Assembly (NCBI GenBank): GCA_951406725.2
Contig: OX597829.1
Coordinates: 36,084,001-36,148,000 of the forward strand
Source: Octopus vulgaris
Taxonomy: Eukaryota
Direction: 5' to 3'
DNA: 64,000 nucleotides
The notes beneath the pieces were generated by a model. It saw only the letters and a program-made list of their open reading frames with translations, was not told the DNA's origin and made no database searches. The first letter of the stretch is position 1; each line of letters begins with the position of its first letter. Positions 1 through 64,000 of the stretch are shown piece after piece. The position numbers and the translations under genes are program-made.

Positions 1-74
1 ATAACTACTTAACTGAATCTTTCTCACGTCCCATTTGTCCACTACTCACATGGAGACGCCCGCGTTATCTACAG

Positions 75-146
75 CCGGTATTACCAATCAGTTTCGGACA
101 GAAACTTAGGTGATTATCTAGCAGCGCGTTTGTCATAGTACCGGTA
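75..146 (-). ncRNA. Degenerate type I hammerhead-like motif downstream of the PLE relic
   Basis: Minus strand: ccggta-CT(-)ATGA-long stem II-GAAAC tgattg GTA-ataccgg. Stem I arms are complementary but the core lacks G5. Confidence 0.3.
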
Positions 147-489
147 TGGAAAAAATGGCAACGGCACACTATTACTGAAAGTCAGGAATTGCCGTATCCG
201 GATTTTATATGCCGTGATAAAGACGGAACGATCCGGTGGAAGACAATTAGAAAGAGGAACACTGAAGAATTATGTTATGTCTATTTCCTTAAAAACCTGA
301 GGGGGCGATAACTGCCAACAAAATAATATTTGGGCACGGCTGGTAGTTGATCTGAGTGCAGAGGGTGGACATCAAACTTTTAAATCCAAGTGTCGGTATA
401 TATGCCTATGTGTGTTTACATGTATATAGTTAGGTGTAGTCAATACTGTCTTGATAATGATTGTGGTGGTGAAATAACCTCTTGGTGAT

Positions 490-870
490 AGCGGTAACGT
501 TTAAATTTATTGAGTGCATGAACGGAAAATCTCGCTCCTGCAGTTTAGGTAGGGGTTTATTAAAAAGAGTCCTTTAACATAGTTCATTTGTCGTTTATAT
601 ATAGCCTGTCATTCCTCATACTACTGAAGTCAGGCTTGCATTTCTGTAGAATTTACTATTTGAAGTGATCCATGGTGCTTTCCTCCAACAACCATATATA
701 CCTAACCAGGGCTGTGATATTGAAGGCGGATTTATGGCTGTTAAATCTGGTTTGGAAGGATCTTCTGTGACACCTGCGTATTCCGGGGTTCTTTAATATC
801 AACCCTGTCACGTATACGAGGTCAATGTATTGCACTGGCTGATAAGGGGCATGTAGCTTTCCTTCTGCAT
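490..870 (-). pseudogene. Penelope-like element GIY-YIG endonuclease relic (frameshifted)
   Basis: Minus-strand fragments, joined across frameshifts, read roughly KATCPL...YAGVTE...FQTRFNSHKSAFNITALVRYIWLLEE...QKCKP...LNCRSEIF. This follows the CPL/YxG/R..H/YIW/LN.RSE pattern of PLE GIY-YIG domains. Confidence 0.7.
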
Positions 871-2023
871 GAGCAATATACTTATCAGCTTACCCGAGAC
901 AATTTTTTTGTATTTACTGTAAATAAGCTAAAAGATATTAATTTCTTCGAAAACTAAAGAAGGGCACATGTTCTCCCCTATATTACATACATTTACAAAT
1001 ATATTTACATACATACACACATACATAGATACATGCATGCCTGCATGCATACATATATGCACACACACGCACACACACACATATATATCTATATATATTA
1101 TATGTATTTGTGTACGTATTTGTGTATGTATTTGCGCGTGTTAAACGTATAATATACACACGCACTCTTGTATCTCTTGTGCGAGTTTCTGTTTTTAAAA
1201 TTACAAAATGCTCTAAATCCCGTGTATATGTTATTCATAGAAACTTAAAAAAGTATATGTAGATGTTTACCGGCACCGTATGTGCAGACATAGTTGACTA
1301 AAACCCTACATATATGCTCGTGCGCACACACATACACAAGATGACAAAATGAGTTCACACACACACACTGTCTCTTTCTCTCTCTCATAACTACACTGGA
1401 TTATTTGGTATTCATTTTAAGAAACAGAATTTTCACCTAAATATAAAAAAATAGAAATATACATATTACTATTTTTCTATCGCCGGACAATTTCGAATGC
1501 TCTAGCTAATATCTAGGCTTCTTAAACTTTCATTAAGGAACATGCACCCATATTTTGTCTCTGTATAGATTAGCATCTTGGTGCTTATTTACAGTAAATC
1601 GCACCCACCACACACAAAAAAAAAAGAAAGAAGACTCAGTATAATTTGATAATAGTGCATAGAATGATAACGTAGGCTAATTAATTCACGGCGCACTAGA
1701 CTGTAAACAAAGTATTTACACTAAAAGTTTTATGTCTCACTGTGTAGAAAAAGTAGGATCAATCTGGTTAATTTCTAATCAACTTAGACCTCAGTCATAT
1801 CAAAGCGAAGCTGAACTTATATTGATTTTTTAAAAAAAAACATGAGTAATTTACATAGCTGAGTTTCAAAGTATAAGCTATTAATCTCTCTTTGGTATAT
1901 ACTTTCTGAGACGAAAGACTAAGGAGACTAGAATGTTCCCAAATTGATCCCACAGTTTTTAACACTGAAACTGATTTATCTATTAAAACTCATATACCTT
2001 AACAGATGCATATATATATATAT

Positions 2024-2238
2024 ATCAAAATAAGTACAAGGATATCCAAGGTAGTGTAGTACAATCGTTTTTTTAATGAAGTAGCATAAAACGATTGTAC
2101 TATACTACCTTGGATATCCTTGTTGCTTATTTTGATTATAATCACCCCATTTGATTTATATGGATAATACAATACAAAAATTCTGGTGCCTTTAACTTAA
2201 GTACCATATTCATCCGAATCTAAATTTTGCTGAACCTA
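2024..2238. mobile_element. (TA)n-embedded hairpin cassette, probably PLE-derived
   Basis: About 48-bp inverted arms ATCAAAATAAG...CAATCGTTTT / AAAACGATTG...CTTATTTTGAT (2024-2136) plus a ~100-bp unique tail, with (TA)n on both sides. Confidence 0.6.
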
Positions 2239-2315
2239 TATATATATATATATATATATGCTATGTACCTTAATTAGGGTATAAAACTCATATACCTTAA
2301 TATATGCAATATGTA

Positions 2316-2346
<31 letters not shown>

Positions 2347-2399
2347 CTGTACGTATGCAGGTTTGTATAAGTTTAAGTGTTTGCATAATTACGAATGGA

Positions 2400-2745
2400 G
2401 GCAGAGGTATGAGTGGAGTGTTGGAGAGTGCCATTACTGTCAGTGTGTAAATATCTATTGATTAGATCGATTGACATATACAAAAGCAAGAACGGAGAGA
2501 TTTTGTAACTATAGTTGTGCAATGAGTGTCAGCATTAGTAGCAGCAAATTAAAGATTAAGGCTCATGAAATGTTGGAAATTCAATGGCGGAGCAGAATAT
2601 GTAATTTCAGGTACGTCTGGATTTCAACAGGCACTGGGAAATGAAGAATGACTTCCAGCTGAAACGTTAGACTTCCTACACTTCGCATCAATAAATTCAT
2701 CATTGTACAAATTTTCCTTATGCTGTCATCATTTCATATATTAAA
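2400..2745 (+). mobile_element. Possible decayed PLE 3' end with HHR remnant
   Basis: KLKIKAHEMLEIQW-like peptide, then gggaa-ATGAAGA...GAAACGTTA-gacttcc (~2636-2676) and AATAAA. Confidence 0.3.
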
Positions 2746-3189
2746 TTGTTTTCCGTATAATTGTAAATTACTTGTGAGGTTAAAGGAGAAAGAAGAAAAT
2801 TAGGAAAAATAAAATAAGAACAACTAAGGGATAACAAAAATACAGAAAGACATATAAACAGTAACAATTTCAAAACCTTAAACACATACATATACATACT
2901 GTACTATACGCAAACATACTATATAACAACGAAAAATAAATATTCACAAGTACAACAAAAGGTAAAGCTAAGATAAAAATGCATAACAGTTCGGGCAGAC
3001 AATATGAATATCTGTTTGACGAGATTAGTTTTGAAATGGTGGTAAGTCTGAGAAATTTTACGACCTTCATGAAAATGTAATAAAGTAGCGTAGACGAAGA
3101 TTAGCTGTGAGACATTTTTCAAATTCGGGCACTGACGTTTTCCCCCAAAGAAAAGACCATTACAATTGTGTAGTGGACAAAATGCACGA

Positions 3190-3315
<126 letters not shown>

Positions 3316-3467
3316 AATATATCTATCTATCTATCTAACTGTATGTCTGTCTGCTTGTCTAACACTCTCATTCTCTCCTCTATATATATACATATATACT
3401 TATACATACTTACATACATACACACACACATATATATATATATAGATAGATTGATAGATAGATAGAT

Positions 3468-3522
<55 letters not shown>

Positions 3523-3842
3523 TATTTATATTTATGCTTACAGGATACAAACACACAGACACACATGTATACACAAACACATGAAGTGGATTAAATTAAT
3601 CACGTATAATGTTATTGTACGGCTATTGGTATCAAAGTTGCTTTCATTCTCCCAGTGACAAACAGGATTGGGCTTTCCTCTGTTCAATGTTATCAGCCTC
3701 TTACTGTTATCGAATCAGTCGGCAGTTGATTAAAGTGAGCTGTTTCCATTGTATATGTATTTACACTTTTATAAATGTGTGTGTGTGTGCATATACATAC
3801 ATTGATACATATATACATATAAATATATATATATAAATAATA

Positions 3843-3893
<51 letters not shown>

Positions 3894-3982
3894 GTGTAAA
3901 TGTATATAGATATATGTATATAAATAAATATATATACACATAAACACGCGCACACACAAATATATATATAAATGCGTGTGTG

Positions 3983-4077
<95 letters not shown>

Positions 4078-4127
4078 ATATATATGTGTGTATATATGTA
4101 TATATCTACATCTATCTATCTATACAT

Positions 4128-4212
<85 letters not shown>

Positions 4213-4242
4213 TATATAGATATATATGAATATATATATATG

Positions 4243-4283
<41 letters not shown>

Positions 4284-4306
4284 CATATATATATTACATT
4301 AGTAAA

Positions 4307-4769
4307 TATATGTGACAACTCGGTAGCCGTGATAAAACTCCGAGTTCCGGATTTCGGGGTGGAAATCCACGCCGCCATATTTTCAGTTATCCGGCAATTC
4401 CGATGTTCGGATAACTGTAGAGAAGGCAGCGGAGATTTCCACCCCTATATTCGAACTCGGGGTTTTATCATGGCTACCGAATAATTGTCACATATTACAT
4501 TTACAGATAAATTCCTCTATTTACATAATATCGAGGTCTCTTTCATTCTTTTTTTGTCTTACCATTTCTATATACTGATCTATAATGAATTATGTTACTA
4601 CATTTTGACCCCAGCAAAATATATTTTCCAACTAGTTAACGATACACAACTTGTGTCCGGTATATTGTGAGTATACTCACAATATACCGAACACAGTTTG
4701 TATGTCATTAACCAACTAGAGAAGACCTCTTCTTCCGGTTAAAAACGTAATAACATAGTTCTTTATAGA
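4307..4769. repeat. Twin long imperfect palindromes (foldback/MITE-like)
   Basis: IR1 spans 4307-4496 (tgtgacaa..cggtagccgtgataaaactccgagttc / gaactcggggttttatcatggctaccg..ttgtcaca). IR2 spans 4579-4769, centred on gtgagta|tactcac. Confidence 0.85.
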
Positions 4770-4984
4770 ACAATCATGTTATAGTGGCAAAAGCAGTTAC
4801 CGTCTTGTATTGGTAAAACTTAAATCTTCTAGAACTAACTAGTTTACTGGGCAAGGGTCTCCTACTATAGCCTCGAGCCGACCAAAGTCTTGTGAGTGGA
4901 TTCAAAATGATGCGTGGCATTCTATTGAATGATAAATAGTAACTAATATATAGTATATATATGGTGATGTCCCGTACCCATATA

Positions 4985-5718
<734 letters not shown>

Positions 5719-5739
5719 ATATATTGTCTACTATATATG

Positions 5740-5945
5740 TCTATGTGTGTGTGCGTCTGTATCCATTCCCCCAAAAACCGGTGTTGGTGTGTTTACGCCC
5801 ACGAAGCGCAGCGGTTCGGCAACGAGTCGATAGAATAAGTACTAGGCTTACAAAGAATAAGTCCTGAGGTCGATTTCTACAACTAAAGCGGTGTCCAAGC
5901 ATGGCCGCAGTCAAGAGATTGAAAAATGTAAAGGAATAAAGAATA
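5740..5945 (+). mobile_element. SINE family A, 3' half
   Basis: gcggttcggcaa..gatagaataagtactaggcttacaaagaataagtcc..gcatggccgcagtca. Confidence 0.8.
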
Positions 5946-5963
5946 TATACATATATAAATTTA

Positions 5964-6022
<59 letters not shown>

Positions 6023-6470
6023 ATACATACATATATACATATATATACATATATACATGGATATATATATATATATACATATGTATATATATATATATAC
6101 ATATATATACATGATCATAAATACATATATCTATATACATATATATAGACACACTCACACACACATATATATATGTATACATATATATATAAATATACAC
6201 ATATATATTTATGTATCTAGGTATAATACAGATATACCTACATATATACAATGTATACATATATATGGATTTATATATATATTATTATATGTTTATATAT
6301 ATGTGTGTATATATAGTATATATATAATTATATATACATAAATATATATATAATTATATATATTACATATGTATGATATATATGTATATATATATATATA
6401 TATATGCATGTATATATATATGTATATACATATATATATATATATATTTGTGTGCGTGTATGTATATATG

Positions 6471-6510
<40 letters not shown>

Positions 6511-6568
6511 GATACATACATACATACATACATACATACATACATACATACATACATACATACATACA

Positions 6569-6600
<32 letters not shown>

Positions 6601-6856
6601 CGAAATGTCGGTGGACGGATTAACCTCGGAAATGTATGTTGGAATATATTTGCACAATCTAATTTATGTTTAATTAATTATAGACACCCTTAGTTAAAAG
6701 TATTTCGCTTAGAGGAATTAAGACGTTCCCTATGTAATACATTTGTATGCATATTGCAGACAAACATTTATGAACACACATTCACCTAAATATATGAAAC
6801 CAGATAGACAGTTACAAAGGTTGGGAGGCTGACAGACATTTAGACAGACAGACACA

Positions 6857-6879
6857 TAGATAGATAGATAAATAGATAA

Positions 6880-6966
<87 letters not shown>

Positions 6967-7022
6967 TAGATACATAGATAGGTAGATAGATAGATAGATA
7001 GAGATAGACAGATGGATGGATG

Positions 7023-7115
<93 letters not shown>
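6857..7115. repeat. (GATA)n microsatellite
   Basis: Directly visible. Confidence 0.95.
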
Positions 7116-7116
<1 letters not shown>

Positions 7117-7439
7117 GAGAGAGAGTGTGAGAGAAATTTATAGTTATGCTCAGACATAATTAGTCAAGTTCTCCCCGTTCACATAATTCTTACAAAGCTA
7201 TTTAGCATGAGTTATATACATAAATATGTGTGTGCCTCTGTCTGTTTGGGTGGGTGCGTGCGAGCGTGTGTATTCTTATGTGTATGTATGTATATATATA
7301 TATATTCATATCTGTATATCTAGCAATATGTCTATCTATCTAGCTATCAATCTATCTATCTCTATTTATCTATCTATATGCATATATATGTATACACACA
7401 CACACACACACACACTCACACACACTCACACACACACAC

Positions 7440-7505
<66 letters not shown>

Positions 7506-7714
7506 ATATATGTGTGTGTGTATGGAATGAGAGACAGTTATAGATGTATGTGCATGACTGTGCTTGCGTATGTCTATCTGTATGTGTGCGTGTCTAATTT
7601 TTGTGTATGATTCGTTTCTACATGTTTTGTGTGTATGTGCATGAAGACGGAGTAAATATAATTTCATATTTCCATATTTCCTATAAGTGTGTGGAGATAG
7701 AAACAGAATAATGT

Positions 7715-7755
7715 GACGCCGCGTTTCCATATATTATCCTATCATACATCTTCAG
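7715..7755 (-). ncRNA. Hammerhead core candidate lacking stem I
   Basis: Minus strand: CTGAAGA-tgtat..atatg-GAAA-CGCGGCG-TC. Stem III pairs but the flanks do not. Confidence 0.4.
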
Positions 7756-7903
7756 TCTAAATATTTTTTGTGTTATACGACGGGCTTGTACAAGCTCAGT
7801 AATTATCGAACTACTGAAATATCTATAGACGTAAATATAGCAGAAATGTCTTACGGAAATTATCATTCATTGACAGTTATCTATCTATGTCACACTCTGT
7901 GTG

Positions 7904-8473
<570 letters not shown>

Positions 8474-9205
8474 CTTAATTTCTTAGATTTATACTAAGAG
8501 AGATAGATACATACAAGCATATATATGTTTATGTTTATATATATATACATATAAGGCAAAAATCTAAAAATTAATATTGCCTATAAATATTAAAATACGA
8601 AATATTGATTAATATATAATATATTTATCTTAATATTTATTATTATCTTAATATGATATATTTATCTTAATAAATATATTGCCAGAATTTAGTTTCCGGA
8701 GATTTTTCCGTCTTTGTTGCCGATATTATTATATTCATTGAGCGCTCCACTAAAATGCATTGCGCAGAAAATACTTTTCTTGTGTCTACAGCATGTACAT
8801 AAGTCCAGCCTTTGCAACCCTTTATGTGTATGAGTAAGTGCATTATTGTGCACGTGTGTGTGTGTGGGAGAGATGGTGCCATATATGTTATTGGCTCAAG
8901 TGAGAAGCAGTGATAGAACACGGTCGGAAATAAAATTCTTAGAGCAAATTGCTTCATAGTTTATTTCATTTTCGCTAACATACCACATTTTTCCATAGTA
9001 TATAAACTATTGAAGGATCCACTTAAGCATACACTCAAGTCATATTACGTGTTACACACATATACATATATATATATACATGCACATATATACACACACA
9101 TACATACACACATGCACATATACACATACATATTTATGCCCAATTTAGAGTGGATGCTGTTAGGGAGCAACATATTGCGATAGACACCGTGAGAATACCT
9201 CTCAG

Positions 9206-9291
<86 letters not shown>

Positions 9292-9302
9292 TAATGGTAG
9301 TA

Positions 9303-9437
<135 letters not shown>

Positions 9438-9559
9438 TTGATGATGATGATGATGATGATTATTATTATTATTATTATCATTATTATTATTATTATTATT
9501 ATTACTATTATTATTATTATTATTATTATTACTGTTGTTGTTGTTGTTATTATTTTTAT

Positions 9560-9984
9560 TGTTGTTGTTCAGCAGTCTTAATTGTATCAAGTGCTTTTAC
9601 TGCACTACCGAGCGCAGGTCTGTGTACCTTGGGTATGTGCTGTGGTTTGTTGTGATGCTCTAATGGTTACTGCATTGAAAGTGTTTTGCATAGGATGTGT
9701 GCAGTACCTTGTAGGGCTATCTTCTGTATGTTATATATACTTTGTAAGTTCCGGTGTCTTTGCTATGTATTTGTCTGATTTTTTTTTTATCATACCTTAT
9801 GTGCCTACTATAATAGGAATTGTTTCTGCTTTTAGGCTCCACATTCGAGTTACCTCTACTTCCAGATCTTTGTATTTTGAAAGTTTTTCCGTTTCTTTTA
9901 GAGAAACATTGTCATCTGTTGGTATTGATACATCAATTCGAAAGCATTTTTTTCCAGATATCTCTGACAACTATATCCGGCCTG
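9560..9984 (-). mobile_element. R4/Dong-like RLE LINE 3' end (restriction-like endonuclease relic) in trinucleotide repeats
   Basis: Minus strand reads RPDIVVRD..CFRIDVSIPTDDNVSLKETEKLSKYKDLEVEVTRMWSLKAETIPIIVG...IQKIALQGTAHILCKTLS. It is followed by an (AAC)/(AAT)n tail at 9206-9560. Confidence 0.85.
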
Positions 9985-9995
9985 CTAGTCTTGAT

Positions 9996-10057
<62 letters not shown>

Positions 10058-10083
10058 TTACTACTACTACTACTACTAATTAA

Positions 10084-10580
10084 GGCGGCGAGCTAGCAGA
10101 AACGTTAGCAAGCCGGGCGAAATGTTCTGAGTTCAAATTCCGCCGAGGTCGACTTTGCCTTTCATCCTTTCGGGGTCGATTAAATAAGTACCAGTTACGC
10201 ACTGGGATCGATATAATCGACTTAATCCGTTTGTCTGTCCTTGTTTGTCCTCTCTGTGTTTAGCCCCTTGTGGGTAGTAAAGAAATAAGTATTTCGGCCG
10301 TCTTTACGTTCCGAGTTCAAATTCCTCGGAAGTCGACTTTGCCTTTCATCCTTTCGGATTCGATGGAAAAATTACCAGTCGAGTACTGGGGTGGATTTAA
10401 TTGACTAACCTCCTTCTCGAACGTTTCAGGCTTTGTGCCTATAGTAAAAAAGCAAAAAGGCTGCGAGTTGGCAGAATCTTTATCACGCCGAACAAAATGC
10501 TTAGCACCATTTTGTCTGTCTCTGGGTCCAAATTCCGCTGAGATCGACTTTGACTTACATCTTTTGCACTGGGAGGTCGA
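10084..10580 (+). mobile_element. Cluster of SINE family B copies (tRNA head, Nin/Deu-like central domain)
   Basis: ggcggcgagctagcagaa..gagttcaaattccgccgaggtcgactttgcctttcatcctttcggggtcgat..aagtaccag. There are three partial copies between (TAC)n tracts. Confidence 0.8.
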
Positions 10581-10616
10581 ATGTATTGCTAGCCGTTTGC
10601 CTAAATTTGAAACCAT

Positions 10617-10681
<65 letters not shown>

Positions 10682-10870
10682 TTATTATTATTATTATTAC
10701 TATAATTATTATTATGTAATATATGTATATACACACATACAGACACCCGTACACAAACACAGAGACACTTTTTTACAAGTGTACATAATAAATTTTCCAT
10801 AAAATGTCTTATATCAGCGAGCAAGTCGAAACGTTTTTGTACAACATATTGTGTATATATGAATACATAA

Positions 10871-10918
<48 letters not shown>

Positions 10919-11489
10919 ATGTATATATATATATATATGTATGTATGTATATCTATATATCTATCTATCTATGTGTATGTGTGTGTGTTTGATAGCGTGT
11001 GTAGTGTGTGTATGTGTGTCTGTGCGTGTGTGTGTGTGTGTGTGTTTCGGAGCATATGCACTCATTCATACAGGCGGCCGTGCACTTTTCTACAGATGAC
11101 GAAAATGGACACCTAGTTCCCTGTATGACGATTTGTTACAACACCTTCAAAGTATGATCTCAAGAAACAAAAAGAAAAAAAAAACAAACAAGCATACAAA
11201 CCAAAGGGTCACATACGCAATGAATCAATCACATATACCAGCGCACAAGCATGCAAGCGCTCTTGTGGACCCTCACGCACGCGCGTGAAGGCACGCACAC
11301 ACAAACAGACGTTTTTGATCAAGATTTAAATTTAAGAATAAATTTTAACCTAAATTTTAGGTTAAAAATCTAATTTCGTTTTCTTACTTCGTTGAAACTT
11401 AGTTGAGTATGACTTAAATAGTTTATTACTGCGACTGACAGCTTCTTATGTTTGTACACATATGTCTGTATACACATAAATAACCTGTC

Positions 11490-11925
11490 TCTATGGAAAA
11501 GATCGCATAGTTCCGGGTTGAGTTCCATCGCACCATGGTACCTGGGGCAAGCGCCTTCCTTTATATCCTCGGGCCGACCAAAACCTTCCCAGGATTCCTA
11601 GACAGAAACTGAAAGATGCCTGTTCTAAATGCCTCCGTGTATATGTGTGTGTGTGTGTGCGCGTGCGTGTTTGTGTGTGTACATGTACGTGTGTGTGTGT
11701 ATATACGTGTGTACGTGCGTGTGTGTCTCTAGGCAACCTTTGTTGGTACAACCCCTATAGCTTAGCGGTTCGACAAACAAAATTTAATAGAACATGTATC
11801 AGGTTTATAAAAGGAAAAAGAATAGGTGCTGGCATGGATTCGTTCGTGAAAAATTCTTTAAGTTGTTGTCCCAGTTTAACCGCAATCTAATGACTTGAAA
11901 CAAGTAAAAGGGAAAAAAATGAAAG
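11490..11925 (+). mobile_element. SINE family A (diverged)
   Basis: ttccgggttgagttcc..gggccgaccaaa..gaaactgaaag..cttagcggttcg..tgacttgaaacaagtaaaag. Confidence 0.75.
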
Positions 11926-12143
11926 ATATACATTTCTATATAAATACGAGTTTATATATACATATATATCTTATACACACACGTTCACCCACACGTACAT
12001 TCGTTCGGCTAGACCATTTAAGACAGTTCTGTGGCATGGTTGCAACTCAGTGTTTCAAATACATAAAGGAATGAAAAAATCAAATATGTGCGTGCGTGTG
12101 TGTGTGTATGTATTTGTATGCGTAGAGTGTATACAGATGTAGG

Positions 12144-12244
<101 letters not shown>

Positions 12245-12397
12245 GATATGAATTATATCTCCTAGCTTGTCGCATTAGTGAAAACATTTTTGCATGATAA
12301 AGTGATAGTTAGAAAAATAGTATTTTACTCTACAAAATTACACGCACACGAATACACACATACACATATATAAATGTTTAAAAGTATGTATATATGA

Positions 12398-12456
<59 letters not shown>

Positions 12457-12534
12457 TTTATGTATGTATATAAATGTATATCCATGTCTATATCTATATA
12501 TTTATATATCTATATATATATACATGTATGTATG

Positions 12535-12570
<36 letters not shown>

Positions 12571-12993
12571 CATATGTGTATGTATACACTAATTTAAGTA
12601 TTGGTGCCCCAGCATGGCCGTTGCCTTCGGGCTAAAACATTTTAAAGGATTTTTTAAGGATTTATATATATATATATATATATATATATGCGTGTTTGTT
12701 ATATATGGGGTATTTGTGTGTGTGTATAGAAAGAGTAATGTACCATTACTCTATGTAGTTGCGACTACTAATCGTAATTTTTTCCAAATGTAATACAGCT
12801 ATGTTAAGACATACATGCCATTAACCAGAAGAAAAAGACAGTGTTATTCTTATATTACATGAGCTACGCCTTTACAGAGGCGCTTTTCACCCGAAATATC
12901 TTGATAATTAAATATTTCTGAGGTATCAGATGAAGTTACACAGAAAGAGACAGACAGACGGACACATACGCAAACACACACACACACACACAG

Positions 12994-13079
<86 letters not shown>

Positions 13080-13195
13080 TTCTCAGAGTTGTCGGTATTT
13101 GGGAATCTGGTCGTTTTGTGACTTATGTTCTGGTGCTGTAAATAGAAATATTATACACACATGCGAATGATTATACGAATGCTATTTATATGTAG

Positions 13196-13250
<55 letters not shown>

Positions 13251-13473
13251 AATATATATAAGTATATATATATACATGTGTGTGTGAGTCTGTGGGTGCA
13301 CGCGCGTTTATGTGGGCGGGCGTGTGTCTGTGTAAGAAGATGTAGAAGTACATACATAAAAAATCAGTTTGTATAAATGCCTAAACGGCCACGAATAAAC
13401 GCCTGATGAGTACAAATGAAAATATCTACTACAGTAAAAAAATAGAAATTCGAAAAACTGTGATGAGACCCAC

Positions 13474-13507
<34 letters not shown>

Positions 13508-13508
13508 A

Positions 13509-13644
<136 letters not shown>

Positions 13645-13813
13645 AATCTATCTACTACATATCTATCTATCTACATATCTATCTATTTTATCTATCTTCA
13701 CACTCAACACACACATTCGCACGCACATACACACATCTAAATATGTATATATATATATATATATATGGAAAAAAAGTCAAGATAGAAAATGCTAAAATAA
13801 TTTTATAAAAAAC

Positions 13814-13858
13814 ATTTCAGTACCGGTTTCAGTCATTGAGACTTTTTCAACTGTAACA
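13814..13858 (-). ncRNA. Type I hammerhead ribozyme, U3-A8 variant core
   Basis: Minus strand: ttacag-TTGAAAA-agtc tcaat gact-GAA-ACCGGT-A-ctgaa. It has a 4-bp stem II, palindromic stem III and a GUA site, inside a (TA)n-flanked cassette at 13767-13995. Confidence 0.65.
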
Positions 13859-14276
13859 ATTAAATAATTAAATTTAGAAAAATTAAAAGGAAAGTTTTTT
13901 AAAAAGAATATTTGTGTAGTGTTCAAATACAAGTGGCATTTTCCTTGTTTCTGCCTGTCTCTGTCTCTCTTGTTTACTCTTGTGGGTTCGAGGTCATATA
14001 TATATTTATATATATGTATATGTATATATGTATGTGTGTATGTATGTATATGTATACATTACGCATTAATGAATTTTCAATATTTCTATTGTGTCTGAGA
14101 GCTTACATTATGCTCGCTTTCTTCTCTAGAAACTCCCCAAGAACTATAGAAGTATGTTCCTCATTGCTTTTCCAGACCATAACTTTGACTCTTACCATTT
14201 CAAATTTTAGAAGTAGAGGTGAAAATATATAAATATTTACATGCATATATATATACGTATAGGTAGATACATAAAT

Positions 14277-14311
<35 letters not shown>

Positions 14312-14374
14312 GAGTCGTATCTGTATTAATTCACATGAGTTTAATTACGCTGTATACACGCATGTACATATGTG

Positions 14375-14411
<37 letters not shown>

Positions 14412-14430
14412 GCGCTGATATATATACATA

Positions 14431-14520
<90 letters not shown>

Positions 14521-14566
14521 TTTATGTGTGTGCGTATATATATATATAGGTATAGACACACATATA

Positions 14567-15050
14567 GGCGCAGAACTGGCAGTGTGGTAAGAACTTTGTC
14601 TCCCAACCACATGGTGCTGGGTTAAGTCCTACTCTTTGTGTATTTAAGGACAAGAACTAAGAAAAGTAATGTCGCGATCAGTATGTACGATATTCTAAGA
14701 AACATTCAGATGATTCTATTCTTTTATTCTGTTAGACCTTTCCGTCATTGGACTGTGGCAATGCTGGAGTACCGTTACGTTACGGGGACATAAACACTCC
14801 AACACCGATTGTCTAACGATGGTGGGAGGCAATAACAGACATATAAATACCTAAACACACACAAATACCTACACACACACACACAGAGTCTTGTGATTGG
14901 ATTCCGTCTACCAAATCCACCCAGAAGACTTTATCCAAGACAGGGCTATGGTAGAGGACACTTCAGCAAGGTAACGCACAGTGGGACTGAACCCGGAACC
15001 ATGTGGTTGAGAAGCAAGCTTCTTACTACACAGTCACTTCTGCGTCTTCG
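14567..15050. mobile_element. SINE family A head (+, 14567-14635) and diverged copy (-, ~14720-15050)
   Basis: ggcgcagaactggcagtgtggtaagaac..ccaaccacatgg; gtgggactgaacccggaaccatgtggttg. Confidence 0.75.
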
Positions 15051-15119
15051 ATACATTTAATAGTTTGCAGACCAAAAACATGTATATATATTCCTGCATT
15101 CGGTTTCTATTCGTCGGGC

Positions 15120-15216
<97 letters not shown>

Positions 15217-15264
15217 CATATATACATACATATATATATGCATTATATATATGTGTCTGTGTGA

Positions 15265-15309
<45 letters not shown>

Positions 15310-15310
<1 letters not shown>

Positions 15311-15424
15311 TTTATTTAAAAGCAGCAGAAATTCAACAAAACCTGTTACTCTGAGTTTACTCTACCCCTGGTATTTGAGTACTCTTTTTCCCACCTTGTT
15401 TCTCAATTATGTGTTTACTCCGGT
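15310..15424 (-). mobile_element. Truncated copy of the HHR cassette at 34261-34333
   Basis: ctttatttaaaagcagcagaaattcaacaaaacctgttactctgagttt is nearly identical to 34261-34309 and is flanked by (TA)n. Confidence 0.7.
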
Positions 15425-15426
15425 AT

Positions 15427-15500
<74 letters not shown>

Positions 15501-16087
15501 GTAATTACATATAAATATTTACATAGATACGTATGCATATATGTATTAATATATATATATATAATCTTGTTTTGTATTATATTAACGTATTATGTATATT
15601 TCGATTCACGTACATTCACATATACACACGCGCGCATATATAAATATCTATCTATCTCTATATCTATATCCATATCTATATCTATCTATATATACATGTA
15701 TGTATTTATATATAGGTATATATATATATATGTGTGTGTGTATGTGGGTGTGTGTGTGTGTGTGTGTATACATTGACATACATATGCACGTCAACATATT
15801 GCGGTGCTTAAAGGTTTCTGGCTTTAAGCGTATCACGAAAGGCGTGGTTGTAGGCCAAGCCTTCCGAGTTCTTTTACAGAGCTAAGAAAATTTTAAGTAT
15901 CGGTGAAAAAGAGTATCACTCTGACAGGGGAATATCTTGAATAAAATCATATTTAACTGATTTTCCGGTATTTTCTTTTACCCATAGCTAACTTTTCAGC
16001 ATCCTCTGTTATCTGTATGTATGTAAGTAAGTATGTATGTATGTATGTATGTATGTATGTATGTATGTATGTATGTATGTATGTATG

Positions 16088-16158
<71 letters not shown>

Positions 16159-16214
16159 TTACCTATCCATGTATGTATGTATGTATATATGTATGTATAT
16201 ATGTATGTATATAT

Positions 16215-16515
16215 ACTACTCTTGTGCTCTTTTATTTGTTTTAGTCATTTGACTGCGGTCATATTGGAGCACCGCCTTTAGTCCAACAAATCGAACCCAA
16301 AACTTATTGTTTGTAAGCCTAGAACTTATTCTATAGGCTGTCAAACGATCGATGGAGGTGACAAACACAGACCCACAAACATATTCATATTCAGTTTCCG
16401 TCTGCCAAATCCACTTTCAAGGCTTTGGTCAGCTAGAGGGTATAGCGGAAGACAGGTTTCCAACGTGCCACGCAGTGGGACTGAACCTATAACTATGTGG
16501 CTGGAAAGCCACTCG
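16215..16515 (-). mobile_element. SINE family A (internally deleted)
   Basis: agtcatttgactgcggtc..tcagtttccgtctgccaaatcc..gtgccacgcagtgggactgaacc. Confidence 0.8.
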
Positions 16516-16653
16516 TATATGTGTATGTAGATACACACACACACACACCTAGATATATATATACAAAGTCACATATGTATATATTAGCTTAGATTTGTGT
16601 ATATTCATATCTATATAATAATATAAATAATATATATATGCATATATATATAC

Positions 16654-16698
<45 letters not shown>

Positions 16699-16855
16699 AA
16701 TATATATATATACATACATATACATACATATATATATATGTATATATATAAATATATATAAACACATATACATATATATATATATATATACATATACATA
16801 CAGATATATATATAAATATATATATGTACATATATACTTACATACATATATAGGT

Positions 16856-17155
16856 CCAGGGCGTCAACAACAGTAAAATACGAAAGTAAATGAGTTCAAT
16901 ATGCAAACAACGAGAGAAACAAGTGGAAAACAGGACAAGTAACATAAAGAACGAGCCTTCGCCAATTGTCGGATGTCCATCTACTCCTCATTTGTCGTTT
17001 AATACTCGAAATGAGGAGTAAATAGACTGCCGACAACAGACGGAGGGTCGTGCTTTATTTCACTTGCCCTGTTTTCTATTTGTTTCTCTCGTTGTTTGTG
17101 TATTGAACTCATTTGCTTTCGTATTTAATGTTGTTTATATTTGTTAACGTCCTGT
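16856..17155. repeat. ~300-bp foldback element in (TA)n
   Basis: Arms aaatacgaaagtaaatgagttcaat..acaacgagagaaacaa..tactcctcattt / aaatgaggagta..ttgtttctctcgttgt..attgaactcatttgctttcgtattt. Confidence 0.85.
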
Positions 17156-17190
17156 ACACTTATATGCATGTATATACATATATATGCCTG

Positions 17191-17325
<135 letters not shown>

Positions 17326-17515
17326 ATATATATATATATATTATTTATATTATTATTTGATTGGACGCCATACATCTACATATATATTTACATATGAGTG
17401 TGTGCATATATGTATATTCTTTTATTCTTTTGCGTATTTCAACTTTGGAAGCAAGATCATTACCACACTGGCTTCCGCTTAGTAACACACACATATATAT
17501 GTATATATATATAAT

Positions 17516-18156
17516 CATAGGCGTACGGTCCATAGAAGCAAGGGAAACCAATGCTTCCCTTAAAAATTATAGAAGCAAAATTGTTCTAATGTTCTGTAAA
17601 ATTAATATAGGCTACATGATATCATAAGCTTCAGACGTTTATTGTGGGAATTAGCATGAGGCAAGTAGTGGCAGACGACACAAAAAATTTGTGCAAGGGA
17701 AGCAACACGAGCTGTTGCATCCTTTTCTATGTAATATTTTAATATTTTTTTCCGATAAAAATGCCACAAAGACAAGTTTTTTCCTAGTAAAAGCAGAAAT
17801 CGAATAGTTTTAGATGCTAATAAATACGTATACGCTTAGATTGAGTTTCTATCTATTCGCAATACCTATGATATAAATAAATCTTGCGTTGTTATGCAAC
17901 ACATAGGGAAAGGGAAGCAAGTTGACATTCTGTTTCCATCAGAAAAAGGGTGAAAAGATAACTCGAACATAGTTTTCTACGTTTATATAAATGATATTTT
18001 ATACTTTTTCAAATTACAGAACACAATATGAAATATATTTTGTTTTTATTTTAAAAATAGCTGTATAATACGAACATGTCAGTTTGATTCAGTTGTCTAT
18101 GTGACAGAGAATTTTGGATTGCTTCCCCAACCAGGCAGATCATCGCGCGCCCCTAT
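17516..18156. mobile_element. Non-autonomous DNA transposon (hAT-like MITE candidate)
   Basis: Termini cataggcgtacg / cgcgcccctat, with repeated subterminal gggaagca/tgcttccc motifs. Confidence 0.45.
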
Positions 18157-18407
18157 ATACAAACATACCTAGAAATATTATATATAGGTATGTTGGTGCA
18201 AACAGGAAAAGTAAAACTCAAATCCCTGTAACTTAAAAGTTCGGCAAAAGAGGCAGACTACAAAGTTTCAACGCGGTGCTCCAGCAAGGACAAGGTCAAA
18301 TGACTGAAACAAGTAAAAAAAGGAATACATAAGGAATTACATATATGCATGTATATTTATATGTATTATTACAACATATTTCATATATACTGCATATACA
18401 TACATAT

Positions 18408-18474
<67 letters not shown>

Positions 18475-18614
18475 AATGAACTGACAACTAAAGAATGAGA
18501 CTTCGATATTTGGTAAATGTGAATGCATCGTACCTCTTAGTTCCGGTATTTGAAACTACGAGGACTATTATGACAACTTACTGATTGTCCTAGCTATATA
18601 TATACACACACACA

Positions 18615-18704
<90 letters not shown>

Positions 18705-18881
18705 CCCACACACACGAACACACAAGTCAACTGGAAGGTAGACAAGGAATACCGAATAACTGACAAATAGGTACATTGATAGACAGGCAGATAATGGAGG
18801 AAGAAATTGACTGGTAGATGAATGGATAGATGTATAGAGTGAAATATCTATACATATATATTTATATCTATCTATCTATAC

Positions 18882-18933
<52 letters not shown>

Positions 18934-19264
18934 GCATACATACACACATATACATACATATAAATATATATATATACATACTTATCTATCAGTCTGTGTG
19001 TGTGTGTACACATATATATATATATATATTGAATGAAATAGAGAAATACAATTGACAATCTAAAGATTTATTTACATTATTATATAATGTACTATAAAAA
19101 GATATAATACAATATAATACATATATATAACCAACAATTTATTTCGACTCATATGCACTAGGGAATTTATTAAAAATTCCCATCTATGTATACAAGTCTC
19201 TTCAGGGCCTTGGTAAAAAAAAATTTAAAAAAACAGACGAAATTCTATGTATGTATATTCATAG

Positions 19265-20030
19265 TCGCAGGCGTGTCTGTATGGGTAGAAGCTTCTTTCT
19301 TTCTCGACCACATGGTTCTGTGTTCAGTGTCACTGTTTCGCACCTCCGGCAAGTGTACTCTAATATAGCATCAGGTTGGCCGAAGCCTTGTGAGTAAATT
19401 TGATAGACGGAAACTGAGAGAAGTGCATCGTATAATTTATTTATGTATATAGATCTAAGTTTGAGTTTCTTTGTATCTGTGTTTATCCCTACCACTACCG
19501 CTTCCCAATCTGTATTAGTGTGTTTGTGTCCCCGTAACTAAACGTTTCTGCAAAGAGATCGACAGAATAAGAAACAGGGCTAAAGAAATTAGTGCTGGGG
19601 TCAATTCATTCGACTAAAAATTCAAAGTGGTGCACCAGCATGGCCTCAGTCTAATGACCGAAACAAATAAAAGATAATATATATATGCACACACACACAC
19701 ATTTATATTTCTACGTGGCTGCGTGTTAAGAAGCTTGCTTCATAGCCACGTGGTTACGCGTGTAGTCCCCCATGGCGTGGCGTTATTGGACAGGTAAGAT
19801 CCCTGAATGGATTTCGTAGATGTGAACTGATGGCCGCCCGTTGTATACGTATGTGTGTGTGTGTGTGTGCGTGTAGCGTCTGTGTTTTTCCCCACCACAA
19901 CCGTTTGAGAACGGGTGTTACTGTGGTTATATCCTAGTAACTTAACGTAGACTAAATAACAGCCTTACAAAAAGAATTCTGGGATAATTTCATTCGATTA
20001 AAATTCTTTACAGCGATTCTAGTGAACGAT
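19265..20030 (+). mobile_element. Two tandem diverged SINE family A copies (19265-19680; 19715-20030)
   Basis: ccacatggttc..gccttgtgagt..agacggaaactga..ccagcatggcc; the second copy is more decayed. Confidence 0.75.
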
Positions 20031-20082
20031 AAAATATAATATATGTATATATGGATATTTATTTATTTATTTATTTATTTAT

Positions 20083-20124
<42 letters not shown>

Positions 20125-20225
20125 GTACAAATTAAGATAGGGGTTGTAAATACAACCCTCCATGGAATAACATATGTATATATATATATATGCATATATG
20201 TATATATCTACATCTATCTTATTTA

Positions 20226-20275
<50 letters not shown>

Positions 20276-20659
20276 TACACACGCACATACATACATTCAT
20301 ACGTGCATAGATATACATACGTACAAACTGAATTGCAAACACGCATTGTTACCACGTATGCACTCTCTTGTGAGCGGATACATACACAAGGAAACTCAAG
20401 CTGACACACAGACGGAATTTCTCTTACTAATCTATTTATTGTTTTAAAAGAATCGGCCATATTTTCAGCGGCCATCCATATTATTTAATAGTTTAATCTA
20501 CCATACAATACATACTTTAGAAAGACGTCTGTATACATACATACGTACATACATACATACATACATACATACATACATACATACATACATACATACATAC
20601 ATACATACATACATACATACATACATCTGCACATATATGCATGCATCCAAGCATACATG

Positions 20660-20713
<54 letters not shown>

Positions 20714-21253
20714 CATACATTTACACACACACAAGCACAAATACACATACACATGTATATATAGGTAGATATTGAAGAAGACTCTAAAGAAGAACAATTA
20801 CGATTTATATTGTGCCGAATTTTATTGAATATATGCAAATATACATGACAAAATTGACATGGTATATTCGGCAATTTATACCCCCGGCTAAGGGTGTATA
20901 AATTCTATCAAATTCCCATTAAATGTTTCGGCATTATATACCTATCAGTGTTTGAAACTATCTATTTCATTCTTTCCATAAATTTATAATGCCATACACA
21001 TTGGCACGCACACAACACTCTGTCTCTGCCTGTCTGTCTCTCTTTCTTTCTCTTTCTCTCTCTCTCTCCCACACACACACACACATAAATTCATATGCTT
21101 TATATTTGTAAATATACTGAGTTCACATGTAATTGTATATACATGAATATGTATACATATATGCGTAACGTGTATATATATAGCCACATACATATGTATA
21201 TATATATATATATATGTATATTATATACATATATGTATATATATGTACATATG

Positions 21254-21327
<74 letters not shown>

Positions 21328-21753
21328 TATATAAAAGCACATGCAATTATATGTGTGTGTATGCGTATATGTAAGTGCGTGTGTGTATAATCTTTTACTG
21401 AAGAAACCATAATATATAGATAAGAACGTGTAAATGCTGATATAAATTTATACCAATGTTAGAAAATGTCGAATGCTTCTTACGGAATAAAGTTCATAAA
21501 TTTGATGTATAAATTCGAAGATTCCTTTGTGCCAATGGTAGAAAGTCTATGATGTTAAAAAAAATGTGTTCTTGTACTACGGACATATTCCAGCTTTTTT
21601 TCTATGCAAAGAGTTTAAATCAATATTTAAGCAGTATTATTTATAGCTTCATTTGCTGTGAGTTTCACTAATTCAAAACAGAATTAATTCACGTTCTCTT
21701 AAAATTTATGAATTATTACTACCTAATGAAAGTATATACGCGTATATAGATAT

Positions 21754-21863
<110 letters not shown>

Positions 21864-21984
21864 ATGTGTATGTGAAGAGAAAGAGAAAGAGAAAAATGAG
21901 AATGAGATTGAGAGACTGATTGATAAGAGAAAACATGGCCTGAGAGAGTGAAAAGATGAGATAAATGAGAGAAGTGATGTGAGA

Positions 21985-22021
<37 letters not shown>

Positions 22022-22657
22022 ATTCGATTACAACCGTTTCATATTCTTCCTAGCTGTTATATTACATCAAAATTCGCAACAATATAAAACGTACATATAC
22101 AAGCATTTATGTATATATACATACATTCACACAGACACACACACACACACAAACACACAAGCAAACAAGTATTTCTGCATTCCGATACATAATTAGTTAT
22201 ACAACATATGGTTAATTATATCTGTATATTTGCGTATATATATTACTGTGTTTATGCTCTTGTATATAAACATACTGAATGAGATAGACAAATAGCTTAA
22301 TATATATATAAATATATATATATACAAATTTATATATAAACATTGTGTGTATGTGTGTAGATAGATACGTGTCGAATTAGTCATGAATTGGGTATTGTCA
22401 TAGGCAATATATTTATACATTTGTTACATCTATACCCACGTATTTCTGTTTCAATATGAAAACCTGGAATGCGTTCTTCTACCTTTATGCCAGTCAGACA
22501 TTGTTTTTTTTTACATTAACTTAAGACAGTAATTGAAGCAATAGTTAATTTTGGTATTTACAACAAAAGATGACTGAAGACAATGTAATGAGGCAAACAT
22601 CATAAATTTTTGACAATAAGGAAAGTGTCCATCATATACATTTCAATATACATACAT

Positions 22658-22722
<65 letters not shown>

Positions 22723-22863
22723 TGTGTGTGTGTGTTTGTGTGTGTGTAGAATATAAATTAGAGATAAAACCACTATTATGCAACTCAAACAGTGATAGAC
22801 ATAAACCAAAACATAAATAACAAATAATATATATTTCTATTAAACATATAACTAGATCTGAAA

Positions 22864-22939
<76 letters not shown>

Positions 22940-22979
22940 GTGTGTGTGCGTGTGTGTGTGTGCGTGTGTGTGTGTGTAT

Positions 22980-23410
22980 CAAAAGGATGTGTCATAACAC
23001 TATTCTACACATACAAAAACAGCCATACCAATCATCCAGCATGCCTCTATCATCAGCTGCCCCACGGATATCATTATGGTTTCGACACCTGGGCAGTACC
23101 ATTCAATCCAGCGTTATCAGCAGCACTAAAACAAATGCTGTTTGGGAACGAACATACCAAAAAACAAAACACACAACTTTCAAACACATTTACCCTGTGT
23201 ACAACAGTATTCAATCAAATATATGCAGGTATAACACTAATCTCAAACATTAAACTACAAGAAACACATAAATCTATGTACATCTGTATCGGTATTAATA
23301 GTAAACCTACAATAACTAAATTATGCACTAAACAGCGACCAATCTTTAAGTCCATACACATAATAATAATCCCACCAGTCTTCCATAGCTACTACTATAA
23401 CAGAAACTGA
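22980..23410 (+). pseudogene. Possible LINE (L1/Tx1-type) C-terminal relic
   Basis: Non-repetitive open stretch ..FDTWAVPFNPALSAALKQMLFGNEHT.. loosely resembles L1-clade C-termini. Weak. Confidence 0.2.
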
Positions 23411-23789
23411 AAGTTTTATTTCTACTCTCTCCAAAACAAAAACACGATTGAATTTAATGAATAATATAATAATTATGAGTGATATACATTATTTCATAAT
23501 TCAACAGTTAATAATAAAACACTACATACTCTTATAATGTAAACTTACAAAGGAAAACAATAAATTTATAAATAGGAACTAATAAAAGTATAAATGTGAT
23601 TAACTATTATATAAAAGTTTGCTACGATTAAAGCTAAATTAAAACAGTTTAAAAGACTATTTAAAGCTCTACAAAATATTAACACGTTTTCAATATATAT
23701 AGTTATATATAATTATATACATGTGTGTGAGTGTGTGTGTATTACGTAAGTTATATTACTGGCATATTCAATACATCATGTGTTCACAT

Positions 23790-24078
23790 GATTGCCTTGG
23801 CTACCGGATGTTGCTTTATATCGCTGGACACAATGCGCTTTGCTTTTTTTTAGCTTTCGAATAATTCCACCACGCTCGCTAGACGAGCAGACCAAAATAT
23901 TCCCTGATTGGAACGGTAGTCCGTTGCATGATTACCCACTTATAGATGAGTAGATGGCGACAACGGAAAATGGATTGTTTTTCTCAAGAACACAACGCAC
24001 TGCTCAATCCGAAAATCGAACCCACGATTTACCGACCATGAGTGCAATACTCTGTCCACTAGAACACTCGCTTTCACA
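23790..24078 (-). mobile_element. tRNA-derived SINE family D (old)
   Basis: Minus-strand head ctagtggacagag..gtgggttcgatt (A/B box-like), then gcgttgtgttcttgag. Confidence 0.6.
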
Positions 24079-24885
24079 TTCATTCAATATGTATAATATT
24101 ATGCTTTAATATATGGATATTATACATATATTTATTGCTATTGTCAAACATAAATGTATGTGCACGTATGCATATATGCATTGATTTAAACTGATTAACA
24201 ACTAAAATCATTTTAGCTTGCCCCGCCTTCAATCCTCCACACATTCTACTATCTCAGCTAAAATCCCCATCCGCCTTACCACCGTTGTCCCTAACGCTCT
24301 CGTATCTTCTTGTTGACTGGTACTGCTAAGAGATTCCTGGGTAGCAATCTTCATCAGTGTATTCACAATGCCGTAGCGATCGGGGTAGGCCGGCGAGTTG
24401 AACTAGGTACACCATGACAATATAAAAGTTTTAATGGTTAATTATCCCGTGTTTAAAGGAACTAATGAAGACGTGCCTGTGAATGTGTATGTATGCATGA
24501 ATATATGACTACACACTCACCCACCCACACACCCAAACACACACATACACAAACACACACACACATTTATATATACACGTGCACACTCTCATATATATGT
24601 GCGCATATATAATTGTAAGTTTATAATTGGATAAAAATGCTGCGTAATTTTTATTCAGAATAGTTACATTTTAAGAATTAAAATCACATTTAATCTGATC
24701 TACTGGTACAAGAACTTCAGAGGCTTCCCATGGATTCAAGTTGTACCTAAGTATTTCTAAGATTAATAAGTAATTCTGGATAGCGGATGGAGACTCAATG
24801 TATCACAAATTTAATATAATAGTTATAATTGTTTCAGTACTATTTCAAACCACATTACATACATGTTAAGTGTGTAATGAAATGC

Positions 24886-24969
<84 letters not shown>

Positions 24970-25035
24970 CATTTTTTTTTTTCAGAATGAGATAGAAAAC
25001 CACGACTGTAAAGATTTTAGAACATTTATAAGTAG

Positions 25036-25083
25036 GTCTTACAGCTGTTTCCGGGATATTTATTATATCCCTTCATCGGAGAC
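25036..25083 (-). ncRNA. Type I hammerhead ribozyme, CCGAUGA variant core
   Basis: Minus strand: gtct-CCGATGA-a gggatat aataa atatccc g-GAA-ACAGCTGT-A-agac. Stems I, II and III all pair, and the cassette (~24983-25120) lies between (TA)n tracts. Confidence 0.7.
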
Positions 25084-25119
25084 AGTGTGCAAAAATGGTT
25101 AAGCAATAGTTAATTTAGA

Positions 25120-25166
<47 letters not shown>

Positions 25167-25794
25167 TGAAATAATTTCACACACACACACATATATATAT
25201 ATAGTTAATTTAGATTATATATATATATTACAAAGGGTATTAAAATTATGCTACATTACTTCCTTGATTTACATGCATACATTCAAACAGACAGGCATAC
25301 ACACACGCACACACACGCACACACATATTATACATATATGTGTGAGTGTGTGTGTGTGTGCCTGTGTGTGTGTGTGTATGCCTGTCTGTTTGAATGTGTG
25401 TAAAATGCTAAATGGACTTCTAAATAGCTATATTTATGAGCATTCTAACTATATGTAAATATATATATATAAATAATTACGTTTGATGTATACACATTCA
25501 ATGCCTTTCATTTTGTATCCCCACTCCCACGTTAAGAAACGAGGATTTCTCACTAAATACAACGGAATAACGAAACTAGTTTCACTTCGTGCATGTAAAC
25601 TCTCGGATATGTTTTTACCTCTTTTGAAAGGGACGCAGTACCCTCTTTCTCCTCAACACTGGAACACTTTACACACGTGTGTGTGTGTATGCATGTGCGT
25701 GTGCATGTGTGTGCGTCCGTGTGTGCGTGTCTTTGTGTGTGTATGTGTGTGTATGTGTGTACGTGTGTATGTATCTCTCTATATATGTATATCG

Positions 25795-26182
25795 GTGGAG
25801 GCGCAATGGCCCAGTGGTTAGGGCAGCGGACACGCGGTCATAGGATTGCGGTTTCGATTCCCAGACCGGGCGTTGTGAATGTTTATTGAGCGAAAACACC
25901 TAATGCTCCACGAGGCTCCGACAGGGAATGGTGGTGATCCCTGCTGTACTCTTTCACCACAACTTTCTCTCACTCTTACTTCCTGTTTCTGTTGTACCTG
26001 TATTTCAAAGGGCCAGCCTTGTCACTCTCTGTGTCACGCTGAATATCCCTGAGATCTACGTTAAGGGTACGCGTGTCTGTGAAGTGCTCAGCCACTTACA
26101 CGTTAATTTCATGAGCAGACTGTTCCGTTGATTCGGATCAACCGGAACCCTCGTCGTCGTAACCGACGGAGTGCTCCCATTC
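25795..26182 (+). mobile_element. tRNA-derived SINE family C, full length
   Basis: A box tggcccagtgg, B box ggtttcgattccc; near-identical to 39181-39570. Confidence 0.9.
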
Positions 26183-26338
26183 CATATGTATATATCTCTA
26201 TGTATGAGGTATATATATATATATATATACATATAATTATGTTTGTGCATATATACATATGTATGATTTATGCATGTATAACTGTGTATATACGCGTGTG
26301 TGTGTGCGTGCATGTCTGTGTGTATGTGTGTGTGTTTA

Positions 26339-26371
<33 letters not shown>

Positions 26372-26671
26372 ACGTATCTATGTATCTCTCTCTATATGTA
26401 TATATCTCTATGTATGAGGTACATATATATGATTTATGCATGTATACCTGTGTATATACGCGTGTGTGTATGTGTGTGTGCGTGCATGTGTGTGTGCGTG
26501 CGCGCGCGACGTGTGTGTGTGTGAGTGTGCTTCCAAAATGTTACAAGCCTGTAAAAATAGATATACAGGGTAAGTGCAGAATACAGGTATTAAATTTTTA
26601 GCTGTATTATACTCTCGACAATACGTGTTTCTTTTATTATTAATTCTTCTTAGCGCAATAAATTACGGGAA

Positions 26672-26737
<66 letters not shown>

Positions 26738-26741
26738 GCTA

Positions 26742-26785
<44 letters not shown>

Positions 26786-27331
26786 TCTAACTATCTATCT
26801 GTCGGTCTGCCTGTTTTCCTGTCTAGCTATCTATCTGTCTATCTGTGTAACTTTCTATCTAACCGCACACACACACACACATGTATGAAAATATTTAAGC
26901 AAATATCTGTTGACACTCACAGACGTAACGCTCTTACACACACCTATGCATACACACGTGCTTTCATATAGATCTGAATGCATGTAAGCATTTATTTACA
27001 AACATACACTTATATTATGTTAATATATATCCGGTCTTCATGTTTTTTCTTTCATTCACATATATATTGTGAAAGTATAACGGTTATTTTTTTTATTTTT
27101 GTTGTTTTTTTCTATTTTCCCACCAAATAATAATATTTTCCGTCATGTAATAGAAAGGTAAATGTGATAATGCAAATTTCAACATTCATATGTTTGTAAT
27201 ATATTTCAAATTTTTAAGGCTAATTCACTGCAGTTACCAGGGAGAAAAGAAATCTCTCCTATGGTAAAAAAAAAAAAATGCAATAACACCATATCTATTC
27301 AGGCCTGATCTCCGTCTGATACCCAAACCCG

Positions 27332-27332
27332 T

Positions 27333-27367
<35 letters not shown>

Positions 27368-27600
27368 CTTCTTCTTCTTCTTCTTCTTCTTCTTCTTCTT
27401 CTTCTTCTTCTTCTTCTTCTTCTTCTTCTTCTTCTTCTTCTTCTTCTTCTTCTTCTTCTTCTTCTTCTTCTTCTTCTTGTTCTTCTTCTTCTTCTTCTTC
27501 TTCTTCTTCTTCTCTTTCTTCTTCTTCTTCTTCTTCTTCTTCTTCTTCTTCTTCTTCTTCTTCTTCTTCTTCTTCTTCTTCTTCTTCTGTCTTCTTCTTC
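27332..27600. repeat. (TTG)n-(TTC)n microsatellite
   Basis: Directly visible. Confidence 0.95.
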
Positions 27601-28208
27601 ACTGTTTAGTGGTATATAATTCCGCCTAGGTCGACTTATATATATACATATATATGTACATATATGTACTTATATTTTATTTTTGTATACATACATATGT
27701 TTATATGCATGTGCAAGCATATATGTATACACATCGAAAAAGAGAGAGATAGAGAGAGAAGGAGAGAGAGAGAGTGACTGATAGAGATAGAGAGAAAGAG
27801 AGACAAGGACAGAGAGAGAAGGGGAAAGAGACGTAGTTAAACTTATATTCATATTAAGAGAGAAACGTGTGAGAGAGTGTGTACGTGAGCGAATGTTTGG
27901 GCGCTTGTCTGTGGGCTGAATATGTGCTTGTCTTTAAACATTTACCAATAGAAATCAAATTACACATCCAATGATATTCGAAATCTTTCTGCAAAGTTTA
28001 TTTCTGGGAAGTTTTTTCAATCAAAACCATCCGAGAGTAAGACAAAGTATTTGCTTCATTTTTTACTTGAATTTATCTCGAAAAGGAAAATATCATTTTT
28101 CAGTTTGACATGCATGCATGTAATGGGTTAAATGTTCACACACACACATACACACACACATAAAGATAGATAGATAGATAGATATAGATATGTATGTACA
28201 CATACATT

Positions 28209-28240
<32 letters not shown>

Positions 28241-28368
28241 TGTATGTATGTATGTATGTATGTATGTATGTATGTATGTATGTATGTATGTATGTATGTG
28301 TGTATGTATGAATACTTTTTAGAGAATATTTTGGCCATGCTATGTAATATCAGTACGGGATGCATGCA

Positions 28369-28435
<67 letters not shown>

Positions 28436-28501
28436 ATCGTTATTTAAAATATCGATCTTATCAGATGGCCAGCATGGGAATAAAAATCTCATAGGTAATA
28501 A

Positions 28502-28916
28502 TTATTATTAAAATTATAATTAAGGGTATCTAAGAGATACCACCATGCTATGTATAGCAGCCAAAACTTGACTCTAGAACCACCTTAAATGTTCATACCG
28601 CACCAGGAGAGAAGACAAAGAGACAAAATAAGGCAGCAAAAAAATTACTGGATAAATTCCAGATCCCGGATTTCTGACTCAACATAAGAAATGCTTTGTC
28701 TTTGTCAGTGGAATATACACAGATAGCAAATATACGCAGATAGCATACATATATACGACCATATATATATACACAACATAGGAATACTTACATATACGAA
28801 CGTATACATACATATATATATGCACGTATGCACACGTATGTGGTTTTAGAGTCAAGTTTCGGATGCTATGTCTAGCATGGTGGTATCTCTTAGATACCCA
28901 TAATTATAATTTAAAT

Positions 28917-28921
<5 letters not shown>
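28502..28921. mobile_element. Element with ~80-bp inverted termini enclosing a hammerhead fold
   Basis: Arms at 28502-28583 and 28840-28921 (gggtatctaagagataccaccatgcta / tagcatggtggtatctcttagataccc), with (TA)n nearby on both sides. Confidence 0.75.
28656..28714 (-). ncRNA. Type I hammerhead fold with G8A core change
   Basis: Minus strand: attcca-CTGACAA-agac..gtca-GAA-ATCCGGGAT-C-tggaat. Stem I is 6 bp, site AUC. Confidence 0.55.
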
Positions 28922-28959
<38 letters not shown>

Positions 28960-28960
<1 letters not shown>

Positions 28961-29368
28961 TCTTTACTCTTTTACTTGTTTCAGTCATTTGACTGGCCAT
29001 GATGGAGCACCGCCTGTAGTCGAGCAAATCGACCCGAAGATTTATACTTTGTAACCCTAGTACTTATTCTATTGGTCCCTTTTGTCGAACCGCTAAGTTA
29101 CGTGGACGTAAACAAACCTGCAACGGTTGTCAAGCGATGTTGATGGGACAAACACAGACACACAAACATATACACACATACACACATATATACATACATA
29201 TATATACATATATACGACAGGCTTCTTTCAGTTTCCGTCTACCAAATCCACTTACAAGGCTTTGGTCGTCCCGAGGGTATAGTAGAAGAAACTTGTCCAA
29301 GGTGCCACGCAGTGGGACTGAAGCCGGAACCATGTTGTTCGTAAGCAAGCTACTTACCACACAGCCAA
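28960..29368 (-). mobile_element. SINE family A, full length
   Basis: Reverse complement is colinear with 62399-62806. Confidence 0.9.
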
Positions 29369-29421
29369 TACTTTTCTTAAGCAGTGCCGAATTTTACAAT
29401 TCTGTAAAATAATAATAATAG

Positions 29422-29624
29422 TATTTCATAAGCCTAAAGCTTATAGGTATCACTGCGCAATGGTTAAAGAAAATAGGCTAATAACGGGACATATGAGCCC
29501 AACAGAAATCGTATGTGCGTACGGAAACATACTTTTTATGTCGAGGATTTTATATGCGCTATCAATAGACTATTTTCCTTAGTCATTGCGCAGTAATCGC
29601 TATAAGCTTTAAGCTTATGAAATA
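29422..29624. repeat. ~200-bp imperfect palindrome (foldback/MITE)
   Basis: tatttcataagcctaaagcttatag..ctgcgcaatg / cattgcgcag..ctataagctttaagcttatgaaata. Confidence 0.85.
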
Positions 29625-29631
29625 ATATATA

Positions 29632-29727
<96 letters not shown>

Positions 29728-29749
29728 GTATGTATATATATATTACTGG

Positions 29750-30350
29750 CATATCGACAAAAGTAATGCCACTATGTTGGCCAGCCATGAATAGGGTTTG
29801 AACACCAGTTGCATACCATATACAATCAGGTAAAGAATCGTAGAGAAGTTTATACCATACGTAAAAGGATCAAAGAAATACAGCTTATGCGTAGCTGAAA
29901 GATCGCACATTCTTTCAAGATCTAAGAATTCCACTACTGTACTTAACTCCAGATCCGAAATTTTCGGCAAATTTCCAGCTGCTGTATTGTAGACATTGGA
30001 CTCCTCTACGTTGAATTATTCTGCAACAACTAATTTTATTATGGGTTTTACGATCAAAGAGCAAGTAACTTGAGTCTTTTTTCTTTTTTTCTTTTTTTTA
30101 TTTTCGTTTTTACTCACACTTCCACTTTTTTGCATTAACCTTCTCGTTTTATTTCTCGTGTTTTGTCATGTATCACCGTTCAGATTTCCCAATAGAGCAG
30201 ACCATGGGCTTAGAGTCTGAGGATTGCTTGGAGACGCAAAGTGTATAATAAAACTCAGAGGAGATACGTGTTTCTAGAACAGGGATTAATAGTAACTCGT
30301 ATTCTTAAACTGTGTACATCAAATTTGGCTGTTTTATAAATTAATTACAT
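29750..30350 (+). mobile_element. PLE 3' end: GIY-YIG C-terminal relic plus interrupted hammerhead
   Basis: KSNATMLASH..PYTIR*RIVEKFIPYVKGSKKYSLCVAERSHILSRSKNSTTVLNSRSEIFGK. Downstream: gagt-CTGAGGA..AAAACTCAGAG-[~30 nt]-TA-actc at 30213-30298. Confidence 0.7.
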
Positions 30351-30534
30351 TTCCACCTGCAATACATTTTTAATCATTTTTATCAGTCTTTGCTTAATAT
30401 ATGTATATGTGTGTGTGTCGTGAGTTTGTATGTGTTTGTATGTATGCGTGTATACATACAATCATTTATAATACATACATATATGAATATATAAAATTAT
30501 ACCTACCATGATAAAAATAATACATATAAGCTAC

Positions 30535-30685
<151 letters not shown>

Positions 30686-30806
30686 TATTATATATATACC
30701 TGTAGCTTTCATGTACTATTTTTATCATGGTAAGTATACTTTTTTATGGTTGAAATTCATGCCATGCGAAAGGGAAGTAATGTGAAATATTTAATAGCTA
30801 CTCGGC

Positions 30807-30907
<101 letters not shown>

Positions 30908-30964
30908 TAATAATAAAAATAAAAAAAATTAAAAAAATAAAAATAATAATAATAATAATAATAA

Positions 30965-31500
30965 CAAGTGGTGCAGGAACCCCCCAGAGGATGTAGTTAA
31001 TGGCGAATTCGTCACCATCCTTTGAATCTTCCCAGTACAGACAGAAAAACTGACTCTAATTGACCAGACATTGTGATCATGGACTACAACAAGGGAACTT
31101 GTCTGTTAATAGATATGTCTGTCCCACAAGATCAAAATGTCTCAAGGAAGGAATACGAAAAGCTTTCTCACTATAAAGATCTACAAATTGAAATCATAAA
31201 ATTGTAGAAGCTGAGTACTTCAATAATATCAGTAGTAATTGGTGCGTTGGGAATGATAAATAAGGGGGCTGAGGCGTATATTAAGCAACTCCCTGTTAAT
31301 TCCAATCTCCGTGAACTACAAAAGATAACTTTGATGGGTACAGCCCATATACTACGGAAAGCATCATCTTTCTAAAATGGAATATATGTGGTGATAATTT
31401 TAGCATGCATAGCAAAACAAAAGTGGCCTTGCTACTGCTGGTCTCCGGAGGAAGCCCGGTACTAAGGCAGCTCAAATAAAGTTATAATGAAAGGAAACCT
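30965..31500 (+). mobile_element. R4/Dong-like RLE LINE 3' end in (TAA)n
   Basis: PDIVIMDYNKGTCLLIDMSVPQDQNVSRKEYEKLSHYKDLQIEI..VVIGALGMINKG..LQKITLMGTAHILRK, stop near 31375. Confidence 0.85.
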
Positions 31501-31507
31501 TAAATGA

Positions 31508-31564
<57 letters not shown>

Positions 31565-31593
31565 AAGTAATAATAATAATAATAATAATGATG

Positions 31594-31654
<61 letters not shown>

Positions 31655-31683
31655 TGATGATGATGATAATAATAATAATAATA

Positions 31684-32340
31684 GGTCGAATGCGTGACTC
31701 ATATTGTTAGTGCTTGTTAAAGTCTTGCGTAGAAAGAGTACAAGCGTAGATACGACAGGGTAATCTAAGGCCTCCTCTGGCTACTACGCCATAAGTATGG
31801 ATATGAGGTTACGGGTGCTTGGTACCAACATACACCGGAAAAGGTAATAGACGAAAAGGGGAAGCCAAAATCCTCTGAGGCTTTGACGTCCAGACAGACA
31901 AGGTATTAGAGCACCGAAGGCCGGATATAATAACCTTCAGGAGGGACCAACAAGAGTGCCTAATAATTGACGTAGCAGTGCCAGGAGGTCAATATATCAT
32001 AATGAAAGAAAGAGAAAAGTTTGATAAATATGGAGGCCTGAAAATTGAGATCGCTAAGAGGTGGCAACTACGAGAGTTGAACATAAAGTTAATCCCTATT
32101 GTAATCGGAGCATTGGGCTCAATGCGACCCAATCTGAAAAAAAAAACATCCGAAAACCTTAGAAATACCCTACAATCTAGGTATATTGCAAAAGTCGGCA
32201 TTACTTGGAACTGCGCGCATATTGCATTAAGTACTGTCTGTCTGAGGTCCTTGTTGTGACTTGACAAACAGTACAAACCCCCGGTAGACACAATATCTTC
32301 AATCAATAACCTCACGATATTGTATACTGTGCGACATCTA
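31684..32340 (+). mobile_element. Second R4/Dong-like RLE LINE 3' end (CCHC remnant plus endonuclease)
   Basis: ECVTHIVSAC..EYKRRYDRV..WYQHTPEKV..QTDKVLEHRRPDII..IIDVAVP..EKFDKY..IPIVIGALG..LQKSALLGTAHIL. Confidence 0.9.
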
Positions 32341-32563
32341 TGATGATGATGATAATGAAAAGACGGAGAAGGAGGAGGGGGAGGAGGCGGATGAGGAGGG
32401 AAGATAGAGAATGGTTTCTGCAAAAGTATTCTTTTAAGAACGAGAAAGATTGCTCGGAAGATACTTGATATCAAACGAAAACGGTTGTCATCTGGTATCA
32501 ATGTACAATGATTCTAACTGAAACATATTTAATCACACCATTGGGTAATAATGGTGATGGTGG

Positions 32564-32608
<45 letters not shown>

Positions 32609-32611
32609 CAA

Positions 32612-32790
32612 TGGTTCCAAATTTTGGCAAAAGGCCAGCTATTTCAGGAGGGGCAGGTGTAAGTCAATTACATCGACCCAACCAGTGTTCAACTGGTAAC
32701 TATTTTATCGACCCGAATGAAATGAATGATATAAGTCGATCTGCATAATTTTAAATCATAAAGTAAAGAGCCGGAAGAAAACAATTGGAA
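32612..32790 (-). mobile_element. SINE family B fragment
   Basis: ctggtaactattttatcgacccgaatgaaatgaa..aagtcga. Confidence 0.65.
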
Positions 32791-32993
32791 TTATGTATGA
32801 TCTGTTTAAATGAGACGTTGGCAAGTTTTGTATATAAAGAAAACAAATATGATTCATTTTTAATTAATCTTCTTTATTTCTAAGAGTACGCACACACACG
32901 TATATATATATATATGCGTATATATATACATATATATACGCGTATATATATATATACGTGTGTGTGCGTTTTTGCTTACACACGTATGCAGTA

Positions 32994-33060
<67 letters not shown>

Positions 33061-33270
33061 AATTAATAATTAATTTAAATACTAGGTTGTAGTGTTTCAC
33101 CAAAAGGTACAATTATAATTGTTCCTCAATGTGACTAAGGTGTGCAAAAACACATATGTATGTATGTATTTATGTATGTATGTATGTATGTATGTATGTA
33201 TGTATGTATGTATGTATGTATGCTTGCATGCATGTATGTATGTATGCATGTATGCATGTATGAATTTCTG

Positions 33271-33320
<50 letters not shown>

Positions 33321-33553
33321 TGTATGTTTGTATGTATGTATATGTATGTGTGTGTGAGTGTGTGTGTGTTTGTGTTTAAATGATTATTTATAACCTTGTG
33401 TATACACCTGGTAGCATGCCAATTAAAACACTTTCATTGTCTATGGCTATCTGATGTCAGTGAATTCCTCGGTGTTCGTCGAGCATAAAACAAATCGATA
33501 AAGAATCTCGTGAATTCCATTTCCTGTTTTTCTCATTTTCCATGTATGTCTGC

Positions 33554-33609
<56 letters not shown>

Positions 33610-33974
33610 TTATATGTATATATGTATGTATGTATGTATGTATATGTATGTATGTATGTATATGTGTATGTATGTATGTATGTATGTATGTATGTATGTA
33701 TGTATGTATGTATGTATGTATGTATGTATGTATGTATGTATATATATATATGTGCGTGCGTGTGCGTGCGTCCTTCTGTTTATGTGTGTGTGTGTGTATC
33801 AAGGTTTGAACAGAAAGAACACAAAGAGAAACACTTTGACGAAAGTAGAGCAAACGGGAACCTCGACGAAAACTTAACGGACGGGAAATATAGACTGAGA
33901 TATAATACACGTAATATTTTACATATACACATATGTATATGTGTGTGTATGCATAATATATATATATATGTATG

Positions 33975-34054
<80 letters not shown>

Positions 34055-34182
34055 GGTATGTAGAAAAATACAACATGGACAAGAACGTATAACTCTTAGA
34101 AGACGATACAATAAACACAGACAGGACATTCGAAACCCTCAGTCTTCAGTCAAGAACCGGATCATCGTAGTAATTTCGGCTG

Positions 34183-34238
<56 letters not shown>

Positions 34239-34292
34239 CGTATATATGTATATATATATACTTTATTTAAAGCAGCAGAAAATTCAACAAAA

Positions 34293-34333
34293 CCTGTTAC
34301 TCTGAGTTTCACGTTCCCGTTCGTCGGACAGTT
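34293..34333 (-). ncRNA. Type I hammerhead ribozyme, CCGACGA variant core
   Basis: Minus strand: ctgt-CCGACGA-acg ggaa cgt-GAA-ACTCAGAGT-A-acag, then AATAAAG and (TA)n. Confidence 0.7.
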
Positions 34334-35131
34334 ATGTATGTATGTATGTATGTATGTGTGTATGTTTGTATGTATGTATGTATTTATGTATGTACGTATG
34401 ATTATGTATTTGCAAAAAATGAAAAGGAATGGCTTTTGTGATAATTTTGTTCCTCTTAAATGAGGGAAGATTATCAGAAAAATCATTCCTAATAATTTTC
34501 TCAAATTATTAATACAGTGCCAAAAACTTCCTATTTCTAATTCTAGAATTATTACGTATCTGCATGTATTAGTTTGATTATTTGTCTTCTGAAGATTTGA
34601 ACATTTTTTTAATAACTAAATGCATAATTGCTGCCACTAAGATATTAATGGGACCTATGTAAAATAAATTCAAACAATTAATTGGTTGTTTTGTTTAATA
34701 CGTAATCCTTGTGTGTGCGTGTGTGTGTGTGTGTGCGTGTGTGTGTGTGTGTGTGTGTGCGCGTGTGTGTGTGCGTGCGTGTGTGCGTGTGTGTGTCTGT
34801 GATTGTGTCTTTGTGCCTTTGTGTCTGTGTGTGTGCGTACGTGTATGTGTTTACGGGTGTTTGTGTGGTTTTCCTACCTGTATATGTATAGGTATAAACT
34901 TTGTATCTATGTGTTCGCGCGCCTTCGCATTTTGTTTATCCCCACCCAGCGTTTTCTCAACCCTCCTTAGTAATTTACCTGTTCGTTGAAAATAATAAAT
35001 AAAAGTTATTGGAAAAGGCAGCTAAATTAACAAGAGAACTGGTTTCGGTTTGTTCAACAAATTCCTTCTCGGGAGTCCGCAACAAGGCCACAATCAAATA
35101 ATTGAAATAATTAATAGAATAACTGAATGTA

Positions 35132-35164
<33 letters not shown>

Positions 35165-35241
35165 TGTATGTATGTATGTATGTATGTATGTATGTATGTA
35201 TGTATGTATGTATATACATATGATGTATATATATATATATA

Positions 35242-36175
35242 CAGATGAAATTAACAAAAAAACAAGGAACAATGACAGGTGTATTAACAACAAGCAGCTG
35301 TATTATTTTGAAGCTCAGGAAGGTGAGAAAATCTTTTACGCTTCCTAGTGTTCCTTTCAACAAAAAGGAACACGAGGAAGTAAACAGATAGAGAGAAAAA
35401 TACTTGTGGATTTAGCGGTCAATCATAGCGACTGGCTGGAAGAAATTATTTGAATAGGAGAGCTAGAAAAAGAAGAGATAGTAAAGTACTGGTGATCCCA
35501 AAATGAAGATGTGCATGTGTGTAAGAGTGTATAAATGAGAGCATGTGGATAGCGGCTGGATAGGAGTGATAGCGGCTGATAGCATGTAGATACGAGTGAG
35601 AAGAGGAAGTAGGTGTCAGTGGAAGAGAGGAAAAGTTAGATGAAGAGGGGAGGGAAGTTGAGCCCAATGGCGCAAAGGAGCAAAGTGAGAAGATTAATTC
35701 TTGTTCATGGCGAAGGCGGGAGTCCGGATTGTCCCTGTGCCTAGACAATCCGAACACTGACAGGTGTTGTAATGAATGACCGGTACACCAAGATGTCATT
35801 GCTGGTCAGCCAAGTGGCGTCCCGTTTGACCAATGTACAGAGAAGGAAAGAAAGAGCAGGAGATGCAGTAAATTACGTTGCTAGAAATGCAGGTAAAAGA
35901 ATCAATGATATGATAGGGGCGATTATGGGTGCCTCTCAGGATGGTGATATTAGGGAGGTAGGGGAAAGTGATGCAGCATGGGCGGGAGCAGGGGAACTTG
36001 CCAGGTTGGGAGGTAGGGTTACGGAAGAAACTGTGGAGCAGGAGGTCACGCAGGTTGTGGGCTCGGTTGAAGGAACTAGTTTGGGGAAGATGTGCGAAGT
36101 GGAGGGTTCGGACTGGAATCGCCGGAAGGCTTGGAGAATGATTCGCTGGATGGTTGTAACAATGGTGGGGCACCC
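35242..36175 (-). mobile_element. Penelope-like element (Neptune-type) 3' part: GIY-YIG relic plus pLTR
   Basis: SFNRAHNLRDLLLHS..GKFPCSRPCCITFPY..SFTCISSNVIYCISCS..YIGQTGRHLAD..RLRHEQELIFSLCSFAPLG (ORFs 35796-36239 and 35446-35799). The Cys-rich linker before GIY-YIG is typical of the Neptune clade. Confidence 0.9.
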
Positions 36176-36646
36176 ACACACATATACATACATATGTATC
36201 TCTGTCTGTTCCTAATGCATTCTCAAACAGTTCAAACAAATCAAATTAAATTTTACATCATAATACTAAGAGACCCGAGGAGTGTCAACATGTAAATTTT
36301 GGGATTAAAACATTACAACAATACAACTGGTTCCGTATTACGTCTCAAAACTCGAAGAATAAAAATGAAAACTTAGTCGGCGTAAGTTATAGTTTTACTT
36401 CTATATTGTTTCACATTTGATACTTTCATTTTAAAATTGTTTCACTTTTAATAGTTTCAGTATATATGTATATATATATGTATTGTATATATGTGTGTGT
36501 GCGTGTGTGTATGTGAGTGTGTGAGTATGTGTATACATATAGGTGTATATATATGTGTTTATATATTATATATATGTGAATATATATATATGTATATATA
36601 TACATGTATGTATATATGTATGTATATATGTATGTATATATATATG

Positions 36647-36731
<85 letters not shown>

Positions 36732-36829
36732 TGGTTGCATAACATATTTGAAGACAAACAAAAAAACAGATAATATATAATAACAGAAAATAACTTTATT
36801 TATCAAAAACTGGTGTGCGGATAAAAATA

Positions 36830-36994
36830 AACCTTCTTTTCTATAATGTTATTCAATAAAACCACCTTCAGCTTTAACAACCGCTTTTATATGAGATGTA
36901 AATCGTCTACATGCCGGAATCAAGTGGTTTATTTTGACATTATTCTGACCATGGCAACTTTCAAAGTACTTTGGTGTTATGAGCATGTTCATTG

Positions 36995-37040
<46 letters not shown>

Positions 37041-37620
37041 TCTCTACATTTAACAGTCCAATGGATTGATATCTGGGGAACTCGGAGGCCAAATATTGGC
37101 GGTTATGTGATGTTGAAAGTTTTCAGCCATCCATTCCTTTGTTACTAGTGTGATAGTGCAGAGTCTTACTGAAACACATATGAACTTCCATTGCATACAC
37201 TGTCTATCCAGGACCTCAATGTAGGCCTCAGAATTAACTCTAAGGTCTTGTGGAAAGAAATAAGGAGGCATCACATGTCCTTCATTGTTGACAATCCCTA
37301 AAACCATGACAGTTGCAGAAAATTTTGTTCGCATAACATTTGGAACTTCAGAAGGGTCTGCACATAGTGATCTGTCATTTCTTCTGTTAACTTTTGGAAC
37401 TTGATCGAAGTTTTTCTCGTTTGAAAAAAAAACAAATCAAATCTTCTGCTGGATTTTTCAGTGTGTTTAAGAGCTTTTAGATCTGATGTGGTGATTTTCT
37501 TTTGCTTTTGCTGACAAATTGACCATTCCTCATTATATAAGATTTATATCTGATGTCTCGTGGACAACATTTCTGACTATTCTTTCTGATACATGGAGAT
37601 CTTTTGCAATTGACCTCATG
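36830..37620 (-). pseudogene. Tc1/mariner (DDD-type, maT/DD37D-like) transposase relic
   Basis: FSNEKNFDQVPKVNRRNDR..VMVLGIVNNEG..WPPSSPDINPLD..ACRRFTSHIKAVVKAEGGFIE*. Confidence 0.85.
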
Positions 37621-37928
37621 GTGCTATATATGTTAACTTTAAAAGCGATCGGCCTTTATATATCCATATATAATAATGTAATAATTGTCAGTATTCCTGG
37701 TGTAGCACACCGATTTTAATTTTAGTTCAGGCCATAGTGGGAAACGGGAATAGTCACCAAAGAGAAAAGGGCAAAAGAAAATGATTAACGACAACTACGA
37801 GGGATACGTTTAATAAATAACTGACGTCGTCCAGTCAATCAGTCAGTCAATCGAACAATCAATCACTCAGGCTGTCCCTCTCCCTCTTTCGCTCTTTCTT
37901 TCTATGTATGTATGTATGTAAGTATGTG

Positions 37929-37984
<56 letters not shown>

Positions 37985-37999
37985 AGTTCTATTTGTACT

Positions 38000-38038
<39 letters not shown>

Positions 38039-38049
38039 CTATTTGTACT

Positions 38050-38085
<36 letters not shown>

Positions 38086-38259
38086 AGTACAAATAGAACT
38101 TGTTCACCCTTAGAATTCCAAAATAGCCGGTAGTAATTCTTATGGTATGCTACCAATTCTAGTCGTAGGTATTCCTCGTGTGTGAAGATAAAAATAAAAA
38201 GTAAAAGAATAAAAAATAAGAGTAATCACTCTTCCTTTTGACTCTTTTATTTTTTACTT

Positions 38260-38307
<48 letters not shown>

Positions 38308-38427
38308 TAAATTATATATTATACGTATATGTATAATAAATATATATATATATATATATATTTATTTATTTATTTACACACACATATATATATATATAAT
38401 ATACATATACATATATATATATATATA

Positions 38428-38517
<90 letters not shown>

Positions 38518-38593
38518 CATATACATATATAAATGTATGCATACTGCAGACACATATATATATATACTCTCACATGCACACACACATACGTGG

Positions 38594-38677
<84 letters not shown>

Positions 38678-38686
38678 GTGTGTGTT

Positions 38687-38751
<65 letters not shown>

Positions 38752-39180
38752 TATATGTATGCATGTATGTATTTATATACAAGTGAATAAATCTATGGTA
38801 ACAAATGATTAGTAGGAGGAGGAGATCGTGAACGGAGATAGTGGATCGTTTCTGCAGGAGTAAATCCCAGTTGTTATAGGTACTCAAAATATCATTATCA
38901 ATATACTTGTTAGTTTCCTCATTTGCGCTCAGAGTATTTATTTACCATACATTTGTTATTTATTCATTTAATAAGTAATGGATCGCAACACACCCGAATT
39001 TATATATACATGTGCGTGTGTGTGTTATAAATTAAAACAAACAATAAAACGTTGTCATTATAGTAGTCGGAGTTTTGAATGTTGGAGCGAAGGGCTATGA
39101 TACATTGTCGTCGGCTATAATATTATATTATTTTTTGTTGTTGTTGTCGTCGTCGTCGTCGTTGTTGTCGTTATTATATT

Positions 39181-39570
39181 GTGGAGACGCAATGGCCCAG
39201 TGGCTAGGGCAGCGGATTCGCGGTCATAGGATCGCGGTTTCGGTTCCCAGACCGGGCGTTGTGAGTGTTTATTGAGCGAAAACACCTAAAAAAGCTCCAC
39301 GAGGCTCCGGCAGGGGATGGTGGTGATCCCTGCTGTACTCTTTCACCACAACTATTCTCTCACTCTTACTTCCTGTTTCTGTTGTACCTGTATTTCAAGG
39401 GGCCGGCCTTGTCACTCTCTGTGTCACGCTGAATATCCCCGAGAACTACGTTGAGGGTGCACGTGTCTGTGGAGTGCTCAGCCACTTACACGTTAATTTC
39501 ACGAGCAGGTTGTTCCGTTGATTCGGATCAACCGGAACCCTCATCGTCGTAACGACGGAGTGCTTCCACG
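39181..39570 (+). mobile_element. SINE family C, full length
   Basis: Colinear with 25795-26182. Confidence 0.9.
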
Positions 39571-40267
39571 TTATTATATAAAAAATTGAATGGTTGGCTT
39601 ATTCGCAATTTGAACTATCTTCTGTATGGTGTGTCCTCAGAACCCTCACATAAACGTCTTCAATATTTTCTGAATCTGGCCGTTTGTTTGTTTGTTGCTT
39701 CATTAAATACTATCATTGGTTGTGTTTTCAACAGCTACCAATCTTTTAGACTCTCTATGTATTCGACCCCCGCCTCCCCTCGTTAACATAGAATTTATTT
39801 GTTGGCTTTTAGTTATTTACATACGGTAGTTATTAGTTATCAGTTATTATTTACACACGGTAATGATCTCTCTTTACATTACCGCGACAATCAAACACTC
39901 AAGAAGAGTAAAAACTTGTTTGAGAAAGGGATTTCTCAAAGAGACTAGGAAACCCACAAACGCGGCTTATGTTATCTACCAAAGGGAAGTGCCTCAGCCC
40001 AAATGTTTTCGCAAATCTGAATTAATTTTTTAAAGAAATCTATCTTGCATAGGGTATTTAAATTATATTTGAAAAGAATTTCATTTTCATAATTACTAAA
40101 AATGTATATAATTGATAATTATTAGATTAATTTCCATGCATTGTAAAAATGTTGGCTGATAATAACTTATTAATATTTAACAGTTAATAGTAATATATGT
40201 AGTTACATTTATTGAAAGAAAGAATTTCTTTTATTCTAAGAATATCTCATTGAATTTTAAGACATTG

Positions 40268-40911
40268 TTAGAGATAGGATTGTACTGAATATAGATTATG
40301 CCCACAGTTTCTGCTATACTCACTTTTCAGCAATTCGATGCGATTTGTCCAAGTCCACATTGGCACATTCGGATTACCTAGTCCGTACCTGTCAGACAAC
40401 TGAAAACGTCTGAGCAGGTTTTTGAGGGTTTTGCAACCCACTCTTCTATCAGATAGTACCACGCAATCAAAACGTCCACCTAAGACAGCGTTCCAATCCC
40501 CTACAAACACTAAAGTCCGAGACGTTCCCAGAAAAACCTCGAGACATTTGAAGTAATCAGACCATCCTGCCTCTGTTGAAGCCATCAGTCTTAAGGCCCT
40601 GCCGTCACTGCTTATAACATCTAGGACCACGAACTTACCTTCAGGATCCAGGAAGATTGCCTTTATTTTCAAATCCAAACCTTTTCGGAAAAGTACCGTA
40701 GAACCACCACAGCCTCCGACGGACAGACACGGAGAAAGAAAAATCTTGTATCCACCGAAAAGGCCTGTGGGGTCCCGCGAGTCGGGAAGTTTGGTTCACT
40801 AATGACTGCTACGTCTACACTAAGGGACTTTAGGTCATTTAAAAGATGACTTTTTTTCCAAGGCGACCCGAGTCCCCTGACATTTATGCAACCTACTCTC
40901 AGCATCACCAT
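40268..40911 (-). pseudogene. Tx1/L1-like LINE ORF2 apurinic endonuclease domain (frameshifted, RT missing)
   Basis: LRVGCINVRGL..DVAVISE..DPEGKFVVLD..LVFVGDWNAVL..WTWTN. Confidence 0.85.
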
Positions 40912-40927
40912 GCTAAAAACAAATAAT

Positions 40928-42483
40928 TAGGATGGAGAAGAAACTCTACTTACTCTTGTTGTCTGGTAGGGTGGCTCCCTTGTACTTTGGTGTGGGTGTG
41001 TATGCGAGGTTTTTGAATAATTTTTTGCGAATGTTTTTTTGAGCGACCCAACAGCTGGGAATTTTTGTTTTTATAGTGTTGTAATTGTATTATGTGATTT
41101 TAAAATTTTGTATATGTGTTGGGAAGACAAAGTCTGTCATTGTGGTGTTTGTATTGTCTCTTAAGTATGTAATTACGTGTATGTTGTTTGTATTTATGGC
41201 TGTGAGGTATGTAGTGCTTGTGGGGTCTGTTTGAGTTGATGTTGGTGTATCAGGTGGTAGTGCTGGTGAAGGTGTTGTTGTTGTTAACTGTTACGTGTGT
41301 GTGTGTTGCAACTATTGGGAAGTTCCGCTTCTTTGCGTTTCCCCTTTTTTCCAATGTCTCTGTAGTCTTTTTCTTTGGGTGAAGGGGGTACTGAGCAACA
41401 TTCTCCCCTCTCAACCTCAGTACTCGAGCAGTCCGAGTTATTTGGGTCGGGAAGGGAGATTTTCTCTGGGTTTTGGTCTTGTTAGAGTTCATTTGTTGTT
41501 GCTGCTGCTGCTGGTGTTACTGGTGGTAGTGGTGGTGGTGGTGGTGGTGGTGGTGGTGGTGGCGAAGTTACTGCCGCTGCTGCTGTTGTTATTGTTGCTG
41601 TTGTTAAGCAACAAGACGAGTAAGGGTGATTAGGTGGTGGTCTAGGGCTTAGGGGCGGGAGACCCCAGACCTTGGAAAAAAAAACTTTGGTCCACTTGTA
41701 GTCGAGAGCTCTTCGTTGATACCCGACACCACTGGGAGGTGGCCCTCGACGTCGCTGGAAATGAAGATCTCCAGGTCCAAATTCTTGAACGGCTGCTGCT
41801 GCTGGTACTCCAGTTGGTGTTGGTGGTGCCTTAATGACGGCTGGAGGTAGCGTCGCTGTTGCTGGTGGAAATGATGATGGCGTTGGTCATGCGGCAATCA
41901 CTAGTTCCTGCTGCTGCTGTACTAGAAGTGCCTTCAGTGCGGGTGTCGGCAGAAGGGACTGGTTGCCTCTTCTTTTCTTTAGGCCAGGAGACCCTGAGGT
42001 GGCCTTGGTCACCACAAAAGTAACATCTAGGCCTCCTTCTCTCCCCACTGACGTGTAGCTTGCTGCAATCAGGTAGATTTATCGAGTCGGGGTTGGAAGT
42101 TATGCTCTGTTCAATTCGAACAAGGAGCTCTATCTCTTGACCCGACCAATTTTGTTGGCGCAATTTGTGCATCACCTGTATTGTGGCGGTGTCCTCTATG
42201 TCTAAGAGGGCAGCCTCTACCAGCCAGCATATATTTATTTCAGGGAGCACCTTCCCAATTTCAATATTCGTAACGCGTTGGTGTTCATGGCGTTGGTGTC
42301 CATGGCGGTGGTGGCGTTCGAGGCGTTTTCTTGATTTTTTTCATTTCCATTTTCTGTGTTGATGGTGGTGCTGGTGCTGTTACTGATGCTGCTAGTGGTG
42401 TTGGTACTGCTGCCTGTACTGATGCTGTTCAGAAGGAGGGGAAAAAACTCGCTGTATTGGCTACTGGTAACAACCACTGCCAT
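40928..42483 (-). pseudogene. Tx1/L1-like LINE ORF1 relic with zinc knuckle
   Basis: RRPRCYFCGDQGHLRVSW (degenerate CCHC) in ORF 41831-42250, with low-complexity flanks, directly upstream of the APE. Confidence 0.7.
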
Positions 42484-44949
42484 TTCCCTCGAAAACAGCG
42501 CCCTCCTTTTTCTTCGTAAAAGCGAAAAAAAAAAATAATAATAAATAATGTAAGAGCACCAAAATGTCCAAAGGAACTCCTTCAGCAAGGAACCCCTTCT
42601 ACTTTACAAGAAGGATCCCACAATAACAGCAATTGAAACAAAAAGCCAACAATCTTCAAAAAAAGACAAAATTTCCCGCTCATGCAGCTCACAAAAACAT
42701 GCCCACACTCGTCGACAACAACCACAAAAACAACAATAATAATAATAATCTTTCTCATTTTGGCACAAGGCCGGCAGTTTTGATGCAAGGGGCAATTTGA
42801 CTATATCAATTCCAGTGCCCAAACGAGACTTACGTCTTATTAACTACCAAAGACAAAGAAATGCTGTTAAGCAACTTATTTCCGCCACACTAACGATTTT
42901 ACCAGTTTGCAGTCTTAGAAATAACCACAACTGGATATAAATAAATAATCGAAAAAAATTCTTACAATCGAACGTGTAACTTGGTGTTAAATTTCTCACA
43001 CCTATTCTATAATTCTTTACAGAAGGGCTAGAGTTATTAAACGTCTATCGTTGGAGAGTTTAAATTATTACCTTTGCTGGGTAATAATAAATCAGGGAGA
43101 TTAAAAAGGATTGGTTGGGTAAAAGACATTTCCACTGGATATATCTGACTGAATAAATTACTATTAACTAATGGAAAATGAAACAATACATAATAAATAA
43201 TCTGTTATTTATCTATCATCTAAATATATTTTATTGAAATTTGAAAGAAGACATAGATTCAACATAGATGAAATACGTTTTGGAAGTTAATTCAATAACC
43301 AATTCCGCACCGTCATTAAAGCTATGTGTGTCTGTGCCTGCGTGCGTGTGTATGTGTATGCACATGTTTATGTATCTCTATGTGTGTCTGTGTGTGTGTG
43401 TGTGTGAGTGCGCCTGTGTGTGACCGTGCACGTGCGTACGTGTGCGTATGTAATAATATATATATATATACCTGCGCATAAAGATATTTATATATGTATG
43501 TTTATCAACATAGATACGTATGTTTATGTTTATCTATCAATATCTATTGTTGTGTATATATATACATATATATATTTATATATGTCTGTAGGTATGTATA
43601 TTCTTATATATAACTGGTTATATTAGAATGCAAAGAGGAGATATTAAGGAGACTATTATTTTAGACTATGTATTTAAATAGATGTATTTAAGGTCTATAT
43701 TGAAATGTGTGTCATATACATAACTAAGACTTCTCATGAGACATTTGGAGGTTGTTCACAAACATTCTGTCAATTTTCAAGTGAGTCCTATTGTCTGTTC
43801 TTCAGTTTTATTTCTATGTAATAAATATAGCTATACAACAAATAAGTTAGTAAAGTAAGCCTGTAAATCAGTGGCGATAGCAAATTGCAGTGAATAAAAA
43901 CGCCTTGGATCGCATTTGTACTTTTGAAAATTTAAATATCATCTGTCTGTTATCTTTGTTTCAGTCATTGGACTGCATCAATGCTTGGGCCCTGGCTTAA
44001 AACGTTTTAGGCGAATGAATCGCCCCAGTAGTTACTTTTCATACCCGATACTTATTCTACAGTTTTATCTTGCTGAAAAATGGGGATACTTGATATACTT
44101 AAAATAGCAATAAAACCTCTCTCACAGTTCATACGTACCATCTTTAAAAGAGAACGACTCATTGGCTACGTTTGAAAAAATGACAGCATGGTTACGACTG
44201 AAACATCGTTGAACGTTACTCTGCTAAATTGAACCTGCGCTGGGCCTAAACACCAACACCAGCACTACCACCAAGAATAAATAACAAACCTGACTAGTGC
44301 TTACAATCAATTCTTCATATAATGGAAAAGAAAACGCTACAATTTTAACAATGTCAGAACATTATCAGATTTTCTGTATCTGAAATATATATTTAATAAT
44401 GTCTATAGTCAGTGAATTGGCAGATCTGGTATTCCGTCGACTCTTTTACATACTCGGTCCATAACCTGCCAAATCAACTTCGCATTTCGTCTCCAAAATC
44501 GATAAAGTGAAAAAGTAGCCACAAGCACAAGGCTTGCAAAGGCTTTTTGCCTATGCAAGCCATATGTTTAATGTCCTTAGAGAAGACGCTTGGGTAGTAG
44601 AGAGTATCATAGTTTTAATATAAGATGGAACAACATAATTCTTTTTAATTATCTAAGTAGTATCGGCAATGATATTCTTAACTCAGCCCATATGTGGAGT
44701 GCAAAGCACTTCGGAAGATGGAACCATGTGTGTGTGTGTGTGCGTGTACGTGCGATTGTCTGCGTTTGTGCGTGTATTTATGTGATAGAGGAGCAATTGC
44801 TGTATCACTTGTGGAGTATTTAACTTGAGAAAATATATTTCAATTATGAATTGGGAAAGTGTATCCACTATGATTATTGAAGTGTGGAATTCTCTGCTTA
44901 TTCAATAACCATCACTTCTGAAGAGTTGAGTTAATAATTAAAAAATATC

Positions 44950-45053
44950 CAGCGTGGTTGTATGGTAAGAATTTTGATTCCCAGCCTGTAGCAATTTGGT
45001 CAAAGGCTAGCCAAAATCTTGTAAGTTGATTTAGTAGACGGAAACTGAAAGAA

Positions 45054-45111
<58 letters not shown>

Positions 45112-45335
45112 TTTTGTATATGTCTGTATGTTCTTTTCCCCACTGCCAGCTGACAACCCGTAACGGTTTGTTTACGCCGTCATAATTTTGTGGTTCGGTA
45201 AAAGAGACTGATAGAATAAGTACTAGGCTTACAAGGATAATTTCTGAGGTTGATTTCTTTGAATAAATGACCTTTTAAGGCGGTGCTCGAGCATGGCCAC
45301 TGTGAAATGATTGAAACAAATAAAAGATTAAGAAA
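44950..45335 (+). mobile_element. SINE family A
   Basis: gtagacggaaactgaaagaagcc-(TA)n-..gatagaataagtactaggcttacaa..gcatggcc. Confidence 0.8.
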
Positions 45336-45618
45336 ATATATATATTTATATATTTAATGAAAATAATAATGCAATACGAAAGTATTGCTTTCCAGTAAAA
45401 GATAACCCGTAAGGGTAAAATTATACATATAAAAGTAAATAAATGGTACAACGAGGCACCGATATTTACTGGAAAATAGCAATCGTAATAAATACGACGC
45501 TATTGTATAGCTTCACTGCGTATATACTAGCAAAGACGCGTGTGTGCAACAAACATGAAAAATATTTGTCTTACCTCTAGGAAGAACATCTGAAAAATGA
45601 AAAACCTAGAATCGGATA

Positions 45619-45689
45619 ATGCAGGACCGGTTTCAGTCTCTTCAAATACGTTTGACAAAGTAGATTTGATTTGTCTTTATCAGCTGCAT
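45619..45689 (-). ncRNA. Antisense twin hammerhead with G8A core change
   Basis: Same fold on the minus strand, but the core reads CTGATAA and stem II has one mismatch. Confidence 0.65.
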
Positions 45690-45926
45690 ATACCTAAGCA
45701 AAATTTCAAATGTTGCCACATCTATGCCAGTATACTCGTCTGAACGCCAAAACGTTAACAGAACGATAATGTTACCCTTACGGGCTATCTTTTACTGGAA
45801 AGCAATACTTTCGTATTGCATTATTTTCATTGAAACTTCTTTACTGTTATCGTTCTGTTAACGTTTTGGCGTTCAGACGAGTGTACTGGCATAGATGTGG
45901 CAACATTTGAAATTTTGTCTAGGTAT

Positions 45927-45997
45927 ATGCAGCTGATGAAGACAAATCAAATCTACTTTGTCAAACGTATTTGAAGAGTCTGAAACCGGTCCTGCAT
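45927..45997 (+). ncRNA. Type I hammerhead ribozyme, canonical core
   Basis: atgcag-CTGATGA-agac..(tcaaat/atttga)..gtct-GAA-ACCGGT-C-ctgcat. Predicted cleavage after C45991. Confidence 0.85.
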
Positions 45998-47404
45998 TAT
46001 CCGATTCTAGGTTTTCCATTTTTCAGATGTTCTTCCTAGAGGTAAGACAAATATTTTTCATGTTTGTTGCACACACGCGTCTTTGCTAGTATATACGCAG
46101 TGAAGCTCTACAATAGCGTCGTATTTATTACGATTGCTATTTTCCAGTACATATCGGTGCCTCGTTGTACCATTTATTTACATTTATATTTATATATTTA
46201 TTTATATATACATGTATGCATCTATGTATGTGTCTGTGTGTATGTACGTATGTATAGCGTTGAATAATCTAAATATGGGGAAGAAATTCAAGACAAAAAA
46301 TAACACTGAGATTTTCGAAATCTGTCCCTGGCTATAATTGTTTTGCCACTCTCACCAGCAGAAATATAACGAATTGGTCAGTGATTGGACTGTTTTAAAC
46401 CTCTGACCAACAATTCTATTATTTCACGAATGCAATAAATATGTGTACCTATGAGAGCATCTGTGTGTGCTTATTTGAAACTATTATTAATGCACCAGTA
46501 TGCTACTAAACAAACAAAGTTCTATAGAGTAATTGTAATAGAAGCTTGCCAGCTGAAATGTATTGTGACATTTAATTACCTTTGTGCTCTAAGTTCAAAT
46601 GCCACTACAGTTGAATTTTGCCATGGGCTGATAATTATCAGTACAACTTAGTATGATTGTTTCCATTGAGAATATTATTATATATTGCAAATAACAAACA
46701 TACGCATATACACAGATCCATTCTATTAAATTCTTTATTAAATCTCTCTCTCTCTTTGTATACATATATGTGTGTGTATGTATATATACATAAGTGTGCG
46801 TGTGTGTGTATATATATATATATATGTGTGTGTGTGTGGAGGGAAATATGTGTGTGAGTGTGTATGTATGTACCTATGTATGTATAATTATATAATCTCT
46901 AGATATTCAGTTTCTCCTTACATCAGTCTGTCACATGTTCGCTGGTTTTACATTAGAAAACTGGATTCAATTCTCATTCGAAATGTCTGCCTAAGAAATT
47001 CCAGGTTTGTAGAATGGGAGAGGAGAGATGTAGTAGCGTTCCTACTCATTTCTAGTTATGTTATGCAGTCGAAGATGTCCTTATCAAGACAGCATTCAAA
47101 TATAGATGTGTTTGTAGATAAATCTTAACAGAAACAGCCCTAGAGAAAGAAATAAAAACGAAAGGAAAAAGAGAGTGGGAAAATCAGTTGAAATGTTGTG
47201 TGTATGTGTGTATGTCTGTGTATGTACGTGTTTTTAGGTGAATGAGTTTGATGCGGTATAGATGTATAAATATACATTCATACACACACACATATGCATA
47301 TACATATCCTACACACGTGTGTATGTGCGCGCGCGTATGCGTATATATGTGCGTGTGTGTGTCTGTGTGTGTGTGTGTATACATAAACACGCACACACTA
47401 CCAC

Positions 47405-47439
<35 letters not shown>

Positions 47440-47619
47440 GTCTAATGTATATGTATATATTTGCACACACACATACAGGGAAGCAGAGACACCGATGGGA
47501 GTTTTTTTCTTATATCTATAGAAATAATACCGAAAAACAATGGACGTTGAATAGAAAAGAAACTTCACAAAAACGCTAGTGTAGTATAAAGAACAACACA
47601 AACAACGACAACAACAACA

Positions 47620-47806
47620 AAGCCTGAAATTTTGAGGGAATTGCTAGACGATTATGTATCTAGTCCAATGAGAAACTAATACTTATTTCATCGGCCCCGG
47701 AAGGGTGAAAAGCAAAGGCGACCTCAGCGGAATTTGAACTCAGAACATAAAAGAAAGACAGAATGCCGGGAGCATTTTGTCCGGCGTGCTAAGTATTCTG
47801 CCAGCA
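47620..47806 (-). mobile_element. SINE family B
   Basis: gggtgaaaagcaaaggcgacctcagcggaatttgaactcagaac..ttctgccagc. Confidence 0.75.
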
Positions 47807-47967
47807 CAATGGAGATAATAACGTGTAATTTATTGAAAAAAAAAGTTGTACAAAATAGAAAACAATAATAAACTATACGCTGACAAATTCATTAGGGTAT
47901 ATCTAATTCTTTGGAGAGATGGAATACCGGACTGAACTTTGGTTTTAACGTTACAGTTGTGTGCGAC

Positions 47968-48264
47968 TCTTCTTCTTCTTCTTCTTCTTCTTCTTCTTCT
48001 TCTTCTTCTTCTTCTTCTTCTTCTTCTTCTTCTTCTTCTTCTTCTTCTTCTTCTTCTTCTTCTTCTTCTTCTTCTTCTTCTTCCTTCCTTTTCCTTCTTC
48101 CTCTTCCTCTTCTTCTTCTTCTTCTTCTTCTTCTTCTTCTTCTTCTTTTCTTCTTCTTCTTCTTCTTCTTCTTCTTCTTCTTCTTCTTCTTCTTCTTCTT
48201 CTTCTTCTTCTTCTTCTTCTTCTTCTTCTTCTTCTTCTTCTTCTTCTTCTTCTTCTTCTTCTTC
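47968..48264. repeat. (TTC)n microsatellite
   Basis: Directly visible. Confidence 0.95.
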
Positions 48265-48269
48265 ATGTA

Positions 48270-48520
48270 GTTTCAGCGCTACAGTGCTTAATAATGTTAT
48301 TTTATCATACACTTGTAAGTCCCTTGGCGTTGGTTGTATATTTTTCGACGTTTTTTTCTTTGTCAGTCCAAAAACACACAACTATATAACATTTGTTGAA
48401 AGATTCTTCCCCTCATCTTCAGATAGTTACTTAGATTATGAGGCACGATTATTTTCTGGCAAAGTTTGAAACAATATCCGGTCAATAAGTCTTGATATCC
48501 ATATCTAGATGAATTGGTAT
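48270..48520 (-). pseudogene. Highly decayed RLE LINE 3' end (R4-like)
   Basis: RYGYQDL..IIVP..KITLLSTV resembles the KYKDL..IP..QKIALLGT motifs of the other copies. Confidence 0.3.
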
Positions 48521-48692
48521 ATTCTTCGAGACATTTCATGGTGTGTGCTAATACCATTAGTTTTGTGATTGTAATTCGTAACGCTGACATAATTTCCGGT
48601 GAACGATCGAAAGCTCCAAATCTTACACGATTATAATGTATTCTCTTCTGTTTAAAAATGCATAGTCAAAGTCAATGTGGTTACACACGTCA

Positions 48693-48911
48693 TCAGCAGC
48701 AACAGAAGCAGCATAAACAGCAGCAGAAGCAGCAATAGTAGCTGCAGTCGTAGCAGCAGCAGCAACAGCAGAAGGCAACAGCAGCAGCAGCAGTAGTTGC
48801 AGTAGCAGCAGCAGCAGTAGTAGTAGTAGTAGTAGCGGAAGCAGCGGCAGCAGCAGCAGCAGTAGTAGTAGCAGTAGCAGCAGCAGCGGCAGCAGCAGCA
48901 GCAGTAGTAGT

Positions 48912-49003
<92 letters not shown>

Positions 49004-49066
49004 CAGCAGCAGCGGCAGCAGCAGCAGCGGTAGCAGCAGCAGCAGGAGTAGTAGTGGTGGTAGTAG
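48693..49066. repeat. Compound (GCA)n/(GTA)n microsatellite
   Basis: Directly visible. Confidence 0.9.
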
Positions 49067-49197
49067 TTTTTAAAGCAGTCATAGGCAAACTACTACCGCG
49101 ATGTTTTCTGAACGGCCAGCATAATTTCACGTGGACAATAACGTTTATTGAAATCTTGTCTCATTTCGTTCACACATATTGACTCTGGTTGTCTATA

Positions 49198-49234
<37 letters not shown>

Positions 49235-49619
49235 GTCTCTCTCTCTCAAAAAAAGGCTGGTGGGGAGCTAGTCTCAAAGAGGAATAATTATTACACACCC
49301 TACTAACCTCCCTTATTAATACCTGTTGTATTGTGGGTATCGCCCTTGTTTTATTTTTATAGTATTCGAATGTAAATTAGCACCTGCGCCTCGCTTGGTG
49401 ATGAGCCATGTCTCATGCGGCTCTGTTCTCAAAAAAGACTGCCCTTGCCTATTTTAAAGTTTAGGGTCAGAGCAAAATTTGTTAGGCATCAGGGCATATA
49501 ACTGATGATAATGAGCGCGTAAATTTCTTTTTATTCGCAAAATTTGAATGACCAACGTTTAAAACAATAAACAAATAAATAGATAAATATATAAATAAAT
49601 ATTCTAAATATATTAAAAC

Positions 49620-49900
49620 TAAAAGCAAAATATTGACCATGAATAGGACTCCTCTTGAAATTAACCGTGAAAGCCTACTCTTGAAATTAACGTGCAAGTG
49701 GCTAGCTCTCCACAGACAGGTCTACACATAACGTAGTGCTCAATGAGATTCACCGTGATACAAAATGTTAATAAGGCCCGACTTTTGAAATACAGTTACA
49801 CCCATTTCTGCTAGCTCATATACACAATGCGCCACCGGGTATCGAACACACGACCTTACGTTCGTGAGCTGAATACCAGTAACCACTTAGCTACACACCT
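49620..49900 (-). mobile_element. Old SINE related to family C
   Basis: gaaattaacgtgcaagtggct..ctccacagaca..gggtatcgaac..aaccact. Confidence 0.6.
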
Positions 49901-50409
49901 TTGCACACACTCATGCATATATACACAGTCACACACCTATATATATACTGTTGGGTCGTTGGGATTAAATTAACTTAATACACCACACCAGAAAAATGTT
50001 TAAGATTAATCTTTGACGACAAAACACGTCAAAGAATAAAGATGCTTCTAGCAACTAAACCAACCCAAAGTTTTAATACATTACAATGTATATAGAATTC
50101 AAGTTGACAGTAAATTTGTATTTGTATGCGTCCGGAGTGTATATAACATATACATATGATGTATTTACACAAAGGTATGCATATATGCATATATATTTAT
50201 GTGAAAGCTATGATAAGTGCAACACGCATGCACACATACACATGCGTATACACACAAATACGTTACAAGTTTATCATATTTACATAAATATATACGCATA
50301 ATACACGCGCGCGCATATATATATATATATATGTATACATATACATACATATGCATATATATATATAAATATATATACATATAGGTATATATGTCTGTAT
50401 GTGTGTATG

Positions 50410-50503
<94 letters not shown>

Positions 50504-51986
50504 ATGTATGTATATATACATATATTGCTCTGTCAGGTTCACACAAACATAAATATACACGTTTTACGTGTGTGTATGCTCATGTAGCGCGCGCATGTAT
50601 GTATGTATGTATGTATGTATCTATGTATGTATGAATAAGTACTTGTTTTCAGTTTTATCTACTAATCAGTCGATGAATCGTTTCAGGAGAGAATAAAACG
50701 CTACAAATGGAAAGAGACCCATTATCACGAACTTTTACCGTCATATCAAATTATATTCTCAAACCTTATGGGAATGTATTTACATGAAATAATTGTATCG
50801 ATTATGTCCCCTGTTCATTATTATAATAAATAACTGAAGACAGTAAGTCTTCAATGTCTGGCCAAACATAGTTCAACGAATTAAAACATAATAATCTACT
50901 GTTGTATCATAATGCCTTATAGTTCCACCTTCAGATCATTTCAGTATATCATATACATTTATATTAACTAAATATATGGTGTAAATGTATATCATCTTAA
51001 TATATCGTGTATATGCATATTATCTTAGTGTATGATATACGTTGATACCGTCCAAGTATTTGATAGCCAAGCCATTCTACTATATCTTCTAATCTCATAT
51101 TATATGGGTACTTCATCTGCAATCAGTTCTCATTATTATATTCTTTAGTATCTCTTGTTAAATGTATTTGCTTGCTGCAGTTATTATTCAGTGAGATTAG
51201 CGTAAGTATGGCAGGCATAATTTTTGCAGCTGCCCTGACACTGCTGATAGTGAAGAATTAAGAACCTCTTAGGTGGCTGTCACGGTGGAGAAAGAAAAAA
51301 AAAGAAAAAACGATGAAAGCTTCTCAAGCATGTAGATTCGGACGAGAATGATTAAATAAAGTATTTAAGGCAGAGTTTGAAGGTTCACACGCATCGGTAA
51401 TGGTGAATAAAGTACCATATTTGAATATCTACTTGTCCACCCCCCATTCGGGCATGAAAACTGAGAGGAAAACAAAGGGTTACAGAAAGTAATGGACATA
51501 ATACAGTAAGTCTAGGGCTAGAGAGGTATGATAAGATATTTCACATGTGCATTTACAAACTTAGGTTCATATGTAGACATATGTGTGTGCATGGCGATTG
51601 CAGGCATAAAAAAGTGTGTATGTATGTACGCATGCATGTATGTATGAATGTATGTTGTATGTATGTTGTAAGTATGTATGTACAATATGTTATGTTATGT
51701 ATATTATATATATATAAAAATGTATATATTCAGCAGTAATATATGTGTATGTATGTATGTATATATCTTTCATCTTTTAATCTTTTACTTGTTTCAGTCA
51801 TTTCCCTGCAAACATGCTAGAGCACCGCCTGTATATACACACACACACACACACACATATATAAATATATATATATATACGCATACATACATATGCAAAC
51901 ATGTATATGCATATGCGTGTGTCTATGCCTATATAGGTATAAATGTATTCATGTAAGAAATCATATACATAACTGTGTGTGTGTGT

Positions 51987-52034
<48 letters not shown>

Positions 52035-52961
52035 ATATATAGGATGAATGGAGATGTAGATGAAGGGAAGAAATACAGAGAAACGAGCGTTAAGGACAGT
52101 TACATGGGTAGTTGTAATGGTGTATGGAGTAATAAATGGATGTACGGATGAGTGGATCGAGATACAGGTGTAAACACGAACCGATTTGTGCCTTGGAAAA
52201 AAAAAAACAAAGAAAGAAAAATGTGATTTCAACTATATTCCTATAACTGTGTAAGCGAAAGGAGAAAATATGAAAATAAAACGTGCAAAATCAAAATCTA
52301 AGAAACAGACAGTACCAACAATAATAAAACTAGCATATATGACATCAACAGCCTGAAGTAAAAATCAACAGCAAATAGAGCACATGAACTATCAATATTT
52401 ATCAAAACAGGCTAAGAACTAAATAAAACAAATAAAATGCATTATATCTATCGAAGAATTTTTAGTAGAGGAAAGAAATATTTCCTAGTTGTTGAGAAGT
52501 TAAGATTAACATAAATGTTCATAAATGTCGTAGATACTCTTGGAAATAGTTCAAGCAGAAACATATTCGCTGTAAATTTATTTACAACTTACGTACTACA
52601 TACACATTACAATTTCTGTTGCTTTGTTATTTCGTTGTTTGGTGTATTGTTACAAACAAACTGCGGAGGCTTTCAATCAAGAAATGGACATTGTATAAGG
52701 ATAGATCGGAGTAGATGAAAGCAGGCTTACCAAGAATATAAAACTGCTCATGCATTTCCGATAGCATACACACCAACGGTTTTGGTTACGGCAAGAAATT
52801 AAAGTTTCTTAGAAGGAGTCTTTGTAAAGGCATGTACATATATATATATATATATATATCTGCATGTATGTATATATATATATATATGTGTGTGTATATA
52901 TATGTATATATATAAATATTTATATATGTATATATATATATGCATATACATATATATACAT

Positions 52962-53028
<67 letters not shown>

Positions 53029-53031
53029 TAC

Positions 53032-53185
<154 letters not shown>

Positions 53186-53329
53186 CAGCCCCGCAGATAG
53201 TTTAGCAATACTTAGAAAAGTTAATGTTTTTTTTTTTACATTTTAAAGTAAATTTAGAATTTTTTAGTAACTTGTTTTTATCAAACTTTAGATCTATTGT
53301 TACGAAAATCCCCTAATTATACCTTTATG

Positions 53330-54130
53330 AGCATTTCTCTTCACAATCATGTCTACTTTGCATTCAAATTCCAAAAGTAAAGATGAGGAAGGGGCGTGAA
53401 ATTCCACCAGAAAAGCAAGTTCATTGAAATTTTGAAAAAATAGGAAGTCTATGATAGAGATAGCAACTGATATGTCTGTACATCCGTCACCTGTTTCAAG
53501 AATCTTGAATTTCTCCTCTGCAAGTGAGATAAAAGCAGTTTCCAACAAATAACAATAATAAAACATCGAGTTGATCAACAATTAAAGATCGCCTGGCAAA
53601 AGATTTAAAGCCCAAAGCATACAAACAAGCAAAAAATCTCGCTTGAGCAAGAAAAATATTCAAAATCGAATTAAATTTGCAAAAGATGTGACCATTGGAC
53701 ACTAACTGGATAGAGCAAAGTAATGTTTACTGAAAGAAAGCTGTTCGTTTTACACCTATATTTATGATTTAGGGCGGCTATTTCAGCCCAGGGAAGATGT
53801 GGCTCACATTTTTTGTGCCTATATTGAAAGCAAAAGGTTATCTAGAAATTTTAAAATGAAAAACAAAAGTGCCAAGATTTATGGTAGCTAAATATTGCTG
53901 AATCATGCAACAAGATGATGCTGCAATTCACTCAGCAACAGTTTTACCGTTACAGGGATGGCTAGGGAACACTTTCGATTTAAATTGTAATGAAAATTTT
54001 TCGGATCTCCGTAAGAAAAGTATGGCTGACTAAAATAATACTAGAATATTGCCAGAAACTTATGGAATCCATGTCAATGACAATAATAAAAACATGTCTG
54101 AAAATGAATGGTTTATATACAAAATATTAA
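53330..54130 (+). pseudogene. Tc1-like (DDE) transposase relic
   Basis: Fragments joined across frameshifts: AYKQAK..RLSKKNIQNRIKFAK..HWT..SKVMFTE..IMQQDDAAIHSA..DLNCNENF..YCQKLMESM..NGLYTKY*. Confidence 0.8.
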
Positions 54131-55686
54131 TGTCCATTTATATACTTATTGCTAATTTATGCATGGCATTCATTCTGATACAATAAAACGTTTTTCATCG
54201 ATTAAAGAAAATTTTCTTACTAAACTTTCTGACAGGATTGGGAGCATATATACATATACATATGGACAACTTGCAAATCATGCACACATTTACGCACATC
54301 CAGATATACTACACGCACATACTGAATAAAGAAAATATCAGAGAAAGTCCAGACTATTTTTACTCATGAATTTAGAAACAGCTTCCCTGATGTGATACGA
54401 AGTAGGACTACAAAATGTCTTGCAAAATGTCTGTCGATCTTTGAAAATAAGGCCTCATAGCGTAACCAGGACCTGATAAATGATATCCGTAATGCTGAAT
54501 TGTCAATCAGTTTACCGACGATAGGGACTAAATTCTTTACACTACCAAGGAAGAGGTTATTCGACTATTTTTCTTATTTAATATAAAATAATCTTCCATT
54601 TAATTTTGCTTAGAACGGAATTTATGCGTTTGAAAATTTTAAGTATTATCTACAACATTTTAAAATGTCATCTTAAACTTAGTTATAAGAGTAATACTTT
54701 AAGCCTACTTCTCTCAATTGTTGTATTAGCTCATGGCATTCAAGTTATTTGTTATTACAAATATCACCATCATCTCTATGTAAATCTTTTCACGATATAG
54801 GAAAATGTCTATGAATAAGATCCAAAATATAAAGTGAAATAATTTTAATGGAAGCATTCAAAAATCTATACATGATATTGCTTTAAATTTTAGATATGGA
54901 AAAATAAATGGAATCTCTTTGAGTATAAAGGAATTTAATGTGAAACTCATATGATGTTGACGAAAAGTCGCACTTTGAAAGAGGTTTAGAAATTAAAAAG
55001 ATAGAAATTTACTATCATGTGAATTTCAAATTTTTAACTCAAAATCCGTTGAAGTCAAATTGACCATTCATTTTTTTTTTTTCGTGGTCAATACAATGAG
55101 GTATTTCTCTATGGCAGCGAAACAGGTAAAATGGTGGTGTATAAGGCAAAAATTCGCGGCATCATTTCAGCAATGTAAATTGAGTTTGCCTACAACAAAA
55201 CTGGTACCAAACCATACACTTTCTTGACTTTCTCTTGTACATACAAATATATATACCACATATACACATGCATGAATAAGTACATACATGTATGCGTACA
55301 AAACATGCTTACATATATTGCACATTACAGTCGTACATATAATACAAAGTGTAAACAGAATGGAAACTTTCTGAACAACGATAAATAAAATGCACACTGC
55401 AGTATATGTTTGTGCTCATTGGACGATATTGTTAGTTGCCTCCTTGAACTTAACACCTTCCATCAGAATTCAAATTTATCCACGCCCGAATGATTGTTAT
55501 CATTAACATGTGTATGTGCATGTGCGTGCATGCGTGTGCGTATGCATGAGTTTGCGTGTATGTGTTTGTCTATATAAGTGTATGAACGTGTGAGCATATG
55601 TAAATGTGTTGCCTATTTGAAACTCCGATTAATCATAGAATAAATCGTTGATTGATTTATAATATTGCATTTATACATACGCATGC

Positions 55687-55726
<40 letters not shown>

Positions 55727-55948
55727 TAAGGGAGAGGTGGATTAATAGCTAAGCAGAGAAGCAGGAACTTGTATACATGTTCATACATACATACACCATA
55801 CACACACTCACGCACACGCGCTCACACACACGCACACATATATATATACGTATATATATATATCTATATTTATTTATACACATATATATATATATATATA
55901 CTTATATATATATATACATATATACACATACGTATATATATGTATATT

Positions 55949-56030
<82 letters not shown>

Positions 56031-56903
56031 TAGATGTAGATGTATACATACATACAAACATATGCACACACACACACATACACATACACACATAAACCCA
56101 CACACATACATACGCACACTATAAATATTCAGAAAGGCAGCACACTACTTTACCCAGCGAACAATCTATCAAGGAACTTGGTAAATAGCTCGTTGGTTTT
56201 CTTTATTTTTTTTTGTCTGTCGTTTTCGTAGTTTTATAATGTTTATTTTTTTCATCAATTTTTTTTTTTCATTGTTCAATTATTTCTTTTCTCTTTTCTG
56301 CCATTTCTTTTCGTTCTTCATATTCATTTCGACATTCCAACAACCATTCCTTTCATTCAGCAACGATGGTATATTATGAAACAAAACAGTAAAGAAAAAA
56401 AGAGTAAAACCCATATTCATAAAAAAAAAGGAGAAAACGAACAACGACAAGAACAATGGAAAAAGAATAAAAGTATGAGAAGTAAAGAAAAGCAAAAGAA
56501 AGGTACTTTAATTACACACCAGTGTTTCTTGCAAGAAAACTAATTAGAATAGTGTAAGGATTTCACCCAAAAGTTTTGTAACACGACGAAGTTAGACGCC
56601 ATATTAATTAAGTGTACACTCATTCGTGTGTCTCCTATGAACAGTCACTATTGAAATTCTTGTGAGTATTAATAAATAAAAAAATATATACATAAAAAGG
56701 TAGAGACATGAATTCGCTTTATCTCATGAACGCACGCCTACTCACACTTACACAGACGTACACATTCGTGCACATACACATGCGCACTCATACACACGTA
56801 TATACTTACGTTTGCATACAAAAACATTCAATACTAACACGTAGACATCTATATACATATGTATATGCATATTCATATTTTGAAGTACGCACACACACAC
56901 TCA

Positions 56904-56969
<66 letters not shown>

Positions 56970-57001
56970 GCAATTAAAATTACATATTTATAAAATACAT
57001 T

Positions 57002-57082
<81 letters not shown>

Positions 57083-57461
57083 CAATTTTATAGAGAGACG
57101 CTTATTTCAAACAGTGCGAATTTTTCATACATATGTGGACTACAGACATTGCTCAGCTACATACAGTTATGCACATCTACGTACATCTAATATATTCATG
57201 TGCTTCCGTGCGAATGCCACGAATCAGTGTGTATATTGGATTATATAAGTGTTCATAGTTTTTCTTCCATTTTGTATTTAGTTTCCAATATTCATGATGT
57301 GAATTCGTGTTGAAACAAAACTTGTGTCTTGTGGGGGTCATTACTCCAACAATGATGAATAGACACGCTGATTTATAGTCGTAAACATGCACACACACAT
57401 ACACATACACACACACACACATATCGTACTCCCGCCCTTTTCCTTTTGACTCTATTCTTTC

Positions 57462-57498
<37 letters not shown>

Positions 57499-57565
57499 TA
57501 ATACATATGTACAAGATTATTTCTCATAAATATACACGCATAAAGTACGCGCGCGCATGTGTATG

Positions 57566-57656
<91 letters not shown>

Positions 57657-57666
57657 GGATAGATAT

Positions 57667-57758
<92 letters not shown>

Positions 57759-57818
57759 ATATTACGGAGATATACTTGCATAGGAAGTGACCTGATCTGA
57801 GATCGTGTGCTGAAGCAA

Positions 57819-58034
57819 AAACAATTGCTGTGTGGAAAGTGTTTATAAGCCTTTTAAAAACACACTAAAACCGTTACAATCAAAATCCCGATGCAGCACG
57901 GAATTTTGTCAGTGAATAAGTTGCGGTCTGAAAGCGACAAAAATATTTTGACAAATTTGATTTATATGTTGAAGTGCATCTAACGATTTTTATGTATCTT
58001 TAAATGCCTTATAAACACCCTCCACGCTGCAATT

Positions 58035-58039
<5 letters not shown>
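57819..58039. mobile_element. MITE-like foldback
   Basis: aaacaattgctgtgtggaaagtgtttataag / cttataaacaccctccacgctgcaattgttt. Confidence 0.75.
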
Positions 58040-58073
<34 letters not shown>

Positions 58074-58074
<1 letters not shown>

Positions 58075-58275
58075 GGGAAGCTTTATGAAAATAAACAAAA
58101 GACGAAGGCAGGTGGAATACAAACAAACAATTGTATTAGTATGGCGCTCAGGAATATAAATAAAACAAGTCTTTTACGTTTCGAGCCTACGCTCTTCATC
58201 AGAAAGATACACAGAAAAGAAACACGGAGAGAAACAAGGAGAGAAAAAAATGCCTGCAGAAGCTAGCGAATCAAC

Positions 58276-58278
<3 letters not shown>
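58074..58278 (-). mobile_element. Solo PLE pLTR/3' end next to (TA)n, homologous to 35245-35430
   Basis: Shares the colinear blocks gcaggtg/acaggtg, tgtatta..gctcagga, tcttttacg and gagagaaaaa..tagcg with the Neptune-like copy. Confidence 0.75.
58170..58207 (-). ncRNA. Minimal type I hammerhead ribozyme, canonical core
   Basis: Minus strand: tcttt-CTGATGA-a gagc gtag gctc-GAA-ACGT-A-aaaga. Confidence 0.85.
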
Positions 58279-58309
<31 letters not shown>

Positions 58310-58516
58310 AAGCGTTTATTCCTTTGTCATCTCTTTTCTTATTACTGCTTTTCATTCGACTAACGTTTCGTTCAAAAGCCTACTATATTAAGTCCTACAC
58401 CAAGGTATTAGTGTAGTCGTACCTAAGCGAAATAGTAAAACATACGTATATGTGTCTGTGTGTCAGTTTGTGTGTGTGTGTGTGTGTGCATGTGTGTGTG
58501 TGTGCGTGAGTGTGCA

Positions 58517-58561
<45 letters not shown>

Positions 58562-58819
58562 ATCAAGATATCAAGAATAGGGTTGCAGAATTTTCATAAA
58601 AAATGCATAAATACACATACAAGTATCATATATGTAGTATATATATTAAGTTACATATGTGTAAGTTGAAATTATTTTTCTACAACATTAGATTGGCTGG
58701 TATTACTAGAGTCATCTTTCTATTCTTCATTTTCAGATTGATGTGTTTTTGTTTCATAACTGCAAGAAAATTTCAGTTAGTCAAAAGGTTTTTTTAAAAA
58801 TTGACCATACTATATATGC

Positions 58820-58854
<35 letters not shown>

Positions 58855-59924
58855 GTAGAGAGAGAAAGAGAGAGTGTGTGTGTGTGTGTGTTTATTATAT
58901 CTGAGACTATCGTATCTAAATGCCCGTTTCTATGTATATTTTTATGTACACATGTGCGCATCTAGCTAGCTAGGTGGGTAGGTAAGTACGTGTATATGTA
59001 TGTAGAAAGAAGGGAGAGAATGAATGTGTGTGTATATATATATTTAGACAGAGGAGTGAGAGAAATAGAAGTCGGAGTAGAGAAATTCAGTAATAAAATT
59101 CAAGAAAGGTGTGCGATATACAGAAAGAATTATGCATAAAAGAAGTAACAATACAAGATATAAGATAAAAGCAAATATTCTGTAGATTACAGTAAAAAAT
59201 AATAATAAAACGAGCAGGATTAGATATAAAAAGAATTAAGTCAAGCAGCATACAGTGAAGAATGTAAATATAAAAGGTTCAGGAGGTCCCACGCAGAACT
59301 ATTGTAGCTGTGAGATATTTGAGAAAAATGACAACAGAGAAAGTACGCGATTGAAAAGACCACAGTGAGAAAGATTTATATTGATGGACATTTATGCAAA
59401 ATACTTCAGGCAAAATAGATATGTGAGCAATTAATAATTGTTTCTAGCATAAGTACACGGCCTGAAAGTCTGGGTAAGATTTGTCTGATATCAAATAATC
59501 CGGGATCTTTCTGGTACTTTATTTTATTGATTCGTAAGGAAGAATGGCAAATCTGACCTCCGTAGATTTTAAACTCAGAATGCTAAGAGCCGGAAGAAAC
59601 AATACAAACATTTCGGTAGTCTCTCTAACAATCCAATAACAGTTGTTTCTACAACGAACTGTAGAAACTGTTGGGAGGAAAATGTAGCCAATAATTCAAC
59701 TAGTATAGCTGACTGAAACTTTTTCAACGACAGAGAAAAAGGAAGGACAATACTGATGTAGCGTTAATTGAACGGGGAAGAGTGTCGTAACAAGATAAGC
59801 CAGACTTTAGTCCGACGCTCTATGGATAGTATTAGGCTTTTAACAAAAAAAATAATCAAAGAGCCAAGACAGTATTTGGGGAAAAAGGCAGCAAATCATA
59901 TTAATTATATGCATATGTGTGTAG

Positions 59925-60230
59925 TCTTTTATTCTTTTACTTGTTTCAGTTTGACTGCAGTCATGCTGGAGCGCCGCTTGAAGGGTTTTAGTCGAAAAAA
60001 ATTGACGCCAAGACTTATTTCTGAAGCCTATTCCATCGGTCTCTTTTGCCGAACCGCTAAGTTATGAGACCGTAAACTCAACACCACCGATTGTAAAGCG
60101 GTGATATGGGGTGTAAAAACACAGACACAAAGACACAAACACACACACACACACACACGCATATATATATATATATATATATATATACGACGGGATTCCT
60201 TCAGTTTCCGTCTACCAAATCCACTCATAA
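59925..60230 (-). mobile_element. SINE family A (partial)
   Basis: ttttacttgtttcag..ctcttttgccgaaccgctaag..tcagtttccgtctaccaaatccactca. Confidence 0.85.
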
Positions 60231-60248
60231 GGTCGAAGACAGTTCTCC

Positions 60249-60304
<56 letters not shown>

Positions 60305-60412
60305 CTTTGGTGACCCAGTAGGTAATGGTATTTAAGAGTGGTATCAAGACACAAGTAGACGTTTCTAATCTCTGCCAGGAATTACAGGGTGATCATATTA
60401 AACATTTTCATT

Positions 60413-60808
60413 AGGCGCAGTGGTGGATACGTGGTAAGTAGTTTGCTTACCAACCAATATGGTTCTGGGTTCAGTCCCACAGCGTGGCAACTTGGGCCAA
60501 TGTTTTCTACTATAGCCTCGAGTGGATTTGGTAGACGGAAACTGAAAGAAGCCCGTCGTATATGTATATATATATATATATGTGTGTGTGTGCGTGTGCG
60601 TGTGTGTGTTTGTGTGTGTGTGTATGTTTGTGTATCTGTGTGTGTTTGTGGTGGTGTGTTTATGTCCTCGTCACTTAGCCGTTCGGCAAGAGATACCGAT
60701 AGAATAAGTACCACGCTTACAAAGAATAAGTCCCGGGGTCGATTTGGTCGACTAAAGGCGGAGCTCCAGCATGGCTGCAGTCAAATGACTGAAACAGATA
60801 AAAGAAAT
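60413..60808 (+). mobile_element. SINE family A
   Basis: Colinear with 62399-62806. Confidence 0.9.
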
Positions 60809-60836
60809 ATATATGTATACACACACACACACACAC

Positions 60837-60895
<59 letters not shown>

Positions 60896-60949
60896 CACAC
60901 ATATGTGTGTGTGCTAATGTTTCTGTTTATGTTAAGTTATAACCCTTCC

Positions 60950-61120
60950 TCCTTTTGGCACAAAGCCAAAAATTTTGTGGAAGGGTCTAGTGATTACATC
61001 GACTCAAGAACTCAATTGGTTCTTATCTCATCGGTCTTAGAAAGGGACAAAAGCAAAGTCGACTCCGGTGGAATCTGAACTCGGAACGAAACGACATACG
61101 GAATACCGCTAAGCATGTTA
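60950..61120 (-). mobile_element. SINE family B fragment
   Basis: gcaaagtcgactccggtggaatctgaactcggaacg..aataccgctaagcat. Confidence 0.7.
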
Positions 61121-61363
61121 AGTTATAATAAATACAATTTTACATTAAACGGAATGATACAATACATTCTGTATAATACAAATCTATTATTCTTTAAGAA
61201 GAATTGTATTGATAGTGACTTCGAACTAAGCTAAGCAATCGTCTGACAGTTCGATGATGGTTTAGCCGGCCAAAACCATGCTGTCACTATAAATACTAGT
61301 TTTGTTAAATAATTTAACTCACACACACGCACACACACACATAACACACACAAACAAAGGCAC

Positions 61364-61617
61364 ATCCGAGTTACTGATGGCGGTTCATGGGTAGGTGTTA
61401 TCTACTTTGACTTCGCTAAAGCCTTCGATTCTGTGCCACACAAACAACTCATGGCAAAACTCTCTGCAATAGGTGTGAAAGATGATCTCTATAACTGGCT
61501 GAAGTCCTTCATTCTCGATCGGAAAGAGGTAGTTAGGGTTATAGGACATCATTCTTAACACTGCGAAATGACATTTGGTGTAACACAGGGATCCGTTCTT
61601 GGATCCCTACTTTTTTT
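61364..61617 (+). pseudogene. CR1/L2-like LINE reverse transcriptase fragment
   Basis: VIYFDFAKAFDSVPHKQLMAKLSAIGV..WLKSFILDRKEVV..GVTQGSVLGSLLF (one stop). Confidence 0.9.
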
Positions 61618-61749
61618 GTGGAGGGCTTATAAACCCCATTATTAGACTATTTTCCTTAGTCATATGCACGTTGATCGCTATTACATACATACGTACGTAC
61701 ATACATACATACATACATACATACATACATACATACATACATACATACA

Positions 61750-61781
<32 letters not shown>

Positions 61782-62398
61782 CAATCAGTCAATGATGGCT
61801 TGATACCCTTCTGAAATATAATTAAGCTAAATTTTCTATAATGTTATAGAAATTAGCTATTTCAACCTCGTGGTTTCGGGTTTTTTTCATGAGCGGCACT
61901 TTGCAAGAGGATACGTTAAATGGAATTCTGTAGATGCCCGTCGAATGTACATACATGTGTGCATGCGCGTGTATGTGTATGTGTGTGTGTACTTAAATGT
62001 AAGTCACGTTGGAGAAGATGGCATAGTAATGGCAGAGTAAGATATAGTATTTTACAGTTGCCGAAAATTTTCAGAAATCAACGTTGGAACAATACCATGG
62101 TTTTAACTGGTGTAGTAAAAATTTTTGGCAAATAAGCTGATTGGACAATGGGGTTGCCACATTTCAAAGTTGATGGAATCTGTGAGATTAGTTGATTGAC
62201 AATTGGCGCAAATAATACAAACCTTCATAACGAGTGAAATAAAGTTGAACACAGGAAGTGCTTTTGCTTTGATGAAGATGCAAATTTATTATTTCTGCTG
62301 TCGAAGAAACATACAGACACAATTTGAGAAACATAGACGAAGTTAACAATAAAATTAAAAATATAAATCAAACAATATCAGGTATCATATAAACAGAT

Positions 62399-62806
62399 AG
62401 GCGCAGGAGTGGCCGTTTGGTAAGTAGCTTGCTAACCAACCACATGGTTCCGGGTTCAGTCCCACTGCGTGGCATCTTGGGCACGTGTCTTCTGCTATAG
62501 CCCCGGGCCGACCAATGCCTTGTGAGTGGATTTGGTAGACGGAAACTGAAAGAAGCCTGTCGTATATATGTATATATATGTATCTGTGTGTGCGTGTGTG
62601 TTTGTCTCCCTAGCATTGCTTGACAACCGATGCTGGTGTGTTTACGTCCCCGTCACTTAGCGGTTCGGCAAAAGAGATCGATAGAATAAGTACTGGGCTT
62701 ACAAACAATAAGTCCCGGGGTCGATTTGCTCGACTAAAGGCGGTCCTCCAGCATGGCCGCAGTCAAATGACTGAAACAATTAAAAGAGTAAAAGAGTAAA
62801 GAGTAT
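62399..62806 (+). mobile_element. SINE family A, full-length reference copy (tRNA head, internal microsatellite, tail (aaagagta)n)
   Basis: A box gtggccgtttgg, B box ggttcagtccc. More than ten related copies or fragments occur in the window. Confidence 0.9.
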
Positions 62807-63236
62807 AGAACGATATGCATACGTAAGGGAGGGGTGTAAGAAATTGGGAGATATATAATACGAATATGTTAAAGGAACGGGTTGAAACAAGTAGATCTAG
62901 AGATCTAGTGTTGTGTATTTCTGTTGGATGTCATATATGTAAAACGAATACACAGACACAAAATACCTTAGCTAAGTTAACGGACAAAGCAAGGTTTGAA
63001 ATGGTGGGAAAACAATGCATGAAAGCAATTAATGAAAATTAAGAATTCAGAAAATTCAAAATGATGCCATAATTAATATTAAAAAAAAAAACAAAAGGTA
63101 ATATCATGATCGATGAAAAATCATATATGAGAGTAATAGACTTTTCCTTGTCCGCTGAAAATATAACTATGTCATGAGTTTTCCTGTTGATCAAATTTAT
63201 TTCAGCCGGTATTAATGTGTGTATATATATATACAC

Positions 63237-63291
<55 letters not shown>

Positions 63292-64000
63292 CTTTCGTAA
63301 ACAGTCAATTTATCCTTCAAATCCATAGATTTTATAATATTACACTTCCTGCCTTTAAATGATTATTTAAATGATTATTTAAACTTTAAATGATTATTTT
63401 ATCCATTCTCACTTCAACAATTAAAACCATTAAATTTATCAACCCATTCTCATTACATCACTTAAAGCCATTAAAGTTTTCTAGCATAGTTATTCTGAAT
63501 GACGAGTAATTAGCTGAAACTCGTATTTAGTAAAAGTGATGCTCGCGACACCCAGTGTAACAACTCTGGAAATTTCGAATTAATGAGCTAAGTGTAGTAT
63601 CTCAGAATGACCAATGGCATGTATTTGAGCAAGAGAAAACAAATATAGGCTGAACACTTTTAGATATATTTATTCCAAACTATGCTCAACTTCTGAACGA
63701 TAACTTGATGAAGAAGATTCAGAAGTTTTAAGTGGAAATTGTGATAAAGTGTTATTTTATAAATAGATGTACTTCCTGGTGTGTGGTTGAGTAGGATGAT
63801 GCCAAACGAGTACATAACTCAAAAGTAAGTTTTTACTGTTGCTAATTTTTATCTTGTGAAAACAAAAGGGCGTCTAGATCCTTACAAGCTTCGTATCATG
63901 TGTGAACAAGGTTACTGCTTCGAAGTGTACGTATGGATCTCCCCTCTACACTGAAACTAGAGATTCTTTAGTTCTGCATACCCTATAAAAGGAAAACAAC

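Follow-up and report, generated by a model that had tools for sequence, protein, structure and literature searches.

How could two nearly identical copies of a small non-coding unit come to lie head to head at a single locus, each copy opening the unit at a different point? The question arose from a 64-kb stretch of AT-rich, microsatellite-rich DNA of animal type (the window), in which a first-pass annotation had described two interleaved, nearly identical inverted repeats in the order A-B-A'-B'. Re-mapping reproduced this arrangement at the same place. On the minus strand, the inverted arm reads from B, its 335-nt body (45435-45769, read from 45769 to 45435), through a 10-nt linker (45425-45434) into A, its 3' end or 'tail' (45357-45424, read from 45424 to 45357). 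On the plus strand, the direct arm starts with A' (45766-45831), continues through a 15-nt spacer that is missing from the inverted arm (45832-45846), and ends with B' (45847-46181) and three linker bases, its body and 3' end extending from 45847 to 46184. The arm ends overlap at the head-to-head junction in a 4-nt microhomology common to both (45766-45769). B and B' were found to differ at 8 of 335 nt (97.6% identity), and A and A' by two substitutions and one 3-nt indel, an insertion in A; the rate of divergence was higher for A than for B, with no significance (p 0.16). No other copy of the element was found elsewhere in the 64-kb window.

With the spacer joining A to B and the linker joining B to A, the closed unit amounts to 66 + 15 + 335 + 10 = 426 nt, within the 410-430 nt estimated earlier, and its GC content was 0.368 (36.8%). 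No stop-to-stop frame of at least 90 aa overlapped the element, as the earlier report of no ORF had indicated, and the proposal of a non-autonomous unit of retrozyme or Penelope-like element (PLE) type was supported. The description of the element as young stood in relative terms only, namely about 1.2% divergence per arm on the assumption that the arms were identical at the start.

Relatives of the unit were abundant in public data, which here comprised assembled contigs only, from 4 of the 24 listed sequencing runs at a threshold of 88%: three runs labelled 'DNA?' and one, X15, guessed to be RNA. In the three 'DNA?' runs, the summed contig depth over the unit exceeded the depth over the unique right flank by a factor of 646-7,764, a ratio that is not a copy number; these values indicated a multi-copy family, and a single-copy locus is therefore excluded. 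X15 also contained family pieces, as contigs that cannot show expression, strand, ends or circles. The A-spacer-B order recurred in a contig spanning 45772-45900 (X4 record 30) with 7 differences and 3 gaps, and the B-linker-A order in another at 45363-45456 (X15 record 9), the depth at 45427 in the linker being 58,502-68,295 in the three 'DNA?' runs. Because both adjacencies recur in other copies, the permutation is a property of the family and leaves no room for an ORF. The 3-nt insertion of A also occurs among the contigs of the family, where it makes up 3,323 of a depth of 37,557 in X1, and a variant at 45405 lay 38-43 letters from contig ends in four of four runs. The longest element-matching contig piece among those listed was 179 nt. 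Patterns of the family hammerhead gave no match in metagenome, viral and prokaryote contigs, collections that are not expected to contain the host.

The alleles at 46053 and 45957 are common to both arms of this locus and made up less than 5% of the contig depth, which suggests one source for the two arms. Furthermore, at least four head-to-head joints inside the element, antisense and then sense, were present among the joints listed (15 of 43; 12 of 30 rows with letters between). One of these, 45536-46015, had 49 letters on its short side, another was 45562-45822, and the remaining two, 45434-45878 and 45738-45894, had 25 letters each, under the caution line. Judging from these joints, head-to-head insertion seems recurrent in the family, at other positions of the unit. 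In three of three 'DNA?' runs the contig depth peaked at the 3' end of B and fell roughly fivefold to its minimum at the spacer, a gradient that is weakly consistent with priming near the sites described below and 5' truncation.

The canonical hammerhead ribozyme earlier noted in B' proved to contain all type I core bases, at 45927-45997 on the plus strand, with its core starting at 45933 and its triplet ending at C45991, after which the cut is predicted. Stem I forms six of six pairs (45927-45932 with 45992-45997), stem II forms four of four and carries a long extension, and helix III, correcting the first-pass annotation, consists of 1 bp with a palindromic tetraloop. It was the sole match of a type I motif scan on both strands of the 64 kb. 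Searched over 1.2 kb, the Rfam HH9 model gave 28.4 bits for this hammerhead (E 1.1e-4), short of the gathering score of 52, and 22.8 bits for its twin on the minus strand; nothing within the window matched Rfam at gathering level, and at E 10 microsatellite matches predominated among 150 of the 660 whole-window matches listed. The local hammerhead folds of three plus-arm stretches were by themselves not significant (z -0.9 to +0.2). According to sections of PMC4209133, a 1-bp helix III with a palindromic tetraloop is canonical for animals and cuts mainly as dimers, and the same form is given for the axolotl hammerhead HHR_Amex1 in part of PMC7229834. From this helix the intact hammerhead is predicted to be dimer-dependent.

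The antisense twin (45619-45689, minus strand) carries the G8A change already noted, at 45678, together with a second lesion, a stem II change at 45637. Family contigs there fell almost wholly on the plus arm (0 to 2,498 in the bin 45643-45686 versus 301 to 81,198 in the mirrored bins), and both changes are thus derived losses, which look like ordinary decay. The pairing of one intact with one mutated hammerhead, earlier presented as meaningful, lost that status: random decay suffices, the chance that one of the 8 substitutions falls on an invariant core base being 0.23, and a functional meaning of G8A was rejected. Among the family contigs, the basal pair of stem II is replaced by A-A at 45981 in 37-53% of the depth, and C17 (45991) is replaced by A in 7-13% of the 'DNA?' depth, variants that possibly represent two ribozyme subfamilies. 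Just 3' of the hammerhead, at 46013-46148 on the plus strand, a splice-like acceptor is followed by a 15-nt ATG-initiated stretch, a donor and a second acceptor. These signals might be the relic of a pLTR intron; as such a candidate they were dismissed as weak, the G of the first acceptor (46026) varying in 9-30% of the 'DNA?' depth.

The direct arm was then considered as an RNA. Folded as a circle, it gave a z of -6.6, with none of 60 shuffles as low, and its antisense gave -3.8; measured against control stretches (22 of 58 eligible) its z was -7.4, the lowest control being -4.98. Stems I and II of the hammerhead were present in the minimum-energy fold, and the spacer and A both paired with B. 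The domain composed of the end of B, the linker and A reached a z of -5.6 (0 of 200), with a helix that crosses the B-to-A joint. When 35 family variants were set against the fold, 16 were unpaired, 11 kept their pair, 2 may, depending on phase, form one compensatory pair and 6 disrupt pairing, the last compared with 15.7 +/- 2.5 expected when substitutions of the same types were placed randomly. These 35 positions came from 40 listed variant rows (13 more being unlisted) after 45149, which lies outside the element, and 45405, which is confined to the left arm, were left out and three mirrored duplicates were merged. The 29-nt region of stem I, core and helix III held one variant, C17 to A, for 2.4 expected, a weak deficit. 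As far as these models go, the 426-nt unit looks selected as RNA; the fold is without power to tell a circular from a tandem template.

A further feature, missing from the earlier description, was a 16-bp direct repeat composed entirely of A and T that adjoins both outer ends of the insert. Its left copy (45341-45356, plus strand) lies in an AT microsatellite-like tract and its right copy lies at 46185-46200 (plus strand); the 16-mer occurs at 45341 and 46185 only in the 64 kb. In chance controls, 38 of 2048 AT-rich 30-mers for the left flank and 5 of 2048 for the right flank reached 16. From the sequence we infer that the repeat is a target-site duplication. Contigs of the unique right flank ended close to the duplicated site, 71-75 letters short of 46258, in three of three 'DNA?' runs, for which allele branching or low complexity is a possible cause. 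Directly to the left lies a separate SINE-like repeat (45110-45335) of extremely high copy, with a summed contig depth of up to 1.8e7 and at least six relatives within the window (e.g. 28938-29083, 5829-5963 and 62670-62791); no tRNA was called in it. The insertion landed in the AT tract at the end of this repeat.

At both outer 3' ends of the insert, a stem-loop preceded the end by 11-14 nt, and the end itself lay in a U-rich tract predicted to be single-stranded. The hairpin at 46156-46171 and its U-rich tail mark the end of the direct arm (site 1), the hairpin at 45371-45388 lies in A, and its counterpart in A', at 45802-45819 and also followed by a U-rich tail, is the equivalent of site 2. 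The combination of hairpin and U-rich tract occurred at four sites, two motifs in each of two arms, compared with 0.4 +/- 0.6 in shuffles; the hairpins were drawn from the list of a sigma-70 promoter scan, whose promoter matches are irrelevant in an animal. The target matched the continuation of the template at 9 of 10 nt on the right, over the first 10 nt of the right repeat copy; on the left, 3 of 4 nt matched and a wobble was added to these. Such matches at both outer ends would correspond to two priming sites about 75 nt apart. The linker and A, about 75 nt together, form a one-sided tail that ends the inverted arm only.

The 5' ends of the arms were also close to these sites. The distance between an arm's 5' end and the end of that arm's primer-matching tract was -3 to +1 nt for the direct arm and 12 to 16 nt for the inverted arm, and each arm had passed the priming site of the other and the predicted cleavage site. 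Under uniform truncation, the chance of both arms falling within 17 nt was 0.0002-0.002 (0.0005-0.003 with a wider window), a post hoc value from one locus. Both arms run about 190 nt 3' past the predicted cleavage site, and because they span it, cut linear monomers were not the template.

Considering this architecture, the locus is very probably a PLE-mobilised insertion of retrozyme type. The tandem or circular template with inversion at insertion that had been proposed was supported, and we lean towards a circular monomer RNA primed at both ends by a PLE enzyme in trans. In the proposed course, tandem source copies would be transcribed, their dimer-dependent hammerheads would cut the multimer, and the monomers would be ligated into circles, on which a lone hammerhead is predicted to be nearly inactive. 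A GIY-YIG nuclease would nick the AT-rich target at points 16 nt apart, and both nicked target strands would prime at the two hairpin-marked U-rich sites. Each cDNA would run one lap, pass the other site and halt at its own primer, a step of which the geometry is observed and the mechanism conjectured, and the two cDNA ends would be joined via the 4-nt microhomology. The circle is favoured because one assumption accounts for both arm stops, and on the model it suits a hammerhead predicted to cut in multimers and not in monomers. The fullest statement, that the locus is the genomic footprint of PLE-primed reverse transcription on circular retrozyme RNA, with cDNAs stopped at one lap by their own primer, is offered tentatively.

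The same element could have been produced by two-ended PLE priming on an uncleaved linear RNA, either a tandem or a molecule of 1.2 units, with one arm running to the RNA 5' end and the other truncated or blocked. Such linear RNA, unprocessed, is taken in vitro by a PLE protein with two internal priming sites (PMC11167929, in part), in a rotifer PLE the inverted pLTR falls 37 bp short of its direct counterpart (sections of PMC3846280), the A/A' indel matches a family variant, and the other head-to-head joints begin at scattered positions, as from truncation. We nevertheless regard this route as unlikely: two separate coincidences are needed for each arm to halt at the counterpart of its own priming site after passing the other, the ten arm 5' ends of this locus and the four joints show no pile-up at one start, and it is the two-hammerhead template for which cutting is predicted (PMC4209133, in the text available). 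Both arms could also stem from one cDNA of about 1.2 units that folded at the 4-nt microhomology and copied itself, its tail being kept on one side at integration. This would account for the rare alleles common to both B arms, and self-priming has been proposed for PLE inverted junctions (in PMC3846280) and nuclease resolution for one-sided tails (in PMC8557442, as far as the text available extends). The junction is not palindromic, however, its mirrored arms lying 81 nt apart (A' and the spacer); target-matching bases follow the hairpin at both outer ends, as two primings predict; and the cDNA would still have to terminate at the very point of the unit from which the direct arm starts, which together render this folding improbable.

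That A both precedes and follows B, with 15 and 10 nt between, here and in other copies, with no room for an ORF and no frame of 90 aa, and that the spacer and A pair with B in a family-conserved fold, makes it very improbable that the arms are truncated pseudo-LTR ends of an autonomous PLE with no independent small unit, even though most dispersed PLE-type hammerheads have been ascribed to truncated PLEs (per sections of PMC4209133). The depth drop at the spacer would on that view mean that many copies end or diverge there, and no loose ends inside the element appeared among the 24 of 690 listed. An autonomous partner may have part of the sequence in common. An assembly foldback or a DNA-level inverted duplication is scarcely credible, given that a foldback yields a perfect mirror whereas the arms differ by 10 substitutions and an indel, that each arm has a family-authentic segment missing from the other, and that the 16-bp repeat frames the block; the simple foldback against which the first-pass annotation had warned is set aside on these grounds. 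In its favour, no contig piece bridging 45766-45769 was among the 32 of 78,204 listed, where a bridging piece would be short and unlisted.

The circular template, the preferred reading, faces difficulties of its own. It rests on one locus, and the lap test was devised after the locus had been seen; two circles, or mutual displacement, are required. Published models mostly foresee multimeric cDNA from circles (PMC7229834, PMC7761336), monomeric products being allowed (PMC4918200), as far as the accessible sections of these sources go. According to part of PMC11167929, linear RNA that has not been cleaved serves the anole PLE in vitro, and according to part of 10.64898/2026.07.22.740005, 8 of 9 Xenopus dimers were uncut in vitro, so that linear tandems can survive. 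The 3-nt insertion of A is a family variant, by which A and A' could come from different tandem units. In addition, the stem II base 45981 is changed in 37-53% of the contig depth, the hammerhead scores below the Rfam gathering threshold, no helper PLE was found within the window, and no tandem array was seen among the contig pieces listed (up to 179 nt). Nor did the listed joints include one from an allele lacking the insert, in a listing that skipped the repeats at both outer ends and so says little on this point.

This copy itself is probably a dead end that is predicted to make no circles, because it is without a second same-strand hammerhead and its read-through RNA buries the intact one. 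The read-through dsRNA foreseen in the first-pass annotation was predicted here as a long hairpin of about -620 kcal/mol in which the intact hammerhead is paired to its twin, and on this model the copy would be at most a source of dsRNA.

As for a helper PLE, none was found in the frames of the window (no Pfam match; 0 of 24 candidates in a homologue search). A decayed frame at 35796-36113 (minus strand), with a cysteine linker and a YIG-like motif, presumably resembles a PLE endonuclease; its Atlas neighbours carry GIY-YIG in 10-27% of members, and neither Pfam nor the homologue search gave a match. We take a short frame at 33957-34151 (plus strand) to be like the helix after the GIY-YIG motif, two broken frames at 40268-42340 (minus strand) to be like a LINE zinc-knuckle ORF1 and AP endonuclease, and a frame at 31879-32259 (plus strand) to be like the restriction-like endonuclease of non-LTR elements, Pfam giving no match for any of them. 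A DDE_3 transposase relic at 37050-37436 (minus strand) was seen with E 0.0025, under the Pfam cut-off.

In the standing model, animal retrozymes move via circular RNA with the help of PLEs, on the basis of co-occurrence, sequence kinship and abundant circles (PMC4209133, PMC7229834, 10.64898/2026.07.22.740005); the accessible sections of these three sources contain no junction-level evidence for it. Passages of PMC3846280 and PMC8557442 treat it as an unsolved question how the inverted ends of PLEs originate. The retrozyme/PLE class is already known, and the notable part of this locus is the geometry of its unit-length, permuted arms. In the open-licence literature, we found no report of such arms as evidence for a circular template, or of this family, either of which subscription papers, supplements or repeat databases may contain. 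If the one-lap cap holds family-wide, circles would be the transposition template of animal retrozymes, moved by PLE machinery, and the formation of the inverted ends and tails of PLEs would be explained; should the cap fail, this would be no more than a common PLE-type insertion, belonging to a new retrozyme-like family. Since the family has many copies and recurrent head-to-head joints, the one-lap rule is testable from an assembly.

Compared with known systems, the unit agrees well with animal non-LTR retrozymes as described in sections of PMC7229834 and 10.64898/2026.07.22.740005, which are 150-450 bp long, non-coding and under 45% in GC, carry a canonical type I hammerhead, are strongly self-paired and of high copy, and include monomer derivatives. 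The locus likewise presents a type I hammerhead in a short, low-GC, non-coding unit, whose predicted self-paired RNA leaves the hammerhead helices free; animal retrozymes accumulate as self-paired circles (PMC7229834, in part). In contrast to those retrozymes, two permuted monomers lie here head to head inside one direct repeat rather than head to tail. 'Active' retrozymes in the definition of Li et al. have at least two consecutive same-strand hammerhead units, whereas the arms here are on opposite strands; without same-strand tandem hammerheads, the locus is thus a derived insertion and not an active retrozyme. As early as 2014, attention was drawn to pairs of hammerheads that lie 100-700 bp from each other on opposite strands (PMC4209133, in part), and 235 hammerhead loci are given for a squid genome in PMC6962438, whose available text carries no detail.

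The insertion itself resembles those of endonuclease-bearing PLEs, which typically show an inverted copy placed head to head, a tail on one side and a duplicated target (sections of PMC3846280 and PMC8557442). Alike are the inverted 5' copy placed head to head, the one-sided tail between two RT start sites, the target duplication, the AT-rich or (TA)n target and the hammerhead in the repeat (PMC3846280, PMC8557442, PMC11167929, as far as their text is available). The protein of the anole PLE was found to nick AT-rich DNA and to extend its two strands; it starts at a pair of adjacent internal sites, which set the limits of the genomic tail (PMC11167929, in part). At this locus, a head-to-head inverted 5' copy, a tail at one end only and a 16-bp target duplication in AT-rich, microsatellite DNA were all found. 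Unlike an autonomous PLE, it has no RT/GIY-YIG ORF between the pLTRs; its tail is about 75 nt compared with 30-40 in the PLEs so far described in those sources, its duplication 16 bp compared with 8-10 in the rotifer cases, and its tail sequence also precedes the body, which closes the unit, both arms being one unit long. Two target primings, a microhomology joint and a head-to-head junction are likewise shared with the 5' inversions of LINE-1 by twin priming (Ostertag and Kazazian 2001, as related in part of PMC10760644), from which the present locus differs in having nearly the whole unit in both arms, no poly(A) end, and arms that are circularly permuted.
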